NCBI GenBank assembly: GCA_033791845.1
Contig: JASJFX010000095.1
Span: 21,855 to 85,854, forward strand
Reading direction: 5' to 3'
Source: Lysobacterales bacterium
Lineage (GTDB): Bacteria; Pseudomonadota; Gammaproteobacteria; Xanthomonadales; SZUA-36
DNA: 64,000 bases
Shown: one piece after another, positions 1 through 64,000 of the stretch
Layout of the letters: every line of letters begins with the position of its first letter
Numbering within the stretch: position 1 is the stretch's first letter
Notes under the pieces: model-generated
What the model was told of the DNA's origin: nothing
The model's database searches: none
Seen by the model: the letters and a program-made list of their open reading frames with translations, nothing else
Made by a program: the position numbers and the translations under genes

Positions 1-1276
1 CCGGTATATAGTCGCGCTCAGACGCACCTGCATAAACCTGTCTCGGGCGGCCAATAGGTGTTCCCACTTCTTCCTGTTCCAGCCATTGAGAAACCCAACC
101 GACCGTTCTTGCAATAGCAAACATGACTGTGAACATGCTGGTAGGAATACCAAGCGCTTTGTAAATAATTCCAGAGTAGAAGTCGACGTTCGGGTAGAGT
201 TTCTTGCTTATGAAGTAATCATCCTGCAGTGCAATTCGCTCCAACTCCATAGCCAGCTCTAACAATGGATCAGTGCTGCCCAACTCCTCCAGGACCTCGT
301 AAGCCGCCTTACGGATAAGGGTTGCCCTAGGATCAAAATTCTTATATACCCTGTGTCCAAAACCCATCAGCCGGAACGGGTCATTCTTATCTTTGGCCCG
401 GTCAATGAACTTGCCCACGCGTGAGACGTCACCAATCTCATCGAGCATGGTCAATACCGCTTCATTGGCGCCGCCATGAGCGGGGCCCCACAATGCCGAG
501 ATACCAGCAGCAACACTGGCATAAGGATTGGCACCTGTTGAACCGACCAGCCTGACAGTTGAAGTACTGGCGTTCTGCTCATGATCAGCATGCAATATAA
601 ACAGCAGATCGAATGCCTTGGCGGCAACCGGGCTGACTATATATTCCTCGGTCGGAACCGAGAACATCATGTCAAGGAAGTTCTCTGTGTAATTCAGCGA
701 GTTGTTCGGATAAGCAGTCGGCCAACCCATGTGATGCCGGTAACATGATGCGGCAATGGTTGGCATCTTGGCAATCATGCGTTTGGCTGCCAGCATACGG
801 TGTTCAGGGTTTTCCATGTCCATCTTGTCATGATAAAACGCGGCCAGCGAACCCACTACACCGGCCATCATGGCCATCGGGTGCGCATCATAATGAAAAC
901 CGCCAATAAAAGATTTCAGTCTTTCATGGATCATCGTGTGGTAGGTGATTTCTTTTTGGAATTCTGCGAATTCATCAGCGGTAGGTAATTCGCCTTGCAA
1001 CAAGAGGTAGGCAACTTCCAGGAAGGAACTTTGTCCTGCGAGTTGCTCAATCGGATATCCGCGATAGCGTAATATACCTTTCCCGCCATCAATAAAGGTG
1101 ATCTTACTAGTACAGCTGGCGGTAGCTGTAAAACCCGGATCGTAGGTGAAATAACCCAATGTTGAAGGCAAGGCCTTTATCTGTAAACAGGGCTCACCTT
1201 CGGTACCTTTGATGACAGGCAGTTCAAGGCTTTTGCCACTAGTCTCGTCTGTGACGGTTACGCGTTGATCGGACAT
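1..1276 (-). CDS. gltA: Citrate synthase, type II (C-terminal few residues run off the window edge)
   Basis: Own translation of the minus strand from ATG (complement of 1274-1276): [27 protein letters not shown]...GYPIEQLA...[18 protein letters not shown]...[14 protein letters not shown]. These are classic citrate synthase motifs. The ORF is open at the window edge, so it is absent from the ORF track. Confidence 0.85.
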
Positions 1277-1395
1277 TGGAACACTCCTTGTGAGTTAGCA
1301 GGGCAGGTATTACGACTGCGAATCGATTAGATCTCTTAACATATAGCGACCTGCGAGTATCTCACAATTTTCATGTTTTTTCCTTTTTCACGCAC

Positions 1396-1432
1396 AACAA
1401 AAAGCCCGGAATGGACAAAGCCATACCGGGCT
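1396..1432 (-). terminator. Rho-independent terminator downstream of rpmE2
   Basis: On the minus strand, AGCCCGG...CCGGGCT forms a hairpin followed by TTTTTGTTG. Confidence 0.6.
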
Positions 1433-1452
1433 GTATTCTTAATTTGTCGGAG

Positions 1453-1695
1453 CTATTTCTGGTAACGGCGTTTAAAACGGTCTACACGACCACCGGTATC
1501 CATCAATTTATGCTTGCCGGTATAAAACGGGTGTGAGGCGCTGGAGACTTCCACTTTGATCAGCGGATACTCATTACCATCTTCCCATTTGATAGTTTCT
1601 TTACTGTGTACAGTGGAACGGGTCAGGAACGCAAAATCTGATGAGAGATCCTGAAAAACCACTTCACGATATTTTGGATGTGTGTCAGCTTTCAT
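1453..1695 (-). CDS. rpmE2: 50S ribosomal protein L31, type B (Cys-less, zinc-independent form)
   Basis: 80 aa: MKADTHPKY...HPFYTGK...[10 protein letters not shown]. There is no CxxC motif. Confidence 0.85.
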
Positions 1696-1767
1696 GACAA
1701 TTTCCGGTATTCAATAGGCTAAAGAGCCGGCTAGTTTAACGACCTGCATCAGGCAATGCAAGACCCA

Positions 1768-2934
1768 TTAGGGTAAAAACATCTGTTGAGTATCGTTCAC
1801 AAACCTCCACCCCAGTTCCGTGGGGCAGACACGCTCGTCACGGACCTCCAGCAAGCCTTTTTCAACGGCTTTATGCACACGTGATTCGACAACACTCCAG
1901 GGCAGGCCGGTTCGCAAGCTGAAATCATCGATAGTGACCCCATGTTTTAATCTCAGCTGATTAAGGAAAAATTCGAAAACAAGCTCCCCGTCGCTCAATA
2001 CACGCGTTTCGCCCCGCCAATCTCCATTTTGCAGTCCCTGCATATAACGCCGGGGATGCCGGTGCTTGGCGTAGCGCTGCACCCGCCCATCGGCCGCTGT
2101 TGTAATTTTTCCATGCGCCCCCGCTCCAACTGCCAGAAAGTCTCCGTAGCGCCAATAATTCATATTATGACGGCTTTGCTTTTCAGCTTGCGCAAAGGCA
2201 GATATCTCATATTGCCCGTAAGCATTGACTTCGAGCATATCCAACCCGCTTTGCTGCATATCCCAGGCCATGTCATCGACCGGTAACTTTGGTGGTTGAG
2301 CCGCAAAAGCAGTATTTGGCTCAATGGTTAACTGGTAAAAAGAAATATGTGAAGGACCCGCGTTGATCGCCAGCTCAATATCTTGCCTTGATTGATCGGG
2401 ACTCTGACCGGGAAGCGCAAACATCAGGTCAATATTGAAATTGGAGATTCCAGCCGAGCTCAAAGACTTTAAACTCTGTTCTATTTCACGCCGGCCATGA
2501 ATACGGCCTATGGATTTAAGCAGCTTGTCATCAAAACTTTGCACGCCCAGGGAAACCCGGTTGATTCCAGCTTGGGCATAGGCGCTAAAACTATCCCGTT
2601 CGATTGTCCCGGGATTGGCTTCCAGGGTGATTTCTACATCCGGCCTCAAATCCAGCCGGGCTCTCGCTGCTGAAAGAAAACCCGCGATCTGGTCAGCCGA
2701 GAACAGGCTGGGTGTGCCACCACCAAAGTAAATGCTTTGCACCGGACGCCCCCAAACCAGCGGAAGGTCCTGTTCGAGATCAGCAACGAGTGCCTGGATA
2801 TAATTTTCTGCAGGAAGCTCATCAGGTACGGTATGCGAGTTGAAGTCACAGTAGGGGCATTTGCGTACACACCAGGGCATATGAACATACAGGCTTAAGG
2901 GTGGGTTACGTAATAATCCGGTCATTCCTCTCAC
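1768..2934 (-). CDS. hemW: Radical SAM heme chaperone HemW (HemN-like, YggW family); start may be 2925
   Basis: LSLYVHMPWCVRKCPYCDFNSH carries the CxxxCxxC radical SAM motif. It lies downstream of rdgB, the conserved gene order. Confidence 0.85.
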   Translation of the reverse strand: MRGMTGLLRNPPLSLYVHMPWCVRKCPYCDFNSHTVPDELPAENYIQALVADLEQDLPLVWGRPVQSIYFGGGTPSLFSADQIAGFLSAARARLDLRPDVEITLEANPGTIERDSFSAYAQAGINRVSLGVQSFDDKLLKSIGRIHGRREIEQSLKSLSSAGISNFNIDLMFALPGQSPDQSRQDIELAINAGPSHISFYQLTIEPNTAFAAQPPKLPVDDMAWDMQQSGLDMLEVNAYGQYEISAFAQAEKQSRHNMNYWRYGDFLAVGAGAHGKITTAADGRVQRYAKHRHPRRYMQGLQNGDWRGETRVLSDGELVFEFFLNQLRLKHGVTIDDFSLRTGLPWSVVESRVHKAVEKGLLEVRDERVCPTELGWRFVNDTQQMFLP

Positions 2935-3535
2935 GTAACTGTCTGACCAGTTCCCTCAGTGCCTGACCACGATGACTGACATGACTTTTTTCTGCCGGGA
3001 GCAGTTCGGCTGCAGACTGCTGCCTGCCATCATCTGTTCCGGCGTTGATGCCAAACAAGGGGTCATAGCCAAAACCACCCTCGCCCTGCGCCGCCAGCAG
3101 AATACGTCCATACCAGCGTCCGGTCGCCAATAATGGTGCGGGGTCATCAACCGATTGCACCAGGACCATGGCGCAAAAAAAACAGGCATCCCGCTCAGCT
3201 CCTTGTTTACCGGATAATTCAGCGAGCAGTTTGCGATTATTGGCCTTATCATCCGCGTCATTCCCGGCATAACGGGCAGAATATATACCCGGTTCACCGT
3301 TGAGCGACGCTACGACCAGTCCGGAGTCGTCGGCCATACTGGGTAGTCCTGTATGCCCCGCAGCCTGGCGCGCCTTGATTAGTGAGTTCTCGATAAATGT
3401 GCTGGCGGTTTCTTCTGCCTCCGGCACCTGCCAGTCACTTTGCGGGTGTACAACAAAACCCAGGGGACTGAGCATGGCGACAATTTCACGCAGCTTGCCC
3501 TGGTTACCACTGGCCAAAACGTATTCACGGTTCAT
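2906..3535 (-). CDS. rdgB: dITP/XTP pyrophosphatase (Ham1/RdgB family)
   Basis: VLASGNQGKLREI...ETASTFIENSLIKAR...ADDSGL...GEPGIYSARYAG...FGYDPLF. Confidence 0.9.
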   Translation of the reverse strand: MNREYVLASGNQGKLREIVAMLSPLGFVVHPQSDWQVPEAEETASTFIENSLIKARQAAGHTGLPSMADDSGLVVASLNGEPGIYSARYAGNDADDKANNRKLLAELSGKQGAERDACFFCAMVLVQSVDDPAPLLATGRWYGRILLAAQGEGGFGYDPLFGINAGTDDGRQQSAAELLPAEKSHVSHRGQALRELVRQLRERNDRIIT

Positions 3536-3556
3536 GACTTGTCTACAGACCGGAGT

Positions 3557-4273
3557 TCAATTTGACAATGCTGAAGACTGCGCTTCCATGAGTCCCCTGA
3601 TACCTTTGTCTGCCAATTCCAGCAGTTGGTCCAATTCATCCTTGCGGAACGCATGACCCTCTGCCGTACCCTGCAACTCGATAAATCCGCCACCATCATT
3701 CATCACAACATTCATATCTGTTTCCGCGCGGGAATCCTCGGGATAGTCAAGATCAAGCACGGGTGTGCTATTAAATATGCCGACAGAAACAGCGGCCACC
3801 TGGCCATGTACGGGGTCTTTTTTAATTTTATTATTGGAGAGCAGCCACCTGCAGGCATCAACCAGCGAGACATACGCACCGGTGATGGCTGCTGTTCGGG
3901 TTCCACCGTCTGCCTGCAATACATCGCAGTCCAGTGTGATCGTATGCTCGCCGAGGGCAACACGATCGACTACGGCCCGCAAAGACCTGCCAATAAGCCT
4001 TTGAATTTCCATGGTCCGTCCGCCCTGCTTACCGGAAGAGGCCTCACGGCGCATTCTCGAGCCTGTCGACCTTGGCAACATACCGTACTCTGCCGTGACC
4101 CAGCCTTCACCACTGCCTCTCAGAAACGGGGGCACCTTGCTTTCAACTGATGCGGTACACAAAACCCTGGTATTGCCGCAAGCAATCAGCACCGATCCCT
4201 CAGCATGACAAGTGTAATTGCGCAAAATGCTGACAGGGCGTAACTCATCTAATCGTCTACCACTGGGTCTCAT
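3557..4273 (-). CDS. rph: Ribonuclease PH
   Basis: The internal Met start gives [30 protein letters not shown]...[15 protein letters not shown]. This is the typical RNase PH length (~238 aa). The upstream 70 codons of the ORF have no homology-like features. Confidence 0.9.
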
Positions 4274-4396
4274 TGGCTGATCCTGTTTGTCTGGTCCAAA
4301 AAATACAGAGTTATTTATAAAGGTTTCTATTCTCAGATAGCCACCCCGCAGGCTAACCGGTAACATTGTGCCACTGTCTGCAAAGTGGAAAAAGCA

Positions 4397-5266
4397 ATGA
4401 TTCGAAGTATGACTGGTTTCGCGCGGGTTGAGCACCAATATGATTTTGGTCGCCTGAGCTGGGAAATGCGTTCTGTTAATCACCGCTATCTTGATTTTGG
4501 ACTTCGTCTGCCGGAAGAATTCCGACCACTGGAGTCTGGTATCAGAACCTGTCTTGGACAGTATTTGAGCCGTGGAAAAATCGAAGCCACGTTACGTTTT
4601 AACACGGAGCCAGGTGCCATCAGCAGTGCACTGCAGCTTAACCAGGGTCTGGCAAGAGAGCTTCTTAGGGTACATGGTGAAATCGCCCGACTGGCGGGGT
4701 TTGAGCAGCAGGCGGATATCAGCCGAATTCTCAAATGGCCTGGCCTGATCGAGGAAAGACGTCCTGACCCCGCACCGTTGCAAGCCGCAGCAATGGACTT
4801 GCTGGTCGAGGCGGCCAGGGAATTGCAGGCAGGGCGGGCACGTGAAGGCGAGCAGATGGCTAACGCCATCCGTGAGCGGCTGGCGGGAGTAGCGGCATTA
4901 ACGGCCAGGATCAGACATTGGCTGCCGGAAATCCGCGCCGGTCTGAGGCAAAAAATGCTGGAGCGTGTGGCTGATCTGAAACAACCGCTTGATCCGGGCC
5001 GGATTGAACAGGAAGTCGTTATCCTGAGCCAGAAAATTGACGTTGATGAAGAACTGGACAGGCTGGATGCGCATGTTGAGGAAGTTTACCGGGTACTGGA
5101 TCTGGAAGAGCCTGTTGGCCGCAGGCTGGATTTCCTGATGCAGGAGTTCAACCGCGAATCAAACACTCTCAGCTCAAAATCAATTGATCAACGTACCACG
5201 CAAGCCGCCGTGGACCTGAAAGTGCTTATAGAGCAAATGCGTGAGCAGGTACAGAATGTCGAGTAA
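4397..5266 (+). CDS. yicC: YicC family stress-induced protein
   Basis: N-terminus [10 protein letters not shown]-terminus [13 protein letters not shown]...[18 protein letters not shown]. It is divergent from rph, as in enterobacteria and pseudomonads. Confidence 0.85.
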
Positions 5267-5891
5267 CACTACTCAAAAAGGCAGTCTTTTTATTATTGCT
5301 GCACCGTCCGGTGGCGGAAAAACCAGCCTGGTAAACGCCCTGTTGAAGCATGACCCCCGGCTGGTACTTTCCATTTCCCATACCACCCGTTTGCCAAGAC
5401 CGGGTGAGATAGACGGTCAGCATTACCGTTTTGTTTCCGAAGCGGAATATGACCAAATGGTCAATGATGGCGACTTCATGGAGCACGCCCGGGTATTTGA
5501 TTACCACTATGGAACCAACCGGAATTCCGTGGCAATACAACTGGAACAGGATCGCGATGTCATACTCGAAATCGATTGGCAGGGCGCGCGCCAGGTGCGA
5601 AAAGCTTTTCCGGCATGTTGTCTGATTTTTATCATCCCCCCTTCCCTAGAAGTTTTGCGAAAAAGGCTGACCGGTCGCGGACAGGATAGCGAAAAAGTAA
5701 TACAACGAAGGATGCGGGACGCACAGGCCGAAATATCTCATTGGGCTGAATTCGATCACCTGGTCGTCAATGACAACTTTGATGCAGCACTTGAAGAACT
5801 GCGCTCAATCATCAATGATTACCGCAATCAACAACCGCATAAAGTAAATAAAAATCACCTGCTTCTGGCACAGCGGCTCGGAAGAAGTTAA
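5256..5891 (+). CDS. gmk: Guanylate kinase
   Basis: P-loop [10 protein letters not shown], then [22 protein letters not shown]. Confidence 0.9.
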
Positions 5892-5929
5892 AATTCACGG
5901 TTCCGTCTAACACATACACAGGATTTAAA

Positions 5930-6193
5930 ATGGCACGAATTACCGTAGAAGACTGCCTTGAGAACATCGACAACCGTTTTGAACTGGTTTTGACAGCAAC
6001 AAAACGCGCCCGGCAGATTGGCCATGGCGCCGAGCCGTTGGTCCAGGAAGAAAACGACAAACCCACCGTAATTGCTCTGCGCGAAATCGCGGAAGGCCTT
6101 ATCGATGCAGAGGGCGTGGATGTTCTCCAGGCTAAAATCGAAGCTGCCGAAGAGTTTGACATGAGCCCCATGGAGGACGATTTAGCCCCCTAA
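5930..6193 (+). CDS. rpoZ: DNA-directed RNA polymerase subunit omega
   Basis: [30 protein letters not shown]. Confidence 0.95.
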
Positions 6194-6352
6194 CCCGCTT
6201 GTGCACCAGCCGGCACAGGGCCGCAACCCATCTTACTGAATTTAAAAGGAAATACTGTGATTTCGACTGTATATCCAAAAGTACAGTTTGTAAAAGGCCC
6301 TAAACCTATCCCGGTTATGGCTTGTTCAGCTGCGGGCTAACGGAGTTTTTGC

Positions 6353-8488
6353 ATGCTCGCGACCATTACAGGTTTACCGGAGCCGGTTCTTGATCTGAGG
6401 GACCTTCTCAATACCTACCTTGAACCGGAAAAGGTCGCCACTATTCTCCGCGCATTTGAGGTTGGCGCAATTGCGCACCAGGGTCAAACCCGTAAAACCG
6501 GCGAACCCTATATATTTCACCCGATCGCCGTGGCCCGCATCCTCGCCAATATGCGTATGGATTACAGCAGTGTGGCCGCCGCCATCCTCCACGATACCAT
6601 CGAAGACACCCCGTTAACCCGACAGGAAATCGAATCCCGGTTTGGCGAAGAGATTGCTGACCTCGTGGACGGGGTGACCAAGCTGGATAAAATGAAATTC
6701 CGTACCCGGCACGAGGCCGATGCGGAGAGCTTCCGCAAGCTGATGCTGGCGATGTCGCGGGACCTGAGAGTCATATTCATCAAGCTGGCAGACAGAATGC
6801 ACAACATGCGTACCCTGGGTTCAATGAACCCGCAGTCGCGTCGCAGAATCGCACGTGAAACGCTGGATATATATGCTCCCATCGCCGACCGCCTGGGCAT
6901 GAACAGCATCAAGTCAGAATTGCAGGACCTGGGTTTTGCCAACCTTTACCCCTGGCGGCATCGCACCATCGCCGAGCATATCAGTACGGTTACAGGTGAC
7001 CGTAGCGAGATCATCGCGGACATCCATAAAGCGCTGAAAAGGAAAATGAACGAGGCAGGTATTCCCTGCGACATCAAGGGCAGGGAGAAGACACCCTATA
7101 GCATTTACCGGAAAATGCTGGCCAAAGACCTTTCCTTTTCCGAAGTTAATGATGTCTATGGGTTTCGTATCATCACGCACTCTGAACCGCATTGTTATCT
7201 TGCCCTCGGAGCAATTCACGGACTATATCGCCCAAAACCGGGGAGATTTAAGGATCATATCGCCCTGCCGAAAGCCAACGGTTACCAGTCTTTACACACG
7301 ACACTCAACAGTCCGTTCAACCTTCCCGTTGAAATCCAGATCCGTACAGGGGAGATGGATGTTCTGGCCGAACAGGGCGCGGCTGCTCATTGGCGCTACA
7401 AAAGCGGTGAAACCACATCGGGATCAGCCCAGGTGCGGGCGCGTGAGTGGCTGATGCAGCTGGTTGAAGTACAACGCCACAGCAACGACTCAATGGAGTT
7501 TCTGGATGGCGCAAAGTCTGACCTGTTTCCGGACCAGATTTTCATTTTCACACCCAAAGGGAAAATTATTGACCTGCGAAGAAGCGCAACCGCCCTTGAC
7601 TTCGCATATGCCATCCATACCGGTGTCGGCAACCACACCCGCAGTGTATGGGTGGACAAAGTTGAAGTGCCTTTATCGACCCGGCTGGAAAACGGGCAGA
7701 CTGTCAAAGTCATCACCGACGACAATGCCCATCCCATTCCCGAGTGGCTGGAATTTGTAAATACTGCCAGAGCGCGAACGGCCATACGTTATTACATCAA
7801 GAGCCTCGAGCAGGCGGATACCGTGGCGCTCGGTCTGCGTTTGCTGGAAACCGCGCTCAATGGCCGCGGCTCCGACCTTGATGCGGTACCTGCAAAACGC
7901 ATGAACCAGTACCTGAAAGACAATAATTTTGCACGTCAGGAAGATCTGTTGACGGAACTGTCTCTTGGCAACCTGCTATCAAGCGTAGTGGCGGCCAAGC
8001 TCGCACCTGAAGTAAGCAGTACACTCGGATCCGAGGAACAGACCGAGGCACTCTCGATCGCCGGCTCGGAAGGCAGCGCGGTGACGTTTGCCGCCTGCTG
8101 CCGTCCGGTACCCGGCGATAACATCATGGGTTATCTGTCTGCCGGTAAAGGGGTGGTAGTCCACCGCGTAAACTGCAGGAATGTAAGGGAGTTTCGCAAA
8201 CACCCGGACCACTGCATTGATGTGACCTGGGCCCCCATCCGGAGCGGGATGTTCGAAGTCGCCTTACACATATTGGCCAAAAACGTCCCCGGTGTTCTGG
8301 CCAATATCTCGACCAGTATTGGCGAAGCCGGTAGTAATATTGAAAAGATCGAGCAGCCCGAATCAAACCGTGAAATAGCCAAATTACTGTTTATTATCAG
8401 TGTAAGGGATCGTGACCATATGGCACATGTCATGCGGCGGCTGAGACGTAACCGCAATGTGACCCGTGTCAGCCGAATCAATGCCTGA
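6353..8488 (+). CDS. spoT: Bifunctional (p)ppGpp synthetase/hydrolase
   Basis: HD hydrolase motif (HPIAVARIL...LHDTIEDT), RelA/SpoT synthetase core, and TGS and ACT-like C-terminus. Sits in gmk-rpoZ-spoT order. Confidence 0.92.
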   Translation: MLATITGLPEPVLDLRDLLNTYLEPEKVATILRAFEVGAIAHQGQTRKTGEPYIFHPIAVARILANMRMDYSSVAAAILHDTIEDTPLTRQEIESRFGEEIADLVDGVTKLDKMKFRTRHEADAESFRKLMLAMSRDLRVIFIKLADRMHNMRTLGSMNPQSRRRIARETLDIYAPIADRLGMNSIKSELQDLGFANLYPWRHRTIAEHISTVTGDRSEIIADIHKALKRKMNEAGIPCDIKGREKTPYSIYRKMLAKDLSFSEVNDVYGFRIITHSEPHCYLALGAIHGLYRPKPGRFKDHIALPKANGYQSLHTTLNSPFNLPVEIQIRTGEMDVLAEQGAAAHWRYKSGETTSGSAQVRAREWLMQLVEVQRHSNDSMEFLDGAKSDLFPDQIFIFTPKGKIIDLRRSATALDFAYAIHTGVGNHTRSVWVDKVEVPLSTRLENGQTVKVITDDNAHPIPEWLEFVNTARARTAIRYYIKSLEQADTVALGLRLLETALNGRGSDLDAVPAKRMNQYLKDNNFARQEDLLTELSLGNLLSSVVAAKLAPEVSSTLGSEEQTEALSIAGSEGSAVTFAACCRPVPGDNIMGYLSAGKGVVVHRVNCRNVREFRKHPDHCIDVTWAPIRSGMFEVALHILAKNVPGVLANISTSIGEAGSNIEKIEQPESNREIAKLLFIISVRDRDHMAHVMRRLRRNRNVTRVSRINA

Positions 8489-8515
8489 GGAACTCAACAG
8501 GCAGGAGCACATCAA

Positions 8516-8896
8516 ATGAGCAAGAACATTATCAGTACCGACAAGGCACCACAGGCCATTGGCACCTACTCACAAGCCGTTAAGAACCAGGGGCTGGTCT
8601 TCATTTCCGGGCAGATTCCGCTTGACCCTGTCAGCATGGAGGTTGTCGAAGGCGGAATCGAAGCCCAGATCAGACGGGTATTCGATAATCTTTCAGCCGT
8701 TTGCATTGCAGCGGGCGGATCACTGGATGATATTGTCAAACTGGGTGTGTTTCTAACCAACATGAACGACTTCCCACAGGTCAACAGCATCATGGGCCAG
8801 TATTTCACCGCACCCTATCCGGCACGCGCCGCCGTCGAAGTATCTGCGCTTCCCAAGGGTGTTAATGTCGAAATGGATGCCATACTGGGAACCTGA
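8516..8896 (+). CDS. ridA: RidA/YjgF family reactive-intermediate deaminase
   Basis: [12 protein letters not shown]...[10 protein letters not shown]...[14 protein letters not shown]. Confidence 0.85.
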
Positions 8897-8974
8897 TGGA
8901 CCTGGCATGACCTTACCACCGGTCAAATCAAGCGGGTTCCCTGCTAGCCCCTTACCTAAGCGGCAATTCCAGCA

Positions 8975-11056
8975 TTGATATCCACTCGATCCATTGCATT
9001 GACGGACCTGCAAGGCGTAGGGCCAAAACTCGCGGAAAAACTGGATGTTCTTGGAATCAGCCAGGTATCCGATTTGTTGTTTCACCTTCCAATCCGTTAT
9101 GAGGATCGCACCCGCATCCACGACATTGGCAGCTGCACACCCGGTCAGAGGGTATTGATCGAAGGCAGGATTGAGCATTCCGCCATCGTTCGCGGGCGCC
9201 GTTCCATGCTGGTGGTGGTCCTGTTTGACGGAACCGGCCGTATTACGCTGCGGTTCTTCCACTTTCGCGTCTACCAGAAACAACAACTGGCCAGTGGCAC
9301 GCAGTTGCGTTGTTTTGGCGAGATCAGGGCCGGATACCAGGGTCTGGAAATGATACATCCGGCGTACCAACGCCTCGGCGGACAGGGTCAAGAACCGGTC
9401 GCCGACCGCTTAACGCCCGTATATCCCAGTGCCGAGGGTCTGGGTCAGAAAAACTGGATAAGAATGACAGACCAGGCGCTGGCGTTAATGCGCCGGAACC
9501 AACTTGAACTGGAAGAACTGCTGCCCCCTTCATTGTTGGATCGGCTTAAGCTGATGCCTCTGGCTGATGCGCTGGATTATATTCACCGCCCACCGCCCGA
9601 CGCCGACGTCACTGCACTGATCCAGCGTGACCACCCCACTCAAAAACGTCTTGCCCTTGAAGAGTTGCTGGCTCACAACCTGGGTATGCAAAAGCTGCAC
9701 CGTTTACAACGGGCACGAAAAGCGCCTGCAATGCCGCCAGGCTTACCGGCCGAGAACGACTTCAGAGAGCGTCTGGTGTTCAAACTGACCGGGGCGCAGC
9801 AGCGGGTTGCCAGGGAAATTCATCACGACCTGGAACAGGGCAGGCCGATGTTAAGACTGGTTCATGGTGATGTAGGCTCCGGAAAGACCGTGGTCGCGGC
9901 ACTGGCAGCTTTGAGAGCGGCAGATAATGGATATCAGACCGCAATCACCGCGCCAACCGAATTACTAGCGGAACAACACTACCGGGTTTTCAGCACATGG
10001 CTCGAGCCATTGGGGATCAAACCCGTGTGGCTGAGCGGAAAGGTCACCGGTAAAAAGCGGGTCGAAGCACTGCAGAGAATCAGTACTGGAGCAGAGCTTG
10101 TCATCGGAACCCATGCCTTGATGCAAAAGGGGGTTGAGTTCAGTCGCCTTGGGCTGGTCATCGTCGATGAACAACACCGGTTCGGTGTAGACCAGCGTAT
10201 GGACCTGCTGGAAAAAGGGGGCAAATTCAACCAGCAGGCCCACCAGTTGATCATGACGGCGACCCCCATTCCACGCACACTGGCCATGACGGCATATGCC
10301 GGAATGGATATCTCTGTCATTGACGAGCTACCACCCGGCCGGAAACCGGTAACAACCGTGGTCATGTCCAATGAACGCCGCGACGAAATCATTCGGCGGG
10401 TTGCCAATGCATGCGCGGGTAAGCAACAGGCTTACTGGGTATGTACATTGATTGAAGAATCTGATGTTATCGAAGCACAGGCGGCCGAGGATGTCGCCAA
10501 GCATCTTCAGAACGATCTCAAGAAGCTTAACATAGGCCTGATCCACGGCCGTTTGAAGCCGGCCGATAAACAAAGAATAATGGATGAATTCAAAATCGGC
10601 AGAATTCAGCTGCTGGTCGCCACGACCGTGATCGAGGTCGGCGTAGACGTGCCAAATGCCTCGTTGATGATCATAGAAAATGCAGAGCGACTGGGGTTGG
10701 CCCAACTCCATCAATTGCGCGGGCGGGTCGGGCGCGGTACCGCAAAATCCAGTTGTGTCTTAATGTACAACCCGCCACTTGGTGATCTCGCAAAGCAACG
10801 CATGGAGATCATGCGGCAAACTTCAGACGGATTTCAGATTGCAGAAAAAGACCTTGAGTTGCGTGGTCCGGGAGAAGTTCTCGGAACCCGGCAAACCGGC
10901 ATGCTGCTATTCCGGGTAGCCGACCTGGCGCGTGATGCCGGTCTCCTGAAAATGATACCCGGTGCTGCAGACAAGCTTTTAAAACAACACCCCGAACAGG
11001 CGGATAAACTGATTCGCCGCTGGATCGGTGATGCCTCACGTTTCGCCGGGGTTTAA
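8975..11056 (+). CDS. recG: ATP-dependent DNA helicase RecG (TTG start)
   Basis: Wedge domain LPIRYEDRT, Walker A GDVGSGKT, DEQHRFG box, QLHQLRGRVGRG. Confidence 0.92.
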   Translation: MISTRSIALTDLQGVGPKLAEKLDVLGISQVSDLLFHLPIRYEDRTRIHDIGSCTPGQRVLIEGRIEHSAIVRGRRSMLVVVLFDGTGRITLRFFHFRVYQKQQLASGTQLRCFGEIRAGYQGLEMIHPAYQRLGGQGQEPVADRLTPVYPSAEGLGQKNWIRMTDQALALMRRNQLELEELLPPSLLDRLKLMPLADALDYIHRPPPDADVTALIQRDHPTQKRLALEELLAHNLGMQKLHRLQRARKAPAMPPGLPAENDFRERLVFKLTGAQQRVAREIHHDLEQGRPMLRLVHGDVGSGKTVVAALAALRAADNGYQTAITAPTELLAEQHYRVFSTWLEPLGIKPVWLSGKVTGKKRVEALQRISTGAELVIGTHALMQKGVEFSRLGLVIVDEQHRFGVDQRMDLLEKGGKFNQQAHQLIMTATPIPRTLAMTAYAGMDISVIDELPPGRKPVTTVVMSNERRDEIIRRVANACAGKQQAYWVCTLIEESDVIEAQAAEDVAKHLQNDLKKLNIGLIHGRLKPADKQRIMDEFKIGRIQLLVATTVIEVGVDVPNASLMIIENAERLGLAQLHQLRGRVGRGTAKSSCVLMYNPPLGDLAKQRMEIMRQTSDGFQIAEKDLELRGPGEVLGTRQTGMLLFRVADLARDAGLLKMIPGAADKLLKQHPEQADKLIRRWIGDASRFAGV

Positions 11057-11077
11057 ATCGGGTTGTGTGTTTCTGAC

Positions 11078-13279
11078 TTAGCGTGCTGCGAGTGCAAATG
11101 ACTCCACTTCGGTCCGGGCCTGAACGATATCCTTTTCAATTTGCTGCTTGATCTCGGCAAACTGCGGCTCGGCGTGCAGCGATTCAAGACGCGAATCGAT
11201 TTCGAGCAGCCAGACCCCCCTGAAACCGCGCTCATAGGCCATTTGCAGGCTATCGAGAGCCGCCTTTGATTTTCCCCTCAGTGCATAAATACTGGATTCT
11301 GCGTAATAAATATTGGCATCATCCACACCGTTGATCCGGGCCCGGCGAACCGAGCGTTCTGCACTTACCAGTCTTTGCTCCGCAAGCTCGGTATTGCCGG
11401 CGTCATAGTGCAACGCGGATAAAATAGTTGCGTACTTGACCTGTTCAGCATTCCATGACTGATCAGACTCATCGCGGATAGCATTTTCAAATAAACTTCT
11501 TGCCGTAGTGGTATCGCCCGCTAGCAGACTGATCATGCCCTTTTGGAAATAATAGTATTGCTGCAGTTGCTCAGGCAGCCCTTCAATAGAATCTCCATAT
11601 TGTTCACTCAATATGCTTTCGGCCTTTTCAAGCCTGCCTTGTTCAAGTAACAGGAAGAAATAATCGGATTGCAAGCCAAAATTGTTACCGGCGATCTCCA
11701 GTCCATCAAGTAACAGGCCCTCTGCCTTATCGGTCACTCCAATACTCGCCCAGGCATATGCGAGGGTTTGTATGACCACGGGGCTGTCGGGTTCCAGATC
11801 GTAGGACCGGCTGGCATACCGCCAGCCCTGAACCAGGTCACCACTGTTGATCGCATGGCCTGCCATAAATTTCAATAAGGTTGCAGAATCTGGACGCAGG
11901 GAAATCAGGCCTTGTAGTAACTCTTTTCCTGCCTGGTAATTACCCTGCCTGGTCAGGTTGCCGGCAAAATTGATAGCCAGCAGCTCATTCAGCGGATCGA
12001 TCACCATCGCCTGTTGCAAAATCTGACTCTCTTCCGGCAATCTGCCGCTATCGCCCAACAAACCACCAAGCCAGAGATAAGCAGGAATATAGTCATCGTC
12101 CAGCTTGATAGACTGGCGCAATGCGGATTCTGCAGCATCATTTTGTCCAATCTGCCAGCGGGCGAGTCCTAGCGCAGCAAATGCTTCTGCGGACTCCGGA
12201 TCGATTTCCAGTGCCTTTTCTATCATTGGCATGGCTCGCTCAGTGGCTTTCAGATTGGTCAAATTGCCATACATCGATAACAACAACCATGAGTCAGCCA
12301 TTGCTGCATAGGCCGGTGCAAATGCCGGGTCATGCTCCAGCGCCTTGGCAAACAGGGTGATGGCCTGGTGTAACTCATCAGGTGAACGACGCCACCAGTG
12401 TAACCGTCCGGTTCTATACGCTTCAAAAGCTGCCAGATCCCGGGTTCTGGACGCAGGTTTCTGTTCCAGCCCTGCAAATGAATCGACCAGTGCGCTTGCA
12501 ATAGCGCTGGCGACTTCATCCTGGATAGCAAAAACATCATCCAGCTTCCGGTCATACGAGTTTGACCAGATGTGATAACCGTCTTCAACATTGATTAACT
12601 GGGCGGTCAGCCGGATGCGGTCTCCTGACTTTCTTATACTTCCTTCAAGTACCGTGCCGACATTCAACAGACGGCCAATTTCACGAATATCCTTGTCAGG
12701 CTTACGAAAAGCGAACGATGAGGTACGGGCCGCTACGTGCAGACCTTTCACCTTTGCCAGCACATTCAGAATTTCCTCCGCAATACCATCCGAGAAGTAT
12801 CCCTGGCTGCTGTCTTCAGACAAGTCCGCAAATGGTAATACGGCAATGGAGTTCTCCGGTGCAACAAATTCACGCTGTTGCGATGCAAGGGTTTGCAACT
12901 CACCAGGGCCACCATCTGTAAATACATTGGAGTAATAACCGTAAAAACCGTAACCCAGCCCAAACACACCCAGCATCATCAGGCTGAACAGCAGGGCGTT
13001 TTGTGCACGTGTCAGGAGACTGACCGTTTGCGTTTTCTTGACACCATCAGGTGTAACATCGAAATGCCAGGCGAGGATGAATACCAGCGGGAAACCCAGG
13101 ATCAAGAAAATTACCAGGAGAGTTGGCAACCAGTCCGGAAGCCGTAGCGGCTCCACTGCCGCGTCCATTAACTGCAGCACAACAAATACCGCCACTGCGT
13201 AAGCACCCACAGTGCGCAATACTTTTCGACGGTTAAGTTCCGTCAGCACTGCAGACAAAAATGATTGACCCTGTTTCAT
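11078..13279 (-). CDS. Membrane-anchored TPR-repeat protein with a TolB-N-like periplasmic module
   Basis: N-terminus NRRKVLRTVGAYAVAVFVVLQL plus a second TM. It is followed by IAVLPFADLSEDSSQGYFSDGIAEEI and then roughly 450 aa of TPR-like repeats. Confidence 0.65.
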   Translation of the reverse strand: MKQGQSFLSAVLTELNRRKVLRTVGAYAVAVFVVLQLMDAAVEPLRLPDWLPTLLVIFLILGFPLVFILAWHFDVTPDGVKKTQTVSLLTRAQNALLFSLMMLGVFGLGYGFYGYYSNVFTDGGPGELQTLASQQREFVAPENSIAVLPFADLSEDSSQGYFSDGIAEEILNVLAKVKGLHVAARTSSFAFRKPDKDIREIGRLLNVGTVLEGSIRKSGDRIRLTAQLINVEDGYHIWSNSYDRKLDDVFAIQDEVASAIASALVDSFAGLEQKPASRTRDLAAFEAYRTGRLHWWRRSPDELHQAITLFAKALEHDPAFAPAYAAMADSWLLLSMYGNLTNLKATERAMPMIEKALEIDPESAEAFAALGLARWQIGQNDAAESALRQSIKLDDDYIPAYLWLGGLLGDSGRLPEESQILQQAMVIDPLNELLAINFAGNLTRQGNYQAGKELLQGLISLRPDSATLLKFMAGHAINSGDLVQGWRYASRSYDLEPDSPVVIQTLAYAWASIGVTDKAEGLLLDGLEIAGNNFGLQSDYFFLLLEQGRLEKAESILSEQYGDSIEGLPEQLQQYYYFQKGMISLLAGDTTTARSLFENAIRDESDQSWNAEQVKYATILSALHYDAGNTELAEQRLVSAERSVRRARINGVDDANIYYAESSIYALRGKSKAALDSLQMAYERGFRGVWLLEIDSRLESLHAEPQFAEIKQQIEKDIVQARTEVESFALAAR

Positions 13280-13305
13280 ATTTCCTTCAAGTCTTCTTCG
13301 TACTA

Positions 13306-14178
13306 TCAGTCTATGCCGCGTTTCAGTCGAATCAGCCCGGAGATATCATGATCCCCGTCACCCAGCGCCACCAACTCCCGATAATCCTTGATTGCAGCTT
13401 CCGTTGTCGGCATAGAGATATCCAATTCCCGTGCCAAGTCCTGGCAAATCAGCAAGTCCTTGAGTAACAGCGACAGTTTAAATCCAACATCAAAACTATC
13501 ATCCAGCATGGTTTCTCCACGATGTTCCAGAAACCAGCTTCCGGCTGCTCCTGCCCTCACTATAGATAATAGACGCTCCGAAGGCAGATTTAGTTTCTCT
13601 CCAAGTGCAAGTGCTTCACAAACCGCCTCGGCGATACCGGCGATCATGACCTGGTTTACGGCCTTTGTAGCCTGTCCGGAACCCACCGGACCCATATGTG
13701 TAACCGTTGCTGAAATAGTCTCCAACACTGGCATAATCCGCGAAATAGTGGCGGAATCACCACCTGCCATAACAGATAAAGTGCCTTTTTTTGCGCCCTC
13801 GACACCGCCTGAAACAGGGGCATCCACAAACCCGGCGCCTGCATCCTGCAGGCTGGAAGCCACCCTGTTGGCGGTTGCCGGACTCACGGTTGATGTATCC
13901 ACCAACACTGAACCGGGGCTGACGCCCGGTAGCAACTGCTCAACGACATCCAATAAATCCTGATCGGCGGAAACACAGGTCAGAATAACGTTACAGACAC
14001 TCGCCAACTGCTCCGGATTTTCGGCCGCGCGCGCACCGGTTTCCTTTGAAAGTGCTTCGGCTGTGCTGCTTGTGCGGTTCCACACCATGTTTAATAAACC
14101 GGCATTTGCAAGATGCCTGGCCATTGGCGCACCCATCGCGCCCAAACCAATGACGCCTGCCCTGGTCTTCTTATCCAT
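13306..14178 (-). CDS. NAD(P)-dependent oxidoreductase, 3-hydroxyisobutyrate dehydrogenase/beta-hydroxyacid dehydrogenase family
   Basis: Rossmann motif GVIGLGAMGAPMARHL. The length (290 aa) and central SGG...GTL pattern are typical of the family. Confidence 0.75.
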   Translation of the reverse strand: MDKKTRAGVIGLGAMGAPMARHLANAGLLNMVWNRTSSTAEALSKETGARAAENPEQLASVCNVILTCVSADQDLLDVVEQLLPGVSPGSVLVDTSTVSPATANRVASSLQDAGAGFVDAPVSGGVEGAKKGTLSVMAGGDSATISRIMPVLETISATVTHMGPVGSGQATKAVNQVMIAGIAEAVCEALALGEKLNLPSERLLSIVRAGAAGSWFLEHRGETMLDDSFDVGFKLSLLLKDLLICQDLARELDISMPTTEAAIKDYRELVALGDGDHDISGLIRLKRGID

Positions 14179-14183
14179 AATAC

Positions 14184-14603
<420 letters not shown>

Positions 14604-14831
14604 TTACCGGCTTTAAACGGCAATTACCGATTGCAACACTGTAATTTGTGACCACAGATTTTTGCAGACTGACGATCAACGAATGCCTCAAAACGACAGG
14701 GCGAGCCAAATTGAAGTCCAATTGCCTACAAACATTGCAGACCCTGACCAAAGCGCCCGTCCACCCCCGGTGCAAAAATCAGGAAATTGAATCAGGCGCC
14801 GTTCAAATCATGATCGGACCGGGAGGGGGTT

Positions 14832-16343
14832 GTGGGATTATCACTGGTACACAGTCGCGGTTGCGCGGGTGTAGAAGCACCGCTGATCAGGGTGGAGGTT
14901 CACCTCTCTGGTGGTTTGCCAAGTATGCATCTGGTCGGTCTTCCGGAAACTGCCGTCAGGGAATCCAAAGACCGGGTCCGGGCTGCGTTGATTAACTCCG
15001 GCTTCAAGTGGCCTCAAAGCAGGATTACTGTTTCCCTTGCCCCGGCCGACCTGCCAAAGGAGGGTGGTGGCTTCGACCTGCCGATCGCCCTGGGCATACT
15101 TGCTGCCTCTCAACAGATACCGGGTACACGCTTTGATGATTGTGAGTTTCTTGGTGAGTTATCACTCAATGGTGAATTGCGATCGGTCAGAGGTGTTCTT
15201 CCGGCAGCCATACGGTCGCGTGACAGCAATAGAGCTCTCATCGTTCCAGACTGTAATTCGGCCGAAGCAGCCCTGGTAAAAGGCGGTGAGAAGTATTGCG
15301 GAGCGACATTGCTTGAGATCGCCAACTGGATCAAGGGTGGCCAAATACTGGAACCATGCGTGCCTCAATCAAGCGACAAGCCTCCCAAACTGCCTGATCT
15401 TTGCGACGTCATCGGACTACCGGGTCCAAAGCGTGCGCTGGAGGTGGCCGCAGCTGGCAGCCATCATCTGCTGATGGCCGGCCCACCGGGAACCGGAAAA
15501 ACACTACTGGCATCGAGATTGCCCGGGATCTTACCGCCTATGACAGAGTCTGAATCACTCGAAGTCGCAGCCCTGGCGTCGGTCAGCCACATGGGTCTGG
15601 ATCATCGTCTGTGGGGTATCCGTCCGTTCAGAACACCACACCATTCCTGCAGCAGTGTTGCCCTGGCAGGAGGCGGGTCGCGTCCCAGGCCGGGAGAAAT
15701 TTCGCTGGCACACAATGGTGTGCTGTTTCTGGACGAGCTTCCGGAGTACGGCCGGCATACGCTTGAAATTTTGCGTGAGCCGATCGAATCCGGTCGCATT
15801 GTCATTTCGAGAGCAGCGAGGCAGGCCACTTTTCCGGCCCGTTTTCAGCTGATTACGGCCATGAACCCCTGCCCCTGCGGTATGTCGGGTGACGATAGTG
15901 GCCGATGTCATTGCAGTGGTGAACAGATTCAGCGCTACCGCAACAGGATCTCAGGGCCGCTGCTGGACAGGATAGATATCCAGGTTGAAGTGCTGCGCCC
16001 CCAAACCTCTATTTTAAGCACGCCAACTGACGGCACCGAAAACTCGGCAAGCGTGCGTGAGCGTGTTATCGAATCGCGACAAATACAACATCAACGTGCC
16101 GGTAAACCCAATGCATTACTGACCAATGCCGACCTCGCCAGGTTCTGCCACGTTGAAGGTGAAACACTTCAGTTGCTTGAACACGCCGCAGCACAACTAT
16201 ACCTGTCACCGCGAGCCTGCCACCGCATACTCAAGGTGTCACGTACCGTTGCAGACCTGGATCACGCTGCGGATATTGGCTCAAGGCATATTGCAGAAGG
16301 CATTGCCTTCAGGCGGTTAAGCGGCGCTATGAATACTTGTTAA
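14832..16343 (+). CDS. comM: YifB/ComM family Mg-chelatase-like ATPase (GTG start)
   Basis: N-terminal Lon-like domain (VEVHLSGGLPSMHLVGLPETAVRESKDRV), Walker A GPPGTGKT, and VLFLDELPE. Confidence 0.9.
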   Translation: MGLSLVHSRGCAGVEAPLIRVEVHLSGGLPSMHLVGLPETAVRESKDRVRAALINSGFKWPQSRITVSLAPADLPKEGGGFDLPIALGILAASQQIPGTRFDDCEFLGELSLNGELRSVRGVLPAAIRSRDSNRALIVPDCNSAEAALVKGGEKYCGATLLEIANWIKGGQILEPCVPQSSDKPPKLPDLCDVIGLPGPKRALEVAAAGSHHLLMAGPPGTGKTLLASRLPGILPPMTESESLEVAALASVSHMGLDHRLWGIRPFRTPHHSCSSVALAGGGSRPRPGEISLAHNGVLFLDELPEYGRHTLEILREPIESGRIVISRAARQATFPARFQLITAMNPCPCGMSGDDSGRCHCSGEQIQRYRNRISGPLLDRIDIQVEVLRPQTSILSTPTDGTENSASVRERVIESRQIQHQRAGKPNALLTNADLARFCHVEGETLQLLEHAAAQLYLSPRACHRILKVSRTVADLDHAADIGSRHIAEGIAFRRLSGAMNTC

Positions 16344-16381
16344 AACAACGGGTAAAAGAAGCGGTAGAAGACTCCTGTTTA

Positions 16382-16406
16382 AAGCACCGGACAGATTGTC
16401 CGGTGC
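16382..16406. terminator. Bidirectional hairpin between the convergent comM and giant adhesin genes
   Basis: Perfect 11-bp stem AGCACCGGACA-GAT-TGTCCGGTGCT with T/A-rich flanks. Confidence 0.55.
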
Positions 16407-16424
16407 TTTCATGGCTTGAGGCCG

Positions 16425-19400
16425 CTAGGTCCGGCGACGTATTAATCGCATACCAAAGCCGGCGATCAGAAGTGTCATCAACAGCAACATCCACCCGGAC
16501 AAGGTTGGAATGGCGACGGATACGGGCAAGACCGCAGTACTGTCTTCGCCAAAGTTATTGTCTTCAAGCGGATTCGTCTCATTACCGGCAACCGTTGCTA
16601 TGTTATTAATAATTCCGGCCTCACTCATCACCACCAATGCAACGAAGGTCAGGTCGATGGAACTACCGTTACTCAATGGTCCGAACGGACAGGTGACAAC
16701 ACCCGCCACTTCGGTACATCCTGACACGGATGACACGAACTCCAGGCCGGCAGGCAGAACATCAGTAACTGTTCCACCACTTGAATCGGAAGGCCCTTGA
16801 TTGGTTACCGTCAGGGTGTAAGTCAGGTTTTCCCCGAAAACTACTGAATCCACACCACTGGTCTTGGTAATCGACAGACCGGCTTCGGGTGTCAGTTCCG
16901 TGTCATCGTCGGTTGCGCTGTTATTGCCGCTGTTGTTGTCAACTTCGATCGAGCTCTTGCTAACACTGTTAGTCGCGCTGTTACTGCCGTTGTCTTTGGC
17001 CATTTGCCGGGTAAGCACTGGTCCCGAAACAACGGCAGTGTTGGATAGCGTGCCCGTGGCGGCCGGATCAATATCACAAAGGACCGTATAGGTCACCGAA
17101 CTGGCAACCGGCATCGATAAGGTCTCGGCCAGGTTACCCACACCAGCCGCCGTATTACCGGTGGCGCCACCGGCAGCCACGCTGGTATAGGTGCAGCTCA
17201 GCTCCGCCGGCAGGACATCTGTCAGCGCTACCGAGTTGTCATCACTCGGACCGGCATTGCTGGCGACAATCGTGTACGCCAGTGTTTCTCCCGGTATGGC
17301 CTGGGTTACACCATCCGTCTTGGTCACAGAAAGATCGGCCTCGGGGGTGAGCACCGTATCGGCATCGGTAGCACTATCGTTACCGGCATTGTTATCAGTC
17401 ACTGATGCGGACACCGTTGCCGTATTGGAAAGCGTCCCGGTAGCATCTGAATCGATCGTACAACTGGCCGTGAAAGTCACCGAACTGCCAGCCGGCATCG
17501 ATAAGGTCTCGGCCAGGTTACCCGCACCCACCGCCGTATTACCGGTGGCACCACCAGCAGCTACGCTGGTATAGGCGCAGGTCAGATCAGCCGGGAAGAT
17601 ATCGGCCAATGAAACCGAGGGATCAGCACTCGGACCGGTATTGCTGGCCACGATGGTATAGGTCAATGACCCACCGGGAACCGCGCTGGTGACCCCATCA
17701 TCCTTGCTTACGGAAAGATCAGCCTCTGATGTGAGCACCGTATCAGCGTCGGTGGCACTATTATTAGCGCTGTTGTTATCGGGTATCGACGTGACAACCG
17801 TCGCCGTATTGGAAAGCGTCCCGGCAGCATCTGAATCGATCGTACAACTGGCCGTGTAAGTCACCGAACTGCCAGCCGGCATCGATAAAGTCTCGGTCAG
17901 GTTACCCGCACCTGCCGCCGTATTACCGGTAGCACCACCAGCGGCCACGCTGGTATGGGTACAAATCAGGACTGCCGGGAAGGTATCGGTCAATGTAACC
18001 GAGGGATCAGCACTCGGACCGGCATTGCTGGCCACGATGGTATAGGTCAATGACCCACCGGGAGCCGCGCTGGTTACACCGTCATCCTTGGTTACTGAAA
18101 CATCAACTTCCGGGAGTATGGTTATCGTATCTGTCGCCGTCCCGCTGTTGCCCGAACTGGAGGTCAAGTCTTCCGTCACATTAACATGCATACCTTCAGC
18201 TGCACCTGTTACACCAAACTGAACCGTGCAAGTTGCACCTGCACCTACCGAACCGCCGCTATAAGTGAAGGACACCGCCCCGGCCACGGCATTGCCCATT
18301 CCGCCGCAAGTGCTGGAAGCATTGGTTGGATTGGCAATCACAATGCCGGCAGGTAAATTGTCCGTGAAGGACAGGTTGCTCGCAGCCACTGCCGAGGCAC
18401 TATTATCAACAGTAAACGTGAGTGTGCTAACGCCGGAAAAAACCATAGAATCGGGCGTAAAGAGCTTGGCAAATGTCGGTGGCGGCTCAATCGTCAGGTC
18501 AGCGGTCGCTGGTTCGGCCACTTCGAGGCCACCCTGAAAGAGGTCCGAGGTCATATTGGGGAAAGTGCCCGCCGTTGCGCTCGCTGGCACCATGACTTCA
18601 ACATCAAATGAACAGGTACCGCCACTGGGTGGCAACTCACCACCTTCAAATGTCAGCATCGAGATTCCTGTTATTGAAGATCCGGGGCCGCATGGCACCG
18701 CTGGCAAGCTGGTTGCGATCAAACCGGGTATGACATTGCCAAGGTCATCCTCAAATCTCAGATCGGTGGCAGTACTGGCACCCGGGTTGGTAATTGTAAA
18801 TGTCAGTAAGGCGGCGCCGGTGGCGGTCGTCGGACCGTCAAATGACTTGCTGAACAGTAGTAAGTCAATCACTTGCAGCTCATCGCTGACGGCATCACCC
18901 GTGACCGCGAAACCGCCAATGGTGCCGGTTACGCCACTGGTGGTATTGGTGTAAATACCACCTGAGGCCGCGACCGGAACAGAAAGAGAAACCCGGAGAG
19001 TACAAGAGGCTGCCCCGGCCAGGGAAACACCGGATACGGTGATCATATCGGTACCGGTTCCGCCAACGGTACCACCACAATCGTCAAGTAGCACTGAATC
19101 GAAAGTCAGTCCTGTGAGTGCGGCACCGAGATTGTCAGTGAATCCAATCAATGATGCAGCTTCCACGGCTTCAAGATTGGTGAGGATGAATTCAAGGGTT
19201 ACGCTATCGCCGGGTGCTACCGGATCGTCGGTAAACGCCTTGGTCAATTGCAAAAGGTTGCTATTGACAACAAGAAGATCGGTTGCGGGATCTGCCGTAA
19301 CAGCACCACCCTGATCTGCCGAGAGAACACTGGTAACGTTCCGGTACTCTCCATCCGCTGAACCAGGTGGCACCAGCACCTCTACCTCAATGGTACAACT

Positions 19401-21815
19401 CGCTCCGGACAACACACTGCCGCCGACATAGAGTAACGATGTAGTACCAGAAAGCGTCCCTCCGCAGGTATTTAAACCAGGCGCACCAGTTGCAGTAAGG
19501 CCCGCCAATGCTGCAGTCAGGTTATCCGTAAAAACCGTGATTGTTGCGTCATCGGTCGGGTGAATGTTGTCTATGGTGAATTTAAGTGTGCTGGTCTCAC
19601 CCGCGATCACCGGGTTGTTGAGAAACTCTTTTGTAAACACAAGCCCGGTGACATCAAGGTCATCACTGGCTGCAAGCGAGGTGACTGCAAGTCCTCCCAC
19701 GGTCGCAAAAACGCCGGTGGTCGTGTTGGTATACGACCCAGACGCCGCACCAGCCGGCACATCGAGGGTCACGCTGAAAGTACAGCTTTCCCCGGGCGAC
19801 AGTGTTCCATCCACAAAGCCAAACAGTGTGTCTCCTGATGAACCGCTCAGTGTGCCGGTACCCGGATCACCACCCGGCCCATCCGGGTCACACACTTGCG
19901 CAAGCGGCAGACCGGTTGCTGTCAGACCGGCCAAAACCGGGGCAAGATCGTCTGTGAAGATAATGCCCGTGGCATCGCCACTGGCATCCGCCGGGTAGGT
20001 GAGTGAGAATTCCAGGGTAACCGTGGAGCCGGGGCCGACAGGATCGTCTGTGAATGCCTTGGCCAGGGTCGGCGCGCCAACCACCGTCAGGGTGTCGCTG
20101 GCCGGCTTGCCGGTGTATGTCGTGCTACCAACGGTAGCGGTCGGTTGCTCGGTGGTGTTGGTATAGATACCGGGTGGAAAGCCGGCAGGAATCGTCAGCG
20201 TGACGTCGAATGTGCACGAATCACCCACCATGCCGGCTGCGGCCAGACTGCCGCCGGTTAGTTCCAGGCCCTCGCGGTCAGTCCCGACAGAGACCAGTGC
20301 CAGCGATGAGCCGGCCCCACAGGGAGGATCCGGAACCGGTGGCAGGACCACGGTCACCGGGAAGGGCAGAAAGCCCGACGTTGGATCCGGGGGAAAGCCG
20401 CCACTGCCGTCGGTCAATTCATCAACAAATTCGACCTCGGTCGCGTCCGTGGCACCGGTGTTGGTGACGGTGAAGCGCAGAACCACGCCCGCACTCATTG
20501 CACCGGGATCGACCACCGGGTCGGGGGCAAGGGTACCGGCATCGAGGAACTCTTTGGTCAAAACGGGTGCGGGTTCGGCGAAAAGATCATCCGATGCCAT
20601 ATTACCGACAACCGGTGAGCCATCAACGGTTGCGGTTATTGCATCTGTGGTATTGGTATAAATACCGGGTATGGTGCCCGAGGGAACTGTCAGGCTGGCC
20701 TGAATGACGCAAAACGTCGCTGGCCCAAGCGTACCACTGGAAAATCCGATCACGCTGGTAGCGTTACCCGTAACAACTCCCCCACAGTCATTCGACAACA
20801 CGCTGTCAAAAATCAGCCCTGCTGGAAGGCTGTCATTAAAGGCGATGCCAGTAGCAGGAAAACTGCGATCGTAGTTATCTATGACGAACTCAAGCGTGAC
20901 GGTTCCACCTGGCGGTGTCGGGTCATCAGTAAACGATTTCTGGATGGCGATAGGGGTGACGGTGACATCAAGGGTAGCACTTGCCCTACCGGCGGAGACA
21001 AAATCTGCAAGCAGATCACCCGACACGTTATCAAGGCTGCCAACGCCGGTGGCAACGACATCAACTTCTGCGGTGCAGGTTGCGCCAGCCGGAAGCACCT
21101 CAAAACCCGCAATAAAAGTATTCCCATCGGCGTTGAGAATGATGGTGCTGGTCCCGGGATCGGCTGTGAGTGTCGTATTCGGAGCTCCGGCACTGATGCA
21201 ATCAGTGGATGCGTTGCTCGGGCTTGCGATCGCCATCCCTACCGGCAGATTATCGTTGAAGTCCAGATTTCCCACTCCCGCGGAATTGAGTGCATTGTCC
21301 ATCGTGAAGGTCAAGGTGCTACGGCCACCGAGTGGCACTGCGCCGGGCGCGAAACTCTTGCTGAATCCTGGAAGTGCGGGATTTACCGTGAGATCAATAG
21401 GCAAGCTCATACTGCTGCCGGCACTCGAAGTCAGGGTAATTGCAGGGTTGGTGTGGACGCCAGCGGTACTGGCGGTCACATCAACAGTGACGGTGCAGGA
21501 TTGTGATCCGCCGATAGTCGCGTCACTTAAAGTAATGGTGCTGCCGCCATCGGGAGCGGACAATGATCCAGTGAGGCTCAGGGGACAATCCGTAGAGGCA
21601 CTTGAAGGATCGGCGATTGTCACAGCAGCCGGTAAAGTGTCCGTAAACGCGAGACTGGTCACCGGTGAAGCTGAACCATTTGTAATGGTGAAGGTAGCTG
21701 TGCTGACACTGCCCGAACCAATGGTGGCGGGTAAAAACACCTTCGATATTGTTGGCTGTCCAAAGACATTTGAGGCAAAAAATATTGAGAAAAACGCAAC
21801 AAGTATGTGTTTCAA
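16425..21815 (-). CDS. Giant secreted/surface repeat protein (DUF11-type Ig-like repeats) with a C-terminal IPTL-CTERM sorting signal
   Basis: Signal peptide MKHILVAFFSIFFASNVFG, followed by about 11 divergent ~130-aa repeats (FT[IV]xN...TC[TS][VF]xV). Next come 4 DUF11-like repeats (LS[VI]TK.DG...L.YTI...N.GPS). The C-terminus IPTLSGWMLLLMTLLIAGFGMRLIRRRT has IPTL encoded at 16500-16511. Confidence 0.85.
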   Translation of the reverse strand: MKHILVAFFSIFFASNVFGQPTISKVFLPATIGSGSVSTATFTITNGSASPVTSLAFTDTLPAAVTIADPSSASTDCPLSLTGSLSAPDGGSTITLSDATIGGSQSCTVTVDVTASTAGVHTNPAITLTSSAGSSMSLPIDLTVNPALPGFSKSFAPGAVPLGGRSTLTFTMDNALNSAGVGNLDFNDNLPVGMAIASPSNASTDCISAGAPNTTLTADPGTSTIILNADGNTFIAGFEVLPAGATCTAEVDVVATGVGSLDNVSGDLLADFVSAGRASATLDVTVTPIAIQKSFTDDPTPPGGTVTLEFVIDNYDRSFPATGIAFNDSLPAGLIFDSVLSNDCGGVVTGNATSVIGFSSGTLGPATFCVIQASLTVPSGTIPGIYTNTTDAITATVDGSPVVGNMASDDLFAEPAPVLTKEFLDAGTLAPDPVVDPGAMSAGVVLRFTVTNTGATDATEVEFVDELTDGSGGFPPDPTSGFLPFPVTVVLPPVPDPPCGAGSSLALVSVGTDREGLELTGGSLAAAGMVGDSCTFDVTLTIPAGFPPGIYTNTTEQPTATVGSTTYTGKPASDTLTVVGAPTLAKAFTDDPVGPGSTVTLEFSLTYPADASGDATGIIFTDDLAPVLAGLTATGLPLAQVCDPDGPGGDPGTGTLSGSSGDTLFGFVDGTLSPGESCTFSVTLDVPAGAASGSYTNTTTGVFATVGGLAVTSLAASDDLDVTGLVFTKEFLNNPVIAGETSTLKFTIDNIHPTDDATITVFTDNLTAALAGLTATGAPGLNTCGGTLSGTTSLLYVGGSVLSGASCTIEVEVLVPPGSADGEYRNVTSVLSADQGGAVTADPATDLLVVNSNLLQLTKAFTDDPVAPGDSVTLEFILTNLEAVEAASLIGFTDNLGAALTGLTFDSVLLDDCGGTVGGTGTDMITVSGVSLAGAASCTLRVSLSVPVAASGGIYTNTTSGVTGTIGGFAVTGDAVSDELQVIDLLLFSKSFDGPTTATGAALLTFTITNPGASTATDLRFEDDLGNVIPGLIATSLPAVPCGPGSSITGISMLTFEGGELPPSGGTCSFDVEVMVPASATAGTFPNMTSDLFQGGLEVAEPATADLTIEPPPTFAKLFTPDSMVFSGVSTLTFTVDNSASAVAASNLSFTDNLPAGIVIANPTNASSTCGGMGNAVAGAVSFTYSGGSVGAGATCTVQFGVTGAAEGMHVNVTEDLTSSSGNSGTATDTITILPEVDVSVTKDDGVTSAAPGGSLTYTIVASNAGPSADPSVTLTDTFPAVLICTHTSVAAGGATGNTAAGAGNLTETLSMPAGSSVTYTASCTIDSDAAGTLSNTATVVTSIPDNNSANNSATDADTVLTSEADLSVSKDDGVTSAVPGGSLTYTIVASNTGPSADPSVSLADIFPADLTCAYTSVAAGGATGNTAVGAGNLAETLSMPAGSSVTFTASCTIDSDATGTLSNTATVSASVTDNNAGNDSATDADTVLTPEADLSVTKTDGVTQAIPGETLAYTIVASNAGPSDDNSVALTDVLPAELSCTYTSVAAGGATGNTAAGVGNLAETLSMPVASSVTYTVLCDIDPAATGTLSNTAVVSGPVLTRQMAKDNGSNSATNSVSKSSIEVDNNSGNNSATDDDTELTPEAGLSITKTSGVDSVVFGENLTYTLTVTNQGPSDSSGGTVTDVLPAGLEFVSSVSGCTEVAGVVTCPFGPLSNGSSIDLTFVALVVMSEAGIINNIATVAGNETNPLEDNNFGEDSTAVLPVSVAIPTLSGWMLLLMTLLIAGFGMRLIRRRT
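16890..18109 (-). repeat. Three tandem, highly similar 381-bp (127-aa) coding repeats inside the giant gene; the third carries a ~76-bp expansion
   Basis: Repeat starts (E[VA]D[VL]SV[TS]K) fall at about 18109, 17728 and 17347, and the next, divergent copy at about 16890. Long identical DNA strings recur, e.g. ccggcatcgataaggtctcggccaggttaccc at about 17108 and 17489. Confidence 0.8.
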
Positions 21816-22165
21816 ACCCCTGACTCCCTGATTCTAATGGTTTCCATGTATATCATTACGCACGGAGGGCAGTATACCCTGCAAAATCACACGGACAAAA
21901 AACTCGACCTGTAATGAAGTATAGACGACTGTGCCCGTCGAGTACTGGCAATCCCCCCCATGCTCTTTTTCCGATACAAGGGGAATCAATTTCTTTTCAA
22001 TAGCTACGAATTCTCAGACATTCAGTGATTTTTGAATAGGCAGATTTTTTCCCGGAAAGCATACGAAATAAATTTTGCTTTCAAAGCGACATCTATATTG
22101 CAGCAACCGTCAGGAATGATAAGCTGTACTTCTCGTACTGAGTTTAACCGGAAAACTTCAAAACC

Positions 22166-22990
22166 TTGACAGCAGGCAACCAGCATCTTCTTAAGACCCT
22201 TATCGTGGATGATGAATCCCTCGCACGTCGTGGTCTGGCCCATCGTCTTAAAAATATCGCAGATATCGAAATCGTTGGTGAAGCCACTAATGGCCGCGAA
22301 GCCCTGAAACTCATTGAGGAAAAATCTCCCGACCTGGTTTTTCTGGATATACAGATGCCGGGCATTAACGGTTTCGAGGTCGTGCAGCAACTCGACATTA
22401 AAACCATGCCGGTTATTCTATTCCTGACCGCCTACGACGAATATGCAGTAAAGGCTTTCGAGGCAAACGCACTTGATTATATTCTCAAGCCCATCGACGA
22501 AAAGCGCCTGCACCAGGTCCTGGAAAAAGTACGGGACAACCTCAACCAGAAGCGCGCACTCGCGCAAAAGCGCCAACTGCTTGAACTGGCCAGCCAGTTC
22601 AGCGGCGAAACGATCAGTAGTTTTGCAGAACTGGAAGAGAAAAGTGTTACGGACTTTGCTCCCAAAGAACCTTCACGTCTCGCAATAAGGGATGCCGGAA
22701 GAACCACCTGGGTGAACCAGGATGACATTGAGTGGATAGACGCAGCCGGTGACTACATGTGTGTGCAGGCCCAGGGCACGACCTATATCATGCGTAAAAC
22801 CATGAAGAAACTTGAGAAGGAACTGGATCAAAGCATACTTCAACGCATCCATCGCTCAACCATTGTCAATATCAAGTACGTGCGTGAAATGGAATCGCAT
22901 ATTAACGGTGAATATTTTCTTACCCTGAAGTCCGGCCACCGTGTCAAACTTTCCCGCACCTATAAAAACAAACTTGCACTATTCAGATAA
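22166..22990 (+). CDS. LytR/AlgR-family response regulator (REC + LytTR DNA-binding domain); TTG start, uncertain
   Basis: REC: LIVDDESLARRGL...DLVFLDIQMPGINGFEV...DYILKP. LytTR: IEWIDAAGDYMCVQAQGTTYIMRKTMKKLEKEL...QRIHRSTIVNIKYV. Confidence 0.85.
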   Translation: MTAGNQHLLKTLIVDDESLARRGLAHRLKNIADIEIVGEATNGREALKLIEEKSPDLVFLDIQMPGINGFEVVQQLDIKTMPVILFLTAYDEYAVKAFEANALDYILKPIDEKRLHQVLEKVRDNLNQKRALAQKRQLLELASQFSGETISSFAELEEKSVTDFAPKEPSRLAIRDAGRTTWVNQDDIEWIDAAGDYMCVQAQGTTYIMRKTMKKLEKELDQSILQRIHRSTIVNIKYVREMESHINGEYFLTLKSGHRVKLSRTYKNKLALFR

Positions 22991-23321
22991 TCGGTTCTGA
23001 TGAGCAGTCGTGCTTTTGAATCTTTCTGGTCTCTGCTGGCTTAATTGAAGGCAATAAATTTACTTTCTTTCAACCATGTGCCTGACACAGGGACTACATC
23101 ATTCGCTTGATCCCTTGATTAAAACCTTTCACCGCAGTCTGTGACTATGTGCACAACCATCCATCCGCAACCTTGTCCAAAATAACCGTGATGATGTTGC
23201 ATTCATCATTTGGTTTATTTGTAACGTATTGATGGTTTGATGCGTCATAAGTATTGAATAAGCAAGGCCGGGAAAATTTCTCCCTGATCATCGTCTGACC
23301 GACGTTCCTGACTTTGCTTAC

Positions 23322-23368
23322 GCCGCTCCCGCTGTTAACCCTCTTTCGGCGCGGAGCGGTTTTTTATT
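23322..23368 (+). terminator. Rho-independent terminator about 330 nt downstream of the LytTR regulator gene
   Basis: CCGCTCC(CGC)...(GCGC)GGAGCGG stem followed by TTTTTTATTT. Confidence 0.55.
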
Positions 23369-23393
23369 TCCCTGCAAAAATACTGAGATAAGT

Positions 23394-23831
23394 TCAGGTT
23401 TGTAACCAGTTCTCGAGAATGATTTGTGCCGCGATGGCATCTTTCATTGCGGCATCTTTTCGACGCATTCCACCCCGTGCCCGGGCATCCACAAAACGCT
23501 GCTCGGCACTGAATGATGTCAGGCGTTCGTCCTCATAAAAAACGGAAGCGCCGAAGCGACCTTCAAGCTGTCGGCCAAATCGTCTCGCACCTTTTGACAT
23601 ATCGGTTTCGCCACCATCGGCAGCCAGCGGTAAACCAACGACCAATGCAACCGGTTTCCACTCGCTGAGAATACCGGTGATTGTTTGCCAGTCCGGTTGA
23701 TTCGAGACCGGCACCACCGCAAGCACATTGGCAGACCCCGTCAGTGTCTGGCCAACTGCAACACCTATTCGCCGGAAGCCAAAATCAAATGCGATGATGG
23801 TACCCGACGGCTTGGTACTTTCATCAGGCAT
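23394..23831 (-). CDS. ruvX: Putative pre-16S rRNA nuclease / Holliday junction resolvase-like YqgF
   Basis: From the internal Met: MPDESTKPSGTIIAFDFGFRRIGVAVGQ...LVVGLPL. The ORF's upstream 60 codons overlap algH and look spurious. Confidence 0.85.
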   Translation of the reverse strand: MPDESTKPSGTIIAFDFGFRRIGVAVGQTLTGSANVLAVVPVSNQPDWQTITGILSEWKPVALVVGLPLAADGGETDMSKGARRFGRQLEGRFGASVFYEDERLTSFSAEQRFVDARARGGMRRKDAAMKDAIAAQIILENWLQT

Positions 23832-24417
23832 GACCACCGACCCCATGCAGGTCGCTAATGTTGATACCCAATTTGCCCAGTGCGTTTTCCCACCGCTTCG
23901 GCAGGGCCGACTCAAAAAGAATTGCTTTATCTGCCGGCACCGACAGCCAGGCATTCTGACGCATCTCAAACTCCAGTTGACCGTCACCCCAACCGGCATA
24001 ACCGAGTGCAACCAGGAACTGTTCCGGGCCTTTACCCGCTGCTATTGCTGTCAGAACATCGCGGGAGGTAGTCACCATGATATCGTCATTGATCTGGATA
24101 CTTGAATCATATCCTTCGACAGGTGTGTGCAGCACAAAACCGTGGTCAGGACTGACCGGACCGCCTTCGAGTACAACCACTGAAGATATTTGTTCACTTG
24201 TACAGGTAATATTGAGCTGCAGCAGAAGCTCGCCCAGTGAAAATGAGGACTTACGATTAATGGTTATACCGATCGCCCCTTCTTCATTGTGCTGGCACAA
24301 CAGTGTCACGCTACGTGAAAAATTAGGGTCAGCCATGGTCGGCATTGCAATCAGCATTTGCTGCTGCAAATAACCACTGACAACGCCTTGCGATTTAGTA
24401 TTCATATGATTAAACAT
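23824..24417 (-). CDS. algH: YqgE/AlgH family protein (UPF0301)
   Basis: LIAMPTMADPNFSRSVTLLCQHNEEGAIGITINR...GGPV...GYAGWGDGQLEFE. Confidence 0.85.
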   Translation of the reverse strand: MFNHMNTKSQGVVSGYLQQQMLIAMPTMADPNFSRSVTLLCQHNEEGAIGITINRKSSFSLGELLLQLNITCTSEQISSVVVLEGGPVSPDHGFVLHTPVEGYDSSIQINDDIMVTTSRDVLTAIAAGKGPEQFLVALGYAGWGDGQLEFEMRQNAWLSVPADKAILFESALPKRWENALGKLGINISDLHGVGGHA

Positions 24418-24549
24418 TTGTCCGGTTTACGATCAACACAAGCAAAAAGCGCTCAGATCCAACTGGAAGAAAATGAGTTGTATACCCCCTAATTATACAG
24501 ATTGAAAGGACTCCTCCGGACAGTTACCTGCAAAAACCCGATCCGGCGG

Positions 24550-25410
24550 CTAATCCAAACCCGAAAAGTTACGTGAAAATTGCCAGGTACGGGTGATGTG
24601 CAGAACATCAACAGTCGCTTTGATATAATCCGGCAAGGGTGAATAAGGGCCCGCCAGGCGTACAATCCGGGTTGCAGCCTGATCCAGTTGGGGTTTTCCG
24701 GAACTTCGATGGATATCAATACTCTCCACGCTGCCGTCCACGTTGATACCCACCGTCATCAACAGGTCACCCGTCAACTTCTGACGCCTGATTTCTTCCG
24801 GGTAGTTAAGGTTACCGACCCTCTCCACCTTGGCCACCCAGGCTTGCATATATGCCGCGAACTCGTATTCGCGCGTATTCGCCGATATCCATTTGCGCCG
24901 GGGCAGTTTTGAAAGCGATTCCCGGTCGCGTTGAATACCAGGTTGCAGTTTTGCCATCGTCATACTTTCCTGCATCAGGGTTGCAGCGCTGGGTAACGGT
25001 GTTTCCGGTTGCTCAATACTGGTTATTTGCTGGGTAAAATCAGATTGATCATCTTCGATCAGTATCTGCTCACGTGCCGCATCAGCGATGCTGGAAACCT
25101 GTTCCTGCTGGTCCAGCGGGTCGTCACCTTCCGCTGGCCCCGGTGATGCCCCGGTTACCTCCTGTGACGGCCGGCTGGCTTCCGTGGACTCACCTCCACC
25201 CTGCTGCGAAGCCTGTGCAAGAAAGTCTGCCTCATCCGGTTTTGATTCGGATCGCCAGTTAACCAGTACCACATCCAGTGTTTCCAACGGGTGGGTCAGG
25301 GGTTTGAAATCAAGTATGAATCCGACACCCAGCAATATCAGCGCGTGCAGAGCCAACGCCATCAAAAAGCTGACAGTGATTCGGTCGTTACTGGCCTGGA
25401 TGACGGACAT
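24550..25410 (-). CDS. TonB C-terminal-domain protein (TonB3-like)
   Basis: N-terminal TM, an acidic/Pro-containing linker, and a C-terminal TonB-like fold (YPEEIRRQKLTGDLLMTVGINVDGSVESIDIHRSSG). It occupies the position between gshB and algH, as PA0406 does in P. aeruginosa. Confidence 0.7.
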   Translation of the reverse strand: MSVIQASNDRITVSFLMALALHALILLGVGFILDFKPLTHPLETLDVVLVNWRSESKPDEADFLAQASQQGGGESTEASRPSQEVTGASPGPAEGDDPLDQQEQVSSIADAAREQILIEDDQSDFTQQITSIEQPETPLPSAATLMQESMTMAKLQPGIQRDRESLSKLPRRKWISANTREYEFAAYMQAWVAKVERVGNLNYPEEIRRQKLTGDLLMTVGINVDGSVESIDIHRSSGKPQLDQAATRIVRLAGPYSPLPDYIKATVDVLHITRTWQFSRNFSGLD

Positions 25411-25412
25411 GA

Positions 25413-26360
25413 CTAAGTCAATATTTCCTCGATGCTGTCAAAAAGCTGCCCAGCGATATTCAGACCAAACTCTTCATCTAACTCACGAATACAGGTAGGA
25501 CTGGTGACATTCACCTCCGAAAGCCAGTCGCCGATGACATCGAGACCGGCAAACAGAATGCCGCGCTTCTTCAACTCCGGCGCAACCTGTGAACAGACCC
25601 AGCGATCCCGTTCACTCAACGGTACACCTTTGCTACTGCCGCCTTTGGCCAGGTTGCCCCGAAAATCACCCTCTCCTGCATATCGTGCCAGTGCATAGGG
25701 CACCGGCTCACCGTTTACCACCAGAATGCGTTTATCACCCTGGGAGATTTCATCGATATACCTCTGTGCCATGACAGGCCTCGCGTTGTGACGGGTAATG
25801 GTCTCAAGAATAACATTCAGGTTCATATCGGTATCACTGACCTGAAAAATGGACTCACCACCCATACCGTCCAGCGGCTTGACCACACAACGTCCCTGCT
25901 GTGAAACGAACTCCCGGATCAGGCTGGAAGAACTGCTGATAATCATTGGAACACAACACTGCGGAAAATTGTTAATAAAAAATTTCTCGTTGGCATCCCG
26001 CAGGCTTTGCGGACGGTTAATGACCAGGGTGCCGGCCTTTTCAGCCAACTCCAGCATGTAGGTTGTATAGATATAGTCCATGTCAAAAGGCGGATCCCGG
26101 CGCATCAGCACAACATTCAGCTCATCCAGCGGTCTTTTGCCAGCTGGCGTCAAACTGAACCAGTCTGTCGTATTATCCCGAACCTCGAGTTGCTGCATAC
26201 TGGCAAACACCCGACCGTCTTTGGCAAAAAGATCGCCAGGCTCCATATAGTAAAGTGCGTGGCCGCGTCGTTGAGCTTCCAACAGCATCGCAAAGGTAGA
26301 GTCTTTATAGGTTTTGATCCCGACAATGGGATCCATGACCACGCCGGTTTCAATTACCAT
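25413..26360 (-). CDS. gshB: Glutathione synthetase
   Basis: MVIETGVVMDPIVGIKTYKDSTFAMLLEAQRRGH aligns by eye with the E. coli GshB N-terminus. An ATP-grasp C-terminus is present. Confidence 0.9.
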   Translation of the reverse strand: MVIETGVVMDPIVGIKTYKDSTFAMLLEAQRRGHALYYMEPGDLFAKDGRVFASMQQLEVRDNTTDWFSLTPAGKRPLDELNVVLMRRDPPFDMDYIYTTYMLELAEKAGTLVINRPQSLRDANEKFFINNFPQCCVPMIISSSSSLIREFVSQQGRCVVKPLDGMGGESIFQVSDTDMNLNVILETITRHNARPVMAQRYIDEISQGDKRILVVNGEPVPYALARYAGEGDFRGNLAKGGSSKGVPLSERDRWVCSQVAPELKKRGILFAGLDVIGDWLSEVNVTSPTCIRELDEEFGLNIAGQLFDSIEEILT

Positions 26361-26651
26361 CGAGTTTGTTTTTCCTGTTTCTGACATCACTATATCCGTC
26401 CGCTGTGGTAGGCCATTATTATGCGCCTGCCATTGCTATTCCAGCCATGAAAACAACCAAATCATTAAATTCCTTACTGCTCAATAATATGAAGAACATT
26501 CCTAAAACAATACAACATGCTGGAATCCTCTCTTTTCTAAGGGTAAACTAATTGTAATACATCGAAATTAGGGGATGGGGTTTGGCCTCGTTATCGCGCG
26601 GAACGCAGTGAAAGGATTTGCTGTACCCGTTGCAGCACCAGGGAAGATATT

Positions 26652-27077
26652 ATGAGCCAGGAACAATTAGATTCAAAAGCAGATGACACTGAATCTGTAG
26701 CCAAAGCAAAGAAGCTATGCATTCTTGTGGTTGACGACAGTGCAACCATACGTCGCTCGGCAGAAACCATGCTCTCCAATGACGGCTGTGAAGTCATTAC
26801 TGCCGAGAATGGCTTTGAGGCTCTATCCAAAATCACCCGCCATCACCCCGATCTGATATTTGTCGACATCATGATGCCTCGTCTTGACGGTTATCAGACT
26901 TGTGCCATTATCAAAAATAATGCGGATTTTCGTGATACGCCCGTCATCATGCTCACCAGCAAAGACGGCCTGTTTGATAGGGCCCGCGGCAGGGTTGTCG
27001 GCTCGGATCAATACCTGACCAAACCCTTTACACGGGAAGAGTTGCTCGGTGCAGTCAAGCAACACGCCCACTCATGA
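26652..27077 (+). CDS. pilG: Twitching-motility CheY-like response regulator PilG
   Basis: ILVVDDSATIRR...LIFVDIMMPRLDGYQTCAIIK...MLTSKDGLFDRARGRVVGSDQYLTKPF. It is divergent from gshB. Confidence 0.88.
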   Translation: MSQEQLDSKADDTESVAKAKKLCILVVDDSATIRRSAETMLSNDGCEVITAENGFEALSKITRHHPDLIFVDIMMPRLDGYQTCAIIKNNADFRDTPVIMLTSKDGLFDRARGRVVGSDQYLTKPFTREELLGAVKQHAHS

Positions 27078-27134
27078 TATCAAAATATACTGTGTTTCCG
27101 GGTCAATAGACCATAATCCTCGGGGTTAAATATC

Positions 27135-27677
27135 ATGAGCACCGCTAATGCATCGCTTGAAAAACTGCTGGATTACGAACGGCGAAGCCTGGCCTTCGAG
27201 CCGGGACAGATTGACGGACAGGAAAATAGCGGCGAATGGGCCGGTGTTATTTTTCGTATCGGTGATGAGCGCTTGGCATGTAATGTAAATCAAGTACACG
27301 AGTTTCTGCCGATCCCGGTATTCACACCCGTGCCCGGCGCCAAGCCATGGATACTGGGCCTGGCAAACGTGCGCGGTGACCTGTTGACCATTGTTGATCT
27401 TTCCTGGTTTCTCAACGGAAAAAGATCAACTGTTTCCATGCGCACCCGGCTTCTGGCAGCAAGCCTGCGCGGCCGGCCTGTCGGCTTGCTTGTAGATGAG
27501 GTGTTCGGGCAGCGTCATTTTGTCAGTGACGAGGGCAGGAACATCAAATTGCCGAAAAGCTCCCCGCTGCATAATTTTGTGCAAATGCAGTATCGATCCG
27601 GTAAAGACGTCTGGCAGGAACTGAATCTGGACATCCTGTTTTCAACCACGGAGTTCCTAAATGGCGCTGCAGCCTGA
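27135..27677 (+). CDS. pilI: CheW-like coupling protein PilI
   Basis: 180-aa CheW-like domain (ACNVNQVHEFLPI...ILGLANVRGDLLTIVDL), located between pilG and pilJ. Confidence 0.8.
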   Translation: MSTANASLEKLLDYERRSLAFEPGQIDGQENSGEWAGVIFRIGDERLACNVNQVHEFLPIPVFTPVPGAKPWILGLANVRGDLLTIVDLSWFLNGKRSTVSMRTRLLAASLRGRPVGLLVDEVFGQRHFVSDEGRNIKLPKSSPLHNFVQMQYRSGKDVWQELNLDILFSTTEFLNGAAA

Positions 27678-27694
27678 GCAGCACAGGAAAAAGA

Positions 27695-29728
27695 ATGAAT
27701 AAATCACAGCCCAAACTAAGAAGTCAACGCTCGATGGGTGTTTTCCTGGCAACAGGTGTATTGATCATCTCGCTGATTTTTGTTGCGATCACTTTTTTCA
27801 AACTCGCAAACGATGCACAAAACGAGCAGGAATGGATGTCATATGCAACGGATGTTCAGGTCACATCTCAGCAACTGGCCAAGTCAGCCGGCGAAGCGGC
27901 GGCAGGTAACCTTGATGCCTTCCAGGAACTTCGGGATTCCCGCAAAACAATAGCGACTGCGATGCAGAAGTTACGCTCCGGCTCTGTCTCAAACAACCTG
28001 TCCCCTTCGCCACAGACGGTGACCATGCCGATGAAACAGCTCAACATGAGCTGGGATCGCATGAGTACCAATGCGTCAAGTATTCTTGACCGCGAGAAAT
28101 TGATACTGGAACTCGCAACGGCTAGTAATGTAGTTCAGGACAACATTCCAGGCATCCAGAAAAACACCGACTCTGCCATAAAAGCCCTGACGCAAAGCGG
28201 CGCCCCATCAAACCAGCTGGTCTTTGCGAGTCGTCAACTGGTGTTGGCCGACCGGATTCTAAGGCGCGTTTCAGAGGTCCTGCAAGGCGGAAGCAATGCG
28301 GTCAGTGCCGCCGAAAACCTCGCCAGGGACCAGGGTCTTTTCGAACGGGTGCTAACTGCCCTGTTACGTGGAAACTCGGAACTGGGGATTACCCGGGTGC
28401 GCAATACCAAGGCGCTTCAGGCTTTGGGAGAGGTCAAGACACTATTTGAGACTATCAAACCAAAAATCAGCACAATCCTCGATTCTTCCAGCGATCTGTT
28501 TGAAGTTCGCGGCGCAGCGGATGAAATTTTTCTTGGAAGCCGTGAGGTCTTTGATCAGGCAGCCGCTCTTAAGAACGACATCGCCGAGCTGCCAAAAACG
28601 CGAATATGGCCATCTTTAGCAGCAGCAGTGATCGGTCTGGCAGTGATGGTATCCATGGTATGGGTACTAGTGTACTCAATCCTGTCCGCAGAGCGCCGAC
28701 GGGCAAAAATCGCAGCCAGAAACAACAAGAAGAACCAGGAAGCTATCCTGAAACTGCTGGATGAAATGAGTCCCCTGGCCGATGGAGACCTAACCGTGCA
28801 GGCCTCGGTTACCGAGGACATCACCGGTGCAATTGCAGACGCGGTCAATTTTGCCATCGAACAGCTTCGCGAACTGGTCAAGGGAATTAAATTCACCGCC
28901 CAGGAAGTTGCCAGATCAGCCATGGCTACACGTGATTCCACTTCAGAACTGGCCAAGGCGGCTGAATCACAAGCGGAACAGGTTGGTGCGGCAACACAAA
29001 CCGTGCAGGAAATGGCTGAGTCATTCGACTCCATGGCCAAAAGATCCAGCGAATCAAGCGAAGTAGCAAGCAAGTCTGTCGATATTGCAAACACGGGTGG
29101 CAAGAAAGTCCGTGAAACCATCAACGGTATGGATACCATTCGTGATCAGATTCAGGAGACCTCCAAACGTATTAAGCGCCTGGGTGAATCCAGCCAGGAG
29201 ATCGGTGATATCGTGGAGCTGATCAACGGTTTTGCCGAACAAACCAATGTACTTGCTCTCAATGCCGCCATACAGGCAGCATCAGCAGGGGGCGCCGGCA
29301 AGGGGTTTGCGGTGGTGGCCGATGAAGTGCAACAACTGGCGGAAAGTGCCACCCACTCAACCCGGAGGATTGAATCCCTGGTTCAGACGATACAAGCCGA
29401 TACTTACGAAGCGGTTGTATCAATGGAATCCACGATTTCAGAGGTCGTAAGAGGAGCCCGCCTGGCTGAAGACGCGGGCACTGCGCTGGATCACATCGAA
29501 AAAGTTTCCAATGATCTGTCCGGGTTAATTGCCAGCATTTCAGGAGAGGCACACCAGCAGTCAGCGCACGCTACTGACATCTCCGTATTAATGAAAAACG
29601 TCCAGCAGTTGTCTATCCAGGCATCCGAGGGCAGCACGCTGGCCGCACATTCAGTGAACGAACTGGCTGAGCTGGTCATGCAGCTCAGCGATTCAGTTAC
29701 CGACTTCAAATTGCCAGAAGAAGACTGA
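27695..29728 (+). CDS. pilJ: Methyl-accepting chemotaxis protein PilJ
   Basis: Two TM segments flank a ~280-aa periplasmic domain. These are followed by a HAMP and the MCP signalling hairpin (EQTNVLALNAAIQAASAGGAGKGFAVVADEVQQLAE). Confidence 0.9.
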   Translation: MNKSQPKLRSQRSMGVFLATGVLIISLIFVAITFFKLANDAQNEQEWMSYATDVQVTSQQLAKSAGEAAAGNLDAFQELRDSRKTIATAMQKLRSGSVSNNLSPSPQTVTMPMKQLNMSWDRMSTNASSILDREKLILELATASNVVQDNIPGIQKNTDSAIKALTQSGAPSNQLVFASRQLVLADRILRRVSEVLQGGSNAVSAAENLARDQGLFERVLTALLRGNSELGITRVRNTKALQALGEVKTLFETIKPKISTILDSSSDLFEVRGAADEIFLGSREVFDQAAALKNDIAELPKTRIWPSLAAAVIGLAVMVSMVWVLVYSILSAERRRAKIAARNNKKNQEAILKLLDEMSPLADGDLTVQASVTEDITGAIADAVNFAIEQLRELVKGIKFTAQEVARSAMATRDSTSELAKAAESQAEQVGAATQTVQEMAESFDSMAKRSSESSEVASKSVDIANTGGKKVRETINGMDTIRDQIQETSKRIKRLGESSQEIGDIVELINGFAEQTNVLALNAAIQAASAGGAGKGFAVVADEVQQLAESATHSTRRIESLVQTIQADTYEAVVSMESTISEVVRGARLAEDAGTALDHIEKVSNDLSGLIASISGEAHQQSAHATDISVLMKNVQQLSIQASEGSTLAAHSVNELAELVMQLSDSVTDFKLPEED

Positions 29729-29790
29729 ATGAAAACGATGACCAATAAGCCGGCGCCATCCTCCGGTATCGAAGCTTCAGGAACCGGCTG

Positions 29791-32700
29791 ATGTTGCTGG
29801 AAGGCTCAAATGTAAGCACCGTGCTGACCTGGGTTCGCCCTGATCTGGACAAACACCTGAACCAGATTCGCATCCAGGTTGAGCACATTGCCAACAGTGC
29901 CAACACCGGTGAAGCTGTCGAAAATACCGCCGAACACCTGCTGCAGTTAAAGTACACCTTCGAGACACTGATGTTGCAGGGCGCGACGATCGTGATCGAG
30001 GAAATGATCATGGTTTGCGATGAGCTCAGGGACTTTAACGTTCGCGACCGGCAAAAGGCATATGGCGCCATGATGGATGCCATCGTCGTGGTACCGTCAT
30101 ACCTGGACCGCTTACAGGCCGGTCACCATGACCTGCCCATTTTATTGTTGCCGATAGTTAACGAACTGCGTGCAGCTTACAATGCCAACATTGTATCTGA
30201 AGCCACACTGTTCGCACCCAGCCTGGACATCCCGCTACCAGAACTGGAGACCAGCCCAGGCGAGCACGAACCGGCCTTTGATGAGCCCTTTGCCGAATTT
30301 GCCCTGCGAATGCGCCGCCAGTGGGAAAGCGCCCTGCTTCGCTGGTTGCAGCATCAACAGGACATTGAACTACTGTCACCGCTTCTCTCAGTATGCGAAA
30401 CATTACACCACCGCCTTGAGAGAATGGATCTGCGGCGCCTGTGGTGGATTGCAGCTAAAGTGATTGGCGGCTTACTTGATGGGGTTACCGATAATGACAT
30501 GCACCTGCGGCGTCTGTTTGCCCGTTTGCACCTGAATCTCAAGACACTCTCGGAGGGGGGCGAAGAGGCCACCGAGCTTGAATCGGCCAACGCCCTTTCC
30601 CAGGCATTACTGTTTCATATCGCGCAGGCCAAACCTGGTAGCGAAAGTGTGGATCAGCTCCGGGAACGATTCCAGCTGCAGGAACTGGTACCGGACCGCG
30701 ACGTATTGATTCGCGCCCGCGGAGCGGTCACCGGGCGCAATCGCGAGTTGTACGTATCCCTTGGTGCAGCAGTTCGCGATGAGTTCTCCCTGGTCAAGGA
30801 TGCACTTGATCTCGAGTTGCGGACCGGTGAAATAAGACCCGATAGCAGAGAACAAAGTCATGAAGCCCTGCTGAGGCTTACAGATACATTAAAGATGATG
30901 GGCCTGGGTGATTCCTCTCGATCCATAGAAAAACTGATACCGGCATTCGGTGTTGACGAAGACCCTGATTCTGATCCTGATTCTGAACAGAACTCAAGCA
31001 AATCGATTTTGATGGAGTTGGCAGGAGAACTGATACGGGTTGAGTCTGTACTGGAGGAGCAGATTGCCACCCTTGGTGAGCCGCTTCTGGAAGACCAGGA
31101 GACTTCTTATATCGATCTGCCGAGGCACGAGATACGTCGCATCCGTACCCATTTGCTGGGCGAAACCGTTACCAGCCTCCACCACGTACAAGATGGCGTG
31201 CGTAATCATTTCAAAGGAGATCCGGACGCTGATTTCAGCACCCCGATGGAACAAATTGCAGGTGCCATGGAGTTAATTGGTGAGTCAGAAACTGCATCAC
31301 TGGCACTGAAATTGCGCAACGCACTCGGCAACCTGCTGCGTCACGCAAGTTCAGAGTCTGCCGTGGAGCCGGGTAAACTGGAGACCGTCACCGATGCCGT
31401 TGCGGCATTCGAGCTTTACCTCGCCGGCTGCCGTGACCACCAAGACAATCGCGGGCGATTCTTTGAGATACTCAAAGAACGTCTTGAACGCCTGCCTGTT
31501 GGTGAAATGGAAGTGGTTAAACCTGCTAAGGCACCGCCAACACCCGAACAAACGGGCGCCAAAGACAGCCGCAAACCTGATGACGAAAGCACTTTACAAG
31601 CACTAACAATTGACCCTGAGTTGCTGGACGTATTCCTGGAAGAATATGAGACCGTCACCTCAATGCTGGCTGAGCGGATTCCTCAGTGGGTGACGCACCA
31701 GGAAAATACCGAGTTATTAGCCGAAATCCGCCGTGGATTCCATACACTCAAGGGTAGCGGACGCATGGTGGGTGCGAATGAGCTGGGCGATTTTGCCTGG
31801 CATATCGAAGAGCTACTGAATCATTTGCTGGAAGGCAGCATCGAATCAATTAAAGATGTTGTAACTGTTTTGCGCCTGTCCGAGGCCGCATTACCGGCCA
31901 TGAAGCAACGATTGCAACAGCAGTCTTCGGAACTGAACTCCGCAGCGATTGAAGCTCTTGCCTCGCAGGCAGACAACATTGCCGCCGGCAATGAACCCGA
32001 CTGGACAGCCTTGGGCGAAACTTCACCACCTTCATTTGCGGCCCTGTTGTCCGGTGATGTGAGCACGATGCCGATAACGGGTCAAGCACCTGCCGGCACT
32101 ACTGATAAACCTGCAAAACCAACTCTGAAAGAGCTGATACGTAAGGAATTGAGGGAAAAACTTGCTGTTCTGGCTGGCCTGATGGAGCGCATCTCAAGGG
32201 ACCGTCACACTACTGCGAGCGATGATGAAGTTATCGCCATCCACACCATTGTCGGAACCACCGCCCAGGAACCACTGGGCAGGGAATCCGACATAGCCAA
32301 GACGCTGGAAGGTTTTCTTGAGGCGCAACGTCAGAGTGGGAAAGCATTCAGCGACAATGCAATGTGGACGGTTGCCACCAGCCTGGCTCACTTTGAAGCC
32401 TGCCTGGCAGTGCATGAAGAAGACCCGGAAGCAGAGCTCACGACTGATGAAGAAAGCCAGATTAAGCAACTGATCGCGCTCACAGTTGAATACGAAGTTC
32501 CACAACCGGCACAGGAAGAACCTGAACCGGAAGTTGAAGCTTCAGAAAGCGAGCCAGCAGCCGAAACCACCGAAGCAAGCGAGGAACACAGCGAACCTGA
32601 ACCGGAGGTTGAAGCTTCAGAAAGCGAGCCAGTAGCCGAAACCACTGAAGCAAACGAAGAACACAGCGAACCTGAACAGGAAGAAGACCAGGAAGACCTG

Positions 32701-35064
32701 CCGGCAGAAACCGTACTTGAGCAGGTGGACAGCGAAATTCTGGGCATCTTCCTTGAAGAGGCGACGGAGATCCTGGAGCGTTGCGATTCGCTTCTGAATA
32801 GCTGGCGCGACGATCTGCCGGATCTGGAAGTCGTCCAGAACCTGCAGCGTGAGATACATACCTTTAAAGGTGGTGCACGCATGGCTGGTGTCAACGCCCT
32901 GGGTAATCTCAGCCACTCCATGGAAACGTTACTGGAGCGTATTGCAGGCCAGTTACTGCCCCCGACCGTTTCCGCGATAGAAGTGCTGGAGCAGGGTTGC
33001 GACCGGTTGAACGTGTGGACTCAACAAGCCAGCCAGGGGGAGATACCGCAGGCCGGAGATGCGTTAAAACTGTTTAATCAACAAGTCGAAGCCCTGACCG
33101 CATTGCCCTCACAGCCTGAGGCGAAAACCGAAGCACAGGCTAAAAGTGATACTGAACCCGAAAAACTACAGGAAATACCTGATGTTGCGGTACCGGCGAG
33201 TGAACCGGAGGTCAGCGAAGAACCCACCGCGGAAACTGCAAGTTCGCAGCAAATCCGTGTCAATGCAGACTTACTTGATTCACTGGTCAATTCAGCCGGC
33301 GAAATCAGCATCTTCCGCTCACATCTTGAGCAGCAGGTCGGGCAGATACGTGACAACCTGAAGGAATTTGATGTAACCGTTTCACGTATACGGGAGCAGT
33401 TCCGCAAACTTGAAATTGAAACTGAAACCCAAATAGGTTCGGGCTATCAACAGGAAGCGACGGATGGGGCAGAAGAGTTTGATCCACTGGAAATGGATCG
33501 TTTCTCAGGCATGCAACATTTATCTCGCAGCCTGACGGAGTCTGTGTCCGACCTGTTGAATCTACAGGAGTTACTGGAAACCTCGGCGCGTAAGTCCGAA
33601 GCCCTCCTTGTACAGCAATCCCGGGTCAGCAAAGACTTGCAGGAAGGCCTGATGCAAACCCGTATGGTGCATTTCGGTACCATCGCGCCACGTCTGCGCC
33701 GGATCATCCGTACCTCGGCCAAGGAAACCAAAAAGCGGGCACGTTTGCAGTTGCGTATGACCGGTGGCGGTGACCAGCTTGACCGTAATGTACTGGAAAG
33801 GATTGTCGCGCCACTGGAACACCTGCTGAGGAACTCAATCGCACACGGTATTGAATACCCCGCAACAAGGCTGGAACTCAAGAAGCCGGAAGAGGGCCAA
33901 CTCAGCATCACCGTCGCCGCTGAAGCCACAGAGTTTGTAGTACGTGTTGAAGATGATGGTGCCGGTATAGATCTTGCGGCCATTCAAAAACGCGCCATTG
34001 AGAAAGGCTTGATGGAGAAAGACGAGGAGTGGTCACCGCAACAACTGCAGCAACTTATTCTCAACAGTGGTTTTTCCACATCCAAGACCGTCACAGCACT
34101 ATCCGGACGCGGTGTCGGTATGGACGTGGTCAATAACGAAATCAAACAGATCGGCGGCTCAATAGAGATTGATTCCGAAGAGGGCAAAGGCTGCACCTTC
34201 ACCATCCGGATACCCTTCACGCTGGCGGTCATGCAGGCTATTGGCGTAATGGCCGGTGAGCACCCCTATATGATCCCGGTGGTCAGCGTTGCCGGTGTGG
34301 CGCGTATGTTACCCGAGGATTACGAGGAGTTGCTGGTGCATGATAAACCGGCTTATGAATTTGCGGGTGAGTCTTACCCCATTCTTGACCTGGAACCGCT
34401 ACTGGGTGAACCAACGACGCCGTTGGGTGATGACACCATCTCAATCCTGATGATCAAATCCGGTGAGCAGCGTGCCGCCTTCCGGGTATCCAAGCTTCTG
34501 GGACACAAGGAAATTGTAGTCAAACCGGTTGGCCCACAAATCAACAGTGTGCCGGGTATTCTTGGTGGAACCATTACCGGTGATGGCCAGGTGATCATCA
34601 TCATCGACGCCGGACCATTGATCAGACAGGCTAAGTTGACCGGTGCGCGTCCCGCACCACCCATTGAAAACATAGATATACGGCCAAAAAGAACGCTGGC
34701 CCTGGTGGCAGATGACTCCATCACCATGCGTAAGGTGACCACCCGTGTCCTGGAGGCTTACGACATCGAAGTGATCACCGCGAGGGATGGTGTGGAGGCC
34801 ACCGAACAAATGCAGGATTGCGTACCCGACCTGTTGCTGCTTGACATCGAAATGCCCCGCATGGATGGCTACCAGGTCGCGGAGCACGTACGCGCCGATT
34901 CCAGGCTACGCAATGTGCCCATCATCATGATCACCTCCAGGGCAGGTAAGAAACATCGGGACCGGGGCAAGCAAGCCGGCGCCAATGCCTATCTTTCCAA
35001 GCCGTATAAAGAATCAGAGTTGATAGCGGAAGTGAGAAAACTGCTGCGCAAAGAGATGGAATAG
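29791..35064 (+). CDS. chpA: Multi-Hpt hybrid CheA-type histidine kinase ChpA/PilL with C-terminal receiver
   Basis: Hpt motifs FHTLKGSGRMVGA and IHTFKGGARMAGV, a dimerisation/HATPase_c region (HLLRNSIAHGIE...DDGAGID...GRGVGMDVV), a CheW-like domain, and a C-terminal REC (LVADDSITMRK...LLLLDIEMPRMDGY...YLSKPY). Confidence 0.9.
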   Translation: MLLEGSNVSTVLTWVRPDLDKHLNQIRIQVEHIANSANTGEAVENTAEHLLQLKYTFETLMLQGATIVIEEMIMVCDELRDFNVRDRQKAYGAMMDAIVVVPSYLDRLQAGHHDLPILLLPIVNELRAAYNANIVSEATLFAPSLDIPLPELETSPGEHEPAFDEPFAEFALRMRRQWESALLRWLQHQQDIELLSPLLSVCETLHHRLERMDLRRLWWIAAKVIGGLLDGVTDNDMHLRRLFARLHLNLKTLSEGGEEATELESANALSQALLFHIAQAKPGSESVDQLRERFQLQELVPDRDVLIRARGAVTGRNRELYVSLGAAVRDEFSLVKDALDLELRTGEIRPDSREQSHEALLRLTDTLKMMGLGDSSRSIEKLIPAFGVDEDPDSDPDSEQNSSKSILMELAGELIRVESVLEEQIATLGEPLLEDQETSYIDLPRHEIRRIRTHLLGETVTSLHHVQDGVRNHFKGDPDADFSTPMEQIAGAMELIGESETASLALKLRNALGNLLRHASSESAVEPGKLETVTDAVAAFELYLAGCRDHQDNRGRFFEILKERLERLPVGEMEVVKPAKAPPTPEQTGAKDSRKPDDESTLQALTIDPELLDVFLEEYETVTSMLAERIPQWVTHQENTELLAEIRRGFHTLKGSGRMVGANELGDFAWHIEELLNHLLEGSIESIKDVVTVLRLSEAALPAMKQRLQQQSSELNSAAIEALASQADNIAAGNEPDWTALGETSPPSFAALLSGDVSTMPITGQAPAGTTDKPAKPTLKELIRKELREKLAVLAGLMERISRDRHTTASDDEVIAIHTIVGTTAQEPLGRESDIAKTLEGFLEAQRQSGKAFSDNAMWTVATSLAHFEACLAVHEEDPEAELTTDEESQIKQLIALTVEYEVPQPAQEEPEPEVEASESEPAAETTEASEEHSEPEPEVEASESEPVAETTEANEEHSEPEQEEDQEDLPAETVLEQVDSEILGIFLEEATEILERCDSLLNSWRDDLPDLEVVQNLQREIHTFKGGARMAGVNALGNLSHSMETLLERIAGQLLPPTVSAIEVLEQGCDRLNVWTQQASQGEIPQAGDALKLFNQQVEALTALPSQPEAKTEAQAKSDTEPEKLQEIPDVAVPASEPEVSEEPTAETASSQQIRVNADLLDSLVNSAGEISIFRSHLEQQVGQIRDNLKEFDVTVSRIREQFRKLEIETETQIGSGYQQEATDGAEEFDPLEMDRFSGMQHLSRSLTESVSDLLNLQELLETSARKSEALLVQQSRVSKDLQEGLMQTRMVHFGTIAPRLRRIIRTSAKETKKRARLQLRMTGGGDQLDRNVLERIVAPLEHLLRNSIAHGIEYPATRLELKKPEEGQLSITVAAEATEFVVRVEDDGAGIDLAAIQKRAIEKGLMEKDEEWSPQQLQQLILNSGFSTSKTVTALSGRGVGMDVVNNEIKQIGGSIEIDSEEGKGCTFTIRIPFTLAVMQAIGVMAGEHPYMIPVVSVAGVARMLPEDYEELLVHDKPAYEFAGESYPILDLEPLLGEPTTPLGDDTISILMIKSGEQRAAFRVSKLLGHKEIVVKPVGPQINSVPGILGGTITGDGQVIIIIDAGPLIRQAKLTGARPAPPIENIDIRPKRTLALVADDSITMRKVTTRVLEAYDIEVITARDGVEATEQMQDCVPDLLLLDIEMPRMDGYQVAEHVRADSRLRNVPIIMITSRAGKKHRDRGKQAGANAYLSKPYKESELIAEVRKLLRKEME
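32518..32680 (+). repeat. 75-bp (25-aa) acidic tandem repeat, about 2.2 copies, in a ChpA interdomain linker
   Basis: EPEPEVEASESEP[AV]AETTEA[SN]EEHS occurs twice, then a partial EPEQ. The DNA copies at 32518-32592 and 32593-32667 are nearly identical. Confidence 0.85.
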
Positions 35065-35065
35065 A

Positions 35066-35527
35066 ATGGCAAACGAAGAAATCCGTACAATCCTGGCACC
35101 ACTGACAGACAGTTACGTCATGCTGCCCAACAGTACAGTGGGTGAGATATTGGAATTCACTTCACCCGAAACCTTCAAACAAGGCCCTGTTTGGTTGCTG
35201 GGTGAGATAGCCTGGAATGGCTGGCAGGTGCCAGTGATCAATTACGAGCTTATGCTAAAAGGCAGCAGCGGTGCGAAGATCACTTCAAAATCCCGTATCC
35301 TGGTCGTCAAAACCCTGGGAGAATCGACCCAGGTCAATTACATCGGCCTGGTTATTCAGGGCTTGCCCAAGCTCAAAAAAGCACGTGCTGAAACGCTGAT
35401 TGAAAATGAGGTTGATAAGCTACCTGACACTGTATTCAGTGAGGTAGCTATTGATGGGCTTAGAGCAATCATACCGGATCTGGGTGACCTTACACGTACT
35501 GTTGTGCTGGCTGCTTACAGTAACTAA
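35066..35527 (+). CDS. chpC: CheW-like protein ChpC
   Basis: 153-aa CheW-like fold (VMLPNSTVGEILEF...WLLGEIAWNGWQVPVINYE), immediately after chpA with a 1-nt gap. Confidence 0.75.
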   Translation: MANEEIRTILAPLTDSYVMLPNSTVGEILEFTSPETFKQGPVWLLGEIAWNGWQVPVINYELMLKGSSGAKITSKSRILVVKTLGESTQVNYIGLVIQGLPKLKKARAETLIENEVDKLPDTVFSEVAIDGLRAIIPDLGDLTRTVVLAAYSN

Positions 35528-35605
35528 CCCGCCCCTCGAGCCATACTGGTGAGATATGCGGACTAAAGCAGAAACCGTAATTGGATCTATCCCTGTCTGA
35601 GCCGT

Positions 35606-36334
35606 CTAAAAGCCACCGGTTTTTGCCTGCAGTACTGCGATAGCCGCGGGACCCGCTGTTTCAGTTCGTAACACCCGGGGGCCCAATGACACCGGCATAA
35701 CGTCGTTTACACGGGCTTTGGCCATTTCTTCATCGCTAAAACCTCCTTCGGGCCCAACCAGGATGGAGATGGAATCCTGGGTAACAGACAAATCGGAAAG
35801 TCTGTTCTCAGCCATTGGATCAAGCACCAAGCGCGGCGACTCAACCGTGCTTGTCAGCCACTCATACAGGGAAAGAGGTGTCTTTACTTCAGGAACCAGC
35901 GCACGTCCACTTTGTTCACACGCCGAAATGACAACACCCTGCCAGTGCGCCATGCGTTTGGCTTGCCTGGTTTCATCCAGACGCACTTCAACCCGCTGAC
36001 TTTTCAGTGGTTGAATACTGAACACACCCAGTTCCGTGGCCTTCTGCAATACATAATCCATTCGTTCGCCCCGGCAGATGGCTTGTACCAGGTCTATTTT
36101 CAGGGGTGATTCAGTGGCGGGGTTTTTACTGTCCAAAACCCGGACCCGTACACATTTATTGCGGATCTCCGAAATTTCTGCCGAATAGTCTCTGCCATCG
36201 CCATTAAAGAGTATCAAGGGATCACCTTCCGACAACCTCAACACACGTGTCAGGTAATGACTGGCCGGCCCCTCCAGTTCGACACTGTTTGCCGGCAGCA
36301 GCGCTTGCGACGTGTAGATGCGTGACTGACGCAT
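35606..36334 (-). CDS. rsmE: 16S rRNA (uracil1498-N3)-methyltransferase
   Basis: MRQSRIYTSQ...HYLTRVLRLSEGD...VGPEGGFSDEE...LGPRVLRTETA. Confidence 0.88.
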   Translation of the reverse strand: MRQSRIYTSQALLPANSVELEGPASHYLTRVLRLSEGDPLILFNGDGRDYSAEISEIRNKCVRVRVLDSKNPATESPLKIDLVQAICRGERMDYVLQKATELGVFSIQPLKSQRVEVRLDETRQAKRMAHWQGVVISACEQSGRALVPEVKTPLSLYEWLTSTVESPRLVLDPMAENRLSDLSVTQDSISILVGPEGGFSDEEMAKARVNDVMPVSLGPRVLRTETAGPAAIAVLQAKTGGF

Positions 36335-36343
36335 GGGCGCGGA

Positions 36344-37741
36344 CTAATCCCTGGTCGCCAGATCGATACCGGCCATGGCAACTTCTGCCATCAGCTTTAT
36401 CTCTTCGGAGTTGATGACATAGGGAGGCATAAAATAAACAACGTTACCTATTGGCCGAAGCAATATTCCTTGCGCCATTGCATACTGGTACACCTGCATG
36501 CCACGCCGTTGTTTCCAGTCGTACTGAATCATTGGTTCTCGCTGCGCCACCATCTCTATCGCCAGTATCATACCCGTTTGACGTATATCACCCACGTGGG
36601 CATGATCGTGCATGGGTGAGACTGCCTCCAGCTTCTGCGCGGCCAGCAGGCGGTTGTCGGCCAGCACATCACGCTGCTCGAATAACTCCATGGTCGCCAG
36701 AGCCGCCGCACATGCCAGTGCGTTACCGGTATAGCTGTGCGAATGCAAAAAACCTCTCAGCGTTGTGTACTCGTCATAAAATGCTTCATAGACCGTTTGA
36801 CTGGTCATCACAGCCGACATCGGTAAATAACCACCCGTTAATCCCTTGGAAAGACACATGAAATCCGGCGCTATACCACCCTGCTCACAGGCAAACATAC
36901 TACCGGTTCTGCCAAAACCCACGGCAATCTCATCCGCGATCAAATGGATTCGGAATTCGTCACACAATGCACGTAAACCGGTCAGGTAGGAAGGCGGATA
37001 CATACGCATGCCGCCGGCACACTGAACCAGGGGCTCGATAATGACCGCAGATATTTCACCTTCATGGTTCGCAAATATTTCACGCATTTCAACCAGCTTT
37101 TCGGCGGCATGTGCATCCCATTGTTCCCGGGGCAAGGCAAAACAATCCGGACTGGGCGCCACCAATGGCACCATTAACAGGGGTTCGTAGGCCGCCTTGA
37201 ACAGACCGGCATCACCGACACTTAATGCGCCCAGCGTATCGCCATGGTAACTGTTGGACAAAGTCACAAAACGCACACGGCCCTGCTCACCGATATTGCG
37301 CCAATAATGGAAACTCATTTTCAGTGATATTTCGACAGCTGAAGAACCGCTATCCGCAAAAAATACCCGCTCAAGACCAAGTGGTGTGATCTCAACCAGT
37401 TTTTCCGCCAGGCACACTGCCGGTTCATGGGTAACCCCTGCCAGGATGACGTGTTCAAGGCGGTTGGCCTGTTCATTGACCGCGGCACTGATATGCGGAT
37501 TGGCGTGACCAAACAGGTTAACCCACCACGAACTGATGGCATCGATATAGCGCTTACCTTCCATATCTTCGAGCCAGACACCCTGCCCACTTTTGACCGG
37601 CAGTAATTGCAACCACTCGTGATCTTTCATCTGCGTCGTGGGATGCCATAGCACATTGAGATCACGCTGACGGATTTCTTCGTTCTTACCCAAACCTGTG
37701 TTCCTTTTCAGTACGGAGCAATGCCGCGAGTCTGGTATCAT
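36344..37741 (-). CDS. bioA: Adenosylmethionine-8-amino-7-oxononanoate aminotransferase; start uncertain (ATG 37741, or TTG 37693 behind an AAGGAA)
   Basis: LWHPTTQMKD...SSWWVNLFGHANP...DEIAVGFGRTGSMFA...LSKGLTGGYLPMSAV matches the class III aminotransferase / BioA pattern. Confidence 0.85.
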   Translation of the reverse strand: MIPDSRHCSVLKRNTGLGKNEEIRQRDLNVLWHPTTQMKDHEWLQLLPVKSGQGVWLEDMEGKRYIDAISSWWVNLFGHANPHISAAVNEQANRLEHVILAGVTHEPAVCLAEKLVEITPLGLERVFFADSGSSAVEISLKMSFHYWRNIGEQGRVRFVTLSNSYHGDTLGALSVGDAGLFKAAYEPLLMVPLVAPSPDCFALPREQWDAHAAEKLVEMREIFANHEGEISAVIIEPLVQCAGGMRMYPPSYLTGLRALCDEFRIHLIADEIAVGFGRTGSMFACEQGGIAPDFMCLSKGLTGGYLPMSAVMTSQTVYEAFYDEYTTLRGFLHSHSYTGNALACAAALATMELFEQRDVLADNRLLAAQKLEAVSPMHDHAHVGDIRQTGMILAIEMVAQREPMIQYDWKQRRGMQVYQYAMAQGILLRPIGNVVYFMPPYVINSEEIKLMAEVAMAGIDLATRD

Positions 37742-37835
37742 GGGCAGTCGCGGTCCGCCATGCAAGTCGCGTTGGAGATCATTTCAAATTTTCAATCCAA
37801 TGATTAACTGACAATCAAATCACGTCGAAAACACT

Positions 37836-38615
37836 ATGACCGAAACACATATAGAAGAATTCCTGGCAGTTGCCTTACAGGCCGCAGCAAGTGCGCGCGA
37901 ACTGATCCTGTCTTATTACAACGGCGAATTTGATATTGAGATCAAATCCGACCAGACACCGGTCACGGTTGCCGATCGTGGCGCAGAACACGTCATTCGC
38001 AGAACCATCCAGGAGGCTTTTCCCGACCATGGTATTTTTGGCGAAGAATACGGTGCGGAAAACAAAGACACAGAATACCTGTGGCTGGTCGATCCCATAG
38101 ACGGCACCAAGAGCTTTGTGAAACGTTACGGCATGTTCTCTACCCAGATTGCATTGATGCACAATGGCGAACTGATACTCGGTGTTTCCTGCGCCCCGGC
38201 GATGGATGAACTGGTCTGGGCGACACGTGGCGGCGGTGCCTTCAATGAAGAAGGGGCATTACATATAAGCAAGGTAGTCAGCATCGAGGAGGCAAGCATT
38301 TCCACCGGCAATATTCAAAGCCTTGCCGCAAGTAAGCACTGGACTACACTTGGCCGGATTCTCGCACGCACCAACCGCACACGTGGTTATGGTGACTATT
38401 ATCATTACCACCGGCTGGCGGCCGGGCAACTGGATGCAGTTATCGAGTCTGATGTCAATATCCTCGACATCGCCGCACTTTACGTCATCGTCACCGAAGC
38501 GGGTGGTCTGTTTACCGATCTCGATGGCAGGACACCCGATCTGGATACACGTTCTGTGCTGGCGGCGACCCCGGCCCTGCATGCCACCTTGTCAACCGAA
38601 CTGAACCAGATCTGA
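37836..38615 (+). CDS. Inositol monophosphatase family protein (possibly histidinol-phosphatase HisN-like)
   Basis: PVTVADRGAE...FGEE...WLVDPIDGTKSF...GDYY motifs. Confidence 0.75.
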   Translation: MTETHIEEFLAVALQAAASARELILSYYNGEFDIEIKSDQTPVTVADRGAEHVIRRTIQEAFPDHGIFGEEYGAENKDTEYLWLVDPIDGTKSFVKRYGMFSTQIALMHNGELILGVSCAPAMDELVWATRGGGAFNEEGALHISKVVSIEEASISTGNIQSLAASKHWTTLGRILARTNRTRGYGDYYHYHRLAAGQLDAVIESDVNILDIAALYVIVTEAGGLFTDLDGRTPDLDTRSVLAATPALHATLSTELNQI

Positions 38616-38620
38616 CCCGC

Positions 38621-39172
38621 ATGGCGAAGCTTCCCAAGGTTCACACGAGACGGGAACATGATCCCGGCAAATTATTCAAAGTCGAAAAAGTCGATCTTGA
38701 ATTCAGCAACGGTGTAAAACGCACCTATGAGCGACTCCTTTCTCATGGTCTGGGTGCGGTGATCGTTGTAGCCATGCGTGATGATGATACGGTTTTGCTC
38801 GTCAGCGAATACGCAGCCGGTCTGCACCATTATGAACTGGGACTGGTGAAAGGCCGGCTTGAGCCGGGTGAAACCGTGTTGGAAGGCGCCCTAAGAGAAC
38901 TCAAAGAAGAGATCGGGTTTGCTGCACATGACCTGCTTGAATTGACTTCGTTGAGCCTTGCCCCAGGTTATATGACACACATCACACACGTGGTACTGGC
39001 CAGGAACCTCTACCCCGAAAAGCTGCAAGGGGACGAGCCCGAAGAACTGGAAATCGTACCCTGGCAATTGTCCGATCTTCACACACTGGTGCAAAGACCG
39101 GACTGCACTGAGGGCCGCAGTATCGCTGCCCTGTACATCGCCAGAGACTACATGCTGAAGGAAAAAGAATAA
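38621..39172 (+). CDS. nudE: ADP compounds hydrolase NudE (NUDIX)
   Basis: VEKVDLEFSNGVKRTYERL...YELGLVKGRLEPGETVLEGALRELKEEIGF...LYPEKLQGDEPE aligns by eye with E. coli NudE. Confidence 0.85.
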   Translation: MAKLPKVHTRREHDPGKLFKVEKVDLEFSNGVKRTYERLLSHGLGAVIVVAMRDDDTVLLVSEYAAGLHHYELGLVKGRLEPGETVLEGALRELKEEIGFAAHDLLELTSLSLAPGYMTHITHVVLARNLYPEKLQGDEPEELEIVPWQLSDLHTLVQRPDCTEGRSIAALYIARDYMLKEKE

Positions 39173-39984
39173 TGTCAGAACTGAACCCAGGGAGAGTTCT
39201 TGAACAACTGGTGGACATCAGCCGTCGTGCAGGTTTAGCCATACTGGAATGGTACGAAGGTGATATGGGCATCACACGAAAATCCGATGACTCACCACTG
39301 ACAAAGGCCGATCTCGCCAGCCATGAATTGATCCAGGCAGAGCTCTCAAGCCGATGGCCTGATATTCCGGTTTTGTCGGAAGAGTCCGCGGATATCCCGT
39401 GGCAAACCCGCCGGAACTGGAAACAGTACTGGCTGGTTGACCCGCTCGACGGCACCAAGGAATTCATCAACCACAATGGTGAATTTACTGTCAATATCGC
39501 CCTGATACGCGGTCACCGGCCTGTTATGGGTATCGTGCATGTACCGGTGACTGATACGAGCTATTACGGCGCTCAGGATTTTGGTGCATGGTGCCAGCAA
39601 GGCACAGCCGAAGCCCGGTCCATACGGGCCAGACGTCCCGCTACACAACCCGCAATAATCGTTGGAAGCCGTTCACATGCCAATCCTGAACTCGAGAGCC
39701 AGTTGCAACAGCTTGGTGAACATGAACTGGTCAGCATGGGTAGTTCACTTAAGTTTTGTCGCATAGCGGAAGGCCTGGCTGACTTTTACCCGCGTACCGG
39801 CCCGACTTGTGAGTGGGATACAGCAGCTGCGCAAGCTGTGGTCGAGGCCGCAGGTGGTCAGGTTGTAAAAGTCGATGGTTCTGCATTGAGTTACAACACC
39901 AAGGAAGTCTATTTAAACCCTTATTTTTTCGTTTTTGGTGACCCGGCAAAGGAGTGGCTGCGCCCATTTCAAAATTTGGATTGA
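39172..39984 (+). CDS. cysQ: 3'(2'),5'-bisphosphate nucleotidase
   Basis: KSDDSPLTKADLASH...LSEE...YWLVDPLDGTKEF...WDTAAAQAV. Its start overlaps the nudE stop. Confidence 0.88.
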   Translation: MSELNPGRVLEQLVDISRRAGLAILEWYEGDMGITRKSDDSPLTKADLASHELIQAELSSRWPDIPVLSEESADIPWQTRRNWKQYWLVDPLDGTKEFINHNGEFTVNIALIRGHRPVMGIVHVPVTDTSYYGAQDFGAWCQQGTAEARSIRARRPATQPAIIVGSRSHANPELESQLQQLGEHELVSMGSSLKFCRIAEGLADFYPRTGPTCEWDTAAAQAVVEAAGGQVVKVDGSALSYNTKEVYLNPYFFVFGDPAKEWLRPFQNLD

Positions 39985-40166
39985 GCCTGCGATTTAAAGT
40001 TTTTGCGGATCAACACTTAAAGAAAAAATATAAAAAACAACTGGTGTGATTCATGTTGCGGTCGGGATTGCCCGCTTGCTGAAACATAAAATTGCTTGAA
40101 TACTATTCGCTTACGGTGACATACTCATCCTTACAGAGAAGTTACCTGACAAATGGGGAGGTCATT

Positions 40167-40865
40167 TTGGGTGCAATTCTGATCGGTATTCTTGAAGATG
40201 ATTTGGATCAGTCAGCGTTACTTGAGGTTTGGCTTGAAGACGCCGGATTCAAGACACGTGTGTTCGCCTCGGGTCCGGAATTCATACGCGCCGTTCAGCA
40301 GGAATGCTTCGATTTAATGCTGCTGGACTGGAACCTTCCTGAAATGAGTGGACTGGAGGTACTGGAATGGGTGCGTCACAATATCCAGAATCATATACCG
40401 GTACTTTTTCTGACCACCCGCGGGGAAGAACAGCATGTTGTGGCTGCACTTGAAGCCGGGGCTGATGACTACGTCAGTAAGCCGGCGCGCCCACAGGAAC
40501 TAGTGGCACGCATCCGTTCCCTGGCACGGCGTAGCGGTCTGGTTGAACCGGAACGCAGCAATATCGAAATCGATGGTTATTGTCTTGACCGGAAAGCCAT
40601 AACAATCAGCATGGATGGTCAGGACATCACCATGACACGACGGGAATTTGAACTCGCCTGGATGCTGTTCGATAACCTCGACAAGATCCTCTCCAGGGAA
40701 TACCTGCTCAGACACATCTGGAATATCGGTGCGGCAGTCAAGTCCCGCACCGTTGACACGCATATCAGTCGCGTGCGCAGCAAACTTAATCTCCGGCCCG
40801 AGAACGGCTGGCGACTTTCATCTGTTTATCATTACGGCTACCGATTGGAACAGGTTGACCGTTAA
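40167..40865 (+). CDS. OmpR/PhoB-family response regulator (REC + winged helix). A TTG start at 40167 behind GGGGAGG is preferred over the TTG at 40092
   Basis: ILEDDLD...LMLLDWNLPEMSG...DDYVSKP; winged-helix region TRREFELAWMLFDNLDKILSREYLL...RTVDTHISRVRSKL...GYRL. Confidence 0.85.
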   Translation: MGAILIGILEDDLDQSALLEVWLEDAGFKTRVFASGPEFIRAVQQECFDLMLLDWNLPEMSGLEVLEWVRHNIQNHIPVLFLTTRGEEQHVVAALEAGADDYVSKPARPQELVARIRSLARRSGLVEPERSNIEIDGYCLDRKAITISMDGQDITMTRREFELAWMLFDNLDKILSREYLLRHIWNIGAAVKSRTVDTHISRVRSKLNLRPENGWRLSSVYHYGYRLEQVDR

Positions 40866-40881
40866 GTCTCGAGGAAACACC

Positions 40882-41421
40882 ATGGCTACGAAAAAAGAAG
40901 ATACTGAACAAATCCAACCAGCACCTGACAATGTCGACCAAATACGTGAAATTCTGTTTGGTAACCAGATTCGCGCCGTCGACGAGCGTTTCGGGGCAGT
41001 CGAAAAACGAATGTCCAGGGAAAGCGAGAACCTGAGGAAGACACTCGAGAAACGCATTCACGAGTTGGAAAAACTGCTTGATCAATTCCGCGACAATGCG
41101 GGTGATCAACTCAATCGTGAGAGTGCAGAGCGTGACGCAAGCCTCAATGAAGTAACAAAATCGCTGGCAGCGTTTCGTCTCGACGCCGAGAATCAACTTG
41201 CCGAAATGCAGTCGGATTTCAATACCGAGATCAAGCAATTCCGGAAGGAGTTGCTCGCAGCACAGAATTCCCTGATGGCGGGTTTGGCCTCGCTGCAAGC
41301 ATCGCAAACTGAACGCTCCGATCAACTTGATGAAAGCAAGGTCGATCGCGGCGAGTTGGCGGGGTTTCTGTCAGACATTGCAAATCAACTGACACCCTCC
41401 AAAAAAAAGCGTAGTAAATAG
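40882..41421 (+). CDS. 179-aa acidic coiled-coil protein, unknown function
   Basis: ATG at 40882 sits behind GAGGAAA, 17 nt after the regulator's stop. The protein is rich in heptad-like E/K/L/Q sequence. Its N-terminal motif ILFGNQIRAVDERFGAVEKR recurs in the next gene product. The ORF-track N-terminal extension (40648-40881) overlaps the regulator gene and is rejected. Confidence 0.6.
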   Translation: MATKKEDTEQIQPAPDNVDQIREILFGNQIRAVDERFGAVEKRMSRESENLRKTLEKRIHELEKLLDQFRDNAGDQLNRESAERDASLNEVTKSLAAFRLDAENQLAEMQSDFNTEIKQFRKELLAAQNSLMAGLASLQASQTERSDQLDESKVDRGELAGFLSDIANQLTPSKKKRSK

Positions 41422-41451
41422 ACCCGGCTCCTAGCCGGCTGAGGTGTCAGT

Positions 41452-43356
41452 TTGACCACCGAAAAACAAACAGAAGAACAGCGCAAAGATGATCTGGAAC
41501 GACTCCAGAGGCTGCTGCTCGGGGACGATCACAGTCGTCTGAACCTGCTGGATAAAAGGGTATCGGATTTTGAAAGCCGCTCAAACGATGTTGCCGAAGT
41601 TCTACCGGACGCCTTTGAACGCATAGCCAACGATCCCGTGCTCGAAGCCGAGCTTGAAAAACCGATGATGCGTACCATCCGTGCATCAATCAAGCGTGAC
41701 GCACCGGCATTCGCGGAGTACCTGTTTCCCGTCATGGGCCCGGCCATTCGCCGAGCAGTCGCCGATGCGCTGAAATCACTGGTTCAACGTATCAACGTTG
41801 CCATGGAGAACAGTTTTACGATCAAGGGACTACGTTGGCGCCTGGAAGCAGCGCGCACCGGTGTGCCATTCGCGCAGATCGTTCTGCGCCACACAATGCG
41901 TTTTGCTGTACAGGAGGTTTTCCTGATCGCCCGCGACACAGGCCTGGTGCTGGCACACGCGCACCGCGATGAAAACCTGGTGCTGGATGAGGATGCGGTG
42001 GCAGCCATGCTGACTGCAATCCAGTCTTTTATTCAGGATTCGCTAGGTATGAGTTCAGACGATCCGCTTCGCAGTGCTGAATTGGGCAACCGGACCTTGT
42101 GGGTGATCAATGGGCCGGAGGCGATTTTAGCCTGTGTCATCAGTGGCTCTCCACCACGTGCCCTGCGTGACGAACTAATGGCACTGCTGGAATCCATCCA
42201 TGCACGCTATGGCGAGCGTTTCACTGAAAACAACGATACGTTTGCAAAAGACATCGGCCTGCGTGTGCTGATGCAACAATCACTGCGGGAAGAACTGGAT
42301 GATCAGCAGGCAGTCAGCAAGCGTGGTAAAGCATACATCTACTGGGCGATAGCAATTTCGCTGCTGATCGCCCTGGTGGCATGGAAATCGTGGCAGGAGT
42401 ACCAGCAGCGCGAGTTCGAATCCCGGGTCGTTGAGCTGTTCAAAAGCCAGCCGGGTTACGTTGTATCGTCTAGTCGCCGGCAAAACGGCATCCTGCTCAT
42501 CGATGGTTTGCGAGATCCGGGCACAGCCACACCCGTCAGCTTACTCAATGACCAGGGACTCACAGATCAGGGTCTTCAGTTTCGATTTAAACCTTTCCTG
42601 TCACTCGAGCCCGGCCTGACTTTGAAAAACCTGCGTACATCAATGGGGCTGACAGATTCCACAGGTCTCGCACTGAACGGCGGTACCCTGCTGGTTGATG
42701 GTGCTCTTAGCGGTAACCAGGCAGAGAGACTGACAAGACTGGCTGGCGTCCATCCGCTGATCAATGCTGTTGACCTATCCGGCACCAGTCTGAGCGGGGA
42801 AGAGGCGTTACAACTTGCCCGCATACAGCTCGGTGCACCTGACTCCGTGGAGATGACACCGGTCGATGGACGTATCGCGGTTTCCGGGAAATCAAGTGTT
42901 AGCTGGTATCTTGAAAAATCCGGAACCCCGCAGGTATTCGGCGGTTGGAAAGTCGATTTCGGACCCTTGCTCGGGGAGTTAAAGAACGCTGTGCGCACCA
43001 GCGTCGGCCAACTGGACGGTACTGAAGTTTTCTTCATGCAAAGGGATCGCCTGTCACCTGAATCCACGTTGACCCTCGATGCGTTTGCACAGCAGTTGTC
43101 AGGGTTGCAGAATGCTTCCACCCCTTTGGGTATTGACCTGACGATTACACTGGTTGGCCATGTTGATGGAATCGGTACCGCCCAACAGAATGAACAAACC
43201 TCCCGCAAACGCGTGAAAGTGGTGCGGGACAGCCTAATTAGCGCTGGTGTTGACCCGCAACATATCCAATCCGAGCATCCGGCCTGGAGTAGCGGCAATG
43301 AGAACCTTTCGCAACGCCGGGTTACGGTTCGGGTAACAGGGAAAGATCGCTCATGA
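41452..43356 (+). CDS. Bitopic inner-membrane protein: cytoplasmic Roadblock/LC7-like region, one TM, periplasmic BON-like repeats and an OmpA/MotB-like peptidoglycan-binding C-terminus (TTG start behind GAGG)
   Basis: aa ~150-255 VQEVFLIARDTGLVLAHAHRDE..DEDAVAAMLTAIQSFIQDSLG..LGNRTLWVINGPEAILACVISG (Roadblock-like pattern, judged by eye). TM at aa 293-312 (AYIYWAIAISLLIALVAW). BON-like segment GGTLLVDGALSGNQAERLTRLAGVHPLINAVDL. OmpA-like segment ITLVGHVDGIGTAQQNEQTSRKRVKVVRDSLISAGV...QRRVTVRV. Confidence 0.6.
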   Translation: MTTEKQTEEQRKDDLERLQRLLLGDDHSRLNLLDKRVSDFESRSNDVAEVLPDAFERIANDPVLEAELEKPMMRTIRASIKRDAPAFAEYLFPVMGPAIRRAVADALKSLVQRINVAMENSFTIKGLRWRLEAARTGVPFAQIVLRHTMRFAVQEVFLIARDTGLVLAHAHRDENLVLDEDAVAAMLTAIQSFIQDSLGMSSDDPLRSAELGNRTLWVINGPEAILACVISGSPPRALRDELMALLESIHARYGERFTENNDTFAKDIGLRVLMQQSLREELDDQQAVSKRGKAYIYWAIAISLLIALVAWKSWQEYQQREFESRVVELFKSQPGYVVSSSRRQNGILLIDGLRDPGTATPVSLLNDQGLTDQGLQFRFKPFLSLEPGLTLKNLRTSMGLTDSTGLALNGGTLLVDGALSGNQAERLTRLAGVHPLINAVDLSGTSLSGEEALQLARIQLGAPDSVEMTPVDGRIAVSGKSSVSWYLEKSGTPQVFGGWKVDFGPLLGELKNAVRTSVGQLDGTEVFFMQRDRLSPESTLTLDAFAQQLSGLQNASTPLGIDLTITLVGHVDGIGTAQQNEQTSRKRVKVVRDSLISAGVDPQHIQSEHPAWSSGNENLSQRRVTVRVTGKDRS

Positions 43357-43856
43357 GGACCGCCAAGGTGTGTATGGTCGGTGCTTTCGGGGTAGGCAAG
43401 ACCAGCCTTGTCCGGCGATACATTCACCAGCAATTCGACGAGTCTTACCACACGACCCTCGGGGTCAAAATTGATACGCGTGTCGTCGACAATATTGAGA
43501 AACCCATCAAGCTGGTGTTGTGGGACATGGAAGGCGCTGACCCGTTTGAGAAAGATAAACGTCCACTGGCACGTATCCGTAGCTATATGAAAGGTGCGCA
43601 TGGACTCATTCTGGTGGCTGATGGCACGCGCCCTGCAACCGTTAAAACCGCATTGGGTCTGTACCATGACTTTTGCCGGGAATTCCAATACGTGCCGGCC
43701 ATTATGCTGGCCAACAAGGCCGATCTCACGGCCGAGTGGCGATTTGACGACTCGGTTATGCCCGATGCCCTCACGCTTTACCATACCAGCGCGCTCAATG
43801 GCCAGAATATCGATGCCGCATTCACTGCGCTGGGCAAAGCATTGTCTGAGTTATGA
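43353..43856 (+). CDS. Ras/Rab-like small GTPase (prokaryotic Ras superfamily member)
   Basis: G1 GAFGVGKT (aa 10-17), switch I HTTLGV, G3 WDMEG followed by A rather than Q, G4 NKAD (aa 121-124), G5 SAL (aa 146-148). Alignable by eye along its length with eukaryotic Rab1/Ypt1. ATGA overlaps join it to both neighbouring genes. Confidence 0.8.
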   Translation: [167 protein letters not shown]

Positions 43857-45373
43857 AGAGAGTCAGCCAGAGAGCCGCCCATTACATCAGGGACGAATTA
43901 CTCAAGCGTGAGCACTTCATCGTGATAGCACTGGATGCACGACAGAACATTCTCTCAGTTAACCGCTCCACTCCCGACTGGAAGCTGCCCGGTCTGATCC
44001 GTGGTTCCGTTCTGCCCGATACGCTTAGTTCATTGCTTGGTGCTGCCGTCGGGAGTGACGATCCGGTCGTGTTTTCTTATGTTGAGTTTGAAGGATATTT
44101 CGTAGACATACATGTACTTGGCAATGAAGCGTCTGCCGACCTCGTTTTACATGACGTAACAGAGGCACATGAACAGGAGCAAACCCTACAACAGCGGGCC
44201 CATGAGAATAGCCTGTTGTCTGAACAACGTGCGGCACTCAACTCGGAACTCGCAGAGCTCAACCAGGAGTTATTCTTGCGGCGTCAACAGGCTGAAAAGG
44301 CGAGTACCGCCAAAAGCCGTTTTATCGCCTCCATGTCCCATGAGTTTCGCTCACCCATTGCCTCCATCATGGGGTATGCCGATCTGTTGCGGACCGAATT
44401 ACCTGATTCGGAAAACCCACTAGCCCTGCAGCGGGCATCGTGGCACTTACTGACCCTGGTGGAAAATCTGCTCGAACAGGCCCGCGAAGGCGATGAGAGC
44501 GTGAAACTCAACCCGACCCGCTTCAGCCTCGACCGCCTGGTGGACGACATCGATGCCTTGTTTCGAACACAAGCAACCGCGAAAGCTCTTGATCTTGAAA
44601 CAAGATCATCACCGGGGAAAATCGAGGTCGAGTGTGATGAACTGCGGCTCCGGCAGATACTGATCAACCTGGTCAGCAATGCCTTGCGATATACGCAACA
44701 AGGCCAGATCAGTGTTCACGTCAAACACCATGAAGACAAGCTTTACATTCGAGTGCGTGACTCGGGTCAGGGTATCGCAGCCGAGGACATTGAGAGAATA
44801 TTTGAACCATTCACGCGGGTTGGTGAAAGTAACACCTCGGGTGCGGGCCTGGGGCTCACGATAACACGCCAGTTGATCAATCGCATGGGTGGAAAGCTCA
44901 AAGTCGAGAGCAAACCAGGCGTCGGCAGCGAGTTTCGAGCAGATATTCCGTGCCCGAGGGCACAGGATGAACATAAGGAGCCACCCCAACTGGCCGGAAC
45001 CCTGCTTTGGGTAGATGATGATCAGGATATCCTGTCTCTTTACCAACTGATGCTTGAGGGTTGGGGTTTACACGTGCTAACTGCCAGTAGTGTCACCCAG
45101 GCAAAGGACATGATAAACCGCCACAATTTTCCGGTTGTCGTAACGGACATGCATTTGACGGATGGCGACGGACTCGAGTTATTCAACTACTTCAAAACGA
45201 CACAGCCCGATATCGTGGGTATCATAATTTCCGGTTCCGGTTTCGTTGACCTGCCACTGGAGGCCGCCGCTAGCGGGATTCGTGCTTTTTTGCAAAAACC
45301 ATTGGATGCGGATGTACTTTATACCGAGATTGCTGCAGCATTTGCCGGAGGTTCACCTGGTCAATCTGTCTGA
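43853..45373 (+). CDS. Soluble hybrid sensor histidine kinase (N-terminal PAS-like region, coiled coil, HisKA, HATPase_c, REC)
   Basis: H-box SMSHEFRSPIASIMGY, N-box LINLVSNALRYT, G-boxes VRDSGQGI and GAGLGLTI. Receiver: LLWVDDDQD...VVVTDMHLTDGDG...FLQKPL. No TM segments are present. Confidence 0.88.
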   Translation: MKRVSQRAAHYIRDELLKREHFIVIALDARQNILSVNRSTPDWKLPGLIRGSVLPDTLSSLLGAAVGSDDPVVFSYVEFEGYFVDIHVLGNEASADLVLHDVTEAHEQEQTLQQRAHENSLLSEQRAALNSELAELNQELFLRRQQAEKASTAKSRFIASMSHEFRSPIASIMGYADLLRTELPDSENPLALQRASWHLLTLVENLLEQAREGDESVKLNPTRFSLDRLVDDIDALFRTQATAKALDLETRSSPGKIEVECDELRLRQILINLVSNALRYTQQGQISVHVKHHEDKLYIRVRDSGQGIAAEDIERIFEPFTRVGESNTSGAGLGLTITRQLINRMGGKLKVESKPGVGSEFRADIPCPRAQDEHKEPPQLAGTLLWVDDDQDILSLYQLMLEGWGLHVLTASSVTQAKDMINRHNFPVVVTDMHLTDGDGLELFNYFKTTQPDIVGIIISGSGFVDLPLEAAASGIRAFLQKPLDADVLYTEIAAAFAGGSPGQSV

Positions 45374-45698
45374 ACAAGCACAAAAACTGATTGCCAAACA
45401 GCGGCGCCGGTATATTGAAAGCATGCCTGACAAGCGCGAGGTGATCTACCAGTGCATGGCACAAGTCAGCAACGCAGTGAGCAGCGGAGAAGGGGGTCTG
45501 TGCGACAAGCTCTTCCAACAGGTCCACCACCTGGCGGGGTCTGCAGGTAGTTACGGTTTTGAATCTCTGGGTGAGGCAGCCTCGGTTGTAGATCGCTATC
45601 TTATCGCCAATTCACCCAGGGTAATTGATTTGCCAGAATTGGAGTCTCTGCTTCAAAATTTGCTCGACGAGATTGATGACATCATCCAAAAAAGCTGA
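45306..45698 (+). CDS. Hpt (histidine phosphotransfer) protein; start codon unresolved
   Basis: Hpt motif FQQVHHLAGSAGSYGFESLGEAA. The in-frame ATGs at 45306/45312 overlap the kinase 3' end. The next ATG (45423) would truncate helix 1. GGAGG at 45347-45351 is followed only by CTG at 45357. Confidence 0.65.
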   Translation: MRMYFIPRLLQHLPEVHLVNLSEQAQKLIAKQRRRYIESMPDKREVIYQCMAQVSNAVSSGEGGLCDKLFQQVHHLAGSAGSYGFESLGEAASVVDRYLIANSPRVIDLPELESLLQNLLDEIDDIIQKS

Positions 45699-45729
45699 TG
45701 ATGTATCGTTCGACCAGGACCGGTTGAAA

Positions 45730-46002
45730 TTACCAACCCCATGGTTTCTGGATGATACCCGCGTTGACGGCGGAGCTTCTGCGGGCCATTGTCATGGACC
45801 TTTCAGCCGGCTTGAAACGTGACCCGTGGGCCGGCAAACCAGCATGGCTTTTCCTTTTCCCTCTATGGGGCCGGAACTGTTTCTGCGGTGAACCTGCCAC
45901 CGCCTCTTTTACCACGCCCGAGGTAGAGTGAAACTGAATAGCCCGCACCAACAAATACGCAACACCGAGCGTGACCAATAACAAACCTGCGTACAATTCC
46001 AT
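45730..46002 (-). CDS. Possible small (90-aa) membrane-anchored basic protein
   Basis: ATG (complement of 46000-46002) lies 6 nt after AGGAG. N-terminus MELYAGLLLVTLGVAYLLVRAI is TM-like, followed by a Lys/Arg/His-rich tail. No recognisable family. Confidence 0.3.
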   Translation of the reverse strand: MELYAGLLLVTLGVAYLLVRAIQFHSTSGVVKEAVAGSPQKQFRPHRGKRKSHAGLPAHGSRFKPAERSMTMARRSSAVNAGIIQKPWGW

Positions 46003-46315
46003 ATCAATCTCCTGTATACCGGCCATGGATAAACTGCCGGACATGTTGTTTACCGTTTCTGGAGACCAAGTAGCCATGCGGGGAGCATATGACCACTATT
46101 CCTTGTCTGATACCTTTACATTTCCAACAAAAAGGTCGACCTTCCGCTGGTGTGAATTCCGCCGCGCGTCCTTGCTACTGGAGTTAAGGGTCCTTTCCAT
46201 ACGCCTTGGGAGGGGGGTAGCGATGGCCAGTGTTTCCTTCACTGGATGGAAAGGACTTGCTGATAAATTACCACTTGAAGCAAAGAAATTCTGTTACAGA
46301 TTGTAAAATAAAAAC

Positions 46316-46354
46316 CTGCGTCAACTTGACGCAGACGCTTTGTAGGAGTATAAA
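46316..46354 (+). promoter_or_regulatory. Near-consensus sigma70 promoter whose -35 lies inside a perfect 9-1-9 palindrome
   Basis: -35 TTGACG (46326-46331), a 17-nt spacer, then -10 TATAAA (46349-54; alternatively TAAAAT at 46351-56). The palindrome CTGCGTCAA-C-TTGACGCAG spans 46316-46334. Confidence 0.45.
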
Positions 46355-46360
46355 ATGCGC

Positions 46361-46454
46361 AACCATCCTGTTGGGGCTTGCCAAATAACTATAACGAATG
46401 ACAAAACCAATAATAGAACACAGGAATGTAAGCGGCTTCGGCCGCTTTTTTCTT
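46361..46454 (+). ncRNA. Candidate ~90-nt small RNA or terminator-containing 5' leader of the downstream gene
   Basis: It begins about 7 nt after the -10 element. It ends at the hairpin AAGCGGC-UUCG-GCCGCUU followed by UUUUCUU (46430-46454), 25 nt before the ATG at 46479. Confidence 0.3.
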
Positions 46455-46478
46455 GCCTGAGGAACCCCTGACCTTTTC

Positions 46479-47204
46479 ATGATCTATCCCAATCTTCCCA
46501 AGTGGCAACTTATCGCTGTACCCGCCGTGAGCATTGCTCTGGGTATTTTCTATTTTGGAAAATATTTCGTGGTCGATGAATTGCTTTACGCCAACTACCA
46601 GATAGAAGCCTTACAAGGGGACCTGCAAGTTGCACTTGATCAACTGGCCGCAGAGCGGTCACGTTCAACCGTGGCCGAACGGGAAGCCGATGTGGTCCGG
46701 CGCGCGAATTCACTGTTACGGGCATCGGAACGGGAACGTCAGGATGAAATTGCCGGCTTGGAGGCTGACCTGGAGTTTTACCGCCGGCTTGGAGGCGCCA
46801 ATGGCGCACAGGCCCCATTAAGCGTGCACCACGTTCAACTACAGGCAACACAATCGCCACGGGTTTACCGCATCATGTTCAGCCTGACACAGAACCTGCG
46901 CTGGGCTGCCGTCATTTCGGGGCAAATTCAACTGGGTGTCGATGGTATTCGCGGCGATGTTGCCGAACATCTCACCAATGAGCAACTACTGGCTGAATCC
47001 GTTGAACCTTTGGTTTTCAAGTTCAAGCACTTTCAGCAACTCGAACGTCTGATAACACTGCCGGAAGGTTTCGAAGCAAGCAAGCTAACCATACAACTCA
47101 AATCAAGCAGTCTTAGAACACCCGTCGAGCAGTCGATGGAGTGGCACAGTCTCTTTAACCAGATGACAACCGACCCGCCGGCAGACGAAGTGCCGGTGTC
47201 ATAG
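46479..47204 (+). CDS. Membrane-anchored coiled-coil protein of unknown function
   Basis: N-terminal TM (LIAVPAVSIALGIFYFG), a coiled coil (EALQGDLQVALDQLAAERSR...), and a beta-rich C-terminal half. It lies upstream of erpA. Confidence 0.6.
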   Translation: MIYPNLPKWQLIAVPAVSIALGIFYFGKYFVVDELLYANYQIEALQGDLQVALDQLAAERSRSTVAEREADVVRRANSLLRASERERQDEIAGLEADLEFYRRLGGANGAQAPLSVHHVQLQATQSPRVYRIMFSLTQNLRWAAVISGQIQLGVDGIRGDVAEHLTNEQLLAESVEPLVFKFKHFQQLERLITLPEGFEASKLTIQLKSSSLRTPVEQSMEWHSLFNQMTTDPPADEVPVS

Positions 47205-47285
47205 TTCCAGTGTCACGGTGTAATGATTGAAAAAACCAAGCCGAACCGCCATAGTTAATACATCGAAGGACAAATAGAAAACCGC

Positions 47286-47633
47286 ATGCAAAATCAGATA
47301 CCAACAGACCTCATTAAGTTTACCGATGCCGCTGCCAGAAAAGTGATGGAACTGATCATGGAGGAGCATAATCCGGAGCTTAAACTACGTGTCTACATCT
47401 CCGGTGGTGGTTGCTCCGGCTTTCAGTACGGCTTTACGTTTGATGAGAATGGCGGTGATGACGATATCGCCATCATGAACGAGGGTGTAACACTTCTTGT
47501 TGACCCCCTGAGCTATCAATACCTGATGGGCGCTGAAGTAGATTACAGCGAAAACTTACAAGGCGCACAGTTTGTTATTCGTAACCCCAATGCCGCGACA
47601 ACCTGTGGTTGTGGCTCTTCTTTTTCTATTTGA
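47286..47633 (+). CDS. erpA: Iron-sulfur cluster insertion protein ErpA (A-type carrier)
   Basis: [21 protein letters not shown]...[16 protein letters not shown]. Confidence 0.92.
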
Positions 47634-47653
47634 AATCAATTAAAGCAGCCGGT

Positions 47654-48619
47654 ATGGACCACCTGGCACGCTCGAGACGAAACCAATTTACCGCTGTTCG
47701 CCTCAACCGGGAAGTCGAGCTTCGCGATGATACACAGTGGGCAGCTAAAACACTCACCGATCCCAACACGCGCCTGGTACCTCTTTGGCGCAGCCGTAGC
47801 CTGCTGGAGCGTAAGACCGGGGGCACCATCGCGGTTTACCTGTCGCCGGCAGAACTCATTGAACCGGACCGCATTCAGCCGCCCACGTTGCTGGGTAACG
47901 ATGGCAAACATCAGTATTTTGCTGCATCCATTACGGATAATCAGAAAGATGCCATCCTGGCGAAACTCCCTGATGCCGAGTTCGCTGATCTGCGCAGGGC
48001 CTCCATTGATATGGCTGCCAAACATGCCGGCATACTCGCCTATGCCAAGGCTCTGCACTACTGGCAATACCGCCACGCGTTCTGCGGTATATGCGGCAGC
48101 CCCAACCTGTTGCGTTCAGCGGGTCACCGTATGATATGCAGCAATGAGGAATGTGCACGCGAATCTTTCCCGCGAATTGATCCGGCCATCATCGTACTGG
48201 TAACCCATGGGGATTCCTGTCTGTTGGGTCGAAATGTCAAGTGGCGGCCCAAACACTTTTCTACCCTGGCCGGCTTCGTGGAACCGGGTGAAAGCCTGGA
48301 AGATGCAGTCGTTCGGGAAGTTTATGAAGAAGTCCAGGTGAATTTGAAAGATATCCGCTATGTCTCATCACAACCCTGGCCTTTTCCGGCCTCTGCGATG
48401 TGTGGATTCTATGCAGAGGCGGTTGACCGCAACAGCGGTAGCAGCGAAGAAGTCGACGAAGCACGGTGGTTTACCGTGGAATCCCTGGCGCAAGCGGTCA
48501 TCGCAGATGAGATCCGTCTCTCACCCCCGGTATCTATTGCTTTCCGGTTGCTGGCTGACTGGTTTCGAAACAATGGCGGCGGAAACCTGGAAGAACTGGT
48601 CCGCCGGCAGCGGCAATGA
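47654..48619 (+). CDS. nudC: NAD(+) diphosphatase / NADH pyrophosphatase NudC
   Basis: Zinc ribbon CGICGSP...CSNEEC followed by the NUDIX box GFVEPGESLEDAVVREVYEEVQV. The ATG at 47654 is preferred because the upstream extension overlaps erpA. Confidence 0.85.
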   Translation: MDHLARSRRNQFTAVRLNREVELRDDTQWAAKTLTDPNTRLVPLWRSRSLLERKTGGTIAVYLSPAELIEPDRIQPPTLLGNDGKHQYFAASITDNQKDAILAKLPDAEFADLRRASIDMAAKHAGILAYAKALHYWQYRHAFCGICGSPNLLRSAGHRMICSNEECARESFPRIDPAIIVLVTHGDSCLLGRNVKWRPKHFSTLAGFVEPGESLEDAVVREVYEEVQVNLKDIRYVSSQPWPFPASAMCGFYAEAVDRNSGSSEEVDEARWFTVESLAQAVIADEIRLSPPVSIAFRLLADWFRNNGGGNLEELVRRQRQ

Positions 48620-48708
48620 CTGTTCCAGCAACAACCTGTTAGAATAAAGTGGTTAAATCCATTGGTTTCTGTAAGCGGCAAGCAAAGATCTAAAAAAGGC
48701 TCGGGTCA

Positions 48709-49590
48709 ATGACCATTATCTCGATATTGATTGCATTTATACTTTGCCACTTTGTGCGCGAATTGCGCCATTTGCGCCGCTTTGAATGGATCGTTTGGTA
48801 TACCAGTTTCTGCAACGACAAGTTTAAAAAATTGCCGGGCTGGTCAGGTCCCACCGGTTTCCTCATATTTATCGGTCTTCCGCTTCTCGCTGCCTACTTC
48901 ATTAACTACATTTTTTCTTCAGTCCTGGGTCATTTGGGCGAATTCATTGTTGCCATAGCCATACTGATTTACTCCTTTGGTCCACGCGACCTGGATATTG
49001 ATGTTCGCAGGGTTTTCACTGCAGACGATGACGAACAGCAAAAAGAGGCCCTGGAGAACCTGCTGGACGGACCAATACCTGGAGATGAAGTTGTCTGCCA
49101 GAATGTCGCAATAGACGCAGTTTTTCGCAAAGCCCTGAAACGCTGGTTCGGTATTATTTTCTGGTTTGCTGTTCTTGGCATTTACGGCGCCGTGCTTTAC
49201 CGGGTCGCGGTTTGGCTCAGTGGCGAAGACTGTGAGCTTTTTGATGAACAAAAAGACCTGATGACACGCCTGGTCAAAATCATGGAGTGGCCCGTTGCCC
49301 AGTTAATGACCCTTTCTCTTGCCATCGCAACAGATTTTGATTCAGTCTATTGCGCATGGAAGAAATACCACAACGAACGCGGCCACGGTCTGTTTGAAGG
49401 AAATAATGAGTTCATGCTCACCAGTGCACGAACCATTGTGAAATCCGGCCACGCGGAAAGAGATGGTTATGCAGACCAATTGGTAGGACCGATGGCAAGT
49501 ATCAAGCTGTCCATGGACCTGGTCTGGCGCTCCCTGGGCGTCTGGGCCACGGTACTTGCAATACTATTGCTGGTAAATGTGATCGCATGA
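48709..49590 (+). CDS. ampE: AmpE-like (CobD/CbiB-related) inner-membrane protein
   Basis: Its length, its TM layout and its N-terminus (MTIISILIAFILCHFVRELRHL) resemble E. coli AmpE. Confidence 0.55.
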   Translation: MTIISILIAFILCHFVRELRHLRRFEWIVWYTSFCNDKFKKLPGWSGPTGFLIFIGLPLLAAYFINYIFSSVLGHLGEFIVAIAILIYSFGPRDLDIDVRRVFTADDDEQQKEALENLLDGPIPGDEVVCQNVAIDAVFRKALKRWFGIIFWFAVLGIYGAVLYRVAVWLSGEDCELFDEQKDLMTRLVKIMEWPVAQLMTLSLAIATDFDSVYCAWKKYHNERGHGLFEGNNEFMLTSARTIVKSGHAERDGYADQLVGPMASIKLSMDLVWRSLGVWATVLAILLLVNVIA

Positions 49591-50498
49591 GCAAACGCTC
49601 GGCCCGGGTTGATATCGGCCGGATTTTATTCACCCTGGCTTTTTTTTTCGGCCTGGGCACAGCGCAGCCATCCTGTGCAGATATCACCTTATTGCAGGCC
49701 AATGGTGAAATCCTTAGCCTGCCCAAACCGGCCGGCCGCATCATTACCCTGGCACCCAATCTTGCCGAGCTGGTATTTGCCGCCGGTGCCGGTGAACAGC
49801 TTAAAGCAGTCGTTGAATACAGTAACTTCCCTGTGCAAGTCGCACAGATCCCGCGTGTTGGTGATGCATTCCGTATCGATCTCGAACGAATCATCGAACT
49901 GAACCCCGACCTGGTCATGGCCTGGAAATCGGGTAATCCTCAAACAGCCCTGCAAAAATTACAGCAACTCGGTATCACGGTTTGGCAAATTGAAATCACC
50001 AGGCCAGAAGAAATTGCCGATACCGTGGAAAACATATCCCGTGCCGCCGGCACCGAGAGGGTTGGTGAAGCCAAGGCGCTGCAAATGCGCAAGATGCTTG
50101 CCCATCTACAGCGGGTAAATGCGGATAAAGCCCGGGTGGATTACTTCTACCAGATCGCTCCGCGCCCGCTATACACCATCAACGGTCAACACATCATCAG
50201 CCGCAGCCTGGCAATATGCGGCGGTTATAATGTTTTCTCAGACCTGCCGGCGTTGGCACCCCAGATCAGCCGTGAATCGGTCATCATTGCGGATCCGCAG
50301 GTGATGTTTGGCCCGGAAACTTCGGGTGAACTACCCGCACTGGCCGCCTGGCAGGAATGGCCGCAATTACAAGCTGTTCAAAACCGGGCCATGTTATACC
50401 TGCCTGCTGACGAGATCAGCCAGGCAACACCACGTTTACTGGACAGCATCGAATTAGCCTGTAAGCTCCTGGATGAAGCACGTTTGACGCTCAAATAG
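49587..50498 (+). CDS. btuF: Periplasmic cobalamin/siderophore-type substrate-binding protein (BtuF-like)
   Basis: Signal peptide, then RIITLAPNLAELVFAAGAGEQLKAVVEYSNFP...IPRVGDAFRIDLERIIELNPDLVM. An ATGA overlap joins it to the ampE-like gene. Confidence 0.7.
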   Translation: MSKRSARVDIGRILFTLAFFFGLGTAQPSCADITLLQANGEILSLPKPAGRIITLAPNLAELVFAAGAGEQLKAVVEYSNFPVQVAQIPRVGDAFRIDLERIIELNPDLVMAWKSGNPQTALQKLQQLGITVWQIEITRPEEIADTVENISRAAGTERVGEAKALQMRKMLAHLQRVNADKARVDYFYQIAPRPLYTINGQHIISRSLAICGGYNVFSDLPALAPQISRESVIIADPQVMFGPETSGELPALAAWQEWPQLQAVQNRAMLYLPADEISQATPRLLDSIELACKLLDEARLTLK

Positions 50499-50510
50499 GT
50501 AAAAAGAAAA

Positions 50511-51719
50511 ATGACAACAAGCATAATTACATCCCCAGTTGGAGTCATGACCGTTCTCATTGCGGTCGTATCATTCTGGTTCTGGCTCGAACGCAGTACC
50601 CGTTGGAAAATATTTGAGTTTCTGCCCCCCCTGGTATTCATCTATGCCTCACCCGTGTTGCTATCGAACTCCGGTGTCATTCCATATGAAAGTGCAGCCT
50701 ATGATTTTCTTCGTCACTATGGCCTCCCGATATTCATCGTACTCATGCTCATCAAGGTGGATGTGGTCAGCGCCGTGCGCATCATGGGCAAAGGTGTTTT
50801 CGTGATGCTTCTGGGGAGCATCGGTGTGGTATTCGGTGGGGTCATGGCCTACAAGTTGGGGCAGGTATTGAGCTTTGGCGATTACTTTCCGTTGGCACCG
50901 GACAGTTGGCGTGCCTTTGGAACGCTGGCCGGAAGCTGGATCGGCGGTACCGGTAATATGACAGCCGCGTATGCAGGACTGGAAGGGACTCCTGCTGACC
51001 TGACCATGGCCGCAGCGGCTGATCAAATGGTCTACCTGATCTGGTTGCCCATTCTGCTGGGCAGCAAGTCATTCGCTGACAGGTTCAATCGTTGGGCCAG
51101 GGTGCCACACGGACGCCTGGAGGCCATGGAGAGTGCTGCGGCCAATTTCAAAAGCGTCGAAACCCCGCCCACCATGATCAGTTTGCTGTACCTCGGTTTG
51201 CTCGCCGTCGGTTTCACCTGGATTTCCCTGGGTTTGTCAGAGGTGTTACCACCCGTGGCTATTGGCGGGGCGACCGTTATTACGGCGGGAACCTGGCTGA
51301 TTCTGTTGGTTACAACAATGGCACTGCTGGCTTCCGTTACACCTGCGCGCAAGCTGCCGGCAGCACAACCCATTGCCATGGCCATTATCTATATTTACGT
51401 GGCAAGAGTGGGTGCCACCATGGATCTGAGTGTCGTGGACTGGGATAAAATGATCGGCTTTATTGCAATGGCTTATGTCTGGATCACGATACACGGCTTG
51501 TTCATTCTGACCGGGGCATGGATTTTCCGTGTTGATATACACACGGTGGCCATCGCGTCTGCAGCCAATATCGGTGGAGCAGCATCAGCACCCATCGTGG
51601 CCGCACATCACCGGGAAACACTGGTACCGGCTTCCATACTGATGGCCCTGATCGGTTACGCCCTGGGCAACTACCTGGCTATCCTGACCGGACGCATCGG
51701 ACAATTACTCAGCGGCTGA
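50511..51719 (+). CDS. Polytopic membrane protein (DUF819-like)
   Basis: About 11 predicted TM segments; the family assignment is from memory of the N-terminal pattern only. Confidence 0.5.
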   Translation: MTTSIITSPVGVMTVLIAVVSFWFWLERSTRWKIFEFLPPLVFIYASPVLLSNSGVIPYESAAYDFLRHYGLPIFIVLMLIKVDVVSAVRIMGKGVFVMLLGSIGVVFGGVMAYKLGQVLSFGDYFPLAPDSWRAFGTLAGSWIGGTGNMTAAYAGLEGTPADLTMAAAADQMVYLIWLPILLGSKSFADRFNRWARVPHGRLEAMESAAANFKSVETPPTMISLLYLGLLAVGFTWISLGLSEVLPPVAIGGATVITAGTWLILLVTTMALLASVTPARKLPAAQPIAMAIIYIYVARVGATMDLSVVDWDKMIGFIAMAYVWITIHGLFILTGAWIFRVDIHTVAIASAANIGGAASAPIVAAHHRETLVPASILMALIGYALGNYLAILTGRIGQLLSG

Positions 51720-51735
51720 TTCCCGGCTGTTTAGT

Positions 51736-52221
51736 TTAAAAGATAGATCCCAAGCCGCCACCATTCATATTCCATTGGAAAAAATTCAAGACCCAAAGAA
51801 ATATCAACCATGCTGCCAATGGCAGCATTAGGGTAGAAGCCTCCTGCTTTATCGGTCTGAATGTCCTGATCACGATCACAACCACTGGTATCCACAGGCT
51901 GATAACTCCCAGTGCCCAGCCTACACGTTCCAGGCCAAAAAACATCCAGGACCAGCAAATGCTCAACAACAATTGCAGGCCCCACCAGCCCAGCGCGACA
52001 CGCGCAAGGCCCCGCATTGCATCCCAGATCATCCAGGCAGAGACCGCCATCAACACATAAAGCACAGCCCAGGCCGAGGCCATTACCATCGCAGAAGGAC
52101 TCCAGGAGGGCTTGAGCATGAACTGATACCACTCACCGCCAACAAATTGCCCACCCACCGCTGCTGCGATGACGACCAATAATAAAAAGACTGCCAAAGA
52201 TACCAACCTGTGCATGATCAA
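51736..52221 (-). CDS. tspO: TspO/MBR tryptophan-rich sensory protein
   Basis: Five TM segments and a Trp-rich sequence: WYQFMLKPSWSPS...WAVLYVLMAVSAW...WWGLQLLLSICWSWMFF. Confidence 0.85.
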   Translation of the reverse strand: MIMHRLVSLAVFLLLVVIAAAVGGQFVGGEWYQFMLKPSWSPSAMVMASAWAVLYVLMAVSAWMIWDAMRGLARVALGWWGLQLLLSICWSWMFFGLERVGWALGVISLWIPVVVIVIRTFRPIKQEASTLMLPLAAWLIFLWVLNFFQWNMNGGGLGSIF

Positions 52222-52400
52222 TCCGTGCTGCTCAACCCAACGGCAATGCTACCCTAAACACAGGTGTAGATACACCAAATCACACTATTGGCAATAACTA
52301 TGGAAATGATCACAAAAAACAATTTTACCCAATAACGAAACAGGTCTATGCTTTGTAATGAGCCATCCCGGTTTTTCATGAATAATTGGAGAAAGTAACA

Positions 52401-52817
52401 ATGTCACTAAAAGGCAGTAAAACTGAACAAAACCTGAAAGATGCATTTGCCGGTGAGTCCCAGGCTAACAGACGCTATCTTTACTTCGCACAAAAAGCGG
52501 ATATTGAAGGCTACAACGACGTGGCAACGGTCTTCCGTTCAACCGCAGAAGGTGAGACCGGTCATGCACACGGCCATCTTGAGTACCTTGAAGAGACGGG
52601 CGATCCGGCAACCGGCCTACCCATTGGCCCCACTGGAGACAATCTCAAGGCAGCCATCGCAGGTGAAACACATGAGTACACGGACATGTACCCGGGCATG
52701 GCAAGTGCCGCACGTGATGAAGGCTTTGACGAAATCGCTGACTGGTTTGAAACACTGGGCAAAGCGGAACGCTCCCACGCCAATCGTTTTCAAAAAGCAC
52801 TGGATAACCTGGACTAA
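52401..52817 (+). CDS. Rubrerythrin-family diiron protein lacking the rubredoxin domain
   Basis: [23 protein letters not shown]...[11 protein letters not shown]...[14 protein letters not shown]...AERSHANRF contains two ExxH pairs. ATG behind GGAGAAAG. Confidence 0.85.
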
Positions 52818-52855
52818 CCACCACCGGTTAGAGCGCCCCAATTGTCTGTTATAAA

Positions 52856-52879
52856 GGGGCGCCTTTGCGCCCTTTTTTT
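52856..52879 (+). terminator. Rho-independent terminator after the rubrerythrin gene
   Basis: GGGCGC-CTTT-GCGCCC followed by TTTTTTT. Confidence 0.65.
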
Positions 52880-52914
52880 GTCCTGCTTAGTGTAGTGAAC
52901 CGGAGACATCAAAG

Positions 52915-54261
52915 ATGAACAAGTCGCCAACACAGCCACGTGAAGGCAGCCTCGATGCGCCAACCCGGCATCCGCTGAACTGGAAAAAGCCCGAGTTTTA
53001 TAGCGAATCTGAATTATTTGAAGAGCTGGAACGGGTATACGATATTTGCCACGGTTGCAGGCGTTGTGTTTCCCTTTGTGATGCTTTCCCTACCCTGTTC
53101 GACCTGGTTGATGAATCCGAAACTTTCGAGGTCGATGGCGTAGCAAAGAATGATTACTGGAAGGTGGTTGACGAATGTTACCTCTGTGACCTGTGCTACC
53201 AGGTCAAATGTCCTTATGTTCCACCACATGAATGGAACATTGACTTCCCCCACCTGATGCTAAGGGCCAAGGCAATACAGTTCCGGAAAGGTGAACGTAA
53301 AATCAGTCACAAGCTGATCAGCAGTACCGATATGGCCGGTAAAATCTCGAGCATTCCAATCATCAATCAAACGGTAAACGCAGCAAAAAACAGTCCGGTC
53401 ATGCGTAAGGCCGCATCCAGGTTGCTGGATATCCATCCACAGGCCCACCTGCCTGATTTTCACCGGAACACGCTCAGAAAACGACTCAAAAACCACCAGG
53501 CAAAAGGCATGCGGGCAATTGAAGCCGGTCCGACCCGTGGCCGCGTAGCCCTGTTTGCCACCTGTTATTGCAATTTCAATGAGCCGGGCATCGGTGAAGA
53601 TCTGGTTGCCGTATTTGAACACAACGGTATACCTGTCGAGTTGACAGAAAAGGAATCATGCTGCGGTATGCCAAAACTGGAACAGGGTGATCTTGAGACT
53701 GTCAATAAACTCCGGCAGAAAAACATCCCGCAACTGGTCAGGCTGATCGACGAAGGTTTGGATATCGTGGCTGCGGTGCCATCCTGTGTTTTGATGTTCA
53801 AACAGGAATTGCCGTTATTGTTTCCTGATGATGAAGATGTTCTAAAGGTCAAAAGGCATATTTTTGACCCATTTGAATATCTGCTACACCGTCACAAAGC
53901 CGAATTGCTGAGTACGGAGTTTCGGCAGGGTCTGGGTACCGTTGCCTGGCACGTTCCCTGTCACCAGCGGGTTCAGAACATTGGTCCGAAAACCAAACAG
54001 GTGCTGTCACTGATACCGGGCACGGAGATCAACGCCATTGAACGGTGTTCGGGTCATGACGGTACCTATGGTGTACGTAATGATACCTGGGCCAAATCCC
54101 AGAAAATCGCCCGCCCGGTCATTAACCGCGCCAAGAAAATGGAAGCCGATTACCTGGTATCCGACTGCCCCATGGCGGCCACCCAGATTGCCGATGGACT
54201 CGATCTGAAAAATAGTGAAACAAACCCCATGTCCCTGTTAAGAAAAGCCTACGGAATATAA
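52915..54261 (+). CDS. (Fe-S)-binding oxidoreductase with two 4Fe-4S ferredoxin motifs and two CCG domains (HdrD/GlcF/GlpC-like)
   Basis: CHGCRRCVSLCD and CYLCDLCYQVKCPY, with CCG-type segments ATCYCNF...CCGMP and VPCHQ...CSGHDG...SDCPMA. Confidence 0.8.
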   Translation: MNKSPTQPREGSLDAPTRHPLNWKKPEFYSESELFEELERVYDICHGCRRCVSLCDAFPTLFDLVDESETFEVDGVAKNDYWKVVDECYLCDLCYQVKCPYVPPHEWNIDFPHLMLRAKAIQFRKGERKISHKLISSTDMAGKISSIPIINQTVNAAKNSPVMRKAASRLLDIHPQAHLPDFHRNTLRKRLKNHQAKGMRAIEAGPTRGRVALFATCYCNFNEPGIGEDLVAVFEHNGIPVELTEKESCCGMPKLEQGDLETVNKLRQKNIPQLVRLIDEGLDIVAAVPSCVLMFKQELPLLFPDDEDVLKVKRHIFDPFEYLLHRHKAELLSTEFRQGLGTVAWHVPCHQRVQNIGPKTKQVLSLIPGTEINAIERCSGHDGTYGVRNDTWAKSQKIARPVINRAKKMEADYLVSDCPMAATQIADGLDLKNSETNPMSLLRKAYGI

Positions 54262-54263
54262 AT

Positions 54264-54848
54264 ATGGCCGCACCATTAAAACGATCAGACCTGATGAGTC
54301 TGGAGCAGTATTCGCAGCAGCGCAGCGAATTTCGCAGCAAGGTGATCGCACACAAGAAACACCGGCGCGTGGGTATAGGCCCGCACTTGTTCCTGTACTT
54401 TGAAGACCGCCTGACCATACAGTACCAGGTCCAGGAAATGCTACGAATCGAGAAGATTTTCGAAACCGACGGCATCGAAGAAGAACTCTCCGCTTATAAC
54501 CCCCTGATACCGGATGGACAAAACCTGAAAGCAACAGCAATGCTCGAGTACCAGGATGTCGATGAGCGTAAACAACAACTTGCCCTGCTCAGGGGTATTG
54601 AGGACCTGGTGTGGATCCAGGTTGGCGATTTTGACCCCGTCTATGCCATCTCCAATGAAGACCTTGAGCGTAGCAATGCAGAGAAGACTTCGGCCGTGCA
54701 CTTTATGCGTTTTGAACTGGCACCGGATATGATCGCTGCCCTGCGTGGCGGTGCAGCCCTCAATATGGGATCAAACCACGAATCCTACCGCCATAGCACC
54801 GATGTCGAACAACCAGTACTTAAAGCCTTGTTGGCCGATTTAGACTGA
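54264..54848 (+). CDS. DUF3501-like protein of unknown function
   Basis: 194 aa, starting 2 nt after the FeS protein's stop. The family name is recalled from similar rubrerythrin/FeS neighbourhoods and has not been verified. Confidence 0.5.
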   Translation: MAAPLKRSDLMSLEQYSQQRSEFRSKVIAHKKHRRVGIGPHLFLYFEDRLTIQYQVQEMLRIEKIFETDGIEEELSAYNPLIPDGQNLKATAMLEYQDVDERKQQLALLRGIEDLVWIQVGDFDPVYAISNEDLERSNAEKTSAVHFMRFELAPDMIAALRGGAALNMGSNHESYRHSTDVEQPVLKALLADLD

Positions 54849-54859
54849 TCATCGTAGGG

Positions 54860-55167
54860 TGGGTAACTCGTTACCCATGCGTATTTCCTAAGCTGAATGC
54901 CAACTGCGATAGCCCTACACAACTGATGGCGAAAAGCTGTCTCTCATGATTTTGGGAGGGGGCGCTGGGGTGCAGTACCTTACTTCAGGACCTTACGAGA
55001 CATGGATGTCGAGGATGAGCGCCCATGGATGGTTTACAGCGCGTCCTGAAGTAAGGTACTGCGCGGCCTCGGCGCCTCTGCAAACAGTTGAAAAAACTCA
55101 AACTTGGCATGAGTCAAATAAGTATCTCTAAGATAGAATGCTAATGGTGCGTAACGAGTTACGCACC
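54860..55167. repeat. Nested inverted-repeat element (MITE-like or structured RNA)
   Basis: Terminal hairpins TGGGTAAC-TC-GTTACCCA (54860-54877) and GGTGCGTAAC-GA-GTTACGCACC (55146-55167) are inverted copies of each other with compensatory stem changes. Between them is a perfect 20-bp inverted repeat, GCAGTACCTTACTTCAGGAC (54972-54991) / GTCCTGAAGTAAGGTACTGC (55043-55062). Confidence 0.6.
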
Positions 55168-55245
55168 GTACGGAAAGTACAGCAATACCGAAGAAGCCCA
55201 TCTTTGATACCCTAATAGGATTATTGACACTCAGGAAACGCCATC

Positions 55246-56406
55246 ATGAAACGCTTGATATTCGATGAAGATCACGAAATGTTCCGCGATGGTGTCAGTC
55301 GTTTCATGCAGTCAGAAATAGAGCCGCATGTTGAAAAATGGCGCGATGAAGGGTGTTGTGACCCACTCGCCTTTCAGAAGGCCGGTGAACAGGGGCTTCT
55401 CTGTATGTGGGCCGATGAGAAATATGGCGGTCTGGGTATTGAGGATTTCCGTTTTGAACAGATCGTAATCGAAGAAACGATTCGCCACGGCGATATCAGC
55501 CTGTTTCTGTCATTACACAGCCGCCTGGTCGGACCCTATATCGGCCGGCTGGGCAGTGAAGAACTCAAAGCTCGTTTGCTGCCCAAATGTATCAGCGGCG
55601 AATCAATCCTCGGTATTGCCATGACAGAACCCAATGCAGGTAGCGACCTGGCGGGTATCAAATCCAAGGCGACCCGCGATGGTGATGACTGGATTCTGAA
55701 CGGGTCCAAGACTTATATCTCCAACGGCATCAATGGCACTGCCTTTGTCGTTGCTGCCAGGACAGTTCCGGACAAACCACACGGTATCGGTTTGTTTGTC
55801 GTCGAAAGCGACATGGAAGGATTCAGCCGTGGCCGTAACCTGAAGAAAATGGGACTCAAGGCCCAGGATACTGCTGAGTTGTTTTTTGAAAACGTGCGGG
55901 TACCAGCCGAAAACGTATTGGGTGACCCGGAAAAAGGTTTTTATAGCCTTATGCATCACCTGGCTGAAGAACGTCTGATCAGTGCTTGCCAGGAAATCGC
56001 CCATGCACAGGTCGCCTTTGATATAACCATGGACTATATACTTGAGCGCAAGGTATTTGGAAAGCCGATCGGCGCCTTTCAGAACAGTCGCTTCAAGATG
56101 GCCGAGATGCGCACCTCGCTGGATATCCTGCAAACCTTTATTGATCAGTGCGTACTGTTACACAACCAGGGAGAGTTGAGTGCGCATCTGGCGGCTGAAG
56201 CCAAGCTCAATGCCAGTGAACTTGAATCAACGGTGATGGATAACTGCGTACAGCTTCACGGTGGATCAGGCTACATGAGCGAATACCGGATCTCGCATAT
56301 GTTTACCGACGCACGCGTATCGCGTATCTATGCCGGTAGCTCGGAAATCATGAAGGAAATCATTGCCCGCAGTATCGGTCTCGATGAGCGTAAACTGTCA
56401 GGCTGA
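55246..56406 (+). CDS. Acyl-CoA dehydrogenase
   Basis: GIAMTEPNAGSDLAGIKSKA...WILNGSKTYISNG...QLHGGSGYMSEYRISHMFTDARVSRIYAGSSEIM. Confidence 0.88.
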   Translation: MKRLIFDEDHEMFRDGVSRFMQSEIEPHVEKWRDEGCCDPLAFQKAGEQGLLCMWADEKYGGLGIEDFRFEQIVIEETIRHGDISLFLSLHSRLVGPYIGRLGSEELKARLLPKCISGESILGIAMTEPNAGSDLAGIKSKATRDGDDWILNGSKTYISNGINGTAFVVAARTVPDKPHGIGLFVVESDMEGFSRGRNLKKMGLKAQDTAELFFENVRVPAENVLGDPEKGFYSLMHHLAEERLISACQEIAHAQVAFDITMDYILERKVFGKPIGAFQNSRFKMAEMRTSLDILQTFIDQCVLLHNQGELSAHLAAEAKLNASELESTVMDNCVQLHGGSGYMSEYRISHMFTDARVSRIYAGSSEIMKEIIARSIGLDERKLSG

Positions 56407-56439
56407 GAAGCAACTCATTCCCGGAAAGCGGGATTGACT

Positions 56440-57231
56440 TTAAAGAACCCCGGTGACAAGGGCCAGGCCCACACCGAACAGCAACACACCCACCAGTGTC
56501 TGAATACTGGTCATGGTGACTTTGTGCAGATAGCGCTTGCCCAACAAAACACCACAAAAGGCGGAAACGGCACCGGTCAAAACCAATGGCCATCCGCTGA
56601 ACTCGCTGATATGGCCGCCGGCAGCGGTAAACAGTGCCACATACACGGAGATACGTGTCAGATCGACAAGAAAACCGATGACTGCATTGCTACCGATAAA
56701 TCGCTCTGTGGTCAAACCGGTCTTGGCAAGGAAGGCGGATCTTAATGCGCCCTGGTGTCCCGAAAGACCTCCGAAAAATCCGGACAGGACACCACCCAAT
56801 GACAGGTAACGCCGTTCAAATTTCATAGAGCGGAAACGCGGCAGCAACTCAAATAGGGCAAAACCGATCATCATCAGGCCTATAACCAGTTTGACCGGTG
56901 TAATCCTGAAAAGAGCGTCTTCATTAACCTCGATGGTGAGGGCTGATTCTGATTGGGCGAACCACCCAAGAGCCAGGGCGCCGAGAACCGCCGCCGCAAT
57001 TGCAGGCAGGCCGAATTTCAACACCACTTCCCGGTCCGCATGCCGGCCCAGTAAAGACACCTTGAATACATTATTGGCCCCATGTACGAGTGCCGTGGCA
57101 ACCACGGCCATTTCAGCCGGGAACAGCAAGGCAAAAACTGGCAGCAACATCGTTCCCAGGCCAAAGCCTGAATACAGGGTCAGCCCGGCAGCGATTAAAG
57201 CAGTCAAAGCAACGATCAGATAGGCAGTCAT
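56440..57231 (-). CDS. TauE/SafE family sulfite/anion exporter
   Basis: From the internal Met: MTAYLIVALTALIAAGLTLYSGFGLGTMLLPVFALLF. About 8 TM segments, with the duplicated TauE pattern (GGLSGHQGALRSAF). Confidence 0.8.
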   Translation of the reverse strand: MTAYLIVALTALIAAGLTLYSGFGLGTMLLPVFALLFPAEMAVVATALVHGANNVFKVSLLGRHADREVVLKFGLPAIAAAVLGALALGWFAQSESALTIEVNEDALFRITPVKLVIGLMMIGFALFELLPRFRSMKFERRYLSLGGVLSGFFGGLSGHQGALRSAFLAKTGLTTERFIGSNAVIGFLVDLTRISVYVALFTAAGGHISEFSGWPLVLTGAVSAFCGVLLGKRYLHKVTMTSIQTLVGVLLFGVGLALVTGVL

Positions 57232-57392
57232 GGGTTCAGGTATCGGGAACAACTGAAAAAGGTGATGCAATCTCACCGAGGAACAAACCGGTGAAAATGC
57301 CAAGAAACAAGCCAGTCAGTATCTTAAGGGTAAAACTCATCCTTTATCATTTTCCGGGAAGGCGTCAGAGTTTACTCATGACTGGCGTTCCA

Positions 57393-58616
57393 TCAACCCC
57401 TGTTTTTCCGGGCGTAAGCCTCGACTTCAGCCCAGACCCTCATCAGGTTACCACCCAAAATCTTGGCAATGTCGCTTTCTGAATAACCCCGGCGCAAGAA
57501 CTCGGCGACCAGGTTCGGATATTGGGAAACATCTTTCAGGCCAACGGGCAGGCTGTCACCCACACCATCGTAATCAGAACCGATGCCAACATAGTCAACA
57601 CCTGCGAGTTTGATGACATGGTCAAAGTGATCCACGACCTGCGCCATCGTGGCATAGGGGTAGGGCTGACGGGCACGGTAGTCATCACTGTATTGTTTGG
57701 CTTCTTCCCCATCCTCTTCAAAGCCGTTTTCTTTTAACCAGGCTGTCCGCTCTGCCCACATTTTTGTTGAATAGGCATTGGCTTCCGCGGTCAGAAATCC
57801 CGAACCCCAATTAATCTGAATAACACCACCGTTCTTCGCCAGCGCGACGATCATTTCATCACTCATATTACGTTCGAAATCGGGCGTGAATTTGCGTGCG
57901 GATGAATGCGATGCGATTACCGGTACTTTTGTAACCTCCAATGTCTGCCAGAACGCATCATCGGAGACGTGGGAAATATCCACCATGATGCCAACACGAT
58001 TCATCTCGGTGATTACCTCTTTGCCAAATGGACTCAAGCCGCCCCAGGGGTGTTCCTTGTCATAGGATGAATCAGAAATTTGATTGCTGAGTCCGTGAGT
58101 CAGGGTAATGTAAGAGATGCCCCGATCAGCAAAAAACTGAACGTTTTCGATCTTGTGATCGATAGGAGAACCATTCTCCATCCCCATGGCCAGTCCGACC
58201 CGGCCGGTTTCCATGGCCTTTTTCGCGTCAGCTACCGTATAGACCAGCATAAATTTATCCGGTGCGCGTGCGGCGATGGCTTCCACCGAATCGATCAACT
58301 GATTGGCCAGTTCAAAACTACCGCCTTCCTTTTCCATTTCTGCCGGTGTGTAGATAGACATGAACGGCAGGTCCAAGCCTCCTTTAACTGCCCGTGGATA
58401 ATCGAACTGCCCGTCCGGTGCCAAAACGGTGACATCCACCCAACCGGAATGCAGGCGGTATGGCACATCAATGTGGGTATCGGTCAGTAGATATTTGTGG
58501 GCGATCTGTGATGCCTGTTCGTCTATTGAAGGCTGATCTGACCACGCGTTGGTAACCACCAGCGGCAGGCAAAAAGTCATCACTATCAGTTTCAGGCCTG
58601 GTGTTCTTATTTTCAT
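57393..58616 (-). CDS. Secreted membrane dipeptidase (peptidase M19)
   Basis: Signal peptide, then DTHIDVPYRL, LTHGLSNQISDS, VDISHVSDDAFW, ASHSSARKF and GIGSDYDG. Confidence 0.85.
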   Translation of the reverse strand: MKIRTPGLKLIVMTFCLPLVVTNAWSDQPSIDEQASQIAHKYLLTDTHIDVPYRLHSGWVDVTVLAPDGQFDYPRAVKGGLDLPFMSIYTPAEMEKEGGSFELANQLIDSVEAIAARAPDKFMLVYTVADAKKAMETGRVGLAMGMENGSPIDHKIENVQFFADRGISYITLTHGLSNQISDSSYDKEHPWGGLSPFGKEVITEMNRVGIMVDISHVSDDAFWQTLEVTKVPVIASHSSARKFTPDFERNMSDEMIVALAKNGGVIQINWGSGFLTAEANAYSTKMWAERTAWLKENGFEEDGEEAKQYSDDYRARQPYPYATMAQVVDHFDHVIKLAGVDYVGIGSDYDGVGDSLPVGLKDVSQYPNLVAEFLRRGYSESDIAKILGGNLMRVWAEVEAYARKNRG

Positions 58617-58729
58617 TCTAAATCGTCTCCTGACAAATTCTCATACCACCTTCATACAGTGGTCCTGCTAAAAACCTGTGAAATCCGTGAAGCCGGTGGA
58701 CACTCCCTCTGCAGGGAAAATGAAACGGC

Positions 58730-59230
58730 TTATTCAGAGTCGGCTTCCTTCAATAACTCATAATCAAGCATCGTATCATCATCAAACAACCAACGGCCCT
58801 GGAATTGCTCACCACGCAACAACATGGGTAACCACAAGCGGTCATCTTCCCACATTTGTTCATAGGGAATCTCCTCCAAAGGAAACCAGAGGGGCTTTGC
58901 CTCGATGGTTTCAACGGGAATACCTTCAAACGTATCGCTGCTATACACCCAAACCAGCAATGAATAACCATCAATAAACTGAAAACGGTGCTGACCACAA
59001 TAGCGAAGCTTCGAAACAGTGATCCCCAGTTCTTCCTGGCATTCCCTTACAGCACAGGTTTCGGGGCTTTCACCCTTCTCAACCTTGCCGCCCGGTCCAT
59101 TGACCTTGCCTTTTCCAAGGCCGGTCTTTTTGTCAATCAACAGTATTTTTCCATCCCTGATGACAAATACGAGGGTAGCGGGGTCTTTGGGCTGCCAGTC
59201 AGCCCAGTCAATATCCGAAAGCTTTTTCAC
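58730..59230 (-). CDS. NUDIX hydrolase, MTH1/NUDT1-like 8-oxo-dGTP diphosphatase
   Basis: NUDIX box GPGGKVEKGESPETCAVRECQEELGI. The C-terminus IPYEQMWEDDRLWLPMLLRGEQFQGRWLF resembles human MTH1 ([24 protein letters not shown]). Confidence 0.75.
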   Translation of the reverse strand: MKKLSDIDWADWQPKDPATLVFVIRDGKILLIDKKTGLGKGKVNGPGGKVEKGESPETCAVRECQEELGITVSKLRYCGQHRFQFIDGYSLLVWVYSSDTFEGIPVETIEAKPLWFPLEEIPYEQMWEDDRLWLPMLLRGEQFQGRWLFDDDTMLDYELLKEADSE

Positions 59231-60366
59231 AATTGTTCGTTTTCAGACATGTTTTCATCACCCGCCAGGCGTTGCTTCGCTGCCTTCATATGACGTGTGA
59301 ATACCGCCTCATCACGCTGGGTAACCGCCGTGACGAGTTCACCCAGCACTTTCTGGAAATGCACGCTCACCTCTTCGGTATTTACATTTCCCTGCTGGAT
59401 TTCGTAATATAAATGCGGATTTTCAGATACAACCTGTGTTGCCACGTTCAATTGCGCATTGAAGGTTGAACTGGAAATCTGTTTGAGCAATGGTACTTTT
59501 TCGTGGCTTTGGGCCAGGGTGCCTGCAAAAGCAATATTCACCAGGTGCGAAAGCCCCAATACCCAGGCCATCACCTCATCGTGCTCCTCAAGACTCAACT
59601 CCACGCAGTCGGCAGCGGTATGCGCGAACAATGCACGGGCTTCGGCAATGGCTTCCTGGTTGCCCACATCCACGAACAGGATGTGTCGTCCGGACAAGCC
59701 GATCTCATCCGGGCCAAACATCGGATGCACCGAACACACGCGGCAGCCACTCTCACGCATCGCATCGAGACCTTCACGCATCGGGCTTTTTAAAGAACCG
59801 ATGTCAAATACAAGACATTCGGGCTTCAATTCTGCCAGTTGCAAGAGGATGTCATTGCTGGGTCTCAAGGGTACGGCAACCACAATCAGGTCATAATCTT
59901 TCACCTGCGCCTGCCAGTCATCCACCCGGTTAAAGGGTGTTTCATGATCAACCCGGTCTGCAACGTCCACCCTGTAACCCACCATGTCCAGGTAACGGGA
60001 CATCCATTCACCCATGCGGCCAAGTCCACCGATAACCAGCGCACGACGGCCCGCACCATGCTCGGACTGGACCAGCTTGTGGGTTTCCTGTTTGCTTAAG
60101 GAGTGATGGATCAGGGTTTGCATGATATCGCGCGCCACTGAGCCGGAAAGCCCAAGACTTTCTGCCCGCTCAACGCCGCGGTCAATGACTTCACGCTCTC
60201 TCTCGTAGTGCCTCAATGGCAAACCGGTTTTCAGCTTGTGCTCACCGATCGTGGTCACTACGGCCTGCCGCTCGGCGATCAGGTCGACAATACTGCTGTC
60301 AATTTCATCCAGACGGTGACGCAGTTCCAGCAACTCGGTTGGTGTTAAGGTTGAATTATTCGACAT
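59227..60366 (-). CDS. tyrA: Bifunctional chorismate mutase / prephenate dehydrogenase (T-protein)
   Basis: Chorismate mutase helix [26 protein letters not shown], then a Rossmann motif [13 protein letters not shown] and the prephenate dehydrogenase core. The ATG at 60366 is preferred and overlaps the tyrS stop by 11 nt. Confidence 0.85.
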
Positions 60367-61555
60367 TGGCTCTGCAAAACTTGAGTTTGCCCACCTGTAA
60401 GATGCCATTGAAACCGGATTGGAGATGCAGTGAGCGGTCACTGACCTTGTCACCGTCTATACGTACACCACCCTGCTTGATCATTCGAAATGCCTCGGAG
60501 TTGCTGGAAGTCAGACCGCATTGTGTCAGTGCATTGGCGATACCGATGCCATTCTCGCCAGCCTGCAGCGTTTTCTCCGGAATATCGTCAGGCATCGCAC
60601 CGCCACGGAACCTTGCGATAAATGTTTCACGCGCCCTCTCAGCTGCCTCGCGGTCATGGAAACGCTCAACAATTTCTTCGCATAGCAGAAACTTGATATC
60701 TCTTGGGTTTGCGCCGTCCGCAACATTTTGCTTCAGCGCAGCCAACTCGTCATTGCTCCTGAAGCTCAACAAGTCAAAATAGCGCCACATCATTTCATCG
60801 GAGATCGACATCAACTTGCCGAACATGTCATCAGGCGCCTCGGTAATGCCCACATAATTATCCAGCGACTTTGACATTTTCTGCACACCATCCAGACCTT
60901 CCAGCAATGGCAGTGTAATGATCACCTGTGGTTCCTGACCGTATTGCTGCTGCAAGTGCCGGCCGACCAGCAGATTGAACTTCTGGTCTGTACCACCCAT
61001 CTCGACATCACTCTTGAGCATGACCGAATCGTAACCCTGTGCCAGTGGATAAAGCAGTTCGTGCATGCCGATCGGCTGACCGCTGCGATAACGGTTTTCG
61101 AAGTCATCCCGCTCCAACATACGTGCCAGCGTATATTTTGCAGCCAGCCGGATCATTCCCTCAGATCCGAGTGCACTCATCCATTCAGAGTTAAAGCGGA
61201 TTTTGGTCTTCTTGCGATCAAGGACCTTGAAGACCTGGGTCGCATAAGTGTCGGCGTTTTCCTGGACCTGTTCTTTTGTAAGCGGCTTTCGCGTTACGTT
61301 TTTCCCTGTCGGGTCGCCAATCATACCCGTGAAATCACCGATCAGAAACGTGACCTCATGTCCCAGGTCCTGGAATTGGCGCATTTTGTTGATGATCACC
61401 GTATGACCGATATGCAAATCGGGTGCTGTCGGATCAAAACCTACCTTGATACGCAGGGTTCTCCCCGATTCCAGTTTCTTTTGCAGGTCTTCGACCTTGA
61501 TAATTTCTTCTGTACCCCTCGAGATTAGCTCAAGGGCCTGTTTTGCATCTGTCAT
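60356..61555 (-). CDS. tyrS: Tyrosine--tRNA ligase (type 2, TyrZ-like)
   Basis: HIGH motif (PDLHIGHTV), KMSKS motif (QKMSKSL), and a C-terminal S4-like domain. Confidence 0.92.
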
Positions 61556-61770
61556 ACTGTCGGTCCATTTTCTGCCGTTAGTTTTGTGGCAGTGTAATAA
61601 GGAAGTGGCATTGTATTGCCTTGTTCAGTCAGCCTCTACCCCAAACTCTTCATAATGCATCATGAGACGGCAAATTCACACTCTGAATTCCGTCCTGTGT
61701 GGTATCTTATGCGCTGCCTGAACCCATGATCCCAATGATGGTCAATATGCAGCATGCAAAATAAGAACAA

Positions 61771-61890
61771 GGTCAGAGAAGGTGAGAGAAGGTGAGCCGG
61801 GAACCCGTCGAGAAGCCAGCCAGGGCTGCGGGGAACCCGTCGAGAAGCCAGCCTGGGCTGCCAGGTACCGGTCGAGAGGGTGCCCTGGGG
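61771..61890 (+). repeat. Composite tandem repeat: 3 x 10 bp followed by about 2.9 x 32 bp
   Basis: GGTCAGAGAA GGTGAGAGAA GGTGAGCCGG, then GGGAACCCGTCGAGAAGCCAGCC[A/T]GGGCTGC[G/C] at 61799 and 61831, and a degenerate third copy from 61863. Confidence 0.8.
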
Positions 61891-61902
61891 TATTTCCTTT
61901 CC

Positions 61903-63246
61903 GTGCTGACCGGAATATTGTCTCAGGTCAATTTCAAAATAACCCGAACCAAACTGATTCTGTTTGCCCTGACACTTATCGCCGTTGGCTTTGCGCTGGG
62001 CGGGCTTGAGCGGGCAGAGGAAGATGTTGACATCAGTCATAAAGTGGTCGACCTCGCTTTGCCGGAGAGACAGGACATATTGCTCCCTGCCCCTGATGGT
62101 TTGATACCGGGTTCAGGTGAAGAGACCACCACACCAGAAATCGAGCAATGGGAATCTGTCGCCGTACGTTCAGGGCAATCGCTGGACGGAATTTTCCGCG
62201 GACAGAATTTCAGTGCAAACACACTGCACGGGATCATGAACATCAACAAGGAAACCAAGCGGCTGAAGAACATACGCCCGGGCGACCTGTTCGAGTTCCA
62301 ACGTTATGAGGATGGTTCGCTTAAACGCATGCGTTATGCGATTGATGAAGACCGTTACCTGATCATCGATCACGACAGGCAAGAAGCGATGGCGAGTTTT
62401 GAGACACGTGACATGATCACGGAAATCACGGAAACCGGCGGCACGATCACATCTTCCCTCTTTTTAGCGGGTAAAAAGGCGGGTCTCAGCGATGGCATGG
62501 TAATGAAACTGGCAAACCTGTTTGGTTGGGATATCGATTTTGTCCTTGATATCCGCGAGGGCGACCGTTTCTTTCTGCTCTATGAGAAAGTTTACAGGGA
62601 TGGCGCCTTTCTGCGTGATGGCGAAATCATCGGCGCGACCTTTATTAACCAGGGTCAAAAATTCCAGGCACTGCGCTTTGACATTGACGGTCAGGCCCAA
62701 TACTTTGCACCCGATGGCCGAAATATGCGCAAGGCTTTCCTGCGAGCGCCTCTGAATTTCGCGTATATCAGTTCGAACTTCAACCCGAAGCGCTACCACC
62801 CCATTCTGAAACGCGTCAAAGCCCACAACGGAATTGATTACAAAGCACCCAGGGGCACCCCTGTTTATGCTGCAGGTGATGGCAAGGTCATCCGTTCAGG
62901 TTACAGCAAGTACAACGGTCACCACGTGTTCATCCAGCATGCGAACAGCATTGTCACGAAATACCTGCACTTCACCAAACGTACGGTTAAAAAAGGCCAG
63001 CGGGTAAAACAGGGGAAGGTCATCGGTTACGTCGGCGCTACCGGCCTGGCACAGGCACCACACCTTCATTACGAGTTTTTGCTCAATGGTGTTCATCGCA
63101 ATCCCCGCACGGTTTCATTACCCAAAGCTGATCCACTGGGTAAAAAGCAGTTGCTTGATTTTCAGCAGAAAGCAGCGCCGGTTCTGACACAGTTAAGCCG
63201 GCTTGAATCGGCCTCCATGTACGCTACCGCGACGGGCGATAAGTGA
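61903..63246 (+). CDS. M23 family peptidoglycan DD-metalloendopeptidase with OapA/LysM-like region (MepM/YebA-like). Start uncertain: GTG 61903, TTG 61918, or GTG 61792
   Basis: TM KLILFALTLIAVGFALGGL, an OapA-like segment (VAVRSGQSLDGIFRGQNF...IRPGDLFEF), and the M23 motifs HNGIDYKAPRGTPVYAAGDG and ATGLAQAPHLHYE. Confidence 0.8.
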   Translation: MLTGILSQVNFKITRTKLILFALTLIAVGFALGGLERAEEDVDISHKVVDLALPERQDILLPAPDGLIPGSGEETTTPEIEQWESVAVRSGQSLDGIFRGQNFSANTLHGIMNINKETKRLKNIRPGDLFEFQRYEDGSLKRMRYAIDEDRYLIIDHDRQEAMASFETRDMITEITETGGTITSSLFLAGKKAGLSDGMVMKLANLFGWDIDFVLDIREGDRFFLLYEKVYRDGAFLRDGEIIGATFINQGQKFQALRFDIDGQAQYFAPDGRNMRKAFLRAPLNFAYISSNFNPKRYHPILKRVKAHNGIDYKAPRGTPVYAAGDGKVIRSGYSKYNGHHVFIQHANSIVTKYLHFTKRTVKKGQRVKQGKVIGYVGATGLAQAPHLHYEFLLNGVHRNPRTVSLPKADPLGKKQLLDFQQKAAPVLTQLSRLESASMYATATGDK

Positions 63247-64000
63247 CTGATGAACTCTTCATTGGGATGTTATCCGGTACCAGCCGGGATGGTGTCGATG
63301 CTGTACTGGTGAACTTCAACAACGAATCAATGGAGATACTGCACGCCCTGTGCACGCCCTACCCGCCTGCGATTAAAAAGACACTTGATCAATTACTCGA
63401 AACCGGCGCACCACCAGGCCAAAAAGTGGCAGATCTTCTGGACGAAAACCTTGCTTTTTTCTTCGCCCGGGTCGCGCAAAACCTGGTTCGCGAAACCGGT
63501 CTGGAAATGCGTGATATAAGCGCCATTGGCTCGCATGGTCAAAATGTATGGCACCAGCCCCAGGGTGAAAACCCGGTGACCATTCAGTTTGGAAGGGGCG
63601 GTCTGATCGCCAGGAATACCAGTACAACGGTGGTAAACAACTTTCGGAGCGCAGACGTAAAAGCAGGTGGCCAGGGTGCACCCCTGGCGCCGTTGCTGCA
63701 TCGGTGCCTTTTCCATAGCGCAACAGAGAACCGGGCAGTTCTGAACATCGGCGGGATAGCCAACCTGACAATTCTGCCGGCCGAAGGGCCGGAGACAGGC
63801 TTTGACTGCGGCCCCGGTAGCTGCCTGATGGATGGCTGGGCCAGGCGCCAACTGCAAAAGGACTACGACAACAATGGCCGTTGGGCTGCAAAGGGTGAGT
63901 TAGACACCAACCTGCTCAGCCGCATGCTGGCGGACCCCTACTTCAGGGAAACACCGCCCAAGAGCACCGGCCTGGAGTACTTCAGCATGGGCTGGCTGGA
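63243..64000 (+). CDS. anmK: Anhydro-N-acetylmuramic acid kinase (partial; continues past the window; GTG start overlapping the M23 stop)
   Basis: Own translation: VTDELFIGMLSGTSRDGVDAVLV...IGSHGQNVWHQP...FRSADVKAGGQGAPLAP...NIGGIANLT...GPGSCLMD...PPKSTG. Confidence 0.85.
   Translation, partial: MTDELFIGMLSGTSRDGVDAVLVNFNNESMEILHALCTPYPPAIKKTLDQLLETGAPPGQKVADLLDENLAFFFARVAQNLVRETGLEMRDISAIGSHGQNVWHQPQGENPVTIQFGRGGLIARNTSTTVVNNFRSADVKAGGQGAPLAPLLHRCLFHSATENRAVLNIGGIANLTILPAEGPETGFDCGPGSCLMDGWARRQLQKDYDNNGRWAAKGELDTNLLSRMLADPYFRETPPKSTGLEYFSMGWL

Follow-up and report, generated by a model that had tools for sequence, protein, structure and literature searches.

The locus raises two questions which the analysis makes concrete, namely who turns off a Ras-like GTPase that lacks the catalytic glutamine, and what this GTPase controls. 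The protein, here called Rup, is encoded at positions 43353-43856 of the window (the whole stretch of 64,000 nucleotides analysed, from a Lysobacterales bacterium), on the + strand like all other features discussed below. Its open reading frame is complete (ATG start, TGA stop, 167 aa) and shares ATGA overlaps with the stop of the upstream gene and the start of the downstream gene, and is translationally coupled to both neighbours. No second copy of Rup was found in the source genome (2.48 Mb, 78% complete). The initial annotation had read the protein as Rab/Ras-like along its length, in agreement with the Pfam Ras match (E 2.1e-21, residues 5-164; Roc was weaker at 3.3e-18) and with Rab1B and Rab1A as the best solved relatives (E 2.5e-16, residues 5-161). 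One search returned 1870 homologues at E ≤ 1e-5 and an exhaustive one 13760 at E ≤ 1e-3, and judged by sequence the match to the Ras superfamily is far beyond chance. The motifs G1 (GAFGVGKT), G2 (Thr35), G3 (WDMEG), G4 (NKAD, 121-124) and G5 (SAL, 146-148) are present, with all nucleotide- and Mg-binding motifs intact, including Thr35 and Asp58. Rup has an entire Ras-superfamily G domain, in which Ala stands for the catalytic Gln and Phe for Gly12. As had been annotated, there is no C-terminal lipidation motif: the sequence ends in ...ALSEL without Cys, a search of it for a C-terminal Cys prenylation motif was negative, and Cys7 and Cys108 are the only cysteines in the protein.

The active site and switch II (Trp57-Tyr78, 43521-43586) were compared with Rab1B in a HMMER alignment, which runs without gaps over residues 5 to 63 and places WDMEGAD of Rup opposite WDTAGQE of Rab1B, so that Ala62 occupies the position of the catalytic Gln. 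Beyond this point there are gaps of four and two residues in Rab1B, making switch II of Rup six residues longer. Both the replacement of Gln by Ala and a switch II enlarged by about six residues had been proposed from the sequence, and the alignment, which might have placed a Gln at this position, has none there. Two features had gone unremarked in the initial annotation: the P-loop (43380-43403) carries Phe12 at the position of Ras Gly12, as read from the sequence and from the alignment of relatives, and the combination of Ala with the insertion is a trait of a subclade. Among 348 relatives the Gly12 position is Phe in 267 and Tyr in 23, while the residue after DxxG in 271 relatives is E in 100, A in 79, D in 19, T in 13 and Q in 13, and the spacer between the G3 glycine and the conserved Tyr is 16 residues in Rup versus 10 in 178/271 relatives. 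In a tree of 227 Rup-like sequences, built with no outgroups, all insertion-bearing sequences fall in one clade (SH-aLRT 97). The insertion follows the pattern DP..DKRPL.RI and is strongly constrained within the 68 subclade members, and thus not a loose loop (Asp63 67/68, Pro64 68/68, Lys69 60/68, Arg70 64/68, Arg74 67/68). By sequence comparison, Ala62 and the switch II insertion mark a single well-supported subclade, the relatives most often carrying Glu or Asp at position 62. In Ras, substitutions at Gly12 or Gln61 block both intrinsic and GAP-stimulated hydrolysis, and Phe12 and Ala62 resemble these substitutions. In the Rup subclade, Ala62 and the conserved six-residue insertion would make hydrolysis fully dependent on a partner and would enlarge the interface, while the two substitutions fit equally well a GTPase that never hydrolyses.

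With regard to the family to which Rup belongs, relatives carry the NCBI label 'Rab family GTPase', and Rup is collinear with Rab1/Ypt1 over residues 5-161, with G1, G2, G4, G5, YxxTxGV and GAHG in common. It differs from Rab1/Ypt1 in lacking the catalytic Gln and the prenylation Cys, in the Phe that takes the place of Gly12, in its longer switch II, and in being a soluble bacterial protein encoded in a two-component operon, and membership of the eukaryotic Rab family was rejected on WDMEGAD versus WDTAGQE and on the missing C-terminal prenylation Cys. The MglA family, in which G3 reads TVPGQ or GTPGQ without Asp and an insertion lies between G1 and G2 (PMC4316618), was rejected on the WDMEG motif with Asp58 and on the gap-free alignment to Rab1B through the G1-G2 region, and no neighbouring protein matched Robl_LC7 in Pfam as a separate mglB gene would. 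A Roco (Roc-COR) protein was likewise rejected, as Rup is a single domain of 167 aa with a Roc match weaker than that to Ras.

The family that does fit is the Group 1 Rup (Rup1) system, known from comparative genomics (Wuichet & Sogaard-Andersen, Genome Biol Evol 7:57, PMC4316618), with members listed from Mesorhizobium, Nostoc, Anabaena and Nitrospira and a neighbourhood consisting of a coiled-coil protein (DUFY), a membrane/OmpA protein (DUFX:OmpA), Rup and a signalling output. Rup matches homologues from these four genera at E of about 1e-38, compared with 2.5e-16 for Rab1B. It is a single-domain GTPase within 150-240 aa with Ras-type G1-G5 and Asp in G3 (DxxG), there is no Gln after the G3 glycine (Gln being found in just 13/271 relatives), the order DUFY, DUFX (often with a TM helix and OmpA), Rup is as in Table S2 of PMC4316618, and the adjacent output protein carries an invariant Gln in its N-terminal region (Gln114 of the kinase described below). 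In 80 related loci, DUFX adjoins Rup in 72 and DUFY in 67, and as in the published family the distribution takes in Gammaproteobacteria among many phyla. Rup is almost certainly a member of Group 1 Rup. Grouping within an already characterised bacterial family of known mechanism would have counted against the initial annotation; this family is catalogued and not biochemically characterised, and the objection applies by half only. The searched literature contained no experimental work on any Group 1 Rup system, just the paper that defined the family and papers on phylogeny. Among bacterial GTPases, those of Group 1 Rup are nearest to Rab/Ras/Rho/Ran of eukaryotes, for which they have been suggested as the source (PMC4316618; bioRxiv 10.1101/2024.02.28.582541). 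The missing catalytic Gln is a known family trait and not new in kind, and the idea that the output protein provides a Gln in trans dates from 2014/15 (PMC4316618). What the present locus offers is a concrete test, consisting of kinase residues 1-146, Gln114 and one predicted interface.

Upstream of Rup, the first conserved gene of the neighbourhood encodes a coiled-coil protein of 179 aa (40882-41421, ATG at 40882), for which Pfam gave weak coiled-coil-type matches only, and which corresponds to DUFY of PMC4316618. It is followed by DUFX:OmpA (41452-43356), a bitopic membrane protein of 634 aa with a cytoplasmic helical region and a longin/Roadblock-like domain, one TM helix, a periplasmic part and a terminal OmpA-like domain. 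Its N-terminal 300 aa are the part conserved next to Rup, corresponding to 'DUFX:OmpA' of PMC4316618; Pfam and NCBIfam gave no family for residues 1-300, and all Atlas neighbours were labelled 'hypothetical protein'. The TM helix (residues 294-311, 42331-42384) coincides with the highest 19-residue Kyte-Doolittle mean (1.79, at residue 292), and in the AlphaFold2 model a helix at 285-299 ends the folded fragment. The Pfam OmpA match (2.7e-6, residues 529-607), together with the NCBIfam OmpA-family match, marks an OmpA-like peptidoglycan-binding domain at residues 526-608 (43027-43275).

The domain at about residues 148-282 of DUFX (41893-42297) was modelled with a mean pLDDT of 81.7, and the top 50 Foldseek matches were all Roadblock/longin proteins (TRAPP, Ragulator, MglB, Mon1-Ccz1; E 1.9e-4 to 2.5e-3). 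Comparison with VIA gave Z 13.0 for the VAMP7 longin domain (4afi_A; rmsd 2.6, 118 aligned), 12.8 for Trs23 (2j3t_D; rmsd 2.7, 124 aligned), 12.3 for Fuzzy-Inturned (3.0 A, 124 aligned) and 11.4 for Mon1-Ccz1 (rmsd 3.1, 130 aligned). The model thus points to a longin/Roadblock fold, with an alpha-beta-beta-alpha-beta-beta-beta(-alpha) sandwich. Pfam Robl_LC7 was matched weakly by just 1/52 DUFX members (E 0.0057), and membership of that family is unsupported by sequence. DUFX resembles TRAPP, Mon1-Ccz1 and Fuzzy-Inturned in that its domain superposes on their longin domains and its gene adjoins that of a Rab-like GTPase, but it has no detectable sequence similarity to them, and its domain is a single one within a bitopic protein anchored to peptidoglycan. 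Held to peptidoglycan in the periplasm, DUFX would present its cytoplasmic domain as a docking or exchange platform which loads or releases Rup, a role for which we put the chances slightly below even.

Immediately downstream of Rup lies a gene for a hybrid histidine kinase (43853-45373) consisting of a PAS-like domain, a signalling helix, HisKA with His163 (Pfam 1e-11), HATPase_c (6.8e-31) and a receiver (Response_reg 4.8e-17). The kinase is soluble, its hydrophobic segments all staying below TM level (maximum KD19 1.53), and no sensor domain was found other than the PAS-like N-domain. The part predicted to partner Rup (residues 1-146, 43853-44290) comprises a PAS-like domain of alpha/beta type (about 20-102) followed by a long helix (103-145), and was modelled by AlphaFold2 with a mean pLDDT of 93.6. 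Pfam and NCBIfam found nothing on residues 1-146, a Pfam PAS match included. In a wide VIA search the top 50 matches to this N-domain were all PAS (3a0v_A: Z 8.9, rmsd 2.5, 81 aligned; 2pr5_A: Z 8.2, rmsd 3.2, 104 aligned), and clusters of PAS_7 are among its Atlas feature neighbours (0.93). Residues 20-102 are thus PAS-like on the model, at Z scores of 8-9 that are moderately above background only. A Roadblock fold, suggested by the alpha-beta-beta-alpha-beta-beta-beta pattern, was rejected after Foldseek and VIA gave PAS throughout. One longin protein (SEDL) was listed at Foldseek rank 30 for the kinase N-domain.

This partner domain of about 105 aa was found in 46/77 genes downstream of Rup and not detected in the other 31/77. 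It also occurs as a stand-alone protein of 127-140 aa, in fusions with adenylate/guanylate cyclase, hybrid kinase, HD-GYP-type HD and sigma-54 AAA+ activator domains, and once fused directly to Rup (P0266). Two further proteins, in which Rup is fused to a kinase or to HD-GYP (P0245, P0248), were counted as Rup-output fusions, and the PAS-like profile gave no match in their linkers of about 180 residues. A frame of 965 aa in locus L075 (OmpA tail, Rup, kinase, receiver, Hpt) was discarded as fusion evidence, since an artefact of assembly or reading frame may have produced it. Gln114 of the kinase (codon CAG, 44192-44194) lies in the motif QQ.A[NHY]E and is invariant in 47/47 sequences and in a separate alignment of 38 (A2), as no other residue of the partner domain is.

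The predicted complex of Rup with the kinase N-domain reached an ipSAE of 0.90 in three runs versus 0.00 for the best of three controls; the mark applied is reached by 58/80 solved complexes and 2/110 mismatched pairs, and is only a rough guide here, with our own alignments used and GTP and Mg included. Contact agreement between runs was at least 97% and partner pLDDT at least 84. Rup residues 12-13, 32-42 and 57-81 contact strand 72-79 and helix 106-124 of the partner, with Phe12 and Gly13 inside the interface, and modelled Gln114 touches Tyr32, His33 and Thr34 of Rup, the Thr34-Gln114 pair having the lowest expected error. Conservation is higher at the interface than elsewhere in both Rup (p 0.00025, G motifs excluded) and the partner (p 0.004). 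As a prediction which does not demonstrate binding, the model supports a Rup-kinase complex, and it is likely that Rup binds the kinase N-domain. The initial annotation had predicted an obligate partner encoded nearby, and the conserved neighbourhood, the invariant Gln on the downstream protein and a complex model passing its controls all point the same way, leaving the partnership a predicted one. Of the co-encoded proteins, the kinase encoded directly after Rup is most likely the partner making up for the missing Gln.

The explanation we favour, and consider on balance probable as a whole, is that Rup1 is the central switch of a six-gene module signalling from envelope to transcription. Rup-GTP would dock on the PAS-like N-domain of the kinase via switch I/beta2, the P-loop and the enlarged switch II, and docking would act on the signalling helix leading into the kinase core, setting the flux from kinase to Hpt to OmpR-type regulator. 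The model sets Gln114, which this helix carries, above the P-loop and switch I; from there it could orient the attacking water in trans, making the kinase both effector and GAP of Rup. For a catalytic role of Gln114 we put the chances slightly below even. The Gln114 helix is probably also the dimeric signalling helix of the kinase, and the invariance of Gln114 could be structural.

If Gln114 were just a binding hot spot, Rup could instead be a hydrolysis-dead adaptor, permanently GTP-bound or nucleotide-sensing, in which Phe12 and Ala62 abolish hydrolysis and the switch is operated through sequestration and release by DUFX or through the cellular GTP level. Rnd and RhoH are examples of atypical GTPases that function without hydrolysis, and the Ala at the Gln61 position, the bulky Phe at the Gly12 position and a partner without a conserved Arg near Gln114 (position 115 varies between K, R, Q and A) are all as such an adaptor would have them. 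Yet an invariant Gln kept across phyla and five output types, the stand-alone form included, exceeds what a binding contact usually needs, Gln114 is modelled beside the P-loop and switch I and not at the periphery, and the nucleotide- and Mg-binding motifs have stayed intact, so that we regard a dead adaptor as fairly unlikely. The catalytic groups might also come from Rup itself, with Lys69/Arg70 or Arg74 of the insertion acting as a built-in finger and Rup self-sufficient in the subclade; intrinsic arginine fingers are known in MglA (PMC4316618), and the insertion is constrained across the 68 members. The constraint is accounted for without any need of catalysis, because insertion residues 63, 65, 67-68 and 74 lie in the modelled kinase interface, and with Ala at position 62 no water-orienting residue replaces Gln, while the kinase keeps Gln114 in the insertion subclade too (window and L001), all of which makes catalysis in cis highly unlikely.

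DUFX is the other protein that could act as GAP through its longin/Roadblock-like fold, instead of as an exchange platform, reshaping the active site as MglB does on MglA and leaving the kinase N-domain a pure effector. The structural matches of the domain include MglB (3t1s; Z 10.3, rmsd 2.6, 105 aligned) and further Roadblock/longin proteins that regulate GTPases, and no neighbour is linked to Rup more consistently than DUFX, which is also coupled to it in translation. MglB, on the other hand, positions a Gln and an Arg that are intrinsic to MglA (PMC4316618), and Rup has no Gln there; DUFX also matches longin domains from exchange factors and SNAREs more closely (Z 11-13) than it matches MglB. 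A GAP role for DUFX is accordingly unlikely, and the kinase remains our preferred candidate.

A Gln from the kinase would have parallels in eukaryotes. RapGAP provides an Asn thumb and TBC-domain GAPs provide Gln and Arg fingers in trans, the cis Gln being absent or displaced. Rap1 with RapGAP and Rab with TBC-domain GAPs are cited in PMC4316618 as precedents for a partner-supplied amide. The candidate donor here differs in being a Gln on a helix following a PAS-like domain, a fold unrelated to RapGAP or TBC, and, unlike for TBC, no conserved Arg finger was seen in the Rup partner domain. Among bacterial systems, MglA-MglB and the actinobacterial conservons (CvnA-D / Mfp) also connect small GTPases with regulators of Roadblock fold and, for the conservons, with a histidine kinase as well (PMC4316618), whereas the Roadblock/longin fold is here a domain within a membrane protein and not a separate MglB gene. 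It could even be that the module follows, in bacteria, the logic of eukaryotic Rab: a longin platform on an envelope-anchored protein would load the GTPase, and a PAS-like domain would both signal to outputs that can replace one another (kinase, cyclase, HD-GYP, sigma-54 activator) and give the Gln in trans, as a GAP fold not seen before, with the switch entirely partner-operated in the subclade (Ala62, Phe12, insertion); we consider this rather doubtful. If a PAS-like effector-GAP and a DUFX longin exchange platform were both true, the module would show how a Ras-like switch in bacteria links the cell wall with transcription and with second messengers, and the pairing of longin domains with Rab-like GTPases would be pushed back into bacteria.

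Compared with the published Group 1 Rup systems, the one described here shares the single-domain Ras-like GTPase, the DxxG without Gln, the gene order and the invariant Gln in the output N-region, but differs in having Ala after DxxG, where Glu or Asp is commoner, and the conserved six-residue switch II insertion. The folds of DUFX and of the output N-domain, here longin/Roadblock-like and PAS-like, carry no assignment in the consulted part of PMC4316618. A further difference is that the module is embedded in a complete phosphorelay of hybrid kinase, Hpt and OmpR-type regulator. The Hpt phosphotransfer protein (45306-45698, Pfam Hpt 7.2e-9) overlaps the end of the kinase, and its start is uncertain (ATG at 45306 or 45312). 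The OmpR-type regulator (40092-40865; REC and winged-helix, Pfam Response_reg 1.4e-27, Trans_reg_C 2.8e-19), for which the true start may lie downstream of the listed TTG, is the probable end of the phosphorelay. Its gene is also found upstream of the module in the gammaproteobacterial loci L001, L031, L061 and L073 (E 1e-60 to 1e-146), and a Hpt homologue likewise follows the kinase in L001.

Translation of the window gave a complete 167-aa open reading frame at 43353-43856 (+), which matches the Pfam Ras family (E 2.1e-21, residues 5-164) and has human Rab1B/Rab1A as its best relatives of solved structure (E 2.5e-16, residues 5-161), bearing out the initial annotation of a full-length Rab/Ras-like GTPase. 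The protein carries G1 (GAFGVGKT), Thr35, NKAD and SAL. The HMMER alignment pairs its WDMEGAD with WDTAGQE of Rab1B and so places Ala62 at the catalytic Gln position, Rab1B takes gaps of 4 + 2 residues opposite switch II, and no C-terminal Cys is present in the 167-aa translation; the proposed loss of the Gln, enlargement of switch II and absence of a lipidation motif were thus all confirmed. Homologues numbered 1870 at E <= 1e-5 in one search and 13760 at E <= 1e-3 in an exhaustive search, with more than 591 of them in reference genomes spanning many phyla.

The GTPase gene is preceded on the same strand by genes for an OmpR-type regulator (40092-40865), a 179-aa coiled-coil protein (DUFY, 40882-41421) and a bitopic protein of 634 aa that carries an OmpA domain at its C-terminus (DUFX, 41452-43356), and is followed by genes for a soluble hybrid histidine kinase (43853-45373) and an Hpt protein (about 45306-45698), also on the + strand. 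Its ATG overlaps the stop codon of the upstream gene as ATGA, and a second ATGA joins its own stop codon to the ATG of the downstream gene, and therefore the three genes are translationally coupled. The Hpt reading frame (45246-45698) opens within the receiver-coding region of the kinase gene, and only the ATGs at 45306 and 45312 preserve the full Hpt; from either start it would overlap the end of the kinase gene (at 45373) out of frame, by about 62-68 nt.

This gene order is that of the Group 1 Rup neighbourhood defined by Wuichet & Sogaard-Andersen (PMC4316618), in which DUFY (coiled coil), DUFX:OmpA and Rup are followed by a signalling output protein. A DUFX homologue adjoins the GTPase in 72 of 80 related loci and a DUFY homologue in 67/80, and these loci include Mesorhizobium, Nostoc, Anabaena and Nitrospira, genera given as Group 1 in that paper; the window GTPase is almost certainly a member of the Group 1 Rup family. 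According to the same authors Group 1 Rup proteins have no catalytic Gln after DxxG, and a Gln may be donated in trans, for which the output protein, with an invariant Gln in its N-terminal region, is a possible source (PMC4316618). The central point of the initial annotation, a missing Gln that predicts a partner, plausibly co-encoded, is therefore correct yet already published; its description of the protein holds in full, and its interpretation is supported in part. With the family and the missing Gln known, what is gained here is a sharply defined, testable partner and residue, the kinase N-terminal domain and its Gln114, rather than a novel type of system. No experimental work on the Group 1 Rup family was found in the searchable literature.

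The residue following DxxG was Glu in 100, Ala in 79, Asp in 19, Thr in 13 and Gln in 13 of the 271 relatives with a parsable motif (Glu 118, Asp 23, Ala 13 and Gln 12 in a less redundant subset). Between the G3 Gly and a conserved Tyr, 178 of these relatives have a spacer of 10 residues and 80 have one of 16-17, every one of the latter closely related to the window Rup. A maximum-likelihood tree of 227 Rup-like sequences placed 22/22 insertion-bearing rows in a single clade (SH-aLRT 97), and Asp63, Pro64, Lys69, Arg70 and Arg74 are each conserved in 60-68 of 68 members of the insertion clade. Residue counts, spacer lengths and the single clade together identify Ala62 and the longer switch II, at the sequence level, as the signature of a Group 1 subclade, to which the window copy belongs, and not as a family-wide trait. 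The combination of an upstream OmpR-type regulator and a downstream hybrid kinase was also seen in three gammaproteobacterial loci (L031, L061 and L073) with a Rup without the insertion, so the six-gene phosphorelay arrangement predates the subclade. In the P-loop, the position of Ras Gly12 is occupied by Phe, as in 267/348 relatives (Tyr in 23), a feature absent from the initial annotation. Side chains at this position in Ras obstruct GAP arginine fingers, and by analogy a canonical Arg-finger GAP acting on Rup is unlikely.

Pfam and hydrophobicity analysis detected neither a transmembrane segment nor an additional sensor domain in the kinase, and residues 1 to ~146 match no Pfam family. Using an iterated profile, a domain of ~105 residues from this region was recovered in 46 of the 77 genes directly downstream of Rup. 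Its sole invariant residue is Gln114 in a QQ.A[N/H/Y]E motif (47/47 sequences; 38-sequence alignment), which reproduces the "invariant glutamine" of PMC4316618. The AlphaFold2 model (mean pLDDT 93.6) consists of a small alpha/beta domain and then a 40-residue helix bearing Gln114, and fold searches returned PAS domains throughout (e.g. 3a0v_A, Z 8.9, rmsd 2.5 Å, 81 aligned). The domain forms a 127-140-aa protein of its own in Nostoc-type cyanobacteria, and is elsewhere fused to adenylate/guanylate cyclases, hybrid kinases, an HD-GYP-type HD domain or a sigma-54 AAA+ activator. In the predicted 304-aa polypeptide P0266 a Rup domain (1-167) is followed by the PAS-like domain (195-297), which retains its QQ motif. 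This Rosetta-stone style fusion links both members of the complex modelled here, and may represent either a genuine gene or two gene calls merged into one. P0245 and P0248 are Rup-kinase and Rup-HD fusions. A 965-aa single frame at locus L075 (5695-8592) joins an OmpA tail, a Rup truncated at residue ~136, HisKA, HATPase, receiver and Hpt, and is either a remarkable fusion of the full module or the product of faulty assembly.

A complex of kinase residues 1-146 (alignment A2) and Rup (alignment A1) was modelled in the presence of GTP and Mg. The ipSAE was 0.90 in 3/3 runs and 0.00 for the best of three controls; in the calibration of the tool the ipSAE mark was reached by 58/80 solved complexes and 2/110 mismatched pairs, counts which are only roughly valid here because of the custom alignments and small molecules. 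The runs share at least 97% of contacts, with a partner pLDDT of at least 84. On the Rup side the modelled interface covers residues 12-13 of the P-loop, 32-42 of switch I and beta2, and 57-81 of switch II with its insertion; on the kinase side it covers helix 56-66, strand 72-79 and helix 106-124, with strand 72-79 predicted to pair with Rup beta2 in the manner of Ras effectors. The lowest-error pairs (Thr34-Gln114, Thr34-His117, Phe12-His117, Tyr32-Gln114 and Gly13-His117) put Gln114 over the phosphate-binding pocket in the model. To our knowledge no PAS-GTPase complex of this type has been solved, and it therefore seems unlikely that the prediction merely reproduces a known structure. The interface is more conserved than the remainder of either protein (Rup p 0.00025, nucleotide motifs excluded; partner p 0.004), and the model supports, without showing it, that Rup probably binds the kinase N-terminal domain. 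The partner domain of the insertion subclade has Asn37-Arg38 (window 43853-43970) in place of Gly-Gly in 40-42 of 47 relatives, and is one residue shorter in the loop preceding strand 82-90, differences which may reflect co-adaptation with the switch II insertion.

The N-terminal region of DUFX (residues 1-293) is cytoplasmic; a single TM helix (294-311) and a periplasmic part follow, the latter terminating in the OmpA-like domain. The model of residues 1-300 (mean pLDDT 81.7) shows helices and then an alpha-beta-beta-alpha-beta-beta-beta-alpha unit at about 148-282, for which the Foldseek top 50 were all Roadblock/longin proteins, including TRAPP, Ragulator, MglB, Mon1-Ccz1 and a Streptomyces Roadblock protein. 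VIA comparisons matched it to the VAMP7 longin (Z 13.0, rmsd 2.6 Å, 118 aligned), Trs23 (Z 12.8, 2.7 Å, 124), Fuzzy (Z 12.3, 3.0 Å, 124), Mon1-Ccz1 (Z 11.4, 3.1 Å, 130) and MglB (Z 10.3, 2.6 Å, 105). Sequence methods miss this fold, with a weak Robl_LC7 match in just 1/52 members. The reported lack of coupling between Rup and MglB homologues (PMC4316618) holds at the gene level, while according to the model a GTPase-regulator fold still lies inside DUFX. At L001, the closest genomic relative (Rup 82% identical), DUFX occupies two ORFs (4098-5066 and 5150-6004), which may be truly separate or result from a frameshift or a sequencing error.

The neighbourhood is conserved, Rup lacks its Gln, and a modular PAS-like domain carries an invariant one. 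We propose that the longin-like platform of DUFX would link wall or periplasm state to Rup, via exchange or release, and that Rup-GTP would bind the PAS-like domain and act on its signalling helix, setting the output of the kinase, Hpt and OmpR-type regulator relay. Gln114 would complete the active site of Rup, in which case the effector would also end the signal. This catalytic role is a serious candidate somewhat short of probable, and the exchange function of DUFX, suggested by its modelled fold, is likewise tentative.

Phe12 plus Ala62 could instead make Rup a hydrolysis-dead adaptor, a rather unlikely reading to be set beside the invariance of Gln114 and its modelled position. The structural match to MglB would suit DUFX as an MglB-like GAP, which we consider unlikely. 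Catalysis in cis by the conserved basic residues of the switch II insertion appears very unlikely.

P0144, P0223, P0141, P0179, P0123, P0169 and P0234 also contain G domains that resemble Rup, with about 30-43% identity to the window copy. Within this set, such domains occur behind Ser/Thr protein kinase, TIR or EAD11 effector-associated domains, and also in tandem, with two or three of them in one protein. Fusion to TIR and EAD11 is a hint of a function in conflict or defence instead of in envelope signalling.
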